DNA from: Mobula hypostoma
Lineage: Eukaryota
DNA length: 64,000 nt
Assembly: GCF_963921235.1 (NCBI RefSeq)
Contig: NC_086108.1
Span: forward strand, 41,852,001 to 41,916,000
Direction of reading: 5' to 3'
The translations under genes and the position numbers were made by a program. This document shows positions 1 to 64,000 of the stretch, piece by piece. Below the pieces are notes generated by a model, which was not told the origin of the DNA, made no database searches, and worked only from the letters and a program-made list of their open reading frames with translations. How positions within the stretch are numbered: position 1 is the stretch's first letter; each line of letters starts with the position of its first letter.

Positions 1-1780
1 TGTCCCCTGCGCTGTACCTCCTGCTTTTAGTTGCCACAGGTTTACAGTCGGGGTCAGGTTGGCGAACAGCAGTGGGGGAGGGATCTTGAGGGGGGAGAGG
101 CCGCAAGTGGGGTTCGTTGTGCGGCTGTTGGCATGGTGTTGGGTGGGATGTGCGGGTTGGTGTGTGTGGGTGGTCAGTAGCGGGGTATGTGACGTATTCC
201 TACAAAACTGAGGATTTACAACAGTGATTGGTGGGAGGGGCCCGTCATACTTCATTGTCACGCTTTTCAGGTGGCTCTGGAAGTCGAGCCCCAATAGCAC
301 AGGGACACACAGTTGAGGCATGACCAGTAACATAAAGTCTCGATATCCTGTGCCCTGCACCACTAGTGTTGCTACACAACCCCCCCCCCACCCCCGATGT
401 CTGTTGTATGCGACCCGGAAGCCATGGCGACCCTCTAACTTACCAGCCATATCGCGAGTCCGCAATGCTGCACTGTGTCCGGGTGGAAAAAACTCTCTGT
501 GCTGCCCCTGTCAAACAGGCAGCTTGTCCTGTGCCCCTCCACCAGGATGTCCATCATTGACCTTGCAAGCTGGGGGGAGCGCTTTGGTCGAGGGTCATGG
601 AGGCCAGAGTTGAGTCACTGTCTTGGTCTGGCACGGCACGGTGCCCCGTGAGCACCCGTGGGTCATAGGCGGTGGGAGGTGGCGCCAACCAAGATGGCCG
701 CCCCCATGTCTCACACGTGGTGGCGGCATGCAGGCAAGATGGCGACCCCCATGCCTCGCATGCAGCGCTGCTCGACCCCGCTCGCGGTTTGGACTTACAA
801 GCCTTGACGAAGTGGTCCTTCTTTCCGCAGCTGCAGCAGGTAGCTTCTTGGGCCAGGCAGCATTTACAGGGGTGCTTCTCGAGTCCGCAGAGGTAGCACT
901 TCACAGACTCGCGACTGGCAGCAGCTGTGGTCGATTCGCCGGTGGGTTGCGGGGTCTGCGGTGTCCACGAGGCCATCGGGGTTCGCGTGCCTGGAGAGCC
1001 TCAAGAGTTCTGCAGAGCGGCCTCCAGCATGTTGGCCAGCTCAATCACTGAACATAAGGTAAGATCTGCTTGGTCCTTCAGCCGCTGGCGCACGTACACT
1101 GATCTGGTCCCCATGACGAAGGCATCTCTTACTAGGAGCTCCACATGCTGTTCAGCCGTCAGCCCCTGGCAATCGTAGGTCCGCACGAGTGTCTGTAGGG
1201 CCTGGACAAACTCAGCCCTCGACTCCCTGGGCCGCTGCTGCCGTGTCGCTAAGCGATGCTGCACGTAGACGGTGTTTACCGGCCGCAGGTACTGTCTTTT
1301 GAGGGCGCTCATCGCACCGTCGTAGCTCGGCTGGTCTCTGATCATCAAGTAGACCCGAGGACTGACCCTGGAGAGGAGAACTCTGAGCTTCGCGGTGGGC
1401 TCGGTCACTTCAATCTCCTCTAGGTATGATTCGAAGCAGGCCAGCCAGAGTTCAAAAGCATTTCCAACTTCAGGTGTTTGCGGGTCGAGGTCTAACTTGT
1501 CGGGTCTCAGATCACGTTCCATGCTTTAAAATTACTGCTAATAAAATTGATGCACCATCAGTAACTCCAAAAGATTGGAAGTAGAGTAAATACTGAAAGG
1601 CTTTTATTAGCAGTAAAATGTGACCTCCACCATGCTGAGTATCTGCCCTGGACTGAGAAGAGGAGCAATGGCACAATCGCCTTTATTCAGGGGTCTGTGG
1701 GAAGAGCCACAGGAGCAGTCAGCAGAGGGGCTCGTCCAGACAGGTAACCCAGTTACAACATATATATATGGTTTACCACA
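1..1780 (-). mobile_element. Gypsy/Ty3 LTR retrotransposon, 5' part (5' LTR, gag with CCHC knuckle, aspartic protease, start of pol); frameshifted; continues off the left edge
   Basis: LTR 1548-1780 (TG...CA). Gag ORF 1001-1522 (RPDKLDLDP...LATRQQRPRES...RDAFV). Zinc knuckle CYLCGLEKHPCKCCLAQEATCCSCGKKDHFVKAC in 554-976. Protease-like CLFDRGSTESF near 485-520 and VLLGLDFQSHL near 270-300. Frameshifts near 1003, 975 and the G-run at 380-395. Confidence 0.93.
1548..1780 (-). repeat. 5' LTR of Gypsy element (233 bp)
   Basis: Element strand reads TGTGGTAAACC...GGTGCATCA and contains AATAAA (plus-strand tttatt near 1603-1608). Homologous to the solo LTR at 7508-7738. Confidence 0.9.
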
Positions 1781-2322
1781 CTATCATTACATTTTGATTA
1801 GCTCTTCTTGAAAGTTTGCAGCTTTAATAACAAAGTTCAGTACATATTCACTGACCATATCAGAAAGAAGTGACTGAGGAGAAAACACATGTGGTTTACG
1901 TGTTAATTAGAGAAACAACCAACTGAATTAACCGACATACTGACCTTTTCATCACACTTGGTACATTCCAGGCAAAGAAGCTAACTATTTTGAAAATTGT
2001 TTAAAATTTAAGACTAAAAAAGGATAAAACTGGAAATGACTGTAGGCCATTTAGATCATAGATCATGGATCATGGCCTTGTGTCCACTCTCTCTCTCACT
2101 TTATGCTCATAATCAGTGATTCCAGCGGGGATCAAATATCTATCGCTTTCAACCAGCCATCCACATCTCCCTGGGGTAGAAAATAGCAAAATTTTCTGAG
2201 CTATTAAGTTAAGAAATTTTCTTCCTCGCAATTCAATTTTCCGGTCCTTATCTTGAGATTGTGCCTGCCCGCCCCCACATCTCAGTTTGAAAAAAAGGCA
2301 TTCCAGCTGCTGTGCTCTAATC

Positions 2323-2471
2323 CAGTGGTCTCCAACCTCCCCAAAGAGAGTCAATAACTTTTATTTCGGCTTTTTTCTTAAAGGTGTGCTGGGTGCACTC
2401 CGGCTACCGCTGGACCCCTGCATGCTTCACGGCCCGGTATCGGACTGTGACCTGGAGGTTGGGGACCACTG
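2323..2471. mobile_element. hAT (Charlie-like) MITE, 149 bp
   Basis: TIRs cagtggtctccaacctcc / ggaggttggggaccactg; degenerate 8-bp TSD ctctaatc / ctgcaatc. Confidence 0.8.
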
Positions 2472-2997
2472 CTGCAATCCAACTCAGAATTTAATACATT
2501 TCAACTACAGGTTGAACCGCTCTGGTCCAGCATCCTGTGGTCTGGCAATTCCCATTGTCTGGCATGTTTTGAACCTGTAGTACAGATTTGCACCATTTAA
2601 TTAATTCAAAGAACGATCTAACTAAGATCTACAACCTGCACTAAACCATGGCTACTTAATCTACCAGTGCAATCTTTGAAATCTCAGCCAACAGATTTTC
2701 CAACTTGTAAAAACTTCAGATAGCCAACAGTCCTCAGAATCCTTGTATGACCCGCAAGCAGCTAAATCTAGAAAGAACATCCCTTCTACTCAGCGGAAGA
2801 TATTATGGGGGCAACTTCTGTGCCCTGCATTTTTTGTTCCATTACCAGTCAAATGCTAAGAGTGTTGGATTAGAGTGTGTTAGTCTGTATTTGATTTTTC
2901 ATTGTTCTAGATTCAAGTTGAAGGCATTTGCTGTTCATTCGCTCCACAAACAACAACCCATTCATCCCACAAATCATCTAATAAATTATACTGCACA

Positions 2998-4890
2998 AAG
3001 CTGTACGAACCTGTTGGAATTCTTTGACGAGATTACAAGTAGGATAGATACAGGGGATGTAGTGGATGTTGCATATTTGAACTTTCAGAAGGCCCTTGAC
3101 AAGGCGCCACACATGAGGCTGCTTACCTAGTTAAGAGCCCATGGTATGACAGGAAAATTACTAACATGGTTAGAGCATTGGCTGATTGGTAGGAGGCAGC
3201 AAGTGGCAATAAAAGGATCCTTTTCTGATTGGCTGCCAGTGACGAGTAGTGTTCTGCAGGAGTCAGTGTTGGGACCACTTCTTTTTATGCTGGATATAAA
3301 TGATTTAGATGATGAAATAGATGGCTTTGTTGCCAAGTTTGCAGATGATATGAAGATTGGTGGAGGGGCAGGTAGTGTTGAGGAACCAGGTAGGATGCGG
3401 AAGGACTTAGATAGAATGGGCAAGAAAGTGGCAAATAGTCATAGTCATACTTCATTGATCCCGGGGGAAATTGGTTTTTGTTACAGTTGCACCATAAATA
3501 ATAAATAGTAATAGAACCATAAATAGTTACATAGTAATATGTAAAGTATGCCAGTAAATTATGAATTAAGTCCAGGACCAGCCTATTGGCTCAGGGTGTC
3601 TGACCCTCCAAGGGAGGAGTTGTAAAGTTTGATAGCCACGGGCAGGAATGACCTCCTATGACGCTCTGTGTTGCATCTCGGTGGAATGAGTCTCTGGCTG
3701 AATGTACTCCTGTGTCCACCCAGTACATTATGTAGTGGATGGGAGACATTGACCAAGATGGCATGCAACTTAGACAGCATCCTCTTTTCAGACACCACCG
3801 TGAGAGAGTCCAGTTCCATCCCCACAACATCACTGGCCTTACGAATGAGTTTGTTGATTCTGTTGGTGTCTGTTACCCTCAGCCTGCTGCCCCAGCACAC
3901 AACAGCAAACATGATAGCACTGGCCACCACAGACTCGTAGAACATCCTCAGCATCATCCGGCAGATGTTAAAGGACCTCAGTCTCCTCAGGAAATAGAGA
4001 CGGCTCTGACCCTTCTTGTAGACAGCCTCAGTATTCTTTGACCTGTCCAGTTTATTGTCAATTCGTATCCCCAGGTACTTGTAATACAATGTTGGAAAAT
4101 GCATGGTCGTGTACTTTGGTAGTAGCAATAAATGAGTGGACTATTTTCTAAACGGGGAGGAAATCCAAAAATCTGAGATGCAGAGGGACTTGGGGGTCCT
4201 TGTGCAGAACACCCTAAAGGTTAACTTGCAGGTTGAGTCAGTGGTGAGGAAGGTAAATGCCATGTTGGCATTCATTTCAAGAAGTCTAGAACACAAGAGC
4301 AAGGATGTGATGCTGAGGCTTTAGAAGGCACAGGTGAGGCCTCACCTTGAGTATTTGGGCCCTTCATCTTAGAAAAGATGTGCTGGCATTGGAGAGGGTC
4401 CAGAGGAGGTTCACAAGGATGTTTCCAGGAATGAAAGGGTTATCATACAACCATATCTGATGGCTCTGGGGCTGTACTCACTGGAATTCAGAAGGATGAG
4501 GGGGGATCTCATTGAAACCTGTCAAACATTGAAAGGCCCAGACACAGTAGATATGAAAAAGATGTTTCCCATGGTGGGAGTGTCTAGGACAAGAGGGCAC
4601 AGCCCTTAGGATAGAGGGGCGCCCTTTCAGAACAGAGATACAGAGAAATTTCTTTAGCCAAAGGGTGGTGAATTTGTGGAATTTGTTGCCACATGCAGCT
4701 GTGGAGGCCAGGTCGTTGGGTGTATTTAAGGCAGAGATTGATAGGTTCTTGATTGGACATGGAATCAAAGGTTATGGGGAGAAGGCAGGGAACTGGGGTT
4801 GAGGGGGAGGAAAAAAAAGGATCAGCCACGATTGAATGGCGGAGCAGACTTGATGGGCTAAATGGCCTAATTCTGTTCCTACGTCTTATG
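2998..4890 (+). mobile_element. CR1 LINE 3' fragment (RT and 3' UTR), interrupted by Rex1 at 3437-4085
   Basis: SCTNLLEFFDEIT, VLGPLLF, KFADDMKIGG, RDLGVLV; ends in the CR1 3' UTR (aatggcctaattctgttcct). Confidence 0.93.
3437..4085 (-). mobile_element. Rex1/Babar-type LINE, 5'-truncated copy
   Basis: YKYLGIRIDNKL...KKGQSRLYFLRRLRSF...RRSFLPVAIKLYN; (tatgac)n tail; near-identical coding sequence to the 3' end of the copy at 52635-55525. Confidence 0.93.
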
Positions 4891-5643
4891 GTAATTTTGC
4901 CTCATCAGCAAACTTGGTCATTTGTCCTTTCATCTGAGAAATTTCCTCCTCCACTTTTCCCTTTGTCATGTTTTCTCTCCTGATCTGCTTCTGTTTGTGT
5001 CACAATTCTTTCTGAACAACTCTTTTCATTTCAACAATCAAAGGTATAGTAGAAAAGCAATGAGAAGGAATGTTTCCATTGTACCATCATCACAGATCAG
5101 GCACAGAATGCTCTGGCTATTGTAATTCAACCTCAAAAGAACTGTCCAGGTATATCAGTTTAAAAGATCAATCATCCTGGTGGCATATTAAATGAAAATT
5201 GCTCTTTTCATGTTAGCCGGTTAGGTCACCCGTTTTTCTTTTACCGGTTAGTTATCACATTGTTAGTGTGCTAACTGATATGTGCAGCAAAAAGTATGCA
5301 ATAAGATTAAATACCTTGATGTTTATACGATGCACAGGGCTTCTTACTGGACTCTGAAAGTCATGTTTACAAGTTTATTTCTGGGCTATTTACAAGTCTG
5401 CAATATGGTTCCTCCATCATTACAACCACCTCTTACTCAGTAATATTCATTACTTGCAATTGTTCTCTCACCACATCACATTGATACATACATGCATTTT
5501 TGTCCTGAGTGTTTTAATTTCAGAATACAATACTGTTCATATTTCTAGTGTTCTAATCCTCTTATAAAGATTATGCAATTCTTGCTGAGTTGCATCAAAT
5601 GATATGAATTTCTCTATCTTCTTCATGAGTAGTTTTTCTATAG

Positions 5644-5676
5644 GCATCTATTTCAACATTTTCACCTGTCCCATTG
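5644..5676 (+). CDS. candidate 33-nt internal exon of an unknown plus-strand gene (phase 0: ASISTFSPVPL)
   Basis: Acceptor agtttttctatag, donor TG|gtgagt, unique sequence, length divisible by 3. No homology recognised. Confidence 0.35.
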
Positions 5677-5761
5677 GTGAGTACGCAAAAGGAAGATATG
5701 CACAACTCGGTGTGTTTTTGAAATACATCTAACTGCCTTAATAGTGGACAAGCTATACATG

Positions 5762-6061
5762 TGGGCACGTGGCCAAGTGGTTAAGGCATTTGACTAGCGA
5801 CCTGAAGGTCACGAGTTCAAGCCCCAGCCAAGGCAGCGTGTTGCGTCTTTGAGCAAGGCACGTAACCACACACTGGTGCGACGACACTGGTGTACTGGCC
5901 CTTGCCCTTCCCTTGGACAACATCAGTGTCGTGGAGAGGGGAGACTTGCAGCATGGGCAACTGCTGGTCTTCCATACAACCTTGCCCAGACCTGCGCCCT
6001 GGAGAGTGAAGACTTTCCAGGCGCATATCCGTGGTCTCGCAAGACTAACGGATGCCTTATA
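5762..6061 (+). mobile_element. tRNA-derived CORE-type SINE
   Basis: A-box tggccaagtgg, B-box gagttcaagcc, CORE-like ctttgagcaaggcacgtaacc; TSD tatacatg (5754-5761 / 6062-6069); second copy at 45431-45716. Confidence 0.85.
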
Positions 6062-6249
6062 TATACATGCAGTTTGGAACTCGATGGAATGATCTAGCGC
6101 TCTGCTGTGTCTAGAGAACAGAGAAAGGACCCGAAAGGAACCGAGAACATGAGCGGACTCGTGGAAAAGACGAGAGGTGGGATGCAGGATCATGAACGAC
6201 TCCACCTCGAAGCGGCGAGGGAGATTGAAGCAGTGAGGTGAGTGCGGAG

Positions 6250-6392
6250 GGGGTCAGTGATCGCTCCCAACGGAGGCCACTGGGTCAGCAATCGCTCTCA
6301 ACAGAGGCCAGACAGTCAGCGATCACCCCCTACAGAGGCCACCAAGGGAAATGTGGAGGGAGTCAGTGACCGCTCCCAATGGAGGCCACTGG
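6250..6392 (+). repeat. degenerate ~31-bp minisatellite (gtcagtgatcgctcccaacggaggccact-like, 4 units)
   Basis: Units begin near 6252, 6283, 6314 and 6362; the first three are directly adjacent. Confidence 0.75.
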
Positions 6393-6419
6393 AGCACTCA
6401 GAGCAAGGTGAGTTCTGAG

Positions 6420-7150
6420 TGACAGAAGGTCTGTTTCAGTGTTATCTTTCTCGTGGCCCATAGGTCAAAACTTGGCCATCTTGCACAAGAATTATCCCAA
6501 GTTTGCTTTTCCAGGACACCACTTTGTCACGTCAACAGTTTGTCATCGAAGCAGTGTGATGCTCATTCACTCTGTCCGTGTCCTTCACCGGTTAGAGGGT
6601 TTGCTCATGGGTAGCCATTTGACAAGCTGCTACTGTTACTTCTGTGCTTCACAGCTCTCTCTTAGATGTGAAGAAATTTACTTCAGCAATGGGTAAATGC
6701 TAGAAACCGTTGGATCACAGTAGTATCTATCCGTTTTGGCATGATAGCCTTCACCTTTGCTGGATCTGGTATGCTCCCATGAGGTATGAAGGAGAGGTCC
6801 TTCTGTTTAAATTTCAGTTCCTGCATGTTGCACTTCAATTGTTTATCTCTGCCCACCTTTGTCTTTTCAACCGTCTGTTCTCTTCAAAAGTTATTGACTC
6901 TGGTCTTTGTGCCAACAAACCCTTCAAGAGCATGAAAAGCCTTTGATGAAGTCCTCAAGGTGCTGTGGTGATTCCAAAGGGCCACTCCAGTGACCCCGAA
7001 GTTTTTTTTGAATAAACAAATTCTGCTGTCTGCACCCTACATGTCAAAATCCATTCATGGCATCCAACACAAGAAAGATTTTTGTTCAGCACAAGTAAAT
7101 GTCTTTCCACTGAGTTGACTTTTATTTTTCTTTCCTAAAACAGAAAGGTG
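6420..7150 (-). pseudogene. highly degenerate Gypsy pol fragment (RT/RNase H)
   Basis: Manual minus-strand translation gives IFLVLDAMNGF, LKCNMQELKFKQK...PDPAKVKAIMP...IQRFL and LGIILVQDGQVLTY, which are Gypsy RT/RNase H motifs with many stops. Confidence 0.7.
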
Positions 7151-7507
7151 AATGGTGTGCCACTTAGGAAAACCAAGCATTTCCAATCATTTGCCACATG
7201 TCAATTGTGTGATATCTCAGTAGAGTTATAACTATCTGGTATAAGGCCATGGAGTTTTAGATGTCTTATTTTTACAATGAATGCAAAATAGTTCCATGTG
7301 AGCCTAAGAATACACACATTTTCTCCTACAGTATCTCTCTACAGCATCTCTCTACAGCAAGTCAGTACCCAAGGCTAAAGCTCACAAATTTGATAATAAC
7401 ATGCTCAAACACTTTTTTGACCACACTGTATTGTGTTATCTCCAGCATCTGTTCTTACTTTTAATAATTTACATTTTGCCATATTCTGCAGTTTATTGGT
7501 GAGACGT

Positions 7508-7738
7508 TGATGCACTATCAATTGCTCCAAAAGACTGGAAGTAGATTAAATACTGAAAGGCTTTTATTAACTGTAAATGGACCAACGTCCATGCTGAGTA
7601 TCTGTCCCGGACTGAGGGAGGAGCAGTGGCACAATTGCCTTTATTCAGGGGTCTGTGGGAGGAGCCACAGGAGCAGTCAGCAGAGGGGCGTGTCCAGACA
7701 GGTAACCCAGTTACAACATATATATATGACTTACCACA
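7508..7738 (-). mobile_element. solo LTR of the same Gypsy family as 1548-1780
   Basis: Aligns end to end with 1548-1780; TG...CA termini; 5-bp TSD gacgt / gacat (one CpG-type change). Confidence 0.9.
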
Positions 7739-7899
7739 GACATGTTGTAATTTTATTTCAGAACTATTTGCAGATCACCATTTTTTACACTAATCCAACC
7801 CAAACCCATTTCATTCTCCCTACATTCTTATCAGTTCCTTCCCAGTTTCTATAACTGACCTGCACACTTGGGGCACTTTACAATGGCTACTTACCTATC

Positions 7900-9120
7900 A
7901 GATTCTGAATCAGATTTAATATCACTGTATATGTTATGAAATTTGGTGTTTTCCAGCAGCAGTACAGTGCAATACATATTATTACAAAAACTATAATTAC
8001 AATAAGAAACATGTATATATAAACAATAAATTAAATAAGTTGTGCAAAAAGAGAGCAAAACAAGAAAAACATAGAGAGGTAATGTACATGGGTTCATTGT
8101 CCATTCAGAAATCTGATGGCAAAGGGGAAGAAGCTGTTCCTAAAATGGCGAGCAAGTGTCTTCAGCTCCTGTACATCCTCCCTGACAGAGGCAATGAGAA
8201 GAGGGCACGGCCTGGGTGGTGGGGGCCCTTAATGATGGATGCCATTTTTTGAAGATGTCCTCAATGCTGCAGAGGCCCATGGTAGACCTGGCTGAGTTTG
8301 CAAGTTTCCTGCAGCTTTTTACGATCCCGTGCAGTGGCCCCTCCATACCAGATGGTGTTGCAACCAGTTACAATGCTCTCCACAGGACATCTGTAGAAAT
8401 TCGTGAGAGTCTTTGCTGACATACCTGATCACCTCAAACTCCTAATGAAATATGGCCTCTGTGACTTTTTTTTGCAATTGCATCAATATGTTGGGCCCAG
8501 GATAGATCTTCAGAGATGTTACCACCCAGAAACTTGAAAGTGCTCACCCTTTCTACTGCTAATCCCTCAACGCAGACTGGTGTGTGTTCCATTGATATCC
8601 CCTTTGTGAAGACCACAATCAATTCCTTGGTCTTATTGATTTTGAGTGCAAGGTTGTTGTTGCGACACCACTGAACTGGCTGACGCATCTCATTCCTGTA
8701 CATCTCCTCATCACCATCTAAAATTCTGCCAACAGCAGTTGCGTCATCGGCAAACTTACAGATTGCATTTGAGCTGTGCCAAGCCACACCATCAAGGGTA
8801 AAGAGAGAGCAGAGCAGAGGGCTAAACACACATCCTTGAGGTGCACCAGTGTCGATTGTCAGTGAGGAGGAGATGTTATTTCAAATCCGCACTGACAGTG
8901 GTCTCCTGATGAGGACGTCAAGGATCCAGTTGCAGAGGCATGCACATTGGCTCAGGTTTAGGAGCTTGTTGAAGGGATGATGCTATTGAACACAGAGCTG
9001 TAATCGATAAACAGCTGCTTTACATTAGTATTTCTGTTGTCCGGGTGATCCAAGCCCAAGTGGAGAGCCGGTGAGATTGCATCCACTGCAGCCCTACTGT
9101 GGCGATAGGCAAATGTTGTC
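7900..9120 (-). mobile_element. older Rex1/Babar-like LINE RT fragment with 3' tail
   Basis: FSPLLCSLFT, KFADDATAVG, INKTKELIV, FKFLGGNISEDLSW; (tctgat)-like tail near 7900-7915. Confidence 0.85.
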
Positions 9121-9127
9121 TACCTGC

Positions 9128-9289
9128 TCATGTCTTGGAAATTGCAAGGAAGCTGGAGTGTGCAGGAGAAACCCAAGCAGTTACAGAGAGAACGTGCAAT
9201 CTCCACACACAGACAGAAGCAGAGATCAGCATCGAACCTGGCTCGCTGGAGCTGTGAGACGGCCGTTCTCTTAGCCGTGCCACTGCGCT
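9128..9289 (-). mobile_element. V-SINE (tRNA head plus V domain)
   Basis: Minus strand has a ggttcgatgc B-box followed by tgtgtggagattgcacgttctc...gggtttctcc...tccagcttcc, a V-domain pattern. Confidence 0.75.
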
Positions 9290-9433
9290 ATGTAATTCCT
9301 CACAACTTGCTGAAGCGTAAGCACTCAATACTCTCAAATATAGTACCCTCTCTTAAAAACCCAAAATCAAATAAATCTGGCCTTCAGTCGCTGCTACCAC
9401 CTAAGCTACAATAGAGTTTAAGGAAGAGAAGGA

Positions 9434-10084
9434 GGGAGGAGAAGATGGCGGCACGACGCAGCACGCGCGGCCATTCTGAATGATATCGATATGTGTTAAC
9501 TAGGGGGCCGTGCACAATCCTGATTTGATGGAGACACCCATGAGAAGCATGGAGGAACACCTGGAGTAACTTCTGAAATGCCCGCTTCGCTGCTGCTCCT
9601 ACTGTATGATCGAGAATCTCCGGAGGGGAAGGCCCCAAATCCTTGGCTTTGCCTATTGCCTGTTGTCAGGGCCGGGGTCGAAGCACTCAGCAGAGATTGT
9701 GCTTGGTGCTCGGTGTCGGAGAGCTGGTCGGAGGCTCAGAGTTTTCGGACGGACTCGGAGTCAGACTGTGGTCGGATGCTTCCAGTATGCTGCATCAGCA
9801 AGTTGGCGGCATTGGAGGTTCACCATCTGCATGAGATGATGGGACTTTCGAGAGACTTTGAGACTTTTACCATGCCATTCTCTGTTCGTATCAAATTACA
9901 GTATTGCTTTGCACTGTTGTAACTATATGTTATAATTATGTGGTTTTTGTTAGTTTTTAAGTCGGTTTGTCATGTGTTTCTGTGATATCATTCTGGAAAA
10001 ATATTGTATCATTTCTTAATGCATGCATTACTAAATGACAATAAAAGAGGACTGTGTGTCCTCATAATCTATTCATAATCTAAT
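9434..10084 (+). mobile_element. non-autonomous non-LTR retroelement (~650 bp), copy 1
   Basis: Starts gggaggagaagatggcgg; ends aataaaa-gaggac tgtgt gtcctc hairpin-(taatc)n; inverted second copy at 55843-56518; no recognisable coding capacity. Confidence 0.75.
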
Positions 10085-10348
10085 ATTCCTGCAAGACAAT
10101 AACAACATGCTTTTAATTTCCCCTTTGTGTCAGTCAGTGAAAAGGAAAAGCAGGAAAGGTATATAACACGGAACCACTCCAATATCAAAGTATGTACATG
10201 TCATCATACACGTATATACCTTAAGATTCATTCTCTTGCAGGCATTCTCAGTAGATCAAAGAAATGCAAAAGAGTCAAGGAAAAACTGCACACAAAGACT
10301 GACAAGCAACCAATGTGCAAAAGAAGACAAACTGCAAATAATAATAAT

Positions 10349-10804
10349 ACAAACCTAATCCAGTTTTAGAGTCAAAGTCCTACAAATTATATTATGAACC
10401 ATCTATTTTTACAGATAGAACAATCCATAATAATGGTCTGGATATTATATTAGAGGGTAAACAAGCAAGAACAGCTTACTGAATAGATATAGCCACTCCA
10501 AACACTCATAACATACAGAATTCATAAGCGAAAAACACAAGAAATATGCCGAGTTAAAAGAGGAAATTAAAAGACTGCGAAACACATACAGGGTCTACAA
10601 CGGTTATCATCCCAAAGTCACTACACAATAACATTAAACAATTAGGCCTACACAGCAAAGTTTATGTAAAACTCCAGAAAGCCACAATACTAAACACCAC
10701 TAGTTAATAGTCTGGAAGTTCCTCGCAACTGAAGAACAAGTATGCTTGGCTATGCCCATACCTTAGGTTTTACGAGCTTAATAATAATAATAATAAATAA
10801 TAAT
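10349..10804 (+). mobile_element. R4/Dong-clade non-LTR element 3' fragment (restriction-like endonuclease domain) in a TAA microsatellite
   Basis: Translation PNPVLESKSYKLYY...TDRTIHNNGLDIIL...IDIATPNTHNI resembles the REL motif TDRTIxxNRPDI...IDIAxP; (taa)n on both sides. Confidence 0.8.
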
Positions 10805-10814
10805 CATGATAACC

Positions 10815-11175
10815 TACCAAATATTAGAAGGACTAGATAGGGAGGATGTGGAGAGTGTGATTTCTATGGTCAGGGCATCCAGAACTCAAAGGCACAGCCT
10901 CAAAATTGAGTGACAACCTTTTCGAACAGAGGTAAGGAGGAATTTTTTTAGCCAGAGAGTAGTGTATCTGTGGAATGCTCTGCCACAGACTACAGTGGAG
11001 AATATGTCCGTGAGTATATTTAAAATGGAAGTTGATCGTTTCCTGATCGGTCAGGGCATCAAAGGATATGGTGGGAAGGCAGGTGTATGGGATTGAGTGG
11101 GATCCAGGGACAGCTATGATGGAATACTGGAGCAGACTGAATGGCTTAATTCTGCTCCTATGCCTTGTAGTCTTA
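10815..11175 (+). mobile_element. CR1 LINE 3' end
   Basis: Homologous to the 3' ends at 4530-4890, 14440-14820 and 63140-63500. Confidence 0.85.
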
Positions 11176-11658
11176 TAACATGAGTTGTAGAGTTCACGGA
11201 AGTTAATCCACAGGTTCCGTGTTGAGGTGAGTGAAGTTATATACGCTGGTTCAGGAGTCTGATGGTTGAAGGATAATAACTGTGCCTGAACCTATCTCCA
11301 GTTGACCAGATGAAATGTAAGGCCAATCAAACAACTGCAGTTCAGCACAAAGTAAAGAGCTTGCACTTATACTGTGCTTTGCATTGCCTTGGTGCCTCAA
11401 AGCTCATTACAGCCATTGAAATAAATCTGAATAGTTGTCTCTGTTGAAAAGGAAGCAGTGTGACTCATTGCCAACTTATTTTTAAGAAAGTTCTGCATTA
11501 TAACAACACAAAGCCTCCCTGTGCATGAAGTTTCATAAACAAAATGTATTAATAAAAATTTACTCAAATATGCAATTGTTTGTAATGCCTCAACAATTGA
11601 CAATATATACGAATTATTTACTTACTGAAAAGTTCAAAGCTTTTCTTCTCTCTTGTAG

Positions 11659-11772
11659 TCTTTTGATGGTACTCCTTACCTACGAAATGACAAGCAAGAT
11701 CGTACTCAGATTCCTTATTTCAAGAACAATAACACAACTTTCTCAAAGAAACATTGCTTTGAGAATTATTAG
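11659..11772 (+). CDS. candidate terminal coding exon (phase 0: SFDGTPYLRNDKQDRTQIPYFKNNNTTFSKKHCFENY*)
   Basis: Strong acceptor ttttcttctctcttgtag, open to TAG at 11770-11772, phase-compatible with 5644-5676; AATAAA near 12747. Product not recognised. Confidence 0.35.
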   Translation, partial: SFDGTPYLRNDKQDRTQIPYFKNNNTTFSKKHCFENY

Positions 11773-11849
11773 TCATACAGCAATATGTAAAATGCATTTG
11801 TTTTAACAGAGCAGTTACTTCCTATGAATAGAGATCAGGCAAAGCAAAA

Positions 11850-12420
11850 TTCAAATTTCAAAGTACATTTATTATCAAAGTACTGTACATATATGTCACC
11901 ATATACAACCCGGATGTTCATTTTCTTGCAGGCACACTCAATAAATCCATAATGGAATAATAACCATAGCAGGATCAATGAAAGGCCACGCCCACTTGGG
12001 CATTCAAACACTGTGCATAATACAAACTGCAAAACACAAAAAGAAAGAAATAATGATAATAAATAAATAAGCAATAAAAATCAAGAACATGAGATGAAGA
12101 GTCCTTGAAAATGAGTCCATAGGTTGTGGGAACATTTCAATGACAGTGCAAGTCAAGTTGAGTGAACCCTTTGGTGCAAGAGCCTGGAGGCTGAGGGGTA
12201 GTAACTGTTCCTGAACATGGTGTTGTGAGTCCTGAGGCTTCTGTACCTTCTTCCTGATCAATGGCAGCAGCAAGAAGAGAGCATGGCCTGGGTGGTGCGG
12301 GTCCCTGATGATGGATGCTGCTTTCCTGCTTCATGTGGATGTGCTCAATAGTGGGAAGAGCTTCGCCCGTGATGGATTGAACCATATGCACTACTTTCTT
12401 GCAGAATTTTCCATTCAAGG
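11850..12420 (-). mobile_element. Rex1-like LINE 3' end (abundant old subfamily)
   Basis: VQSITGEALPTIEHI, HPGH-like motif, and a 3' UTR shared with 17400-17780, 41700-41940, 51270-51650 and 60655-60955. Confidence 0.8.
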
Positions 12421-13019
12421 GCAAGAAAGGTAAATTACATCTGAAAAACTCTGGGATACTAAGGGGATTTTCTCCCCCCAAATGCTTAATAGCGTTCAGT
12501 TCAGGATTTTTTTCCTGACATGTTGAACTGGACCTATCTAAAAGAGAGAGCATGGGTTTTTTTTAAAAAATCATGTAATGATTTTACTTTCTATTTGTTG
12601 CATTTACACCGGTCTCTCAAAGTCTCAAAGTCTTTGTGCTACCTACAAGGGCTAATCAAGCCCATCCTACAAAGGCCCACAACAGCTGGGAACGCTGCCA
12701 AGGCTACATTCCCCTCACTTGTACCTGCCCATTGGACCTGAACTCCAATAAACAAAACTTAAGTAAATAATAGCAGAACACTGCTCAAAATAATCTTCAT
12801 TTCTTGCATAAAAGCAATGAAACAATGACAAGTGAAATCCTGCACTAATATATCATAAATTATTCGTGGAATCAACAACAAACCCATTAGCCTTTAAATT
12901 GTGCCAAAAACCATGTTGAACAATATATAAACACAAGAGATTCTGCGGGTGCTGCAATTCCAGAGTAACACACACAAAATGCTGAAGGAACTCAGCAGGT
13001 CAGGCGCTGCAGACAAAGG

Positions 13020-13400
13020 AACAAGTCCTTCACTTACATAGTACCCTTCACATACCACTTGACAGTCCAGTAGAATACTTCATGAAGCAGTAAATATCAG
13101 AGTAAATTTATGTGCAGCAGGTCCCCAAAAACAGGATGGTGCTGACAATTACATTATCAAGGTTAACAAGTGAGGAATAAATATTAGCCAGGTTACCACT
13201 GCTTTTCTTGAAAGTAGTATCAAAAGATCTTTTATTGATGCAGCCAAAACCTTGTATTAACACTTCCACAAATCTGCATAGCTTGCAGTGCATTCCTTCA
13301 GTTTCGCAGTGGACCATCTGCTTGAGTTTGGTGCTTAGGTTTCTAGTCTTGGACTTGAACTCGATCTTGTGACTCAGAGGGAAGCTCATTACCAACCACG
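13020..13400 (-). mobile_element. ancient Deu-domain-like SINE with L2-type tail
   Basis: Minus strand: ctctgagtcacaagatcgagttcaagtcc tRNA-like head, cctggctaatatttattcctca Deu-like core, gtgaagggtactatgtaagtgaag tail. Confidence 0.6.
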
Positions 13401-13704
13401 TTACAACTAGAAGAGAAAGTACTCCTTCTCAGAGGAAACTAAATCACAAAAGTTACTCTCTATATCAGAATCAAAATAAGACTTATTATCACAGGCACGT
13501 CGCGAAATTTGTTAGCATAGAATGTCTAATTACGGTGATTTGCAAATAATGGATTATTTGTTAATTATCTGTTAAATTGTGGTTCTTCATCTAAAGATAT
13601 CAGTGTCAACGTTCAACTAAAATAATTGAAAAATAGTTTTATATTGTAACACTGCAAAATGAAACTGATTTAAATATATTATGATCATATTTTCAATCCA
13701 TTGT

Positions 13705-14822
13705 CTATTGATGTGGATGGAGAATTGGTTAACAGACAGGAAGCAAAGAGTGGGAATAAACGGGACCTTTTCAGAATGGCAGGCGGTGACTAGTGGGGTA
13801 CCGCAAGGCTCAGTGCTGGGACCCCAGTTGTTTACAATATATATTAATGACTTGGATGAGGGAATTAAATGCAGCATCTCCAAGTTTGCGGATGACACGA
13901 AGCTGGGTGGCAGTGTTAGCTGTGAGAAGGATGCTAAGAGGATGCAGAGTGACTTGGATAGGTTGGGTGAGTGGGCAAATTCATGGCAGATGCAATTTAA
14001 TGTGGATAAATGTGAAGTTATCCACTTTGGTGGCAAAAATAGGAAAACAGATTATTATCTGAATGGTGGCCGATTAGGAAAAGGGGAGGTGCAATGAGAC
14101 CTGGGTGTCATTATACACCAGTCATTGAAAGTGGGCATGCAGGTACAGCAGGCGGTGAAAAAGGCGAATGGTATGCTGGCATTTACAGCGAGAGGATTCG
14201 AGTACAGGAGCAGGGAGGTACTACTGCAGTTGTACAAGGCCTTGGTGAGACCACACCTGGAGTATTGTGTGCAGTTTTGGTCCCCTAATCTGAGGAAAGA
14301 CATCCTTGCCATAGAGGGAGTACAAAGAAGGTTCACCAGATTGATTCCTGGGATGGCAGGACTTTCATATGAAGAAAGACTGGATGAATTGGGCTTATAC
14401 TCGTTGGAATTTAGAAGATTGAGGGGGGATCTGATTGAAACGTATAAAAATCCTAAAGGGATTGGACAGGCTAGATGCAGGAAGATTGTTCCCGATATTG
14501 GGGAAGTCCAGAACAAGGGGTCACAGTTTGAGGATAAAGGGGAAGCCTTTTAGGACCGAGATTAGGAAAAACTTCTTCACACAGAGAGTGGTGAATCTGT
14601 GGAATTCTCTGCCACAGGAAACAGTTGAGGCCAGTTCATTGGCTATATTTAAGAGGGAGTTAGATATGGCCCTTGTGGTTACGGGGATCAGGGGGTATGG
14701 AGAGATGGCAGGTATAGGGTTCTAAGTTGGATGATCAGGCATGATCGTACTGAATGGCGGTGCAGGCTCGAAGGGCCGAATGGCCTACTCCTGCACCTAT
14801 TTTCTATGTTTCTATGTTTCTA
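13705..14822 (+). mobile_element. CR1 LINE 3' 1.1 kb, relatively young
   Basis: SGVPQGSVLGPQLFTIYINDLD, KFADDTKLGG, LVRPHLEYCVQFW; only one stop and one frameshift; (ttctatgt)n tail. Confidence 0.95.
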
Positions 14823-14919
14823 TTTCCATTCACAGTGTTTAAAGCAAAGCTGTGATACCAGAGCTGATCATGAATCAAAAGAGAAAAAGCATATGCAAAA
14901 AAACAGCAGGAATTTTCCC

Positions 14920-16350
14920 ATGATATTACAAGGAAAACTATTTATTTTGAAAAGAAATGCAAATGAAATATAATTAAAACAATTTGCGGCATTCAAACAA
15001 CGGCTAATACAATGGCTAAGAGCTAGAATCCATCTATAATGTTACTGATAGTCATTTTCATAGAAGTAAATGTGCACATAAAATGCTTTGAATACTCTAA
15101 TTTATAGTCCCCTAGCTTCCTTTTCTCATGGAAAATCCAGAGCTATTTTTCACGTTAATGTAAAATAGATCATTTAGTGTGTCAGTCTGTTTAATCAAAA
15201 TAATCCGGCATCAATTTTGATAACTGAACAATTTGTATCCCAGTGGAAAAATACTCTTTTTTTAGACTTGCAGATGATGAAATTTCCTATCATGTAGATA
15301 AGCAGGAGGAGGGAAAAGGGATGAGTTTTATTCACTGATCCAATGAGCAATCATTCATTCCTAATGTTCATCATGAAAACTAACTAACAACGCTGTTTCA
15401 CAGATGTGAAATGGTTTTTAAAACGGTAGAATTAGAAGTCATAAATAAAAACAGCCAACCGTGTCAGGGGAAAAAATTGAAAGTGACGCATTGGCATGAA
15501 AACTGAGGAGATGGCTGCTTTGGGCTTTAAGTGATCATGTGTCACACATAGCTCATGGCAGCACTCAATTTGTATAGCTTGTGTACTTGAATATTGACAC
15601 AGGGCTGGAAGTTGTAGCTGAACAGATTGAAGTTGCTCGCACCCAGCTGAAGACTTGCCAGCAGTTAATGAACGGGAACAATAGACTGCGCACACGTAGG
15701 TTATCTACTGCAATGATACAGTATATCCTTAAGATGCTGTACCTGTCTGAGTTTGAAAAAGCAATTTATTCATCATCCATCTCACTCAGCTTGCTGTCCA
15801 GAATGTATTTCGTTGTTAAAGTAAGAACTATTTTTATTTGTACACAGAGTTTTCATACATGGCCATTTCACTTCCAGGGTGGAAATGTAGGCTGGTACAG
15901 TACTTAAAGAGCTATTGAACAAACTTTTAATAGTTCTTATGTCTTGTATCCTACAGTCGAGGGAGGTTTCCAACTCAGCAGTAGTAATGGCCTACCAGAT
16001 TAGTTTGAAGCTTGCACAGGACCTGAAAGCCAACCGGAAGGGTAAACCGATGGACAAACAGATCATTAGGAAGATGCAAGTCTGAACTATTGACTCCAGT
16101 TTTAGATACAAATGTAGTTTGGAATTCTATTCTTCAGGATTCCAAATCCACATAATGGATTCAGATTCCACCACAAGTGGGTTGACAATTAACCAAGCTT
16201 TGTGAAAAATAACTGAAGCCATGGTTATTTCTTCGTTGTCACAGGAGACATCCAAGTTAGTTCAGGTCCTGTTGGAAAGCTTGAGAGCAGCCCAAAATAA
16301 ATAAGCACACTGCCTGATCTTAACGGTGTTAAGAATCTTGCAGCTCATTC
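14920..16350 (-). other. probable terminal exon / 3' UTR of a minus-strand host gene
   Basis: About 1.4 kb with no recognisable repeats; minus-strand acceptor ctctcacttttgctttaag at 16351; AATAAA at 14941-14946 followed by a U-rich element (plus-strand A-rich 14877-14903). The coding end would be xNELQDS* (phase 2) or GMSCK...NRT* (phase 1). Confidence 0.45.
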
Positions 16351-16595
16351 CTTAAAGCAAAAGTGAGAGTCACAGTGAATAGTCTCTGCAATGTCACAAC
16401 CAATTCTGCATGAAGAGTTATTAGATACAAGCAACTTTATTGAAAATTATATGGATTTTTTTTTGACAGAGCACAAACAACCCTTTGCCATTAGCAATAA
16501 TGCAGAACTGTAAAGTATTGTTCTGGTAGGATGAATAGGTCAGGCCAAAATAAGTACTGTTAATAGAACTAGCTTTTCAACTTTTAAACCAATCA

Positions 16596-17780
16596 ATGTT
16601 TCAAGGCCTTGGCCTCAGTACCTCCTTGTGCAAGTGGATCCTTGATTTCCTCACTTGTAGACTCCAGTCAGTTTGGATTGACGACAACATCTCCTCCACG
16701 ATATCCATCAGCGCAGGTGTACCACAAGGCTGTGTGCTTAGCCCATGCTCTGTTTGCTTTACACTTATGGCTGTGTGACTAAGCACAGCTTCAATGCTAT
16801 TTTGAAGTTTACTGGTGACACCACTGCCATAGGCCAGAAATCAAAGGTGGTGACGAATCAGCCTGTAAGAGGGAGATTGAAAATCTGGCTGAGTGGTGTC
16901 ACAACAACAGCCTCTTACTCAATGTCAGCAAGATCAAGGAGCTGATTAATGACTACAAGAGGCGAAAACCAGTGGTCCATGAGCCAGTCCTCATCAAGGA
17001 TCGGTGGCGGAGAGGGTCAGCAACTTTAAATTTCTCAGTGTTATCATTTCAGAGGACTTGCCCTGGGCCCAGCATACAAGTACAATTATGAAGAAAGCGC
17101 AACAGTGTCTATATTTCCTTAGGAGTTTGCAAAGATTCAGCATAACATCTAAAACTTTGACAAACCACTATAGATGTGTAGAAGAGAGCATAATGTATTG
17201 ACTAGCTGCATCACAACCTGGTATGCCCTTGAACAGAAAAGCCTACAAAATGTAGTGGATACGAGCCAGTCCATCATGGGTAAAGCCCTCCCCACCATTG
17301 ACCACATTGTCACAGGAAAGCAGCAACCATCATCAGGGACCCATACCACCCAGGACGTGCTCTCTTCTCACTCCTGCCATCAGGAGGAAGGTACAGGAGC
17401 CTCAGGACTCACACCACCAGGTACAGGAACAGTTACTACCCATCAACCATAAGGTTCTTGAACCAAATGGGATAACTTCACTCAACTTCACTTGCCCCAT
17501 CAGTGAAATGTTCCCACAGCCTATGGAGTCACCTTCAAGGACTCTTCATCTCATGTCCTCGATATTTATTGCCTATTTATTTGTTTTTATTATTTAATTC
17601 TTTTTGTAGTTTCAGAGTTTGTTGTCTTTTACACTGGTTGGTGCAGTCTTTCGTTGATTCTATTACAGTTATTATTCTATTGTGGAATTGTTGAGTATGC
17701 CCGCAAGAAAATGAATCTCAGAGTTGTGTATGGTGACATATACAGTATGTACTTTTATAATAAATTTGCTCTGAACTTCT
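16596..17780 (+). mobile_element. Rex1-like LINE RT fragment with 3' UTR
   Basis: [45 protein letters not shown]. Confidence 0.88.
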
Positions 17781-17859
17781 GTCATACAACCCACCACCTG
17801 TTATGACACATTTTCTAAATTACTACAAGAATCACAAACACTAGCAAGCTCACTCCGGC

Positions 17860-18562
17860 AAACAAAAAACAAGCTGCTAGAGGAACTCTGCAGGTCAGGG
17901 TGGAGGCAAAGAGAGAGTGAACATTGTAGGATGGGACCCTGCATCAGGACCAGAGTGTAAAAGGGAGACGGCCAGTGTAAGGAAGTCAGGGGGAAGAGTG
18001 AGGCAGGTGCTAGCAAGCAGTAAGTGGATCCGGGGGGTGAGAATGTTTGATTGACAGGTGGGGGAGGGAGGGATGGAGATAATGACAAATGCTGGAAGGT
18101 GACTGGTGGAGGGAACAAAGGGGTGATGATTATCGAATCCAATAAGAAGAGAAGGTGGTAGGTGGAACCCGATAAGAGGGGGCTGGTAAGTAGAAAGGAA
18201 TAGAAGGGGGAGGGGATAGAAAACCAGGGTGTCCTTGTTTGGGTGAGAGGCAAATGCAATGAGGTTGGGAAGGGGAAAAGAAACCAAACCATCCTCTGTC
18301 ACTATTTCAATCTCTGCCGCCACCCCGCCCACCCCACCTGGCTTGCTCCATTTGCCCTTTAACCCCTCCTTACCTGAGTCCGCCTATCAATTACCACGTC
18401 CTGCCTCACCCTTCCCCCTCAACCCTTTACACTGGCTATGTCCCCTTTACGCTCCCATTGCAGATGCAGGGTCTTGACGCAAAACATTGCCTCCCACAGA
18501 TGCTGCCTGACCCACTGAGTTCCTCCAGGCACTTGTTTGTTTTTTTGCTGCAGATTCCGGCA
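17860..18562. mobile_element. two Penelope-like terminal (pLTR) fragments in inverted arrangement
   Basis: Left (minus) and right (plus) segments both carry the degenerate gatgcagggtc hammerhead-like core and the gatgctgcctgacc...gagttcctccagc terminus also seen at 38640-38780 and 40630-40770. Confidence 0.65.
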
Positions 18563-18859
18563 AATACATAGACACATTGACTCGGGACTTAGAAACAGTA
18601 GTAAGCTATTCAATCCCTCAGTGCTTAACTACTTCACAACTAACCTGAATTTTTATTTCACCTTCCTGCGCCATCAGTAGTTTGATGGATGGAAGAGAGT
18701 CAGACTATTCTAACTGCAATGAAGCAGGGCATCTGGTGCCATTTAATATAAACTCTACATTTGGATTTAAGATTATAATTAGGCAGTCAGGAGGGATGTT
18801 GAATAACTTGTCAATGTTCCTCAACATTCTGAATGTACTTGTAAGCAACAAATGACAGA

Positions 18860-19280
18860 TCACAGAGGTACTAGCCTACAAAGTACTCAGGAGATTTTCA
18901 GGGAGCAGTGTCTCAGAAAGGCAGCGTCCATTATTAAGGACCTCCAGCACCCAGGGCATGCCCTTTTCTCACTGTTACCATCAGGCAGGAGGTACAGAAG
19001 CCTGAAGACACACACTCAGCGATTCAAGAACAGCTTCTTCCCCTCTGCCATACGATTCCCAAATGGACATTGAACCTGTGAACAGTACTTCATTTTTTTA
19101 ACATATATTATGTCTGTTTTTGCATGATTTCTAATCTATTCAATATATGGATACTGTAATTGGTTTACTTATTTATTTATTTTTCTCCTTCTTCTATATT
19201 ATGTATGGCATTGAACTGCTGCTGCTAAGTTAACAAATTTCACATCACATGCCGGTGATAATAAACCTGGTTCTGATTCT
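18860..19280 (+). mobile_element. Rex1-like LINE 3' end
   Basis: CLRKAASIIKDLQHPGHALFSLLPSGRRYRSLKTHTQRFKNSFFPSAIR; tctgattct tail. Confidence 0.88.
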
Positions 19281-20165
19281 AATGAACCTGCCTAATAGAC
19301 ACACAAGTTAATACAACACTAACCAAAACCCCTGCCTGGTCTGTGCAACGGGCAATATTTATATTATTATAGTGTTTGCAAAATTCCCAGCATAGGAAGG
19401 AGATCTGTTGAATACTGATCTCTAATGGAGGCGATGTGCAAGGACTATAGTGACAGTGCAGATAGGTCATCCTTGAAGCTTCTGCAGACAAAGCACCTAC
19501 AGCTACTACTGAACAGCTCAGCCACAAACAGCAGTCATGCAGCCAAGACGATTAATGGACTCTCCTCCTCCAGTGGAAACAGGGCAAGTGAAAAGCATAT
19601 GGCGAAATTTCATAGCATACAAGTACGTGACAAAAAAAAAACTGAAACATGCTGTTGACGTGCTTCCTGACCATGTTGAAGTCTATTACTTGGTCTTTCA
19701 TACTTGCAGCTCTGAGCACAGTAAATGTGGACGGCGGGCTCAATTACAATGCTCACCGGTATAGTTTCCTATCACTGGGAATGAACAGGCAGCATGGGTA
19801 GTCCACTATTAATCCTATAAAACACAGGTCTTCCCCGGCTACCAATGCTTGTCACGTACAGCCCGTACATACAAACATGCGTTTGGAAGATTGATGGGCC
19901 GGACCTGCTGGTTGCATCTTCCACTGTGTGGGAACTTGGTGTGCGGCCACTTTCTGACTTGTGAACAGTCTGGGTTATGAACCATTCACAGGATTGAAAT
20001 TCTGTCAAACCTTGGGAGGATATTCTGTAACTAGAAGCAGCCTCTTCAGAAATAATTTAGTAGAATCATTAATAAATGTCCTTTGTCAACAGTAAAGAAC
20101 AGACAAATTACAGTTAGCCGCAAATAAAACTATGATCCAGTCGAAGACGGATGTTTGTTTGTATG

Positions 20166-20519
20166 CAGACATCCCACCTCTCCCGGAATTTCCGGGAGTC
20201 TCCCACATATTGATAGTAGCTCCCTGATGCCTGTAAATTATATACAATATCCCAGAAATCGATTTTTTTGACAGAGAGACAGAGAGAGAGAGAGAAAACG
20301 CCATGGCAGAGTGTTCCAAAAAAAGAAAATATAAAACGTACGTCACCCCAGACTGCACTAAAGTGTACTCCTGCCTAATAGGGGTCAAAAATAATAACAG
20401 TGTTACTTGCTGCACTGTTTGCAACAGCAGACATCCCACCTCTCCAGAAGTTCTGGGAGTCTCCCGCAAATTGATGGTGCTGGTTCCCTGAAATGAGTTT
20501 TTGCAGGGTGGGATGTCTG
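20166..20519. mobile_element. non-autonomous DNA transposon (hAT-like MITE) with an internal duplicate of its left end
   Basis: TIR cagacatcccacc / ggtgggatgtctg; 20166-20230 is repeated at 20428-20490; flanks ttgtatg / ttgtgtg. Confidence 0.7.
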
Positions 20520-20829
20520 TTGTGTGTAAAAAAAAATCTGGTTCAACAGCTATGAGGCAACACCTGTACTTTTCAATAGAAACAAAACATTACCTTCTTA
20601 CTCCAGTCAATGCATAGTCCTCTCATGTTGATGTTTCAAAGGTAAAAAGTAGCTTTATTTGTCACATGTAAATTGAAACATTTAGTGAAGTTCACTGTTT
20701 TGAGTCAACAACCAACACAAAGTTTTATTATTACATGGGTGGCCATTTAGTTATCAAGTCTATTTATTTCTCTGATTTGTTTCACAAAGTTCACATAAAC
20801 ATCTATCCCTGACAGGTCCATTTTCATGC

Positions 20830-23800
20830 TTTACAAGTCTTTGACTCCAGGGCAGGTGGAAATGGACGTAAACATCTTGACATAATGCATGGAGAATTGT
20901 CCGTATCTTAACAAACACTCTGTTTCTTCAAGCTGACAAATGCTCGACCTTATTGCTACCCTTCTGGTCCAAGTATTGATAATTGTTATATTATATCATC
21001 ATCTGAGCAAGGGACAACAGAGATGTCCATATCACCCATACCTTAACAGGTATTGATGATTATTTTCGGATGATTGTCTAATCCACTGCTATCTCCAGCA
21101 ACCTGGGCCAAAACACCAGTATGAACAGAAGCTTTGATAGAAGATCAATGTCAAAACTCTCAAGGGCCCATTAGACTCTTATCAGACAGTGTCTCACAGA
21201 CAACCTGCCAACTTCTAGGCTACAGGAGCAGACATTGGCTCCTGTGCCAAGAAGAACTAAGACTGGCTTTTTGAAAATCACCAGGCACCGAGCTAATTAA
21301 CCACATTTGTAAGGTGTTCAGGAACTGGAAGCTTGACTTCCTCAAGGAAAAATAAATAGATGACATGTCTAACTCTTGGCTGTTAAATCACCTGTGCCTC
21401 CAACACCGCACTTCAATAAGAGCCAGGAATGGGATGAATTTCATCAAGGATAGAGAGGCAATCAGTGTCTGCTGGATGGAACACTTCCTGGACCCTTTCA
21501 ATGACAACTCTGTCCTTAATATGAGCACGCTTGACTGCATGCTACAGCACCGTATACAGACCAGCCTTGTTCTGATACCTAACTGACGGGAAAATAAGGT
21601 GGATAAATCCCACTTAAAAAATAATAAGGCCTCAGGAACACTCAGCAAATTCCTACAACTCTCCATCACGAAGCTTTGACTTTACATCCACATCTTCATC
21701 TGCTACATTTGGAGCCTAACACATAACAAAACTATAGAAGGGAGTCCTTGCAGACTGACACAAAACAAATCATCACCAATGTATCCTGAACATCTCCTCC
21801 CCCTGTGGCTGAAGAGCCGCTCCCCAAATTAAAGTATGTATTCTTTCTATCTGGACGTGATTTCATTGTGTATCCACTTCAAAAGAAATGCAAGGAGCAG
21901 CACCAGCCATTTCACACTGCCATTATCAATCTCACCAAAGTCTCTGACTTCATCTATTGGAAGAGACCATCCTTAAATTTAGCTGCATGTAAAAAATTGG
22001 CTTGTTCTTGCATTTGTCCCACAATAACACGCACATCATGCTATTAACCAATGTGCTTATGAATAAAGTATTTGCAGTGAATACTGTTGTCAAGCAAGGC
22101 TGCATCATTGCCCGAGAGCTTTTCTCTATCTTTCTTGCTGCAATGTTGCACCTCACCTCCAAGAAACGTAGTGTTGGAATGTAATTACAGTGCCTATAAA
22201 AAGTATTCAGTGCCCCCACCCTTAGAAGTTGTCATGTTTAATTGTTTTACAACATTGAATCACAGTGATTTGATGTTTTTGACACTGATCAACAGAAGAC
22301 ACTTGTGTCAAGGTGAAAACAGATCTCCACAAAGTGATCTAAATTAATTACAAATATAAAACACAAAATAATTGATTACGTTGAGTATTCACCCCCTTTA
22401 ATACGACACATCAAACCATCACTGATGCAGCTGATAGGTTTGACAAGTCACATAATTAGCTAAATGGAGATCACCTGTGCGCAGTCAAGGTGTTTCAATT
22501 GATTGTAGTAAAAGTACACTTGTATCTGGAAGGTCCAACTGTGGTGAGTCAGTATCCTGGCAAAGACTACACTATGAAGACAAAAGAATACTTCAAGCAA
22601 CTCCACGAAAATGTTATGGAAAAGCATAATTCAGGAGATGGATACAAGAAAATTTCCAAGTCACTGACTATCCCTTGGAGTACAGTTAAGTCAACCATCA
22701 ATAAATAGAAAGAATGTGGCACAGCTGTAAATCTGTCTATAAGTAGACTGTCCTCAAAAACTGAGTGATCGTGCAAGAAGAAGTCTAGCAAGGGAGGCCA
22801 CCAAGTGACCTAAGACAGCTCTGGAGGAGTTACAAGCTTCAGTGGCAGAGATGGGAGAGACTGTGCATACAACAACTGTTGCCTGGGTGCTTCCCCAGTC
22901 GCAGTTTTATGGGAGAGTGGCAAAGAGAAAGTGACTGTTGAAAAAAACTCACATGAAATCTTGGCTAAAGTTTGCCAGAAGGCATGTGGGAAGACTCTGA
23001 AGTCAGTTGGAAGAAGGTTCTATGGTCTGATGAAACCAAAATTGAGCTCTTTAGCCATCCAACTAAACACTATGGTTTGGCCATATCATCAAAAACACAG
23101 CATCCCCACCGTGAAGCATGGTGGTGGCTGCATCATGCTGTGGGCATGCTTCACTGCAGCAGACCCTGGAAGGATTGAGAAGGCAGAGAGTAAAACAAAT
23201 GCAGCAAAATGCAGGGAAATCCTGGAGGATAACCAGGTGCAGTCTGCAAGAGAACTGCGACTTAGAAGATTTGTTTTCCAGCAAGACAATGACCCCAAGC
23301 AGAAAGCCAAAGCTACACAGGAATGGCTTGAAAACAACAAAGTTAATGTCCTGGAGTGGCCAAGTCAGAGTCTAGACCTCAATCCAATTGAGAATTTATG
23401 GCTGAACTTGAAAAGGGCTGTTCACTCACAATCCCCATGCAATCTGATGAGTTTGAGCAGTTTTGTAAAGAAGAATGGGGAAATATTGCAGTGTCCAGAT
23501 GTGCAAAACTGATAGAGACCTACCCACACAGACTCAGGGGTATATTGCTGCCAAAAGGTACATTTACTAAATACCAACTTAAAGCCGGTGGATACTTATG
23601 CAATCAATTATTTTGTGTCTTATATGTGTAATTAACTTAGTATGCCCACAGAAAAAGAATCTCAGGTTTGTCTGTGGTGACATGTATGTACTCCGATGAT
23701 AAATTTTAGTTTGAACTTTTTTGAAATTTTACCACAAATAAATTAACAAGTAGTAAGGAGCATTTATGACACTGGATATAAAGTTAACAGTAAGATGCTA

Positions 23801-24540
23801 CCTAATGAGGCCTGGGTGGTGGCAGGGAGTTCAGTAGTCTTATGGCCTGGGGGAAGAAGCTGTTTCCCATCTTAGTTCTTATGTTAATGTTTATGCTAAT
23901 ACACTATCACAGTCCTTGGTGGATTGAAGTAGAGGGTGTTTGAAGATCAGATCAGGACTTTGGTCTTGGCACAAGTCTGACAGGCAACAAGGATTTCTGC
24001 CTATCATTGAACTATCCACAACAGAGATCCCAAGATATTGGAAAAATGCCACCAACTCAGTGTCCACAAAATCCTCCAACTTTACTGGAAGGACAAGTGA
24101 ACTAATGGCAGCATCGTTCCCCAGGTCAGCTCCCCTAACTCAGTCAGCTAATTTGGCCAGGACACATCATTCGCGTGCTGACAACAATCTCCCAAGGTAG
24201 ACATTCTATATCTGCCATGGGGAGAGATTACTACGCGAATGAAGAAAAGATTTAAGAATGTGTTCAAAGCCTCCTGGAAGAAATACAACATCTCGACTGA
24301 TTCCAGGGAACCTCTGGTCCGTAGGAGCATTCAGATATTATGAACCTGGAGGCCACGAACAAGGTTCACACAGAAACCCCACAGAAGGAGCAGACTACCA
24401 CACAATCTATCCACTCTGTCAGCCCATCAGCCACCACTTGGCTCATCTGTGGAAAGGTTTTGTAGTTCCCACATTGGCCTTATTAACCACCTGAAAACTC
24501 AAAAATAATAGAGTGAAGTCAGTCATACAAAATCCTGAAC
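20830..24540 (+). mobile_element. degenerate RTE-clade LINE interrupted by a Tc1 element
   Basis: LQKKCKEQHQPFHTAIINLTK, VKQGCIIARELFSIFLAAML; resumes near 23900 with RTE C-terminal motifs and a C-terminal ICGKVC-like zinc motif. Confidence 0.75.
22188..23640 (+). mobile_element. Tc1-family DNA transposon (DD34E transposase pseudogene), right TIR truncated
   Basis: TA|cagtgcctataaaaagtattca left TIR; SGDGYKKISKSLTIPWSTV paired-like domain; VLWSDETKIELF, FQQDNDPK and SLDLNPIENLW with D-34-E spacing; 23590-23640 is the reverse complement of about 22340-22395. Confidence 0.93.
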
Positions 24541-24639
24541 TGAAGGAGAACAACGGCTCCCCAACAACATACTCATCAATTCCCAGTCTAGATTTTGCCA
24601 GGACCACTCTGCTCCTGACCACAAAGAGCTGAATACCAG

Positions 24640-25690
24640 AGCATGACCATCTTTGACATTAAGGAAGCATTTGACTAGGTCTCACTGAGGCATCCTTGTG
24701 AAACTAAAATCACTGAGCTCTAGAAGGAAAACACTTGAATGTTGGAGATGGTGGTGGACGTCAAAGTTCAATCAGCTCAACCCCAGATCATCACTGCAGG
24801 AGTTCCTCAGGGTAGCATCTTAGATCCAACCATCCTCACCTGCTTCATCCATGGCCTTCCTTCCACCATCAGTTCGGAAATGGGGATGCTTGCTGATAAT
24901 TGCGCAATTTTCAATTCCACTCAGCATTTCCTCAGCAAAAACAATTCCCTGGCAGACTCTACACAATATTCTGGCATGGACAGGTAAGTGGCAAGTAACG
25001 TACATGCCACAGAAATGACAGACAAAAGCCATTTCCAACAATCAATAACTTTACTAAGTCACTCACCATTAGTATTCCAGGATCCTAATTAAAAACCCAA
25101 TTAGTCTAGCAATATAAAATATTGTGAGTACCGACTGAAGCAGGTCAAGGGCTGGGTATCCTGTGGCAAATTATTCACCACCTGGCATCTGAAAACCTTT
25201 TCATCAGCTGCGAGGCACAACTCAAGAGCGTGATGAAATACCCTCCACTTGCCTGGAATGAGTGCAATACCAACAAACCTCAAGTAATTTACAAATATCC
25301 AGCACACAGCAACCTTCTCGAATGGTACCCTGTTTGTCACCTGAAACATTCATGCTCTGCATCACTGTTGCATTTGCATTCTATTCCATCCACAAAATGC
25401 ACTGTGGCTCCTCTGTCATTATCTCTCACACTCACAAACTCCACCACGAAGAAGGAAAAGACCAGCAGATACATGAAATCACTTCATCTGCAGGTTGCCC
25501 CCCCCCCCCACAACACCAACATCTGTAGTTTGCCTCCACTGTGTACACCTGTGTACAGACTTGGAGATACATTACTGATCCCTCACGGTCACTGCTAACT
25601 CCCTACCGAACAGCACTGTGACAGTAACTTCCCTAAGAGGAATGTAATGGTTCAGGAAGGTGACACACCACCACCTTTTCAAAGACCCGG
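24640..25690 (+). mobile_element. old CR1/L2-group LINE RT fragment
   Basis: ITAGVPQGSILDPTILTCFI, MLADNC, MKYPPLAW motifs; heavily decayed. Confidence 0.7.
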
Positions 25691-27222
25691 ATCCAAAACA
25701 TTAATTATAAAAACATAAACAACCATATTCACAACTTATACGCCTCAAAATTAGATTTGAAGGGGTCACACACAGGCCTCTTAAATGATTTCAGTAACTG
25801 ATCCGCCTTTTGAATCATGTTTGACCAATCCGGACTCACAGTTGTTAAAACTATAAGTCAATGGGTTGCAATCTAATTTCACAATTATAACCCCACACCC
25901 CTGCTACTTACCTCTTCCACCCATTCCCAGCTGGTGAAGGGAGGAAAGAGGCAAGGGAAAGGAACTACTCTCACTCTGTTATGCCATTCACCACCACTGC
26001 TCCCCTTTGATTATTGCTTTACTTGTATGACTCACCCTAGGTCTTTCAGTTATAGCAGAAAATACTGCACACTGTGTTGGGCTGTAATGTTTCATTTCGC
26101 GTTTAGCGACTGAAATTTAAGTTCTCTTGGAAAATGGTAAATTTATTGAATGAAAGTTAGATAGAGCAGAAAAAAGTGCCTCTACCATTTACCGTTCTTA
26201 ATGAAGCTGTCAGATGAGGTTATTAAAAACTTTGAAGCCATGCATACATCTTCAGAACCAAATTTATTAGTTAAATCAGAATTGATAAACTCTAACAAAA
26301 CACTAACTTATCACCGCAAAAATTTGCTAAACAGAGTTTGACGGGTTTTTGGCAGGAAATTAGGTTGAGCTAGGTTTGTTCTGTTCTCATAATACAGGTT
26401 CAAGGCCAAGTCATCAAAGTTTAACACAGAGTCACTTCTCTCTCCTTTGTCTAAACTAGAATCATATTGTTTCATTAATATGACGTTTTTTTCTATTACT
26501 GAAATGTATTTGTGTGATAGGAAAGGTAATGCTTACCGAGCTGAACCATCCACATAAATTTCACAGCCATAAAAGGAGTACTTGAGAATTCTTTGGCACC
26601 TGATTCACTTCTTTGTTCTCTGAAGCCTAATCAACATTTCTGAGGACCCAGTGAGAACACTTACCCAAATAAACACTTCCAAAAGTACACAGAATCTCAT
26701 CATCCAAAAAATGCCTAGACATTTTGATTAACATCTCATTCAGCACTCTAAACATTCTTTCCCTCCTGTAAAGGTACAGAGTATAGGCCGTAGCAGCTGT
26801 CTTTATACACCCAAGTCTCTATACACCTGTGGCTTCTATCAGCCAAAACAAAAAGGGTGGCAAGCACACGGGGTGACACTACTGCCAGATTCCCCTCAAA
26901 CCTCATGCTAATTTGCCTTAGAAATATATCCAAGGTTGTTCATTGTCACTTGGGCGAAGTCATGGAATTCCTATGTAACAAACTGTGGAGTGGGTGGGTT
27001 ACTGCAGCACTTTGACTGAAGCAGCTTAAAAGCAGAAACTAACACTTATTAGATAGACTTAAGTTCTGAAATGAAAATATAAAATACTGTGAAAAGTTAA
27101 CAGGTCAGATACCATAAAGTGGAAGGAGAATCAGTTAACATCTCAAGCCAGAAATCTACTATCAGAGTTGGGAAAGTGGGTAAACAAATTACTTTTAAGC
27201 TGCAAGGAATTGGGAAGGGTAA

Positions 27223-27736
27223 AGGCTGATTTATACTTCTGCGTCAAATCGACGTCGTAGGTATGGCGTAGCCACAAACCCTATGCGGAGCCTATGTGGA
27301 TCCCTACGCCGTAGCCTGACACGCACTTCTCCCAAAATGTAACTACACGTTGCAGCAACGCAGACCATAACAACTGTGATTGGTCCGCTTGGTAGCATCG
27401 CATTTCCTGCTACGCTGCAATAGCTTCCCATTGGGCGACTGAAGGGCAGGGAAGGAACTCTGGCTGCAATGCTTTCCATAAAGCTTTACAGACCTCCGAA
27501 ATTATGGAGGACACATTTCACTTTTACGTAAAAGATGCTCGCTTTAACCTTGTTTACCCTGAGAAAGACTACCATGACCATGAAGCCTTGCACGGGCAGG
27601 TGCGTGCGCATGTGCGACATGCCCGAGTTACAGAGCGACACAGACACACCAACACACAAGTATAAATGCTCACAACACACGTAGGCCACTTGCATAGGTT
27701 ACGGCGTCCATTTGACGCAGAAGTATAAATTAGCCT
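27223..27736. mobile_element. PIF/Harbinger-type MITE, 514 bp
   Basis: About 35-bp TIRs aggctgatttatacttctgcgtcaaat... / ...atttgacgcagaagtataaattagcct; 3-bp TSD taa / taa. Confidence 0.88.
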
Positions 27737-27859
27737 TAAGTCTCTGCAAAGGCCACAAAGTATGAGAGAATAATGTCAAGTATAGAGCAAGAATGTCTGA
27801 TTCCATGTCCATGTGAGTCCAATGCCCTATCTTAGACACTCACCATCATTATGTGCCAT

Positions 27860-28196
27860 GTCTTATGACGTAGATAATCAAGGTCTGTGACCATGATTGT
27901 TCTTGGCAAATTCTACAGAAGTGGTTTGCCACTGCCTTCTTCTGGGCGCTGTCTTTACAAGACGGATGACCCCAGCCATTATCAATACTCTTCAGAGATT
28001 GTCTACGTGGCATCACTGGTCACATAACCAGGACGTATGATAAGCACCAGCTGCTCATACTACCTGATCCCATGGCTTTACATGACCCTGACTGGGGGGG
28101 GCTAAGTAGGTACTACACCTCACCCAAGGGTGACCTGCAGGCTAGCGGAGGGAAGGAGCACTTACACCTCCTTTGGTAGAGGCGTATCTCCACACT
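27860..28196 (-). mobile_element. RTE-related non-autonomous element/SINE
   Basis: Minus strand gaaggcagtggcaaaccacttctgtagaatttgcc resembles the conserved RTE/BovB 5' UTR motif. Confidence 0.55.
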
Positions 28197-28469
28197 GTCA
28201 CTAAGTATGTTGTTATGCATGAAAGGTCCATTAATCTCACAGTATTTTAAAACTCTGCTGTGTTCAATAATATTTTTTGTCCAGTTGAAAATAGAAATAC
28301 CTACAACCAGTAGTATTTCACGCTCATTATGAATGAACTTACAAGCATGCTTAAGTTTTGCATTTAGTGCAGAGCTCAGAGTTTTACTCCAAGAAAAATG
28401 AGTCTCAGTTCTTCCATGCCACCTGAGCTTCCTTGGTTCAAAGTTCAAAATAAACTTATTACCAAAGTA

Positions 28470-29258
28470 CATATATCGAGTCATAGAGTCACAGAAAAGT
28501 ACAGCACAGAAACAGGCCCTTCGACCCATCTAGTCCATGCTAAACCATTTAAACTGCCTATTCCCATTGACCTGCTCCAGGCCCATAGTCCTCCATAGCC
28601 CTACCATCCATGTACTGTGCCTATCTAAACTTCTCTTAAACATTGAAATCGAGCTCACATGGATACCACTTGCACTGGCAACTCATTCCACACTGTCGCA
28701 ACCTTTTGAGTAAAGAAGTTTTCCCTCATGTTCCCCTTAAACATTTCATCTTTCACAATTAACCCATGACCTCTAGTTGTAGTCTCTCCCAACCTCAGTG
28801 GTAAAAGCTTGCTTGCATGTACCTTATCTATACTCCTCATAATTTTGTATGCCACTATCAAATCTCCCTCTCAATCCTCTGTGTTCCAAGGAATAAAGTC
28901 CTAGCTTATTCAATCTTTCCTTATAACTCAGGACGTCCAGTCCCAGCAACATTATTATAAATTTTCCCTGTTCTCTTTCCTGTAGATCAGTGACCAAAAC
29001 TGCACACAATACTCCATATTAGGCCTTACCAATGACTAGTACAACTTCAATATAACATCCCATCTCCTGTACTGAATACATTGATTTATGAAAGCCAATG
29101 TGCCAAAAGCTTTCTTTATGACCTATCTTCCTGCGATGCCACTTTCAATGAATTACGGGCCTATATTCCCAGAACCCTTTGTTCTACAACACTCCTCAGT
29201 GTCCTACTGTTCACTGTGTAAGACCACCTTGGTTGGCCCTACCGAAGTACAACACCTC
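28470..29258 (-). mobile_element. CR1 LINE 3' fragment
   Basis: LSYKERLNKLGLYSLE, TRGHGL, NFFTQKVATVWNELP. Confidence 0.88.
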
Positions 29259-29702
29259 AGTTTCAAAGTATATTTATTATCAAAGTATGTATATAGTATA
29301 GAACCGATATTCGTTTTCCCCTCATACAGCCACGAAACAAAGAAAAACCACGGAACCCATTCAAAGAAATACATCAAACACGAAACCTTTACATGCAAAA
29401 AAAATCAAACTAATGGCAACAAAAAAATGAGCAAAAAACACAGAATATAAAACACAAAATTGAAAGAGTCCAGGCACATTCAGGTCAGCACAGTGTTCAT
29501 TATCTGCAGGCCACCTCAAATCAAAATTGCTCAAAATAGCATCATAAAAGGAGCGACCAATAACCAGAAATGCATCATAACATGAACTATAGAGTCAAAC
29601 CACGTCTATCAACCTTGCTCCAGTACCACCCTCCAGCAGCACCTAGTGAGAGGGAGAGAGAGATCATTCAAATGTAGGGACTTTCCTTCGGGATCAGTAA
29701 GC

Positions 29703-31472
29703 AAGAAGGGGAGAGGGGGAGGGGAGAGAGGGGGGGAGAAGGGGAGGAGAGAGAGGGGGTAGAGGAGAAGGGGAGGAGGAGGAGAGGGAGTGAGAGGGGA
29801 ATGGGGGAGGGAGAGAGGGGAATGGGGGAGGGAGAGAGGGGGATGGGGGAAGGAGAGAGAGGGATGGGGAGGGGAGAGGGGGGATGGGGAGGGGAGAGGG
29901 GGGATGGGGAGGGGCGAGAGGGGGGATGGGGGTAGAGAGGGGGATGGGGAGGGGAGAGGGGGATGGGGAGGGGAGAGGGGGAGGGAGGGGGAGAGGGATG
30001 GGGAGAGGGGGATGGGGAGGGAGAGAGAGGGGATGCGGAGGGAGGGGAATGGGGAGGGAGAGGGAGAAGGATAGAGAGGGAGGGGGATGGAGAAGGAGGG
30101 GGATGGAGAAGGAGGGGGATGGAGAAGGAGAGAGGGGGGATGGGGAGGGAGGGGATGGGGAGGAAGAGAGAGAGGGGGATGGGGAGGAAGAGAGAGAGGG
30201 GGATGGGGAGGGAGAGAGAGAGGGATGGGGAGGGAGAGAGAGGGATGGAGAGGGAGGGGGATGGGGAGGGAGAGGGAGGGGGATGGGGAGGGAGAGGGAG
30301 GGAGAGAGTGGGATGGAGAGGGAGGGGGATAGGGAGGGGGATAGGGAGGGGGATGGGGAGGGAGGAGGTTGGGGAGCGAGAGAGGGGGGATGGGGAGGGG
30401 TAGAGAGGGGGATGGAGAGGGAGGGGGGTGGGGAGGGAGGAGGTTGGGGAGCGAGAGGGGGAATGGGGAGGGGAGGGAGGGGGAGAGGGATGGGGAGAGG
30501 GGGATGGGGAGGGAGAGAGGGGGATGGGGAGGGAGAGAGAGAGACGGGGGATGGGGAGGGAGAGAGAGGGGGGATGCGGAGGGAGGGGAATGGGGAGGGA
30601 GAGGGAGAAGGATAGAGAGGGAGGGGGATGGAGAAGGAGGGGATGGGGAGGGAGAGAGAGGGGAGGGAGAGGGAGAGACGGGGGATGGGAGGGGGGATGG
30701 GGAGGGAAGAGAGGGGGGATGGGGAGGGGGAGAGAGGGGGATGGGGAGGGGAAGAGAGGGGGAGGGAGGGGGAGGGGGAGAGAGGGGGATGGGGAGGGGT
30801 AGAGAGGGGGTGGGGAGGGGAGAGGGGAGGGAGGGGGAGAGGGATGGGGAGAGGGGAATGGGGAGGGAGAGAGAGGGGAGGGAGAGGGAGAGACGGGGGA
30901 TAGGGAGAGACGGGGATGGGGAGGGAGAGGAATGGGGATGGAGAGGGAGAAGGATAGAGAGGCAGGGGGATGGAGAAGGAGGGGGATGGGGAGGGAGAGA
31001 GGGGGGATGGGGAGGGAGAGAGAGGGGGATGGAGAGGGAGGGGATGGAGAGGGAGGGGATGGGGAGGGAGAGAGGGAGGGAGAGAGGGGGATGGGGAGGA
31101 AGAGAGAAGGATGGAGAGGGAGGGGGATGGGGATGGAGAGGGAGAGAGTGGGATGGAGAGGGGGGATGGGGAGGGAGGGGGGATGGGGAGGGAGGAGGTT
31201 GGGGAGCGAGAGAGACGGGGATGGGGAGGGAGAGAGAGGGGGGATGGGGAGGGAGAGAGTGGGATGGAGAGGGAGGGGGATGGGGAGGGAGAGAGAGAGG
31301 GGATGGGGAGGGAGAGAGTGGGAGATGAGGAGAGAGAGAGGGAGATGGGGAGGAGGAGGGGAGAGGGGGTGGAGATCGGGAGGGGGATGGGAGAGGGGGG
31401 AGAGAGGGGGGGAGGGGAGGGAGTGAGGGGGAGGGGAGAGAAGGGAGAAAGGGGGGAGGGGGAGAGAGAGAG
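29703..31472 (+). repeat. 1.77-kb polypurine G-rich low-complexity/minisatellite tract (ggggatggggagggagagag-like units)
   Basis: Almost only G and A with sparse T and C; higher-order repeated blocks; produces the spurious Pro/Ser/Leu and Gly/Glu/Arg ORFs. Confidence 0.97.
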
Positions 31473-31710
31473 GCCATTTGCCTTCTTCACCACCATAAAT
31501 ATCAGTGCTTCTACCTTTGGGAATCTTTGGATTTTGTTCTTCAGCACTTACAGTAGCTTTATTAAACCATATAAACTGTATCACCTCAGAAATTGAATAA
31601 ATCACAAATTGTATCACTTCAGAATTAATTTCCACCCACCATCGCCCTGTCCAATTATGCAGCTGATCTGTAGCCAAAGACTACTTTCCTCACGATCAAC
31701 AACATGAAAA

Positions 31711-34700
31711 TGTCACCACAAATCCATCTCTTGGTGTCAGGCACCTCCCAGTCTCCACCCAGTTAACTGGAGTCACCTGCCACACTTTTCCAACCCATTA
31801 CCTGCAGCCTACTTAAACACAGCTCTCATCCACAGCCCTTGGCCTCTCATTGAATATGCCAGCCTCAAGCAGTTGCTCCTAGCCTTAAGTTACCTTGTTG
31901 CCTGTGGTGTTTAGTACCAGTTCTCTCATTTTGTGGCTCCTCATGGCTATTATTTTGCTGTTTATTATTAAACCTATCACTTACCACTAAGTCGTCTCTG
32001 CTGCTTTGCTTTTGGGTCAATCCTCCTCTACATTCCCTGACAGGATGAGTTGTTACGTACCCCATAACTGGGTTGCCAAACCAGCAGAAATGGATCACTC
32101 AGTTGGAGTCTGGATTACTAGAACTAAGAAAGTTTTATTAAAGAAACAAGCAACACAGTAATCGAAAGGATAATAAATGCAACAGTTCAGCAATGATAAA
32201 CACACAGGTGCACAGAATTAAGATAACAGGATCAATCAAGTTCTATCATTGTCTAGGGGTAAATGACCAATTTCAAAGTGATGCAAAGTTCAGTTCAATT
32301 TAGTTCAGTTCGCAGTAATCGTTGCCATGGCGATGGACAATGTTGGGGGAGGGAGAGAGAGAGAACGAGAACGAATGATCATTCCAAAACGGCTTCCACT
32401 CACAGACCTGCGATATTTCTCACAAGCAGCTTTCGGGCGGGTCCTTTGTGATGTCACCTGAGGTCACCGACTGTGACCCCTTCTCCAGATGCGGTCGATC
32501 CTCTGCAGTGAACCCGGCACCCGAGCAAGGGTGGACACACACCGGGGTTCCCGCTGATCGTATCTTTCCACCCTGTGCGTTTATGGCCCGGTACTTTCCA
32601 CCGACTCGTGAGAGGCGCACCGCTTCCAGGGTCTCGTTACCTCGAGTGTCGTGTGTGTGTCCTGCCTTAGCGAACCTGTCCCTTTTTATCCCCCTGCTGG
32701 GGTATCGCCTGTCCATCACTTCAAACAGTTCAGGGTTCAAAGGGGGAGCCGATCTTGACAATACCCAGACTGATGGCTCCTTCATTAACATCTCAAAATG
32801 CTGCTTCATTGTTCCTTATCTCTCCCTCCCCTGAGGACAGGTGGCAGACCAACTGCTGATACCACTGTTGCTAGCCCAGGCCAGCAAACATCTTAATTTA
32901 TGTGTATTCTCGTCACAGAGTGAGCCAGTGATTGACCCAGAACAGTTTGCTTACCTGAAGGAACTCATCTGTCAACCTGAGCACATGATCCAGAATCAGC
33001 AGGAAACCATTGACCATCTGCTCACCACTCTCAACCAACTCTCTATCTCGATACAGCAAGCCTACAACAGCCAACTCCTCCCTTCGAGCCTTGGATTCCG
33101 GTGCCTGAATGCTTCGATTGACCCACAATGCCACAGCTTCCTGTCCTAGTGCCTCGTGCACTTTGAGCTCCAGCCATTTCTGCATTTTCTGGACCAAGCT
33201 AAGACTGTCTTCCTCATCTCTCTCTTGACTGGGTGAACTTGTACCCGGGCTGCCGTGAACTGGGACAACAAGACACCCATTTGCAATGCATAAGGATTTC
33301 ACTGCTGAGATGTGCTGGGTTTTTGACCACCCGGGAGGTGGAATGGAGGCAGTAGATCAGATGCTTCGTCTACACAAAGGCTCGTACTTGGTGCTGGATT
33401 GCACCATGGAATTCAGGACCCTTGCAGAATAATGCAGCTGAAATGTGAAAGCACTGCTAGCTCATTACCACCACGTCCTCTCAGAGCATTTGAGAGGGAG
33501 ATGACCAGCGACCTTGAACACATCACTCTGGCCCTCTGTGGTGACAAGCGACCTATGGAGTGGCCCTCCAGGTCAACATCCAGACCTACAGATTCATTCT
33601 CAGAACTATTTCAGGCTGCAGGGCCTTCCTTAGAAAAGTCTCCATAACCCAAGCAGCTAGGGAGAGCTCCCTTAGCTCCCTAAGGTCAGGAGTAGCGGTG
33701 GGGAAACAACTTGTATACCTACTGTGGAGCAGCCGACCACCAACGCATCAAATGTCCACTCCAGCTGGGAAATAGACACAAGGGACCTTCTACCTGGTAG
33801 GTTCCCCTGGCACCTTGTTCCAGCATCATTGTCCAACTCAGTTTCGCTGTCCTCCTCCACACCCCAACTGCTCCATGTGCACGGAGGCTCTAAAAGCATT
33901 CCGGCGCAGCAGCTTTCTGGACCAGACACTCTGTGTTGAGCTTGGTCTTCCAACTTTGCCTATCTCTTAATCCGTGTGCATCACAACCATTGCTGGGTGT
34001 ACCTTGGGGTCTGGGATGGTCAGTGCGCACACAGCCTACACACATGAACATCGGAGAGCATTACGAGTCCATAAAATTCCTCCTGAATGCATCACCCAAC
34101 CCTCCTCTCATCCTGGGTTCCCCTGGCTCTCCACCCAGAACCCTCACTTCACTTGGTCATCTAGTTCACGGCTGAGCTGGGGACTCACTTGCTGGACCAC
34201 CTGCCTGTAACCTCAGCTGACTTCATCTTGTAAATCCATGGAGACGGAGGAAACTCTCAACCTCTCCAAACTCCCACAGCAATACCATGACCTTGCTATC
34301 ACCTTCAGTAAGAGGAAAGCCAGTAAGTAGCCTGTTGACTCACAGACTACATGATCAACCGCTTTCCAGGCACAATCCCTTCCAAAGGACATCTGTTCTG
34401 CCTCTCCCATCCGAAGACCCAAGCCATGAATGGCTACTTCGTCAATGTGCTACAGCACAGCTTCATTTGCCCACCCCAGTCCCCAGTCAGTGCAAAATTC
34501 TTCTCCATCCCTGCACCAACTACCACAGACTCAACAAGATCACCATTAAGAACTGCTACCTCTCCCCTTGATGGATAGTTCATTTGAAACACTCCATGAG
34601 ACCCAGATCTTCACCAAACTGGACCTACGGAGTGCATACAACCTGATCTGCATCCACCGAGGGACGAGTAGAAGACAGTGTTTATAACACCCACTGGCCA

Positions 34701-35648
34701 ATCAAAATACTTGGTGATGCCTTTCAGACTCAGCTGCTTTCCAAGCCTTCATTAGCAAAATTCTCCAAGACATGCCACACAAGTGTACCCTCACCCACCT
34801 CAAAGACATCCTTATCTTCTCCAACAACCCCAACACCATGTCTGTCACATCTCCTCAGTACTTCACTGTCTTCTTGAAAACCAACTGTACTGCAAGTTAG
34901 TGAAATGCCAGTTTCACACCCCAGTCATTTCCATTCTGGGTTATATCCTTTCACCCCGAGGCTTAACCATGGACCCAGAGAAAGTGTGAGCCATCATTGA
35001 ATGCACTCCTTCTAACAGCTACAGTGCTCCTAAGACTTCACCAACTTCTTCTACAGCAGCTTCATCTGAAATGACAGTCAAATTGCTGCTCCTCTCATCT
35101 CGGTCACCAAACTCATGGATAACTTGGACTGCTGCTCCAGACCACACTTTCGAGGAGCTTAAGAGGCTTCACCACCGCTCCCATTCTCCACCATCTGAAG
35201 CCCTCCAGACCTTTAGTGGTAAAGATGGATGCATCTGATGTTGGTGCCAGGGCCATCTTCTCCTAGCGAGGACTGGACAAGAAGACACACTCATGTGCCG
35301 CCTTCTCAAGCAATTTCAACTCTACACAATGCCATTATGAAGAAGACAGGGAGCTACTCACCACTAAATCGGCTTGGAGGTATGCAGACATTGGCTGATG
35401 GGAAACACCAAGCCCTTCCTGATCTGGACTGGAACCAGAATCTCATATCCATATGACAGACCCACCAACTCATCCCACGTCAGGCTCGCTGGGCCCTCTT
35501 CTTCAAGCAATTTAACTTCACCATCTCCTACCAACCCAGCTCCATGAAACCTAAGATGGACACCCTGTCGCAACATTTTGGCCCAGCTGAAATGGAGATC
35601 CACCTTCAGCCCATCATTCTATCCCTGCAGATCCTCGCCCCAATCATT
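31711..35648 (+). mobile_element. degenerate Tf1/sushi-like Gypsy LTR retrotransposon (5' LTR, gag, PR, RT, RNase H; 3' part missing)
   Basis: LTR 31711-32042 (TGTCA...TGACA). Gag CHSFLS*CLVHFELQP...FLISLLTG; YCGAADHQRIKCP knuckle near 33720; [15 protein letters not shown] near 34610; RNase H DASDVGARA and RQARWALFFKQFNFTISY. Confidence 0.9.
32051..32917 (-). mobile_element. solo LTR (867 bp) of a different LTR family nested in the sushi-like element
   Basis: tgttacg...cgtcaca termini; perfect 4-bp TSD gagt (32047-32050 / 32918-32921); minus-strand AATAAA near 32135 and TATA-like ggataaaaagg near 32685. Confidence 0.88.
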
Positions 35649-35649
35649 C

Positions 35650-36230
35650 AATGCTTGGCTGTATGCTGTTCAGATGGCCGTGGAACTGTTGGATGCCTGG
35701 AGTCCATGAGGCCATACTATGAAGTAGTAGTTGACGATACGGTGTCATCAACGTATCTGAAGAAGCATTTGGGGTGTACGGAATGAATTTGGAGTCGTCT
35801 CCTCAAAGTCCTCCATGTAGAAAATAACAATAGCCCGCATCAAGGAGTGCAGGTGTGTCTCTTCGGAGAAATCAGCAGGAGCAGAACATTGTATTCACAA
35901 TGACCATAGGATTAACTTCGGCACCAAACTATTGTGCCATGCCAATGGCTTTTGCAACCGCCTAGTGAAGGAAGCCATTGAAATAAAACTAGAGGAAAAG
36001 TATTTTAACAAAGATGAAGGTCTCGCTCTAAGTAAGAACTGGAATTCGATTGTAAACAAGGTGGGACAGTGGAAACCTGATGGGTTAGTCCTCATTCAAT
36101 CAGGAAGGATGGATGACAGGGGTATAAGTACCATGAGACTAGACATGCCCAGGCATCATCCCAGATGAAGATGGCAGAGATCGTCATCAAAACGGTTAAT
36201 ATTGATACCAGTAACTGGCTGGAGTTTATT
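35650..36230. mobile_element. Penelope-like element fragment with 5' inversion (RT piece minus, GIY-YIG C-terminus and terminus plus)
   Basis: Minus 35650-35833 gives FYMEDFEE and YVDDT; plus 35834-36070 gives RLVKEAIEIKLEEKYFNKDEGLALSKNW; degenerate hammerhead-like end near 36160-36200. Confidence 0.8.
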
Positions 36231-36394
36231 TGACCTGTCACATGGTTCATCTCCTGATTACAACCTAACATTCTATTGTAACTACTTCCCAGTAATAAAG
36301 CACAAGATTCAGAGGTTCTTCATTCCTGTTTTACTTTTTAAAAGAATGAAGCCAAAACTAATAAGAGACAGTGATGAAAAGCTCAATAAAAGAA

Positions 36395-37527
36395 TAGATA
36401 CTTTGATTCCAAAGGAAATTATAGTGTCACAGTAGCATTACAAGTGCAGAGATATAAATATTAGAGAGATGTAGAAAGAATAAAATAAGTTACCACAAAC
36501 AGTCTAACAGGAGGGGGTTATCTCTTCCCCAGCTATAGATTGACTCAATATAGAGCCTAATGGCCGAGGGTAAGAATGACCTCATATAACGCTCTTTGGA
36601 GCAGTGCAGTTGTCTTAGTCTATTACTAAAAGTGCTCCTCTGTTCAGCCAAGGTTGCATGCAGAGGGTGAGAGACATTGTCCAGAATTGCCAGGATTTTC
36701 CATAGGGTTCTTTTTTTCTACCACAGCCTCCAGAGTGTCCAGTTTGACTCCTGTAACAGAGCCCGTCTTTCTGATCAGTTTATTGAGCCTGTTGGCATCA
36801 CCCGTGTTGGTGCCCTTGCCCCAGCACACCAGTGCATAGAAGATTGTACTGGCGACAATAGTCTGGTAGAACATGTGAAGGAGAGGCCTGTATACTCCAA
36901 AGGACCTCAGTTTCGTCAGGAAGTAGAGACAACTCTGGCCCTTCTTGTGCTCAGCCTCTGTGGTGCTCCACTCAAGTCTGTCATCCAGGTGCAGCCCCAG
37001 ATATGTGTAGGTCCTCACCACATCTACATTCTCACCATCAGTAGTATCAGGGAGCAGTGCAGGCCTAGTCTTCCTAAAGTGCATCACCATCTCCTTTGTC
37101 TTACTGATGCTGAGCTGCAGATGGTTCAGCTTGCACCATTTGACGAAGTGCTACACCAGGGTTCTGTGTTCATCCTTCCTTTATACACCAACTATCGCTG
37201 AGTCATCAGAGAATTTCTGCAGATGACATGACCTAGTGTTGTATCTAAAGTCCCAGGTATACAGGGTAAACAGGACGGGAGCCAATACAGTCCCCTGTGT
37301 GATCCCAGTGCTGCTTATAGCCATATCTAAGACACAGCTCTGAAGCCACACATACTCTGGTCTGCCAGTCAGGTAATCCATTATCCAGGATACAATGGAA
37401 GTGCATTGAACGGAGCTTTTTCCACTGCAATTGGTGTTGTAAGGTATTGAAGGCACTTGAGAAATCAAAAAGATATGATCCTCACAGTTAGCCCTGCTTA
37501 TCCAAATGGGAATAGGCTCTGTTCAGC
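36395..37527 (-). mobile_element. Rex1/Babar LINE 3' fragment (second subfamily)
   Basis: WIMDYLTGRPEYV, QGTVLAPVLFTLYT, LQKFSDDSAIVG, KKGQSCLYFLTKLRSF. Confidence 0.9.
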
Positions 37528-37744
37528 ATTCTAGGGAACATTTCATATTAGGAAGGAAAACTATTGAGATGGAAAGACCCAGGGAACGGATTCTAGAGAT
37601 TGTGATCTTAAGGAAGGCATAACAGCCAATGGTGCAGAAGTTAAATTTGGGGTAAGCAAGGGGGTGTGGGGATGTGGTAACAGCAGGGACCATGAGCTGG
37701 TAGCCCAGAGCCCTAGTCCACTATCCATTTGGATTTTAATGTAG

Positions 37745-37950
37745 AACAGTAGCATAGTGGTTAGCAAAATGCTATTACAGCGGTGGAAACCTGGGTTCAA
37801 TTCCGCTGCTGTCTGTCAGCAGTTTGTATGTTCTTCTCGTGACAGCGTGGGTTTCCTCCAGCTACTGCAGTTTCCTCCCACATTCCAAGGATGAGCAATT
37901 AAATTTAGTAGGCAGTGGGCACGCTGTGTTGGTGCTGGAAACTTAGCAAC
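37745..37950 (+). mobile_element. V-SINE
   Basis: A-box tagcatagtggtt, B-box gggttcaattcc, V domain gtttgtatgttct...gggtttcctcc...agtttcctcccacattccaa. Confidence 0.8.
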
Positions 37951-38009
37951 ACTTATTTATTTACTCATTCATTCATTCATTGAGATATAGTGCAGAATAG
38001 GCCATTCAG

Positions 38010-38250
38010 GCCTTTGAGTTACACCGCCCAGCAATCCCACAATTTAATCCTAGTCTAATCATGGGACAATTTACAATGACCATTTAACATACCAACCTGT
38101 ATGTCTTTGGACTGTCAGAGGAAACAGGAGCACTCAAAGGAAACACACAGTCACCAGGAGAATGTACAAAACTCCTTACAGGCAGTGGTGGGAATTGAAC
38201 CCAGGTCACTGGTACTGTTAAGTGCTAACCACTGTGCTACTCTGCCATCC
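38010..38250 (-). mobile_element. V-SINE, tail-to-tail with the preceding copy
   Basis: Minus strand tagcacagtggttagcac...gggttcaattccc...gtttcctttgagtgctcctgtttcctc. Confidence 0.8.
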
Positions 38251-38641
38251 CAGCCACTGCCCCCAGCACATCCTTGGACTGTGCTGGTTGTTGATGTAAA
38301 TGGTGGATTTCATTGTTTTGTTTCAATGTACTTGAGATAGGTCAAATGTATCTAATCCTCAATTTTCTTCACCTTCCTCAAAGGGATTGGAATCATGTCG
38401 ATATCGGAGGTGATGAGGCAGGAGAAGATTATGGAGATAGCAATGGAGAAGAATATGGAGAGACTTGAAAATAAGGATAAGAATTTTGAAATCAAGCTTT
38501 CATTTAACCAGTCAATAAGCATTGCTGCAATGCAGTACAATTTAGGACATCAAAGCAGAGATTCAGATTATCTCAAATTAATGGAAAGCCAAATAAGAGA
38601 GACCAGGTAGGAATTCATTGGAGCATTCAAATCCATAATTT

Positions 38642-39620
38642 AGAAACAAGAGAAAATCTGCAGATGCTGGAAATCCAAGCAACACGCACAATGCTGGAGG
38701 AACTCAGCAGGCCAGGCAGCATCAATGGAAAAGAGTATAATCAATACTTCAGGCTGAGACCCTTCATCAGGACTGTAGAAAAAATGAGGAGTCAGAGCTG
38801 GGGGGGTGGGGGAAGGAGGAAAAAACACAAGGTGATAGGTGAAACTGGGAGGGGGCGGGGTGAAGAGCTGGGATGTTGATTGGTGAAAGAGATATAGGGC
38901 TGGACGAGGGGGGATCTGATAGGAAACAGAAGGCCATGGAAGAAAGAAAAGGGGGTAGGAGCACCAGAGAGAGGTGATAGGCAGGTGAGGAGATAAAGTG
39001 AGAGGGGAAAGGGGAATAAGGAATGGTGAAGCGGTGGGGGGAATACCAGAAGTTTTAGAAATCGATGTTCATGCCATCAGGTTGGAGGCTATCCGGACAG
39101 AATATAAAGTGTTGCTCCTCCAACCTGAGTGTGGCCTCATCATGACGGTAATGAAGATCATAGACTGACATGTCAGAATGGGAAGTGGAATTAAAATGGG
39201 TGGCCACCAGGAATCCTGCTTTTTCAGGTGCTCAGCGAAACGGTCTCTCAGTCTTTGTTGGGTCTCACCGAAATACCGGAGGCCACACCGGGAGCATCAG
39301 ATACAGTAGCTGACCCACCAGACTCACAGGTGAAGCGTTGCCTCACTTGGAAGGACTGTTTGGGGCCCTGAATGGTAGTGAGGGAGGAAGTGTAGGGGCT
39401 TGCAAGGAAAAGTGCTTGGAGGGAGATCAGTGGGGAGGGACGAATGGACAAGGGGATCACTTAGGGAGTGATCCGTGCAAGAAGTGGTGGGGGGGGGAGA
39501 GAGAAAGATGTTGTTGGTATATGGCATCCCACTGGAGATGGCAGAAATTACAGAAAATCATGTGGGGACATGGAAGCTGATGGGGTGGTAGGTGAGGACA
39601 AGAGGAACCCTATCCCTGGT
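38642..39620 (-). mobile_element. Penelope-like element 3' part (GIY-YIG endonuclease and pLTR)
   Basis: TTIQGPKQSFQVRQRFTCES; reverse-complement homology to 39945-40770. Confidence 0.85.
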
Positions 39621-39944
39621 GGGGTGGTGGGTGGAGGCACAATTTAGGGTTTCAACAAAGGTGAGCTGAGGTGTAAACAGGAATTTGGAGAAGTAATTCT
39701 AGATCACACACAAAGAAGTATTCAGCTGATTGTGGCCATGCCAAAATGGACTTTTGATTAATCCAGTTTACAAAATCTTGGTGTAAAGTCTTGCAGGTTG
39801 TGTTTCTTCAAGTATTCTTCCAGGGATTTTAAAACTTGGCAAGGATTTCTGCCTCTGCCATTCTTTCAATGACTTCCACATGCCCTCCAATCACTGTGGG
39901 CGAAAAAACTCTCAACTCCCCTCAAACCAATCAACTAACATCCA

Positions 39945-40770
39945 TTACTTATCCATGTAAGCAGAACAAGTGCTACACATGCCCCAGACAGTCCTTCCAG
40001 GAGAGGTGACACTTCACCTGTGAGTCGGCTGGGGTGATATACTGCGTCCGGTGCTCCCGATGCGGCCTTCTATATATTGGCGAGACCCGATGCAGACTGG
40101 GAGATTGTTTTGCTGAACACCTACGCTCTGTCCATCAGAGAAAGCAGGATCTCCCAGTGGCCACACATTTTAATTCCACGTCCCATTCCCATTCTGATAT
40201 GTCTATCCACAGCCTCCTCTACTGTAAAGATGAAGCCACACTCAGGTTGGAGGAACAACACCTTATATTCCATCTGGGTAGCCTCCAACCTAATGGTATG
40301 AACATTGACTTCTCTAACTTCCACTAATGCCCCACCTCCCCCTCGTACCCCATCTGTTATTTATTTATTTAAATTACACACATTCTTTTTCTCTCTCTTT
40401 CTCCTTTTTCTCCCTCTGTCCCTCTCATTATACCCCCTGCCCATCCTCTGGGTTTCCCCCCCTCCCCCTTTTCTTTCTCCCTCGGCCTCCTGTCCCATGA
40501 TCCTCTCATATCCCTTTTGCCAATCACCTGTCCAGCTCTTGGTTCCATCCCTCCCCCTCCTGTCTTCTCCTATCATTTCGGATCTCCCTCTCCCCCTCCC
40601 ACTTTCAAATCTCTTACTAGCTCTTCTTTCAGTTAGTCCTGACGAATGGTCTCGGCCCGAAATGTCGACTGTACCTCTTCCTAGAGATGCTGCCTGGCCT
40701 GCTGCGTTCACCAGCAACTTTGATGTGTGTTGCTTCAAATTCCAGCATGTGCAGATTTCCTCGTGTTTGC
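39945..40770 (+). mobile_element. Penelope-like element 3' part (GIY-YIG endonuclease and pLTR)
   Basis: IYCVRCSRCGLLYIGETRCRLGDCFAEHLRSV...LEEQHLIFHLGSLQPNGMNIDF; pyrimidine-rich 3' UTR. Confidence 0.92.
40635..40670 (+). ncRNA. minimal type I hammerhead ribozyme motif in a Penelope pLTR
   Basis: agtc-CTGACGA-atggtctcggccc-GAAA-tgtc-gact: stem I agtc/gact, both core boxes present, GUC cleavage triplet ending at 40666; stem III C appears mutated to T. Confidence 0.75.
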
Positions 40771-42429
40771 GAATTAACATGTCCCTCTAGTTTCTGGGGG
40801 ATTTAGCAGATCATGGTCTGATGTTCATCTCAGAATCAGAAACATGTGTACTATCAAGGTTGCAAAAATCTGGTTTAGTCTGACGGTTGCTGGAGAGAGG
40901 GATCCACTTGTGGCCAGAAAATTAGCATGGCAAGAGACTGTAACAGATGAGTTTGGTCTTCCTAATATCCAATTTCACTTCATTCACTCTGCGCCATGTG
41001 CCAGACAAACAATCTGAACAGAGGAAATAGGCAAGGTGGTGGCGAGGTATATATAGGCATTGTCAGTTTGTCCTTTTTCTCCTATGTATATCAGTTTTTT
41101 ATTTGTCCTTTCCCTTGTTATGTTCCCTCTAATGAGCTGTGCATCTTCTGAATGTGATTAAATGCCTAAACTTTAATACTTTTCTGTCTGTTCAGATGTG
41201 ACCAACTTGCTGAGCATTTCTTGTGTGTTTTGCTTAAGCAGTGCACTTTTATTGAGGTCCTGGTCACTGCTTTGTGTTGATTAGATCTTCAGTCAATAAG
41301 GTATTGCTTGTCAGACACTTCAGTCTTGGTTATTAAGCTTATCTAATCCCTACAGATATTGTATTTCAATGATATTCAAGGAACAGCAACTGAAAAGGAA
41401 ACAATTGCAGCTACAGGTGATATCATTCACTCCTTAAAAACAAGTTTATCTTTATGACCTGGTCATTCATAAAGCAACTGTACAACACAGCATTTCCACT
41501 GCCTTGCACTAAATGCCAACAATATTTGAAATTTCAGATAAAAAGGCAAAATATCCTTAAAAATACAAGACGATATATTTTGTCTCCCCTTGAAATGCAG
41601 TGCAATAATGAAGGGACCAGCCAAACATGTCGTGCATCTAAAATATGTGCATACATTCCAGGTAAGGTCATTTCCTCAGGTCACAATTATCCATAGATCC
41701 AAAGTAAATTTATTATCAAAATACACTTGTGTCACCATAAAGAACCCTGGGATTCATTTTCTTGTGGGCATATTCAATAAATGTATAGAATAATCACCAT
41801 AATATAATCAATAAAAGACCACACAACTTGAGTGTTCAGAGAGCAGAAGACTGTGCAAATACAAAAAGAGAGAAATAATAATAAATATACAAGCAAAAAT
41901 TATCAAGAACATGAGATGAAGAGTCCTTGAAAGTGAGTAACTATACATGCCCTTTTAAAACAGGATGGTTGGGGCAAGAGATGGGAAGTAGATTGTTGGA
42001 TAGAAACAGATTTGCACTATTGCTGCATCAGTGTTTAAAAGTTTAGGTGATTAAATGCTGGTCTGTCGCTTCAATCTAGCATAGTCCAATCCAAATATGG
42101 GTAACTCTTCATTGACAGACTGAATTCATTCTCTCCCAGGCGCACAAAACCTAGATGTGCTTTAATAATACTAGATATGCATAAATGGCAGTTCCTGCTA
42201 TGATGTAGTTAGTAAAAGAAGAAACAAATGTGAGATATCTTGATAGAAAAATAAAGATAGGAAAGAAAACAATGATAGCCTGCTAAGTTTTTACTTAAAT
42301 TAATAGGTGAACTTGGTTGTAACATACTGGGAATGACTTTCAATTTTCTGTCTGGATATAAAATGAACAGTGGTCATCAGCTACTCACTGTAGAAACTGC
42401 TTGATCTTCATTTCTTAGGATGGAAGGCA

Positions 42430-43056
42430 ACAGTGATTAAATGACATAAGGGGTGAAAGAGTGCAAGGCAAAAGGGTATGGTAATGGGACAAGAAAAGAA
42501 ACAAAATATGGGTTGAGAGAAGCCATAAATTACAGCAGCAGACTCATTACCAGCAGCTGCTGTCCAAAAGAATGGGAGCACGGGTTATGATCAGAAACTG
42601 TTGAACTCAATGCTCTGTTCGGGTTGTAAAATTCCTAATGGAAAGATGAAGTGCTGTTCCTTGAGCTTCATTTGAGAAGTGTAGGAGGCCGAGGACAGAG
42701 GGGTCAAACTGTGAGTGTGATGGAAAACTAACACCACAAGCACTGTCGTCCCTTTAGTCAGATAATCTCTCTGGCCTTCCATTCTTTAAAATGAAGATAA
42801 GGCTATTTTTATAACAGAGAGGGTCCCTCCTCTATGGTATGTCCCACCATCCCTCTATTCGTCACCTTTGAGTTTGCATTCAGCACAGTGCTTCTATGGA
42901 ATTATCCATTCCTAATTAAAAGACTTTCACCTAAAATGTTAAGTCTGTTCTTTCAACATACACCCATTCCTGTCTGGATGCTGCCCAACCTGCAAGGAAT
43001 TTCCCACACTTTGTGCCTTCAGTTTAGATTTCCAGCATCTGATGCATTTGTTTTTC
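42430..43056. mobile_element. old Penelope-like fragments in inverted arrangement
   Basis: Minus strand KLKEQHFIFPLGILQPEQSIEFNSF (GIY-YIG C-terminus) abutting a plus-strand terminus gatgctgcccaacctg...tttccagcatctg. Confidence 0.65.
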
Positions 43057-45430
43057 CATAAATATGAATTCACACAACGGCAGAGCAATTGTTCTCCACA
43101 AAGAAACTGCAATTGTAATACTGGTTTACAACCTCAATCCAGAGTGTGAATACCAGCATGCAGCAGAAAATGCTGGAGACGGTTACAAGTTCAAGCGGGA
43201 TTAGTTGAAAGAAAAACCAATAACAGGTCCAAGTGTCTTAGTTAGAATTGGAGAAAACCAGATAGTTTTTAGTAGCAAAGAAGGAGGGGAAGGGATAGAT
43301 ATAACAAAGGGAATATCTGACACGGCATGACTAAATGGATAATTGAACAACACTCCAAATCAGCTGAATGTGACTCTCCGGATTAAAAAACCTACCTCAT
43401 CTTTAATTCAACAGCCCTCACTATCTATTTGTGCTGCATAACTTTAGCATTCTTTCTAAACTAAAATCATTTTTCACCCCAATTCCAAATTTATATTGTA
43501 AATCCACTCTTTAAAACTTGGAAAGATTACAGCCTGCATACACAAAAAAATCACTGGAAGAACTCAACATGTGAAGCCAAAGGGATGGTCAAAGTTTTGG
43601 GACTGAGACCGCAGAGAAGGAAGATAGCCAGCATACAGAAGTGAGAGGGAGGGATTAGACGGGGGCTGGCAGGTGATATGTAGAACTGGACGAGGGTGGG
43701 GGGGGGGATGAACGATGGGCAAATGAGGCTAGGTGAGGAAGAGGGAAAGGAAGCCCTCACAACTGTGGTTTGCCAGTGACCTTTTAGCAGCACACTCTCG
43801 AAGCATCGTATTAAAGATGGACAACTGGTTCACTTCTCATGAGAAGTAAGCTCTCACATCTACAATCTCTAGTCATTTTTATATTCGTAGTCATAGAGTC
43901 ATAGAGCAATACAGCATGGATACGGGCCCTGTGGCCCAACCAGTCCCTACAGACCATGGTGCCCACCCATCTAGTCCCAAGTTCCTGCATTTGGTCCATA
44001 TTCCTCTAAGCCTCACCTTTGCAAGTACCTAGCTAAGTGCTTCTTAAATGATACTATTATACCTGACTGTTCCATATACTCAACGTCCTCTGTGTGCAAA
44101 CGTTGTGCTTCGGGTCCCTTTTAAATATTTCCCACTCATTCAAAATCTATGCCCCCCTCATTTTGGACTCCCCTGCCCTTGGGGAAAGACTGTTACCATC
44201 TACCTTATCTATATCCCACATGATTTTATAAACATCCACAAAGTCAGCCCTCATTTTCCAATTTCCAAGGAATAAAATTATAGCCCGACCACCTCTCCCT
44301 ATAGGTCAAGACCTCAAGCCCCGGCAACATCTTTAAAAATATTCTCTGCACTCTTTCCAGTTTAACCATACCTTTCCTATAATGGTGACCAAAACTGTAC
44401 AGAGTGCTCCAAGAGCTGCCTCACCAAAGACATGTACAACTGCAACAGAATCTTTCAATTCCTGTACTCATTGCCTTGACCAATGAAGGCCAGCATGCTA
44501 AATGGCTTTTCCACCACCTTGTCTGCCTGTGATACCTCTTTCAACAAATAACGGAGTCCCAACACCAACCCTGTAGCACATCAACTAGTCACTGGCCTCC
44601 ACTCCAAAAAACAACCTTCAACCACCACCCTCTGCTTCCTACCTCCAAGACAACTTTTAATCCATCCAATAGCTCTCCCTGGATTCCATACAACCTAATC
44701 TTCTAGACCAGCCTTTCATAAGCCTTGTCAAAGATCCTGCTAAAATGCAAATATTTAATTGGTTACCTCTTCAAAAAACTTTATGAGACTCATCAAACAT
44801 GACTTTCCATGCACAAAGCCATGCTGACTCCTCCTATTTATCCAAATGTTGGTAGATCCTCAGAATTCCCTCCAGTAACTTCCCCACTACTGATGACAGG
44901 CTGACCTGTAGTTCAGTGGCATCTTCATGCTACCCTTCTTAAACAATTGAACAATATGAGCCACCTTCCAGTCTTCAGGAGCTTCACCAATGACTAATGA
45001 TGCACAAGTATCTCTGCAAGGGTGTCCACAATTTCTTCTCCATCCTCCCACAAAGTCTGAGGACGCAATGGTCAGGCCCTATGGAGTTGTCCGCCTAAAT
45101 GCTTTGTAGGGCTACAAATACTCCTTTCTGGCAATATGAATGTCCTCCAAGACATCCCCACCTATTGTTGTGTCTCTCAAGCGACTACGATTTTCACCCC
45201 AGTAAAGATCAAGGAGAAATACTCGTTTAAAAATCCTACTCATCTCCTATGGCTTGTAACGTACAGAAGGTGGTCTCTAAAGAGACCTAATCTCTCCCTC
45301 CTCTTAATATAGCTATTGAACTTCTTGGGATTTTCCTTAATGTTATCTGTCAAACTTGCCCTGCTCCAGTTTAGGGCCCTACCCTGTGAACCTGTCCTAT
45401 CCCTTTCCATCACTATCTTATAACTAACAT

Positions 45431-45716
45431 GGTGGCCAAGTGGTTAAGGCATTGGACTAGCGACCTGAAGGTCGTGAGTTCGAGCCCCAGCTGAGGCAAC
45501 ATGTTGTGTCCTTGAGCAAGGCACTTAATCACACATTGCTATGCGATGACACTGGTGCCAAGCTGTATGGGTCCTAATGCCCTTCCCTTGGACAACATTG
45601 GTGTTGTGGAGAGGGGAGACTTGCAGCATGGGCAACTGCTGGTCTTCCATACAACCTTGCCCAGTGAAGACTTTCCAGGCACAGATCCATGGTCTCGCAA
45701 GACTAACAGATGCCTT
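45431..45716 (+). mobile_element. tRNA-derived CORE-type SINE, copy 2
   Basis: Homologous to 5762-6061; gtgtccttgagcaaggcacttaa CORE motif; flanking direct repeat ttataactaa. Confidence 0.85.
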
Positions 45717-46159
45717 ATAACTAATAGAATTACAGTCACTAGAACCACAGTGCTCCTGGACTGCCACTTCAGTTAATTACCCTGCCTCATTTCCTAAGAG
45801 GAGGTCCAGTATAACACCCTCCCATGTAGCGGACCACCCTCTAAAATAATGATTCAGGAAACCTTCTACAACAGATTTCACAAATTCCACCCTATCCAAG
45901 ACCTTAACACTCTGAGAGGCCTAGTCAATACCTGAAAAATTAAAATCTCCTACTAATACAACACTATTATGAGCAATTTCTCTACACACCTTCTGCTCAA
46001 ATTCCCTCTAACTATTTGGGCATCTATAATACAGCCTCACCAGAGTGATCCTCCCATCTTGTTTCTAAGTTCTACTCATAAGGCCTCGCTGGACGATCCC
46101 CCAGGAATGTCATCTCTAAGAGCTGCTGATACAAACTCCCTTATCAAAATGTTCTAAGT

Positions 46160-47639
46160 CAGGGGTCGGCAACCTTTTTGCTTCTGTGGGCCAGATCGCG
46201 TATTAGTGAGCGGACGGTGGGCCAGAGAAATGCCATAAAAAACTTGAAATATGGGAATTATCCATTTAAATACATCTAGTTATGTTTTGCCTCAAATTAA
46301 TGAATAACGCATGCTAGAAAATCATTTGTGCTTAACCAAGGATGCCAATTAGTAATCAAAGAACTCAGTTTAGTTGCAATTTATTTCAATCAAGGCATCT
46401 TTTGAAACTATTAAAAGGACACAAATCTTTAAACATAAAACGTATGAACATGATGCATTGAATGGTGGTAAATTGAGTATAATAAAAAGGAAAGTTCTAA
46501 TGCAAACAGTCGCTAAATCAATGTGAAACTTGATGCTGGTTGTTGCTTGAAAGCTTCTCAATATTGGGTGTCAGACTTCTTGATGCCAAGAGCAGGACAT
46601 TATCCAGATGGGCATCAGTCAGTCTTGTTCTCAAATGGTTCTCGGTGTGCTTCATCTTTGAAAATAATTGCTTACACAGATAAGTGCTGCCAAACAATTA
46701 TGCCTTCTTTTTTGCATGGTCCACTAAGTTAGGATACTTCCCACTTGGATGAATATATTTTCTTTAGAAGTCAAGCACTGACACATCTTCAGAATGAAAT
46801 TTTTATCTCAATATGTCGTCACACTGCATCTCAATCAATTCCATTTGAAAAATTTCAGCTTGAACTCATTTGCATGCAAGCGAAAATCAGCAAAACGAGA
46901 TGAAAACTCTTTTCTCAATTCTTGGACCATATTCACAAAATTGCCTGGATCTTGCGCTTTACTTTTTTGAAAAGTGGGAAAATGTGCATAATTTCCTTTT
47001 TCAAGCTGGTACTCCCACAATTGCAGCTTTCTTTCCACTGTGGCGGGTCTCGTAATGTCACCTGATATTTGCCACCTTCTTCACAGCAACATTTTCTAGG
47101 CAAATGAGACAAACTGGCCTCCCAGCTTGCTTGATGAAGAAGTAATCTAGTGTCCAAGTGTCTTGGAAATTTCAGCACTCAGTGTCTACCTTCCTGCATT
47201 TTGCACTCATTGCCATTGGAATTTTTTTTCTTCTATTTTATTTCGAAACGCGAGTTGTTCAACAAGTATTGTAGCACATGTAAATATCTGGATATTTAGT
47301 GTGGATTTCTTGTTAAAACACAGTGACACTGTTTCTGTTTACAAATTTGAATGATCTCATCTGAGAACCTATGCATGCACGGAGAGTATCTAATACATAT
47401 TAATAAGGTAGTCTGCCTTCCTGTCAAATACCAGTGTTCGGTTTGGAACAAAACGGAACCTGGGGCCAGTGTAACAAGACGCCATACATGTCCATCAGTG
47501 TGGTCACATGAAACACTCAGAATAAGGAAAAATCGCTCTCAGGCCGGATAAGCATAGTATCCCAATATTTGCTCGCGGACTGGTCAAAATACCTTCGCGG
47601 GTCGGATCTGGCCAGGGGGCCGTAGGTTGTCTACCCCCG
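46160..47639 (-). mobile_element. hAT (Charlie/Buster-like) transposon, internally deleted transposase pseudogene
   Basis: TIRs caggggtcggcaacct / aggttgtctacccccg; perfect 8-bp TSD ttctaagt (46152-46159 / 47640-47647); KLQLWEYQLEKGNYAHFPTF and LFGSTYLCKQLFSKMK on the minus strand. Confidence 0.93.
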
Positions 47640-47796
47640 TTCTAAGTTCATCTGTTTTACCTATTAAACCAAAGGCATCGAAATAAATGCAGTCTAATTG
47701 AGTATTCTGTCCCCTCCCTTTACTGTGCCTAGGCTATTCAGAATACTAAACCCACTCTTCCTGACTAGTACTTTATCTGATGACTTGCTCCTGTTC

Positions 47797-48317
47797 TGTT
47801 GCAAAGAACAGGGCGAACCCAAACGCAGGACACTGGCACGGAGATTGAGTTAGGATGCAGATGAGGGTGTGAGAGTGGCTGGAGCTGAACGGCAAACAGG
47901 AGAGTGAGCAGGGAAGCAGGAGGCAGGCAGAACTTCTCTTGACACGGAGCGTAGAAAGGCAAGCAGTAGACAATACTTTTCTTGACACGGAGAGACAGAG
48001 TTACACAGGTAAACCTCGGTACTGAAGTAAAACTTAGAATACACAATCCTAAGCGGCCGAGAACATTAATTACCACACTGGCTAAACAATGATCTGGCCA
48101 CGAGTGGATGCAAAGCTGGGGTTTTTAAGGTGCAGGTCTTGATGAGAACCAGGTGTGTCGCCATCAAAGGGAATTAGGAGAAAATGGGGAATTACCGGTC
48201 AGGACCTTGATACAATCAAAAGGGAACTAGGAGAAAATGGGGAATTAACAGTCGGGACCTTGACACAATCAAAGGGAATTAGGAGAAAATGGGGAATTAA
48301 ACGTCAGGACCGTGACA
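47797..48317 (-). mobile_element. solo LTR (Gypsy-like) with triplicated ~52-bp terminal unit
   Basis: TG...CA termini, 5-bp TSD tgttc / ggttc, minus-strand cctgcgtttgggttc U5-like motif, three tandem units at 48163-48317. Confidence 0.8.
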
Positions 48318-49109
48318 GGTTCAGTGTCCTACCAATCTAGTTTAAACCCTCCCACGTAGCATTAACAAATTTCCCTAAAAGGGAGAATGTCCCTCTCTCA
48401 TTCATCCCATCCCTCTTGCACATGTCACCTCTACTCCAGAGGATATCCCAGTTGTCCCAAATTCATATTATACTATGACAGAGGAGGAGAATGGGGCATT
48501 AGAGTCATCAATCCATGCAAACCTTCAGAGGAATCACATCAGTCCCACTCATATTCTCTTTCACAAGCCCATCTACTTCACCTTGAACCTCTAACATTTT
48601 GTAGTCAATCATCTCCTAAGATTGTGCATTAATGAGCTCAATTTCTCATCCTTCCATCTCCAATAATCCTCTTGGTTTTGGTTACGTCATTGAAATCAAC
48701 ATAAGAAGTAAGAGTGGGCAAGGTTTAGGTTAAGAACAAACCTGTTTGGTGAAGAGAGTCCAGAAGTACACAGATCAGACTTGTTCTACATTGAGTGATT
48801 GTAGGACAACAGTGGGGTGTAAGGGTCTTAGAAGTGAAAACGGCAAAAGAGGTCTGGGTTGGGATGTGGATAGAAGTGGGGTAGCAAAGAATGAATCTCA
48901 ATAGCAAATGAGGCAGGAACAGGATCATGGAGGTAGCAGTGGGCCGGAGGGAATGATTCCAATAGTCTCACAACATTTGGTGGGAATGAGGCAAAACTAG
49001 AATTAGACTACTTGAGATATTGAAGCATTCCAGGAACTGAGGCAAAATAGGGATTAAAGATTGTAATTAAACTGAGAAAGCACGAAACTAAAGAATTTTG
49101 ACATGTCCT

Positions 49110-49610
49110 TGTTGACCCTCAGCTATTTTTATAGGTGCGCCATAGAAAGCATTCTATCCAGATAAGTCACAGCTCAGTAAGAACAATACTCCGCCCAAGA
49201 CCACAAAAAACTGCAGAGAGTTATGAACACAGCTCAGTCAATCACGAAAACTAAACTCCTCTCTGTCCACACTTCTTGCAGTCATGATAAAGCAACCAAC
49301 ATAATCAAGGACTTCCACCCACTAACCTTTCTTCTTGCACACTTATCAGGCAAAGCCTGAAAACAAATACCACCAGGGTCAAGTAATGTTTCTATTCCAC
49401 TGTTATAAGACAACTGTCTGATAAGATAGGCTCTTGACCTCACAATCTACCTCGTCATGGCCTTGCACTTTATTGTCACATTCTCGGTAACTGTAAGACT
49501 ATATTATGCACTCTGTTGTTTTTTTCTTGTCCTGCCCCAATGTGCTGATGTAATGAAGTATTGGTATGGATGGCACCTCAGTATATGAGACAATAATAAA
49601 TTTATTTACC
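49110..49610 (+). mobile_element. old Rex1-like LINE 3' fragment
   Basis: YRCAIESILS, KLQRVMNTAQSI, ANIIKD-like motifs. Confidence 0.7.
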
Positions 49611-49659
49611 AATTTAATGTGTTACATCTCTGAGGCTGGGCTCAAGGCTGTCGTTAAAC

Positions 49660-51230
49660 TGTTGCTGGGCATTCTAAAGGAGGAGGACAGCCAAGGTACA
49701 AGAATAAATCAGGTAAATAAGGCTTAACATCAGTGATAGGGAGGGTGATGGAGGTCAGTAATATGGAAGTGTTGAAGAGAGCGAGGACAGAAAAGGAGTT
49801 GCTGAAGAATGTGCAGTAAAGGAAGCTGGAATATGCCAGGCACTTGTTAAGAGGTGGTGGACTGCAGAAATTGTTATTGGAAGGGATGACAGGAGTAAAG
49901 CGGGAAAGAGGAAGGCAGCGAACCACTTGGTACGATAATGTGAGGCAATGGACTGGGTTGAGTTATGCTGAGGCCGGTAAAAGAGCGCAAGATCGAAGAA
50001 GATGGAAGTGCATAGCCGCCAACCCCAGATTCGGGACGGCACCCACTGACTGACTGACTGATAGGGAGGGTAATGGAAAAAATTCTGAACTAATACACAC
50101 TTAAAGAGGCAGGGATTAATGAAAGGTAATCACTAAGGCTTTGATACAGGGAGATACTATCTGACCAATCTGATTGATATTTTCAACAAAGTAATAAAAT
50201 ATTATTGATGAGGTCATTGTGGTTCATGTAGACTTCAATAAAGCCTGGAACAAGATCCCATGGAAACCAGTCTAAAAGGACAGAACCCATGTGATCCAAG
50301 GAAAGGTAGTAAATTGGATCTGGAATTTACTTGGTCCTAGCAGGCAAAGATTGAAGGTGGAAGGTTATTTTTGTAATTGTAAACCTCTAACTACTGTGTA
50401 CTAAAACAATGGAAGCTGGGCCAATCACGCTTTTATGTACATTAACAATTGGACATGAATATAGATGACATTTAAACTTTGTGATGTTGTGATAGTGAGG
50501 AGGAATCAGGATGTAGGGTGATATTAAGGAGTTGGCATGGTGGAAGGGCAATGAGAGATGGAATTTAATCCTTATTTTGTGTTTGGAATTTAATTCTGTT
50601 AAGTGTGAGATGATGCATTTTGGGAAGACTAATAAAGTTAGGATATATAAAAAGTATGGTGGGAGTGGTGGAATATTGAAGAACAGAGGAACCTTGCGGT
50701 ATGTCATAAGATTCCTGAAGATGCCATCACAGGTAGAAAAGGCAGCTATGCCTTCATTAGCAAGGATCCAGGAGCAGGGAGGCTGAGGTACAACTTTATA
50801 ACACATTGATTAGACCACAACTGGAGTACAGTACATGGTTCTAATCATCACGCTATGGGAAGGACATGTTTGCATCCAAGGGAGTGCGAAGAATACACAC
50901 CAGGGTGCAGCCTGGGATGGACTGTTCCAGCTATCAGGTGAGAATTGATAAGCTCTCTTTGTTTTCCTTGGAGTAGAGGAGTCAGAGAAGCCACCTGATG
51001 AAGGTGTACAAAATTATGGAAGGCATAGACAGTAGAAAGCTTCTTCCCATAGCTGAGGTGCATTAAAAACCAAAGAGCATAGGTTTAAAATAAGGGGTAA
51101 GAGGTTTAGCGGAGATTTGCAGAAGAGCTTTTATTCATCCAGCAGTGGCTCGGATCTGGAATGCACTGACCAAGGGGACAATGGATGCTAAGACTCTCAC
51201 AAGATTTAAGTAACTAAATGAGCAACATAT
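49660..51230 (+). mobile_element. decayed CR1 LINE RT fragment (host of the RTE insert)
   Basis: LTSVIGRVMEKIL split by the RTE insert; DFNKAWNKIP, EFNSVKCEMMHFGKTN, RPQLEY. Confidence 0.8.
49753..50058 (+). mobile_element. RTE-clade LINE extreme 3' end with long TSD
   Basis: LLEGMTGVKRERGRQRTTWYDNVRQWTG...AQDRRRW; (tgac)n tail; TSD tgatagggagggt(g/a)atgga at 49734-49752 and 50059-50077. Confidence 0.9.
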
Positions 51231-51719
51231 GAAGACAAAGGAACAACTGAAGAAGAAACAAGGAACCACCAGGTTCAGCAACAATTATTATCACTTAGCC
51301 ACCAGGCTCTTGAACCAGAGGGGATAACGTCACTCAACTTCACTCGCCCCACCACTGAACTCTTTCTATAACCTATGGACTCACGTTCAAGAGCTCTTCA
51401 TTCTCATGTTCTCAATATTTATTGTTTATTTATTTATTATTATTATTTCTTTTTTCTCTTGTATTTGCACAGTTTGTTGTCTTTTGCACATTGGTTGTTT
51501 GTCCAAACTGTTGGGTGCAGTCTTTCCTTGAATCGATTGAGTTTCGTGTATTTACTGTGCATGCCCGCAAGAAAATGCATCTCAGGGTTGTATATGGTGA
51601 CATAAATGCATTTTGATAATAAATTTACTTTGAACGTTTAACTTTGAACTCTGAAGTGATGGAAAATAGGATTAGTATAAAAGGGACTTAATCTGTACTG
51701 TCGTGGTGGGGTTAAGGGT

Positions 51720-54700
51720 CATAAAACACTACAGCAGAGAAACAGGTCCTTTGGCCCATCTAGTCCTTGCTGAACTATTAGTCTGCCTAGTCTCATCGAC
51801 CTGCACTTGCACCATACCCCTCCATACCCCTCCCATCCATGTATCTATCCAAACTTCTCTAAAATGTTGAAATCAAACCCGCAACCGCCACTTCCACTGG
51901 CAGCTCATTCCACACTCACACCACCCTCTGAGTGAAGAAGCTCCCCCTTAAGTTCTCCTTAAACATTTCTCCTTTCACCCTTAACCCACGATCTCTGGTT
52001 GTAGTCTCACCCAACCTCAGAGGCAAAAATGCCTGCTTGATTTCATCCTATCACTCTCATAATTTTATATACCTCTATCAAACTCCCTTATTCTTCTACA
52101 ATTCAGGGAATAAAGTCCTAATTTATTCAACCTTTGCCTGTAACTCGGATTGTCGAGTCCTAGCATCATTCTCGTCAATTTTTTTTGCAGCACTCTTTCA
52201 ATCTTATTGATATCTTTCCTGTAGGAAGATAACTAGACCAGGATACAATACTCTAAATTAGGCCTCATCATCACCTTGTACAACTTCAACATACCATCCC
52301 AACTCCTGTACTCAGTACTTTGACATATAAAGGTCAACATGCTAAAAGCTCTCTTTACAACCCTACCTTCCTGTGATGCCACTTCCAAGGAATTATGCAC
52401 CTGTATTCCCAGATCCGTTTGTTCCACCATACTTCCTCAGTGTCCTACCGCTCGCCTGGTAAATCCTCCATGGTTTGTCCTCCCAAACTGCAGCACCTCA
52501 CAAATGTCTGCATTAATTTCCATCTGCCATTTTTTAGCTCATCTTTCCAGGTGGTCCGGATCCTGCTGCAAGCCATGATAGTCTTCCTCGCAGTCCACTA
52601 TGCCCCCAGTCTTGATGTCATCACAAATTTGTTGATCATTATGGGCAATGTGAGATCGCTGAGTAATAAAATAGATGAATTGACAGCGCTAGCCAGGAGT
52701 CAGAGAACATTTCGGGAGAGCAGTGTTATGTATTTTACTGAAATGTAGCTGCACGAGGACATACCCAACCAAAACGTTTCCATAGAGGGCTTCCAGACCG
52801 TTCGGGCTGACCGGAATTCCACTGCAAGCGGTAAGCGTAAAGCAGGAGGGCTTGCGGTTCTGGTTAACAACAGATGGTGCAATCCTAGTCATATTACAAT
52901 CAAGGAATGTGATTGTAGCCCGGATATTGAACTTTTTGCTGTTGGACTCCAGCCATATTATTTGCCAAGGGAAATCTCACATGCAGTTGTGATTATTGTG
53001 TACATCCCTCCCTCTGCCAACCTGACGTTGGCGTGTAACATCATTTATTCCATCATAGCCAGATTACAAACCCAGCACCCGACTGCCCTCATTACCATCT
53101 CGGGTGACTTCAACCATGTTACCATGGCTAGAACACTGCCCAACTTCACGCAGAATGTGAGCTGCACGACCAGAGGGGAGAGGACTCTGGATTTGATGTA
53201 CGCTAATGTTAAGGATGCATACAGCTCCTCTCCCCTCCCCCCCACTGGGAAGGTTAGATCACAACCTGGTGCATCTAAAACCCTGCCACGTGCCTCTGGT
53301 GAAGAGTAAACTTGCAACCTCGAGGACAGTGAGGAAATGGTTGGAAGAGGCTTATGAGGCGCTCCAGGGTTGTTTTGAGGTGACAGACTGGCAGACACTC
53401 TGTGAGCCACATAGAGAGGATATTGATGGGCTCACTGAGCGCACCACTGGTTACATCAACTTCTGTGTGGACTGCAATGTTCCGACAAGAACTGTCCTTT
53501 GTTATTCAAATAACAAGCCATGGGTAACAAAGGACATTAAGGACATCCTGAACGCTAAAAAGAGGCCACTTAGAAATGGAAATAGGGAGGAGCTGAGGGC
53601 AATACAGAGGGACCTGAAAGCCAGGATCAGGGAGGCTAAAGACAGGTATAGGAGGAAGCTTGAGTGGAAACTCCAGCAGAACAACATGAGAGAGGTCTGG
53701 AGGGGGATGAGGACCATCACTGGGTTCCGGCAAACTAACAACAGAGGAGCTGAAGGCAGTGTGGACAGGGCCAACAAACTTAACCTGTTCTTTAACAGAT
53801 TTGACACTGTGGCCCCTGCCCATCCCCACATGATTCATCTGTTGTCGGCCCCCAAACAACACATATTCCACTCTCCCCTCCTACCCTTCCTCACAGTCCC
53901 CCACCCTGCTTTCATGACTATACCCCTCCCCCACATGAAACCACCACGGTGGGCTTCACAGCTGAACAGGTGAGAAGACAGCTGAAACGTCTCAACCCAA
54001 GCAAGGCTGCAGGACCGGATGGTGTCAGTACCAGGGTGCTCAAAGCCTGTGCCCCTCAGCTATGTGGAGTATTTCACCATGTCTTCAACCTGAGCCTGAG
54101 TCTCCAGAGGGTTCCTGTGCTGTGGAAGACGTCCTGCCTCGTCCCTGTGCCGAAGACGCCGTGCCCCAGTGGCCTCAATGACTACAGACCGGTAGCTTTG
54201 ACCTCCCACATCATGAAGACCCTGGAGAGACTTGTTCTGGAGCTGCTCCGGCCTATGGTTAGGCCAGACTTAGATCCCCTCCAGTTCGCCTACCAGCCCC
54301 GCCTAGGAGTTGAGGATGCCATCATTACCTGCTGAACCGTGTCTGCGCCCACCTGGACAAGCCAGAGAGCACTATGAGGGTCATGATTTTTGACTTCTCC
54401 AGTGCGTTCAACACCATCCGCCCTGCTCTGCTGGGGGAGAAGCTGACAGCAATGCAGGTGGATGCTTTCCTGGTGTCATGCATTATTGATTACCTGACTG
54501 GCAGACCACAGTACGTGTGCTTGCGACACTGTGTGTCAGACAGAGTGATCAGCAGCACTGGGGCTCCACAGGGGACTGTCTTGTCTCCCTTTCTCTTCAC
54601 CATTTACACCTCGGACTTCAACTACTGCACAGAGTCTTGCCATCTTCAGAAGTTTTCTGATGACTCTGCCGTAGTTGGATGCATCAGCAAGGGAGATGAG

Positions 54701-55810
54701 GCAGTGTACAGGGCTACGGTAGGAAACTTTGTCACATGGTGTGAGCAGAATAATCTGCTGCTTAATGTGAAAAAGACTAAGGAGCTGGTGGTGGACCTGA
54801 GGAGGACGAAGGCACCGTTGACTCCTGTTTCCATCCAGGGGGTCAGTGTGGACATGGTGGAGGATTACAAATACCTGGGGATACGAATTGACAATAAACT
54901 GAACTGGTCAAAGAACACTGAGGCTGTCTACAAGAAGGGTCAGAGCCGTCTCTATTTCCTGAGGAGACTGAGGTCCTTTAACATCTTTCGGACGACGCTG
55001 AGGATGTTTTACAAGTCTGTGGTGGCCAGTGCTATCATGTTTGCTGTTGTGTGCTGGGGCAGCAGGCTGAAGGTAGCAGACACCAACAGAATCAACAAAC
55101 TCATTCGTAAGGCCAGTGATGTTGTGGGGATGGAACTGGACTCTCTCACGGTGGTGTCTGAAAAGAGGATGCTGTCCAAGTTGCAGGCCATCTTGGACAA
55201 TGTCTCCCATCCACTACATAATGTACTGGGTGGGCACAGAAGTACATTCAGCCAGAGACTCATTCCACCGAGATGCAACACTGAGCGTCATAGGAAGTCA
55301 TTCCTGTCTGTGGCCATCAAACTTTACAACTCCTCCCTTGGAGGGTCAGATGCCCTGAGCCAATAGGCTGGTCCTGGACTTATTTCCATCTGGTATAATT
55401 TACATATTATTATTTAATTATTTATGGTTTTATATTGCTATATTTATACTCTATTCTTGGTTGGTGCAACTGTAACGAAACCCAATTTCCCTCGGGATCA
55501 ATAAAGTATGACTATGACTATGACTATCCAGTTACTACATCACCTTCCAGATTATTGATATAGATGACAAACAAAAACAGACACAGCACCAATCCCTGTG
55601 GCGCACCACTAGACACAGACCTCCAGTCAGAGAGGCGACCATTTACTACCACTTTCTCGCTTCTACCGCAAAACCAATGTCTATTCCAATTTACTACTTC
55701 ATCCTGAATACCAATTGACTCAACCTTCTCGACCAAACCCCAATGTGGGACCTTGTCAAAGGCCTTGCTAAGGTCCATGTAGACAACATCCACTGCCTTC
55801 CCTTCATCAC
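51720..55810 (-). mobile_element. CR1 LINE fragment split by the Rex1 insertion (51720-52637 and 55526-55810)
   Basis: DVVYMDLSKAFDKVPH and SGAPQGLVL...YINNL on the right; DLGIQVHNSL and RPNLEYC on the left; the two junctions are contiguous. Confidence 0.88.
52635..55525 (+). mobile_element. near full-length Rex1/Babar LINE (APE endonuclease + RT) with few inactivating mutations
   Basis: IIMGNVRSL, VYIPPSA, ISGDFNH, TLDLMYAN and LDHNLV (APE); KAAGPDG, NDYRPVALTS, QFAYQP, DFSSAFNTI, PQGTVLSPFLFTIYT and FSDDSA (RT). One stop (52746) and about 3 frameshifts; aataaa-(tatgac)3 tail. Confidence 0.96.
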
Positions 55811-55842
55811 TGTCTTAACTTCCACTAATACGTAACAACAAG

Positions 55843-56518
55843 TAGATTAGATTAGATTATGAGGACACACAGACCTCTTTTATTGTCATTTAGTAATGCA
55901 TGCATTAAGAAATGATACAGTATTCCTCCAGAATATCACAGAAACACAAGACAAACCAAGACTAAAAAAACCTGACAAAAAACACATAATTATAACATAT
56001 AGTTACAACAGTGCAAAGCAATACCGTAATTTGATAAAGAACAGACCATGGGCACAGTAAAAAAGAGTCTCAAAGTCTCTCGAAAGTCCCATCATCTCCC
56101 GCAGATCATAGAAGGAAGAAAAACTCTCCCTGCCATGAGCTTCCAGCACCGCAAACTTGCCGATGCAGCATCCTGGAAGCACCCGACCACAGCCAACTCT
56201 TGAGTCCGTCCGAAAACTTCGAGCCTCCGACTAGCCCTCCGACACCGAGCACCATCTCCACTGAGCGCTTCAACCCCGGCACCGGCAACAGGCAATAGGC
56301 AAAGCTGAGGATTTGGGGCCTTCCCCTCCGGAGATTCTCGATCACACAGTAGCAGCAGTAGCAAAGCAGGCATTTCAGAAGTTTTTCCAGATGTTCCACC
56401 ATGCTTCTCACATCTGTCTCCATCAAATCAGGATTGCGCACGGTACCTACTTAACAAATACAATATCATTTCGGAGCGGCCACGCGCACTGCGTCGTGTC
56501 ACCATCTTCTCCTCCCCC
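55843..56518 (-). mobile_element. non-autonomous non-LTR retroelement, copy 2
   Basis: Reverse-complement homolog of 9434-10084, with the same 5' ggaggagaagatgg start and (taatc)n tail. Confidence 0.75.
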
Positions 56519-59423
56519 TTTAGGGAGGATTAGGAATCCACCACAAAGACTAATGGAGCACCCTTGTTATCTGCCTTAAGACCTGTTGGATGAGGCTTGG
56601 GGCTAAACGAAAAACAAATATCATCACTTTTTGTCAGAAAATCTGTGAGCAATGAAAGATTAGTTCTGGCCCTGCATTGAATGACTGCTCCCATCCCATT
56701 TGTTCTAACCACAGGACCTAGTGCAGGTTGAGAAAAAAAGATTTATATCTGCAAAAATATATATTTGTATCTACTATACCTTGCTATCCAAAGCAGGTTT
56801 AGTTGCTCACGTCAAGTCCTGACATCAACAGAACTTCCCATGCTGTAAAACCATCACTTGAGTTGGACCAGAAGAAATCCCACCCACATAACTAATTACA
56901 CCGTAATCATAATAATGTATCTTTAAATGTCCTTCATTATTAGTTTGAAAAGTAGGTTACTTTACCAAGAGTAAACCCACAGAACTCCAACAGTAACAGT
57001 GTAGGACAAGGTAGGTTCTGCAAAATGGACTAACATATTTAATTTGACTGCAGAACGGCAGACAATGATAAACTTCAGCAAGTAACATTAACAAGCTAAA
57101 ACCTTCTAGTGAGGTATGGATATTCTCTGAGAAGTGACAAGGAGCATTAGGCATGGCCAATCAGCACACAACGTACTTCCTCAGACTAATTTTTTTTGGC
57201 CACATGTACTATTTTGCTAAATTAAGACAGACAAGAATTTGGTCTTGTCATAACAGATAAACATTTACAGTCTCTAAGTGATTATTAATACAATTAAGAG
57301 TAACTTGAAGCGTGAGATGTAACTTCGAAATCCAGATGGTCTTTATAAACCACTGAGGTTCAGTCATTATATGGATTCTTATCAAAATTATAAACTCATA
57401 ATCACTCCACTGCCCATTTATTCATTCCACATTTGTCCACTGTTGTTCAATCATAAATTTCTGCACTTTCACCTCAACTTTTGCCCCAGATTGTTTAAAT
57501 GTATGCAGCCAGCTGACCACGTATAAACCCATTTCTAACCAGTCTTGTTAACAATTTCCATGCTAACACACAACACTCCCAGGAGGGCAATCAGTTCTCA
57601 TGAGGAACTCATTTCTACAATGAACTTAGGCCACAAAGTTTATTTAAAGAGACTATAACATGTGTTTTGGTATCACTGATATAATACCCAATTGTACCCA
57701 CAGGTCAGGAGTGATACATGGCTGGTAACAGAGCCTCAAATTGGTGTCGTCAGTATTCAGCAGCATAAAACTGGACCATTTTTCTATGAAAGGGAAACGA
57801 TAAGTTCCAATCTGCATTCCATATCCTAGCTTTCAATCCATGGCTTACCAATAAGAGTCAGATGAAACACACTTACAGATTTTATACATGGATGGTAGGT
57901 GCCACTATCTGCTTTCCAGAGAGCAAACAAATGGAAACTATTTCAATGTCAAACTCCATCAGGAAAATTACTCTAAACCCTTGAGGGAAGATCTGCATTC
58001 TGGTTATATTTCTACTGTTAACAAGAAGAGCTTCCATCCTATAAGTCCACTCAGTGATACATCTGATAATAAGTTATTAGTTATTGTCTGTTACAGCACT
58101 GGCATCTAAGGTAGCATCTGATAATAAAGCAATAGCATATTTAGTTAAAAAATTATGTTGTAATATTGCACCATAGACTATAACCATATTTACTTTCACC
58201 CTTTCTTCACTAAATACCATGTTTTCCACTTGTGTTCCTTGAACTGTCTATAAATCCAATGTAGCCAATCATGCAGTAATATAATTGTTTTCCCTCTGTA
58301 AGAATATCCGGTTATTTTCAAGTTTTGTTACTTCACAGCTTTTTCAGGTAGAGCTAGACACTCATCCATTCCTGTGGATATTCTTCTCAAAGTTAGTCCA
58401 CTCATTCAAGAGTCTGCTCAATAGAGTTATGCTAGAACAAAGCTATATTTGACAGTCATGAAGAATAGATTTTTTACTGGCTGTGAGAGAATAACCTTCA
58501 ATGACAAATTAAGCAATAACGCCTGCACACTATGCTGGGAAATTGAGGATAAGCTGGACAATTGAAGGATGAGGCAGTAGGCCTTGTCCTTCAGTCGCCT
58601 GGTTTATGCTCAGTCCTTTGCTTCTCACGGGTACAAATACGTTCTCGTTATATGGCCACAGCCTCAATATATTGAAGGCACAGATGAGTAAACCAGCCAA
58701 TTTTCTTGTGGCACTGAGCTTCATACTCCTTCTAAACCATGGTTTTAAAACCTATTGGAATATGAAATTGTCCTCAGGAATAATTAAAATATATTCATCC
58801 AATTTGATCTTACAATGCAAATTTACAAGACCACTGCTGATTGATACGTTCTATATATACAGTTAAAGCAATTAGTACAGATTTAAGTGGAAACTGAATT
58901 AAATATGAAACAAATTCTATTCTAATGCATTAGAAAAACCATTAGCTATCAAACATATAGATCAGCTCTTTTTTCCTGAAAATTGATCTGAAGATTGTTC
59001 AGACAGATATACGGAAAATAACAAAACCTCGAGAGAATTTAAGTAATATTGTTATGTGCATAATACTTTCTGCAGTATTGTAAGATCTTGCATCTTGGTA
59101 CTTAATCTTTTAGTCCCAATCTTAAGAGTTAGTCCATAATTCTACGAACCGTTTTAAACTTTAAATAGGCTTCACTCTGTAAACTTAAGGCTCTTGAAAA
59201 ACAAGAAAGGACTTTGAAATATTGATAAGTGACTATGAGAAATGTATCCTTTTCCATCTGGTTGTCAGTGTTTAATGGTAAACCAGAATGCATATGGGGC
59301 AGTCCAAGCATGAAGGGCAGTAGGACACTCAAGCGATAAGCTGCTCTGTCCCTCTGTGAGATCAGAAACCTGTCACTTCCCTCATCCTGGCTGTCAGCCT
59401 TGAAACACTATAACTTGCCTTAC

Positions 59424-59465
59424 CTCTGTGTTGTACACTCCATATATCAGGAAGATGAAGATACC
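59424..59465 (-). CDS. 42-nt TM7 exon of an adhesion/family-B GPCR, most like ADGRD2 (GIFIFLIYGVYNTE)
   Basis: Acceptor ctttccctccttttgtctttatag, donor GAG|gtaagg, phase 0/0, 14 codons matching the (Q)GxFIFLxxxxxNxE(V) TM7 motif. A 42-nt exon at this position is typical of family-B GPCR genes. Flanking exons were not located with confidence. Confidence 0.75.
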
Positions 59466-60654
59466 CTATAAAGACAAAAGGAGGGAAAGAAGCTGTTAAC
59501 TGTAATCATTATTTTCACTTGCAATTTTGAAATGAAGTTTCCCTGAGAACAAACACAAAGAAGTTCTTGTAACAGACAAGGTCAATTTTTATTTTTCAAT
59601 TTCATGAACTGCAGCTCAAGTATCCACCACAGAGGAAAGCAGCTCTTTACAAATCTCTGTTACCCAACTGAATAGTAATCAAGGTTATCAGGACAACTGG
59701 GGGCCTTGAAAAGGAACAGGTCCCATTGAAACTACCACCACAATTGCAATCACTTATGATGCAGAACCTCATTAAAATACACAAAGAACAGTAATATTGC
59801 ATACTTTGTACTACAGCAAAGCTAAATGGGCAGCACAAATTCACCTGAACCTCTGTCCGTTGCAGATTTTACATTACCTTGAGAGTCAACTTGGCCTAGC
59901 TGAGTCCCGCAGTTTAGAGTTCATCCTACTCCACAGTATGGGCATTAAATTTAGGCTCGAGTCACAGTACAGTGCCAAAGGAGAACTGCCTTGCGAAACG
60001 CAATGTCCCACAGAAAAGCTGTTAATCAGAAACCCTGTGGACTATGTGAGATGAACATACAAAGGTTTGCCAGCAAGATGAGCAGGGAAGTTTTCACAAA
60101 TAATTCTTCCTTACACCAGCACCATCTGAAATTCTGATCTCTTGTCTTATATATTGTGAAGCAACTTTACACAGCACAAGCAACAGCCACAAAAGAGTAA
60201 GCATTTAAGTACAAAGATTTTTAGGACTATAAATGCAGTGACAGCTTAGATGAGTAACATCTCAAATTGTTTTGCCTTCACACCGACGTATGTAAACATT
60301 TGAGGTTTAAAGGTGAACTGTATAATACTAATGTACTGTTCTGCACTTGCTCTGTGTGTACAGTAGCTGCATCAGTCTTGTAGCTGCACTTAATTGCTGT
60401 ATCTCCAGAGTTGTTATTGCACTTGCCAGTTCAGTTTTCCAAAACGTAGGGCACACTGGAGATGGCAACTGGTCTTAGGGTGGAAAATCCCAGAATGACA
60501 CATTTTGATTGCTCACTGCTGCCATGCCTTTGTGCTACTTGTTAAAGTGTCTCTGTTGAACAGAGTCTTTTAATAGTTGGAAAAGAGCTAAATAAACTTA
60601 AGAAAATCATTTTTAAAATTTTAAAACAACTGTATTTATAGAAGTTACATCCAC

Positions 60655-63630
60655 ATGGAGCGCTGTCGCGTGGAAACACCATCCATCACCAGGGAGCCCT
60701 ACGACCCAGGATATGCTCTCTTCCTGCTGCTGCCATCACAGCCTCAGGTCTCACACCACCAGGTTCAGGAACAATTAATACCCCTCAACCATCAGGCACT
60801 TGAACCAGTGGGGATAACTATGCTCACCCCATCAGTGAACTGTTCCTACAACCTACAGACTCATTTCTAAGGGTTCTTCATCTCGCGCTCTTCATATTTA
60901 TTGCTTATTATTCATTTTTTAAAATTTTTGTATTTGTTGTCTTTTGCACATTGGTAGATTGATAGCTTATTCACAGCCGGGATGTGGATTACAAATTACA
61001 GCAGGAGATAGAAAGGGCCTGTCAGAAGGGCAATGTCATGATAATCATTGGGGATTTTAACATGAAAGTGGATTGGGAAAACCAGGCCAGTACTGGACCT
61101 CAAGAGAGAGAATTTGTAGAATGTCTAAGGGATGGCTTTTTAGAACAGCTTGTTGTTGAGCCCACGAGGGGATCGGCTGTGCTGGATTGGTGTTGTGCAA
61201 TGATCCAGAAGTGATAAGAGAACTTAAGGTTAAGGAACCTTTAGGGAACAGTGATCACAATACGATCGAGTTCACTTTGAAATTTGAGAAGGAGAAACTA
61301 AATTCCAATGTGTCGGTATTTCAGTGGAGTAAAGGAAATTACAATGGCATGAGAGGGGAAATGGCCAAGGTTGACTGGAAAGGGACACTAGCAGGAAGGA
61401 CAGCAGAGCAGCAGTGGTTGGAATTTCAGTGAAAAATGAGGGAAGTGCAAGACAGATGTATTCCAAATAAGAAGAAAGTAGGACACTACCATGGCTGACA
61501 AGTGAAGTCAGAGCCAAAGTAAAAGCAAAAGAGAGGGCATACAAGGAAACCAAAGTTAGTGGGAAGACAGAGGATTGGGAAGCTTTTAAAAACTTGCAGA
61601 AGGAAACTAAGAAGGTCATTAGGAAGGAAAAGATGAATTATGAAAAGAAGCTGGCAACTAATATCCAAGAAAATACTGAAAGCTTTTTAAAGTATATAAA
61701 GCGTAAAAGAGAGTTGAGGGTAGATACAGGACCAATAGAAAGTGTCGCTGGAAATATTGTAATGAGAGACACAGAGGAACTGAATGCGTATTTTGCATCA
61801 GTCTTCACAGTGCATCTGCAGTATACCGGACATTCAAGAGCGGCAGAGAAGTGAAATACACGCAGTGAAAATTACGACTGACGAGGTGCTCAGGAAGCTT
61901 AATGGTTTGTGGGTGGATAAATCTCCTGGAACTGATGGAATGCACTCTCGGCTTCTGAAGGAAGTGGCTGGAGAGATTGCAGCAGTGTTAATGATGATCT
62001 TTCAAGAATCGATAGATTCTGGCATTGTACTAGAATGCTGGAAAATTGCAAATGTTACTCTGCTATTTAAGAAGGGTGGGAGGCAGCAGAAAGGAAACTA
62101 TAGACCTGTTAGCCTGACATCAGTGGTTGGGAAGTTGTTGGAATCGATTGTTAGGGATGAGATTATGGAATACCTGAAGGAACATGACAAGATAGGCCAC
62201 AGCCATCATGGTTTCCTGAAAGGAAAATCCTGCCTGACTAACCTATTGCAATTTTTTGAGGAAATTACAAGCAGGGTAGACAAAGGAGATGTAGTAGATG
62301 TGGTGTACTTGGATTTTCAGAAGGTCTTTGACAAGGTGCCACACATGAGGCTGACAAGAGCAAGTTAAGAGCCCATGGAATTACAGGGAATTTACTTGCA
62401 TGGGTGCAGCATTGGCTGATTGGCAGAAAACAGAGAGTGGGAATAAAGGGATCCTATTCTGGCTGGCTGCTGCTTACCAGTGGAGTTCCACAGGGGTCAG
62501 TGTTGGGACCGCTGCTTTTTACAATGTATGTCAATGATTTGGACTATGGGATTAATGGATTTGTGGCTAAATTTGCCGATGATACAAAGATAGGTGGAGG
62601 AGTGGGTAGTGTTGAGGAAACAGAGAGCCTTCAGAAAGATTTAGATAGTATAGGGGAATGGGCAAAGAAGTGGCAAATGAAATACAATGTTGGAAAGTGT
62701 ATGGTCATGCACTTTGGTGGAAGAAGTAAACAGGCAGACTATTATTTAGATGGGGAGAGAATTCAAAATACAGATATGCAAAGGGACTTGGGAGTCCTTA
62801 TGCAGGATACCCTAAAGGTTAACCTGCAGGTTGAGTGGGTTGTGAAGAAGGCGAATGCAATGTTGGCATTCATTTCTAGAGGTATAGAATATAGTAGCAG
62901 AGATGCGATGTTGAGGCTCTATAAGGCACTCATGAGACCACACTTGGAGTATTGTGTGCAGTTTTAGGCTCTTTATTTTAGAAAGGATATACCAACATTG
63001 GAGAGGATTCAGAGAGGATTCACAAGCATGATTCCAGGAATGAAAGGGTTACCGTATGAGGAACATCTGGCAGCTCTTGGGCTGTATTGCCTGGAGTTCA
63101 GGAGGATGAGGGGGGAACTCGAGGGAACATTCTGAATGTTAAAAGGCCTGAACAGATTAGATATGGCAAAGTTATTTCCCATGGTAGGGGAGTCTAGGAC
63201 AACAGGACATGACTTCAGGATTGAAGAACGTCCATTTAGAACAGAGGTGCGGAGAAATTACTTTAGTCAGAGGGTGGCAAATCTGTGGAATTTATTGCCA
63301 CGAGCGGCTGTGGAGGCCAAGTCATTGGGTATATTTAAGGCAGAGATAGGTAGATTCTTGATTAGCCGGGGCATCAAAGGGTATGGGGAGAAGGCAGTGG
63401 AGTGGGGATGACTGGAAGAATTGGATCAGCCCATGATAGAATGGTGGAGCAGACTCGATGGACTGAATGGCCTACTTCTGCTCCTATATCTTATAGTTTT
63501 ATGGTCTATTGTCTTTCATTAATTCTATTATGGTTCTTGGATTTACTAAGTATACCCACAAGAAAATGAATCTCAGGATTGTATATGGTCCCATATATGC
63601 ACTTAGATAATAAAATAGTTTGAACTTTTA
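60655..63630 (+). mobile_element. old Rex1-like 3' end (60655-60955 and 63505-63630) split by a CR1 insertion
   Basis: Both pieces match the 3' UTR seen at 17400-17780 and 51270-51650. Confidence 0.7.
60975..63505 (+). mobile_element. CR1 LINE, 5'-truncated ORF2 (partial APE + RT + 3' UTR)
   Basis: IIGDFNM, LGNSDHNTIEF, KSPGTDG, NYRPVSLTSVVGK, SGVPQGSVLGPLLF, KFADDTKIGG; several stops and frameshifts. Confidence 0.95.
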
Positions 63631-64000
63631 AGTTAATTAAAACATTATGATTAAATGCAAATAAATTTTAAAAATCTTGCTGTCAATTCCTTGGTCATCA
63701 AGACCAGTGATCTATTCAAGTGAATGCAGCAATGCTAGGTAACACATATCTTGGGGGCTACTTGTGGTCCCTTGGATTGGGATGCTTATGCTGGATATAC
63801 TGGTTGGATATACAGCATTGCCCTCCAGCTCACTACTGATTTCTTCATTGCAATATGAAAGTGATGGAAAAAACTGACCACTGATTGTCTATAGATACAC
63901 TAGCTAAAAAACTAGTAGGGAACTCACGAAATGATCCACTCTTTTCTGACGGGCACTCAGAGACTAATTTTAGAGTGGTTCAGAAGCAGGAGAAAATTGT

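Follow-up and report, generated by a model that had tools for sequence, protein, structure and literature searches.

A candidate self-priming signal complementary to its own LTR in a Gypsy element of Mobula hypostoma and in related animal elements

A Ty3/Gypsy retrotransposon in the genome of the ray Mobula hypostoma carries, one base behind its 5′ LTR, 15 bases that are complementary to a segment of the same LTR, and this relation is kept with different letters in 21 families of related elements. From the sequence comparisons described below we consider it highly probable that these 15 bases are the primer-binding site for an RNA primer that is made from the element's own transcript. The window, by which we mean the whole stretch of DNA analysed here, comprises 64,000 nucleotides (NCBI RefSeq assembly GCF_963921235.1, contig NC_086108.1, positions 41,852,001 to 41,916,000 of the forward strand), and positions without further specification refer to it.

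The element in the window and its complementary segments

The element is located on the minus strand at the beginning of the window, and the following features are relevant for the discussion.

1548..1780, minus strand: 5′ LTR of a Ty3/Gypsy retrotransposon, 233 nt, TG...CA, 89% identity to the solo LTR
1547..1547, minus strand: one-base spacer A between LTR end and primer site (sequence)
1532..1546, minus strand: candidate primer-binding site TTTTATTAGCAGTAA, complementary to the own LTR, no TGG (sequence, pattern scan)
1602..1616, minus strand: partner of the primer site with AATAAA inside, candidate 3′ end of the self-primer (sequence, pattern scan)
1681..1688, minus strand: TATA-like GAATAAAG, which is also a first AATAAA; putative promoter element (sequence; also present in the solo LTR)
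1651..1656, minus strand: initiator-like TCAGTC with a candidate start at 1654; also splice acceptor-like (sequence, motif scans)
1591..1601, minus strand: predicted 5′ strand of a second helix, begins with GCC directly after the partner (RNA folding)
1552..1563, minus strand: predicted 3′ strand of the second helix in U5, overlaps the TGATG/CATCA repeat (RNA folding)
1..1522, minus strand: gag and protease region, broken; leaves the window before RT (ORF and translation reading)
7508..7738, minus strand: solo LTR belonging to the family of the element, flanked by a 5-bp target duplication (sequence alignment, pattern scan)

The limits of the LTR are supported by the solo LTR, which has the same TG...CA ends and is framed by a target duplication (ATGTC/ACGTC, 5 bp with one mismatch); 209 of 234 columns are identical between the two LTRs. 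Alignments with the contigs of relatives end at 1780 and 1547-1548, i.e. at the same limits, and the LTR terminates on the element strand with GGTGCATCA at 1548. The position of the LTR end is confirmed by relatives with two LTRs, since 5-bp target duplications are present in eight of 15 such loci. The A that follows the terminal CA is also found in the displayed junctions of relatives, a constancy that is partly forced by our search rule. As indicated by the initial annotation, the gag ATG is close to the LTR (ATG at 1522, 25 nt past the LTR end). The window copy is probably dead because its gag frame has an in-frame stop after 173 codons and changes frame thereafter.

The initial annotation had described a 15-mer one nucleotide behind the LTR in place of a tRNA-type TGG site, and an exact complement of this 15-mer in the LTR that includes AATAAA. 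Both observations were reproduced: positions 1546-1532 are the reverse complement of 1616-1602 at 15 of 15 positions, and the only occurrences of the 15-mer without mismatch in the 64-kb window are 1532-1546 (-) and 1602-1616 (+). When up to two mismatches were allowed, three places were found (0.19 expected by chance), namely the two arms and a segment of the solo LTR with two mismatches (7562-7576). The A+T-rich composition of the 15-mer could point to a chance match or to a functionless local inverted duplication. However, mononucleotide shuffling of the LTR (20,000 rounds) gave complements to the start of the primer site of at most 10 nt (1/20,000) and never of 15 nt, and the same register is found over a clade with RT identities of 42-94%. 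The shuffles together with the pairing in 21 families refute this explanation, to which we assign practically no probability.

The solo LTR lies 6 kb upstream of the element, and its version of the partner differs at two positions. By its sequence, this altered partner predicts a subfamily whose primer site is changed accordingly. In two contigs of run X9 (among contigs of four runs) the primer site was changed at 1538, and this change would pair with the partner version of the solo LTR; the matching LTR row was not among the rows listed, and the linkage was therefore not counted. Elsewhere, the window contains two inverted 523-nt copies of 95% identity (3563-4085 and 54864-55386) of an element in which an ALKBH8_N-like stretch follows an RT domain, a fragment of a DDE_3 (Tc1-like) transposase at 23030-23512 (+), and a degenerate G/A-rich low-complexity repeat of ~1.9 kb at 29600-31500 in which several frames are open.

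Covariation of primer site and LTR partner in related elements

The gag protein of the window copy shares 61-77% identity with 26 matches named from rays (Mobula, Hypanus and Hemitrygon); RT and IN of this copy are beyond the window, and close ray relatives were used to judge them. Pol of such a ray relative retrieved 2,248 proteins at E<=1e-20. The 120 Pol matches listed showed 58-100% identity and included shark, electric ray, cnidarian and nematode names, and a gag profile search added corals, decapods, a crinoid, a tunicate, a snail and a spider. No relative of the element was found in the viral contigs searched. Seventy-four loci were fetched, 64 from metagenomes (from the best 80 of 522 matches) and ten from genome contigs; 26 of the 74 remained unscored, 25 for want of the gag N-terminus and L060 because of its truncation in gag. 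Junctions were sought in 46 loci plus the window, and in 35 of them CA-A-T[TC]T preceded a gag start by 8-75 nt, a rule that partly fixed primer-site positions 1-3. These 35 junctions fall into 21 families, and for each family a copy with its most frequent primer site was used. RT identity among the rows with enough RT was 42-94% with a median of 59%. Seven loci (L065, L066, L067, L068, L069, L070 and L071) are intact-looking animal-type Gypsy elements in contigs filed under bacterial MAGs; these contigs are likely eukaryotic contamination.

Compensatory covariation between the LTR 15-mer and the 15-mer behind the LTR, a check proposed in the initial annotation, was detected. At primer-site positions 1-13 of the 21 families, 267 of 273 cells are Watson-Crick pairs, none is G-U and six are mismatches, although the families share ancestry in several tree clusters, so that such cell counts overstate independence and the effective number of families is below 21. 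The complementarity is kept with different letters, and each of positions 5-13 is represented by 3-4 pair types. Pairing extends to positions 12 and 13 in 20/21 and 19/21 families, respectively. At positions 14-16 only 36 of 63 cells are Watson-Crick (4 G-U, 23 mismatches), and from position 17 on pairing equals the column-shuffle background. Runs of at least 12 pairs occurred in 18 of 21 tests against the own LTR vs 2 of 420 cross-family tests, and the mean own-LTR run of 13.4 has to be compared with a maximum of 8.9 in 100,000 permutations.

The same coupling is visible on a smaller scale. In the intact 1,238-codon copy L017, one partner base differs in both LTRs from most copies of the family, and the primer-site base matches this change; L010, L020 and L050, with 91-94% identical RT, are set apart by single compensated pairs. 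Among six copies of family F003, position 14 of the primer site varies while the LTR is unchanged, which indicates a coupled zone of ~13 nt. The same layout is present in the permuted contigs L014, L025, L030, L039, L052 and L067, which were chosen for at least 11 pairs and are no unbiased test. In L054 and L029 the site matches the other LTR over 12 and 13 nt, respectively, and L040 (13 bp) and L062 (15 bp, partner ending with GAAGA) fit with other first letters. An unrelated TGG-type Gypsy element around a copy of the clade (L003, 5094-5456 and 12330-12696) served as negative control and gave at most five pairs.

Some loci deviate. L015 is an exception in that the partner is changed in both LTRs and the primer site is not; this is the state expected one cycle before compensation, and we regard the locus as neutral evidence. 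The sites of L001, L011, L051 and L066 are decayed, two mismatches are present in the duplex of L006, a deletion in L002 spans the site and L041 gave no call. L008 and L038 share a G-A mismatch at duplex position 4, and represent either the same copy or a tolerated mismatch.

Priming by a host tRNA half or another small RNA, with the LTR match as a secondary feature, has a precedent in the half-tRNA priming of some Copia lineages (PMC6317226, available text). For the present clade we consider it very improbable: 25 different 13-mers are present at the primer site of 27 families (wider set), each fitting its own LTR, and near-identical elements differ by single-base changes. Moreover, no Rfam family scored above threshold in the region and no tRNA gene is present in the window. 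A canonical TGG primer site in relatives, which the initial annotation had named as counter-evidence, was found in none of the 48 loci with a readable LTR-gag region.

Folding of the leader, poly(A) signal and a possible priming mechanism

In the folded leader of the window copy the duplex of partner and primer site has a probability of 0.82-1.0 per pair. A second helix is predicted directly behind the partner (1601-1591 with 1563-1552, probability 0.72-1.0, one bulged base). The TGATG/CATCA hairpin that the initial annotation had placed at the LTR end exists as an inverted repeat in the DNA, but its pairing probability in the folded RNA is 0.0 and its bases pair with 1601-1591 instead. The three bases after the partner are RCC (GCC or ACC) in 20/21 families and in 25/27 of the wider set. 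They are predicted to be paired in 17 of 21 families, compared with a mean of 3.8 in 20 loop shuffles, and a helix at RCC would, according to these predictions, mark the cut site. The 3′ strand of the second helix is at most 13 nt away from the LTR end in only four of these 17 (window, L019, L006 and L032); mostly, the helix is a local hairpin.

AATAAA or ATTAAA is located inside the partner in 14 of 21 families, and 16 of the 27 partners of the wider set overlap a canonical hexamer. A duplex that hides the poly(A) signal of the 5′ LTR, with priming achieved by other means, would agree with these numbers; such a duplex is confined to the 5′ end of the RNA and is not possible at the 3′ LTR. Several points make this explanation unlikely. 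Seven of the 21 partners lack a canonical hexamer, in L020 and L050 AATAAA is found 26-28 nt downstream of the partner and outside of the duplex, and the partner of L062 ends with GAAGA. Occlusion of the 5′ poly(A) signal, as considered in the initial annotation, is thus not supported as a shared function. A masking helix should also tolerate G-U pairs and need not begin exactly one base past CA, and masking alone would leave the element without a primer. Priming is favoured over masking because the complement starts one base past the LTR end, where minus-strand synthesis must begin, because the duplex is free of G-U whereas the predicted inner helices contain 26 G-U in 201 pairs, because single-base compensations distinguish near-identical elements while position 14 is free, and because RCC and a predicted helix follow directly after the partner. 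Masking may be a side benefit in the 14 families with a hexamer in the partner, and a second role in 3′-end control is conceivable since so many partners of the wider set overlap the hexamer.

Self-priming, which the initial annotation had considered in a variant form, is the reading that we prefer, and it is supported by the G-U-free complementarity in 21 families that ends near position 13. The priming RNA must reach at least position 13 because positions 12 and 13 pair in nearly all families. Where this RNA begins is less uniform. The initial annotation had assumed a start about 40 nt upstream of the partner, which is plausible for the ray LTR: the combination of GAATAAAG at 1688 and TCAGTC at 1656 would place the cap at 1654, 53 nt before the end of the partner. 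This arrangement is not general, since the TATA-like GAATAAAG was not common to the relatives in a motif scan and an initiator-like YYA[GT]T is located exactly at the start of the partner, 13 nt before its end, in 5/21 families (7/27 in the wider set). A start at YYA[GT]T would yield a Tf1-like 11-nt primer. No promoter layout shared by the 21 families was found, with no common TATA spacing and strict initiator matches scattered from -103 to -9.

Two further motifs were noted in this part of the LTR. A GCCGCCAT-like motif is present 29-56 nt upstream of the partner end in six of 21 families, well above shuffles; it reads GCCGCCATNTT or ATGGCG in the LTRs of L008, L065, L032, L003, L018 and L050, and we take it to be YY1-like. 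A polypyrimidine tract followed by CAG, similar to a splice or trans-splice acceptor, occurs 30-50 nt upstream of the partner end in four of 27 families (1.3 expected, p 0.03). Such acceptor-like sites are located at 1651-1670 (-) of the window, at ~3770-3790 of L030, and in L032 and L071; L054 and L067 were assigned by eye.

The primer could alternatively be provided by the 3′ copy of R, if the RNA circularises and its 3′ R anneals to the primer site, with a cut or trimming providing the 3′-OH. Partner and second helix are present in the 3′ copy as well, and its use would explain the pairing of positions 12-13 even if transcription began at the initiator-like A (5/21), which lies 11 nt from the end of the partner. 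We nevertheless judge it improbable: the local, intramolecular fold of the 5′ end is strongly predicted, a cut in the 3′ R would presumably remove most of the homology for strand transfer, and the sole experimentally tested system primes from the 5′ end (accessible part of PMC7175516).

For self-priming from the 5′ end we propose the following sequence of events. The 5′ end of the genomic RNA would fold into a duplex of at least 13 bp between partner and primer site, and the second helix, starting from the next base (RCC), would mark the junction. The RNase H of the element could then, by analogy with Tf1, cut at the AAA/RCC junction or one base away from it, leaving a 3′-OH on the 5′ fragment. 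RT would copy the spacer A, U5 and the rest of R and then transfer to the 3′ R, which must extend past the cut. In retroelements generally, the primer is copied into the plus strand; here, plus-strand synthesis would copy ~13 nt of the primer, and a change in the LTR partner would thus enter the primer site of the next generation. Renewed copying of the site from the primer in every cycle would account for the lack of any G-U in 273 cells, as would an enzyme that requires perfect pairing. The G-U-free zone of 13 nt is then a direct prediction of the copied primer length.

The cut position is uncertain by one base because the linear DNA end may have one or two bases past CA. In most of the two-LTR loci (e.g. 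L004, L020 and L031) the PPT ends with AA right before the TG of the 3′ LTR, and the CA of the 5′ LTR is followed by AT, a contrast that bears on the number of bases trimmed by integrase.

A more detailed version of the model is possible, although we regard it as rather less likely than not to be correct in all its parts: a capped primer of ~45-55 nt is cut internally at a fixed AAA/RCC junction, often at the poly(A) signal; the 13-bp duplex primes and in many families silences the 5′ poly(A) site; and the mechanism is an independent, undescribed one of a large non-chromovirus clade of animal Gypsy elements from cnidarians to rays.

Identity of the clade and comparison with known self-priming elements

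The elements show the features of Ty3/Gypsy retrotransposons (TG...CA LTRs, target duplication, PPT and the order gag-PR-RT-RH-IN), and the best match of the clade's Pol among solved structures is Ty3 Pol (E 1e-56). Domain scans of relatives gave the order PR-RT-RH-IN with integrase after RNase H. In the 14 relatives scanned (of 46 aligned) no Pfam chromo match was obtained at E<=0.01 and no env domain was matched, and a simple pattern search revealed no GP[YF], as expected for a GPY/F module, in the last 260 residues of any of the 46 proteins. Two CCHC knuckles are present in 40/46 and an ILG-type motif in 41/46 proteins; a narrow pattern for a GANG-type protease flap matched 12/46.

Cigr-1 of Ciona intestinalis, also found in molluscs, has a single 3.6-kb ORF and 245-bp LTRs, dimensions that fit the single gag-pol ORF (about 1,170-1,240 codons) and the LTRs (about 150-220 nt) of the relatives. 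The Cigr-1 row of a published marker table (Llorens 2009, supplement file 3) lists two CCHC, ILG, integrase after RNase H, loss of GPY/F, no chromodomain and no env, and our clade equals this row on the tested markers. Mag rows of the same file list a GxV/I motif, and the reference table of a mollusc survey puts Cigr-1 under Mag. The comparison with the Cigr-1/Mag lineage was made by marker table and not by sequence, and our RT tree holds clade members only; the likeness is thus a resemblance in markers rather than a phylogenetic placement. Because of these markers and the lack of a chromodomain the clade seems to fall outside the Tf1/sushi group.

Some animal Gypsy families are reportedly annotated as self-primed in Repbase. 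Our literature search found no description of self-priming for this clade in the sources within its reach, which did not extend to Repbase Reports, to the Dfam and GyDB pages or to subscription journals, so that the feature may well have been noticed before. The caution about novelty in the initial annotation was appropriate, as self-priming is published for Tf1/sushi elements, including those of vertebrates.

Proof of self-priming exists only for Tf1 of fission yeast; the cases inferred otherwise are mostly its chromovirus relatives, together with a few plant lineages. If our interpretation is correct, a widespread animal clade uses a different and simpler RNA structure, and priming without tRNA either has more than one origin or goes back further than assumed. 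This would bear on the question whether hairpin priming preceded tRNA priming (discussed in the available part of PMC3601003), and the elements would presumably escape control by tRNA fragments. Since the whole signal fits into less than 100 nt, the cleavage rule is testable in vitro.

In Tf1 the transcript's first 11 bases anneal and RNase H cuts between bases 11 and 12, and a structure of three duplexes is common to the Tf1/sushi chromoviruses of fungi, vertebrates and non-seed plants (excerpts of PMC7175516, PMC10085805 and PMC4600332 for the former, of PMC10085805, PMC4600332 and PMC5341516 for the latter). Like Tf1 and Tf2 of Schizosaccharomyces pombe, Tj1, Tosmo, Tcry and the Tf1/sushi group, the present clade has no tRNA site and a primer site complementary to an LTR segment, and a helix that follows the primer segment in Tf1 has a predicted counterpart, mostly a local hairpin, in our clade. 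The differences concern the length of the duplex (11 bases in Tf1, at least 13 bp here), the one-nucleotide spacer and the leader of 16-59 nt, and the location of the partner, which often overlaps the poly(A) hexamer and is only 23-69 nt away from the LTR end. The primer of Tf1 is the 5′ end of the transcript, whereas the partner in our clade may not be at the cap. The third duplex of the Tf1 'pretzel', between the LTR and sequence downstream of the primer site, was significant in only one of 21 families (p<0.05; median p 0.27). Finally, the clade differs by the lack of chromodomain and GPY/F and by its two CCHC knuckles.

Outside the Tf1/sushi group, self-priming has been predicted for the plant elements Tcn1 (Gypsy) and TAR, Houba and Osr-1 (Copia) from complementarity of LTR and primer site (available text of PMC6317226). 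Our prediction is of the same kind, and these cases show that self-priming occurs beyond the Tf1/sushi group; they are plant lineages and belong to another superfamily or to a chromovirus branch. Dictyostelid Skipper is a Gypsy element without TGG and with a pyrimidine-rich sequence after the LTR, and the accessible portion of PMC5006619 reports no LTR complement; our clade shares the first two properties and differs by the LTR complement, its defining feature. Further literature for comparison, consulted in excerpts, is found in PMC6238403, PMC2774666, PMC2864245 and PMC8220671. By the sequence tests run, the element in the window fits a mode of action like that of Tf1, except for the missing third duplex and the missing chromovirus markers.
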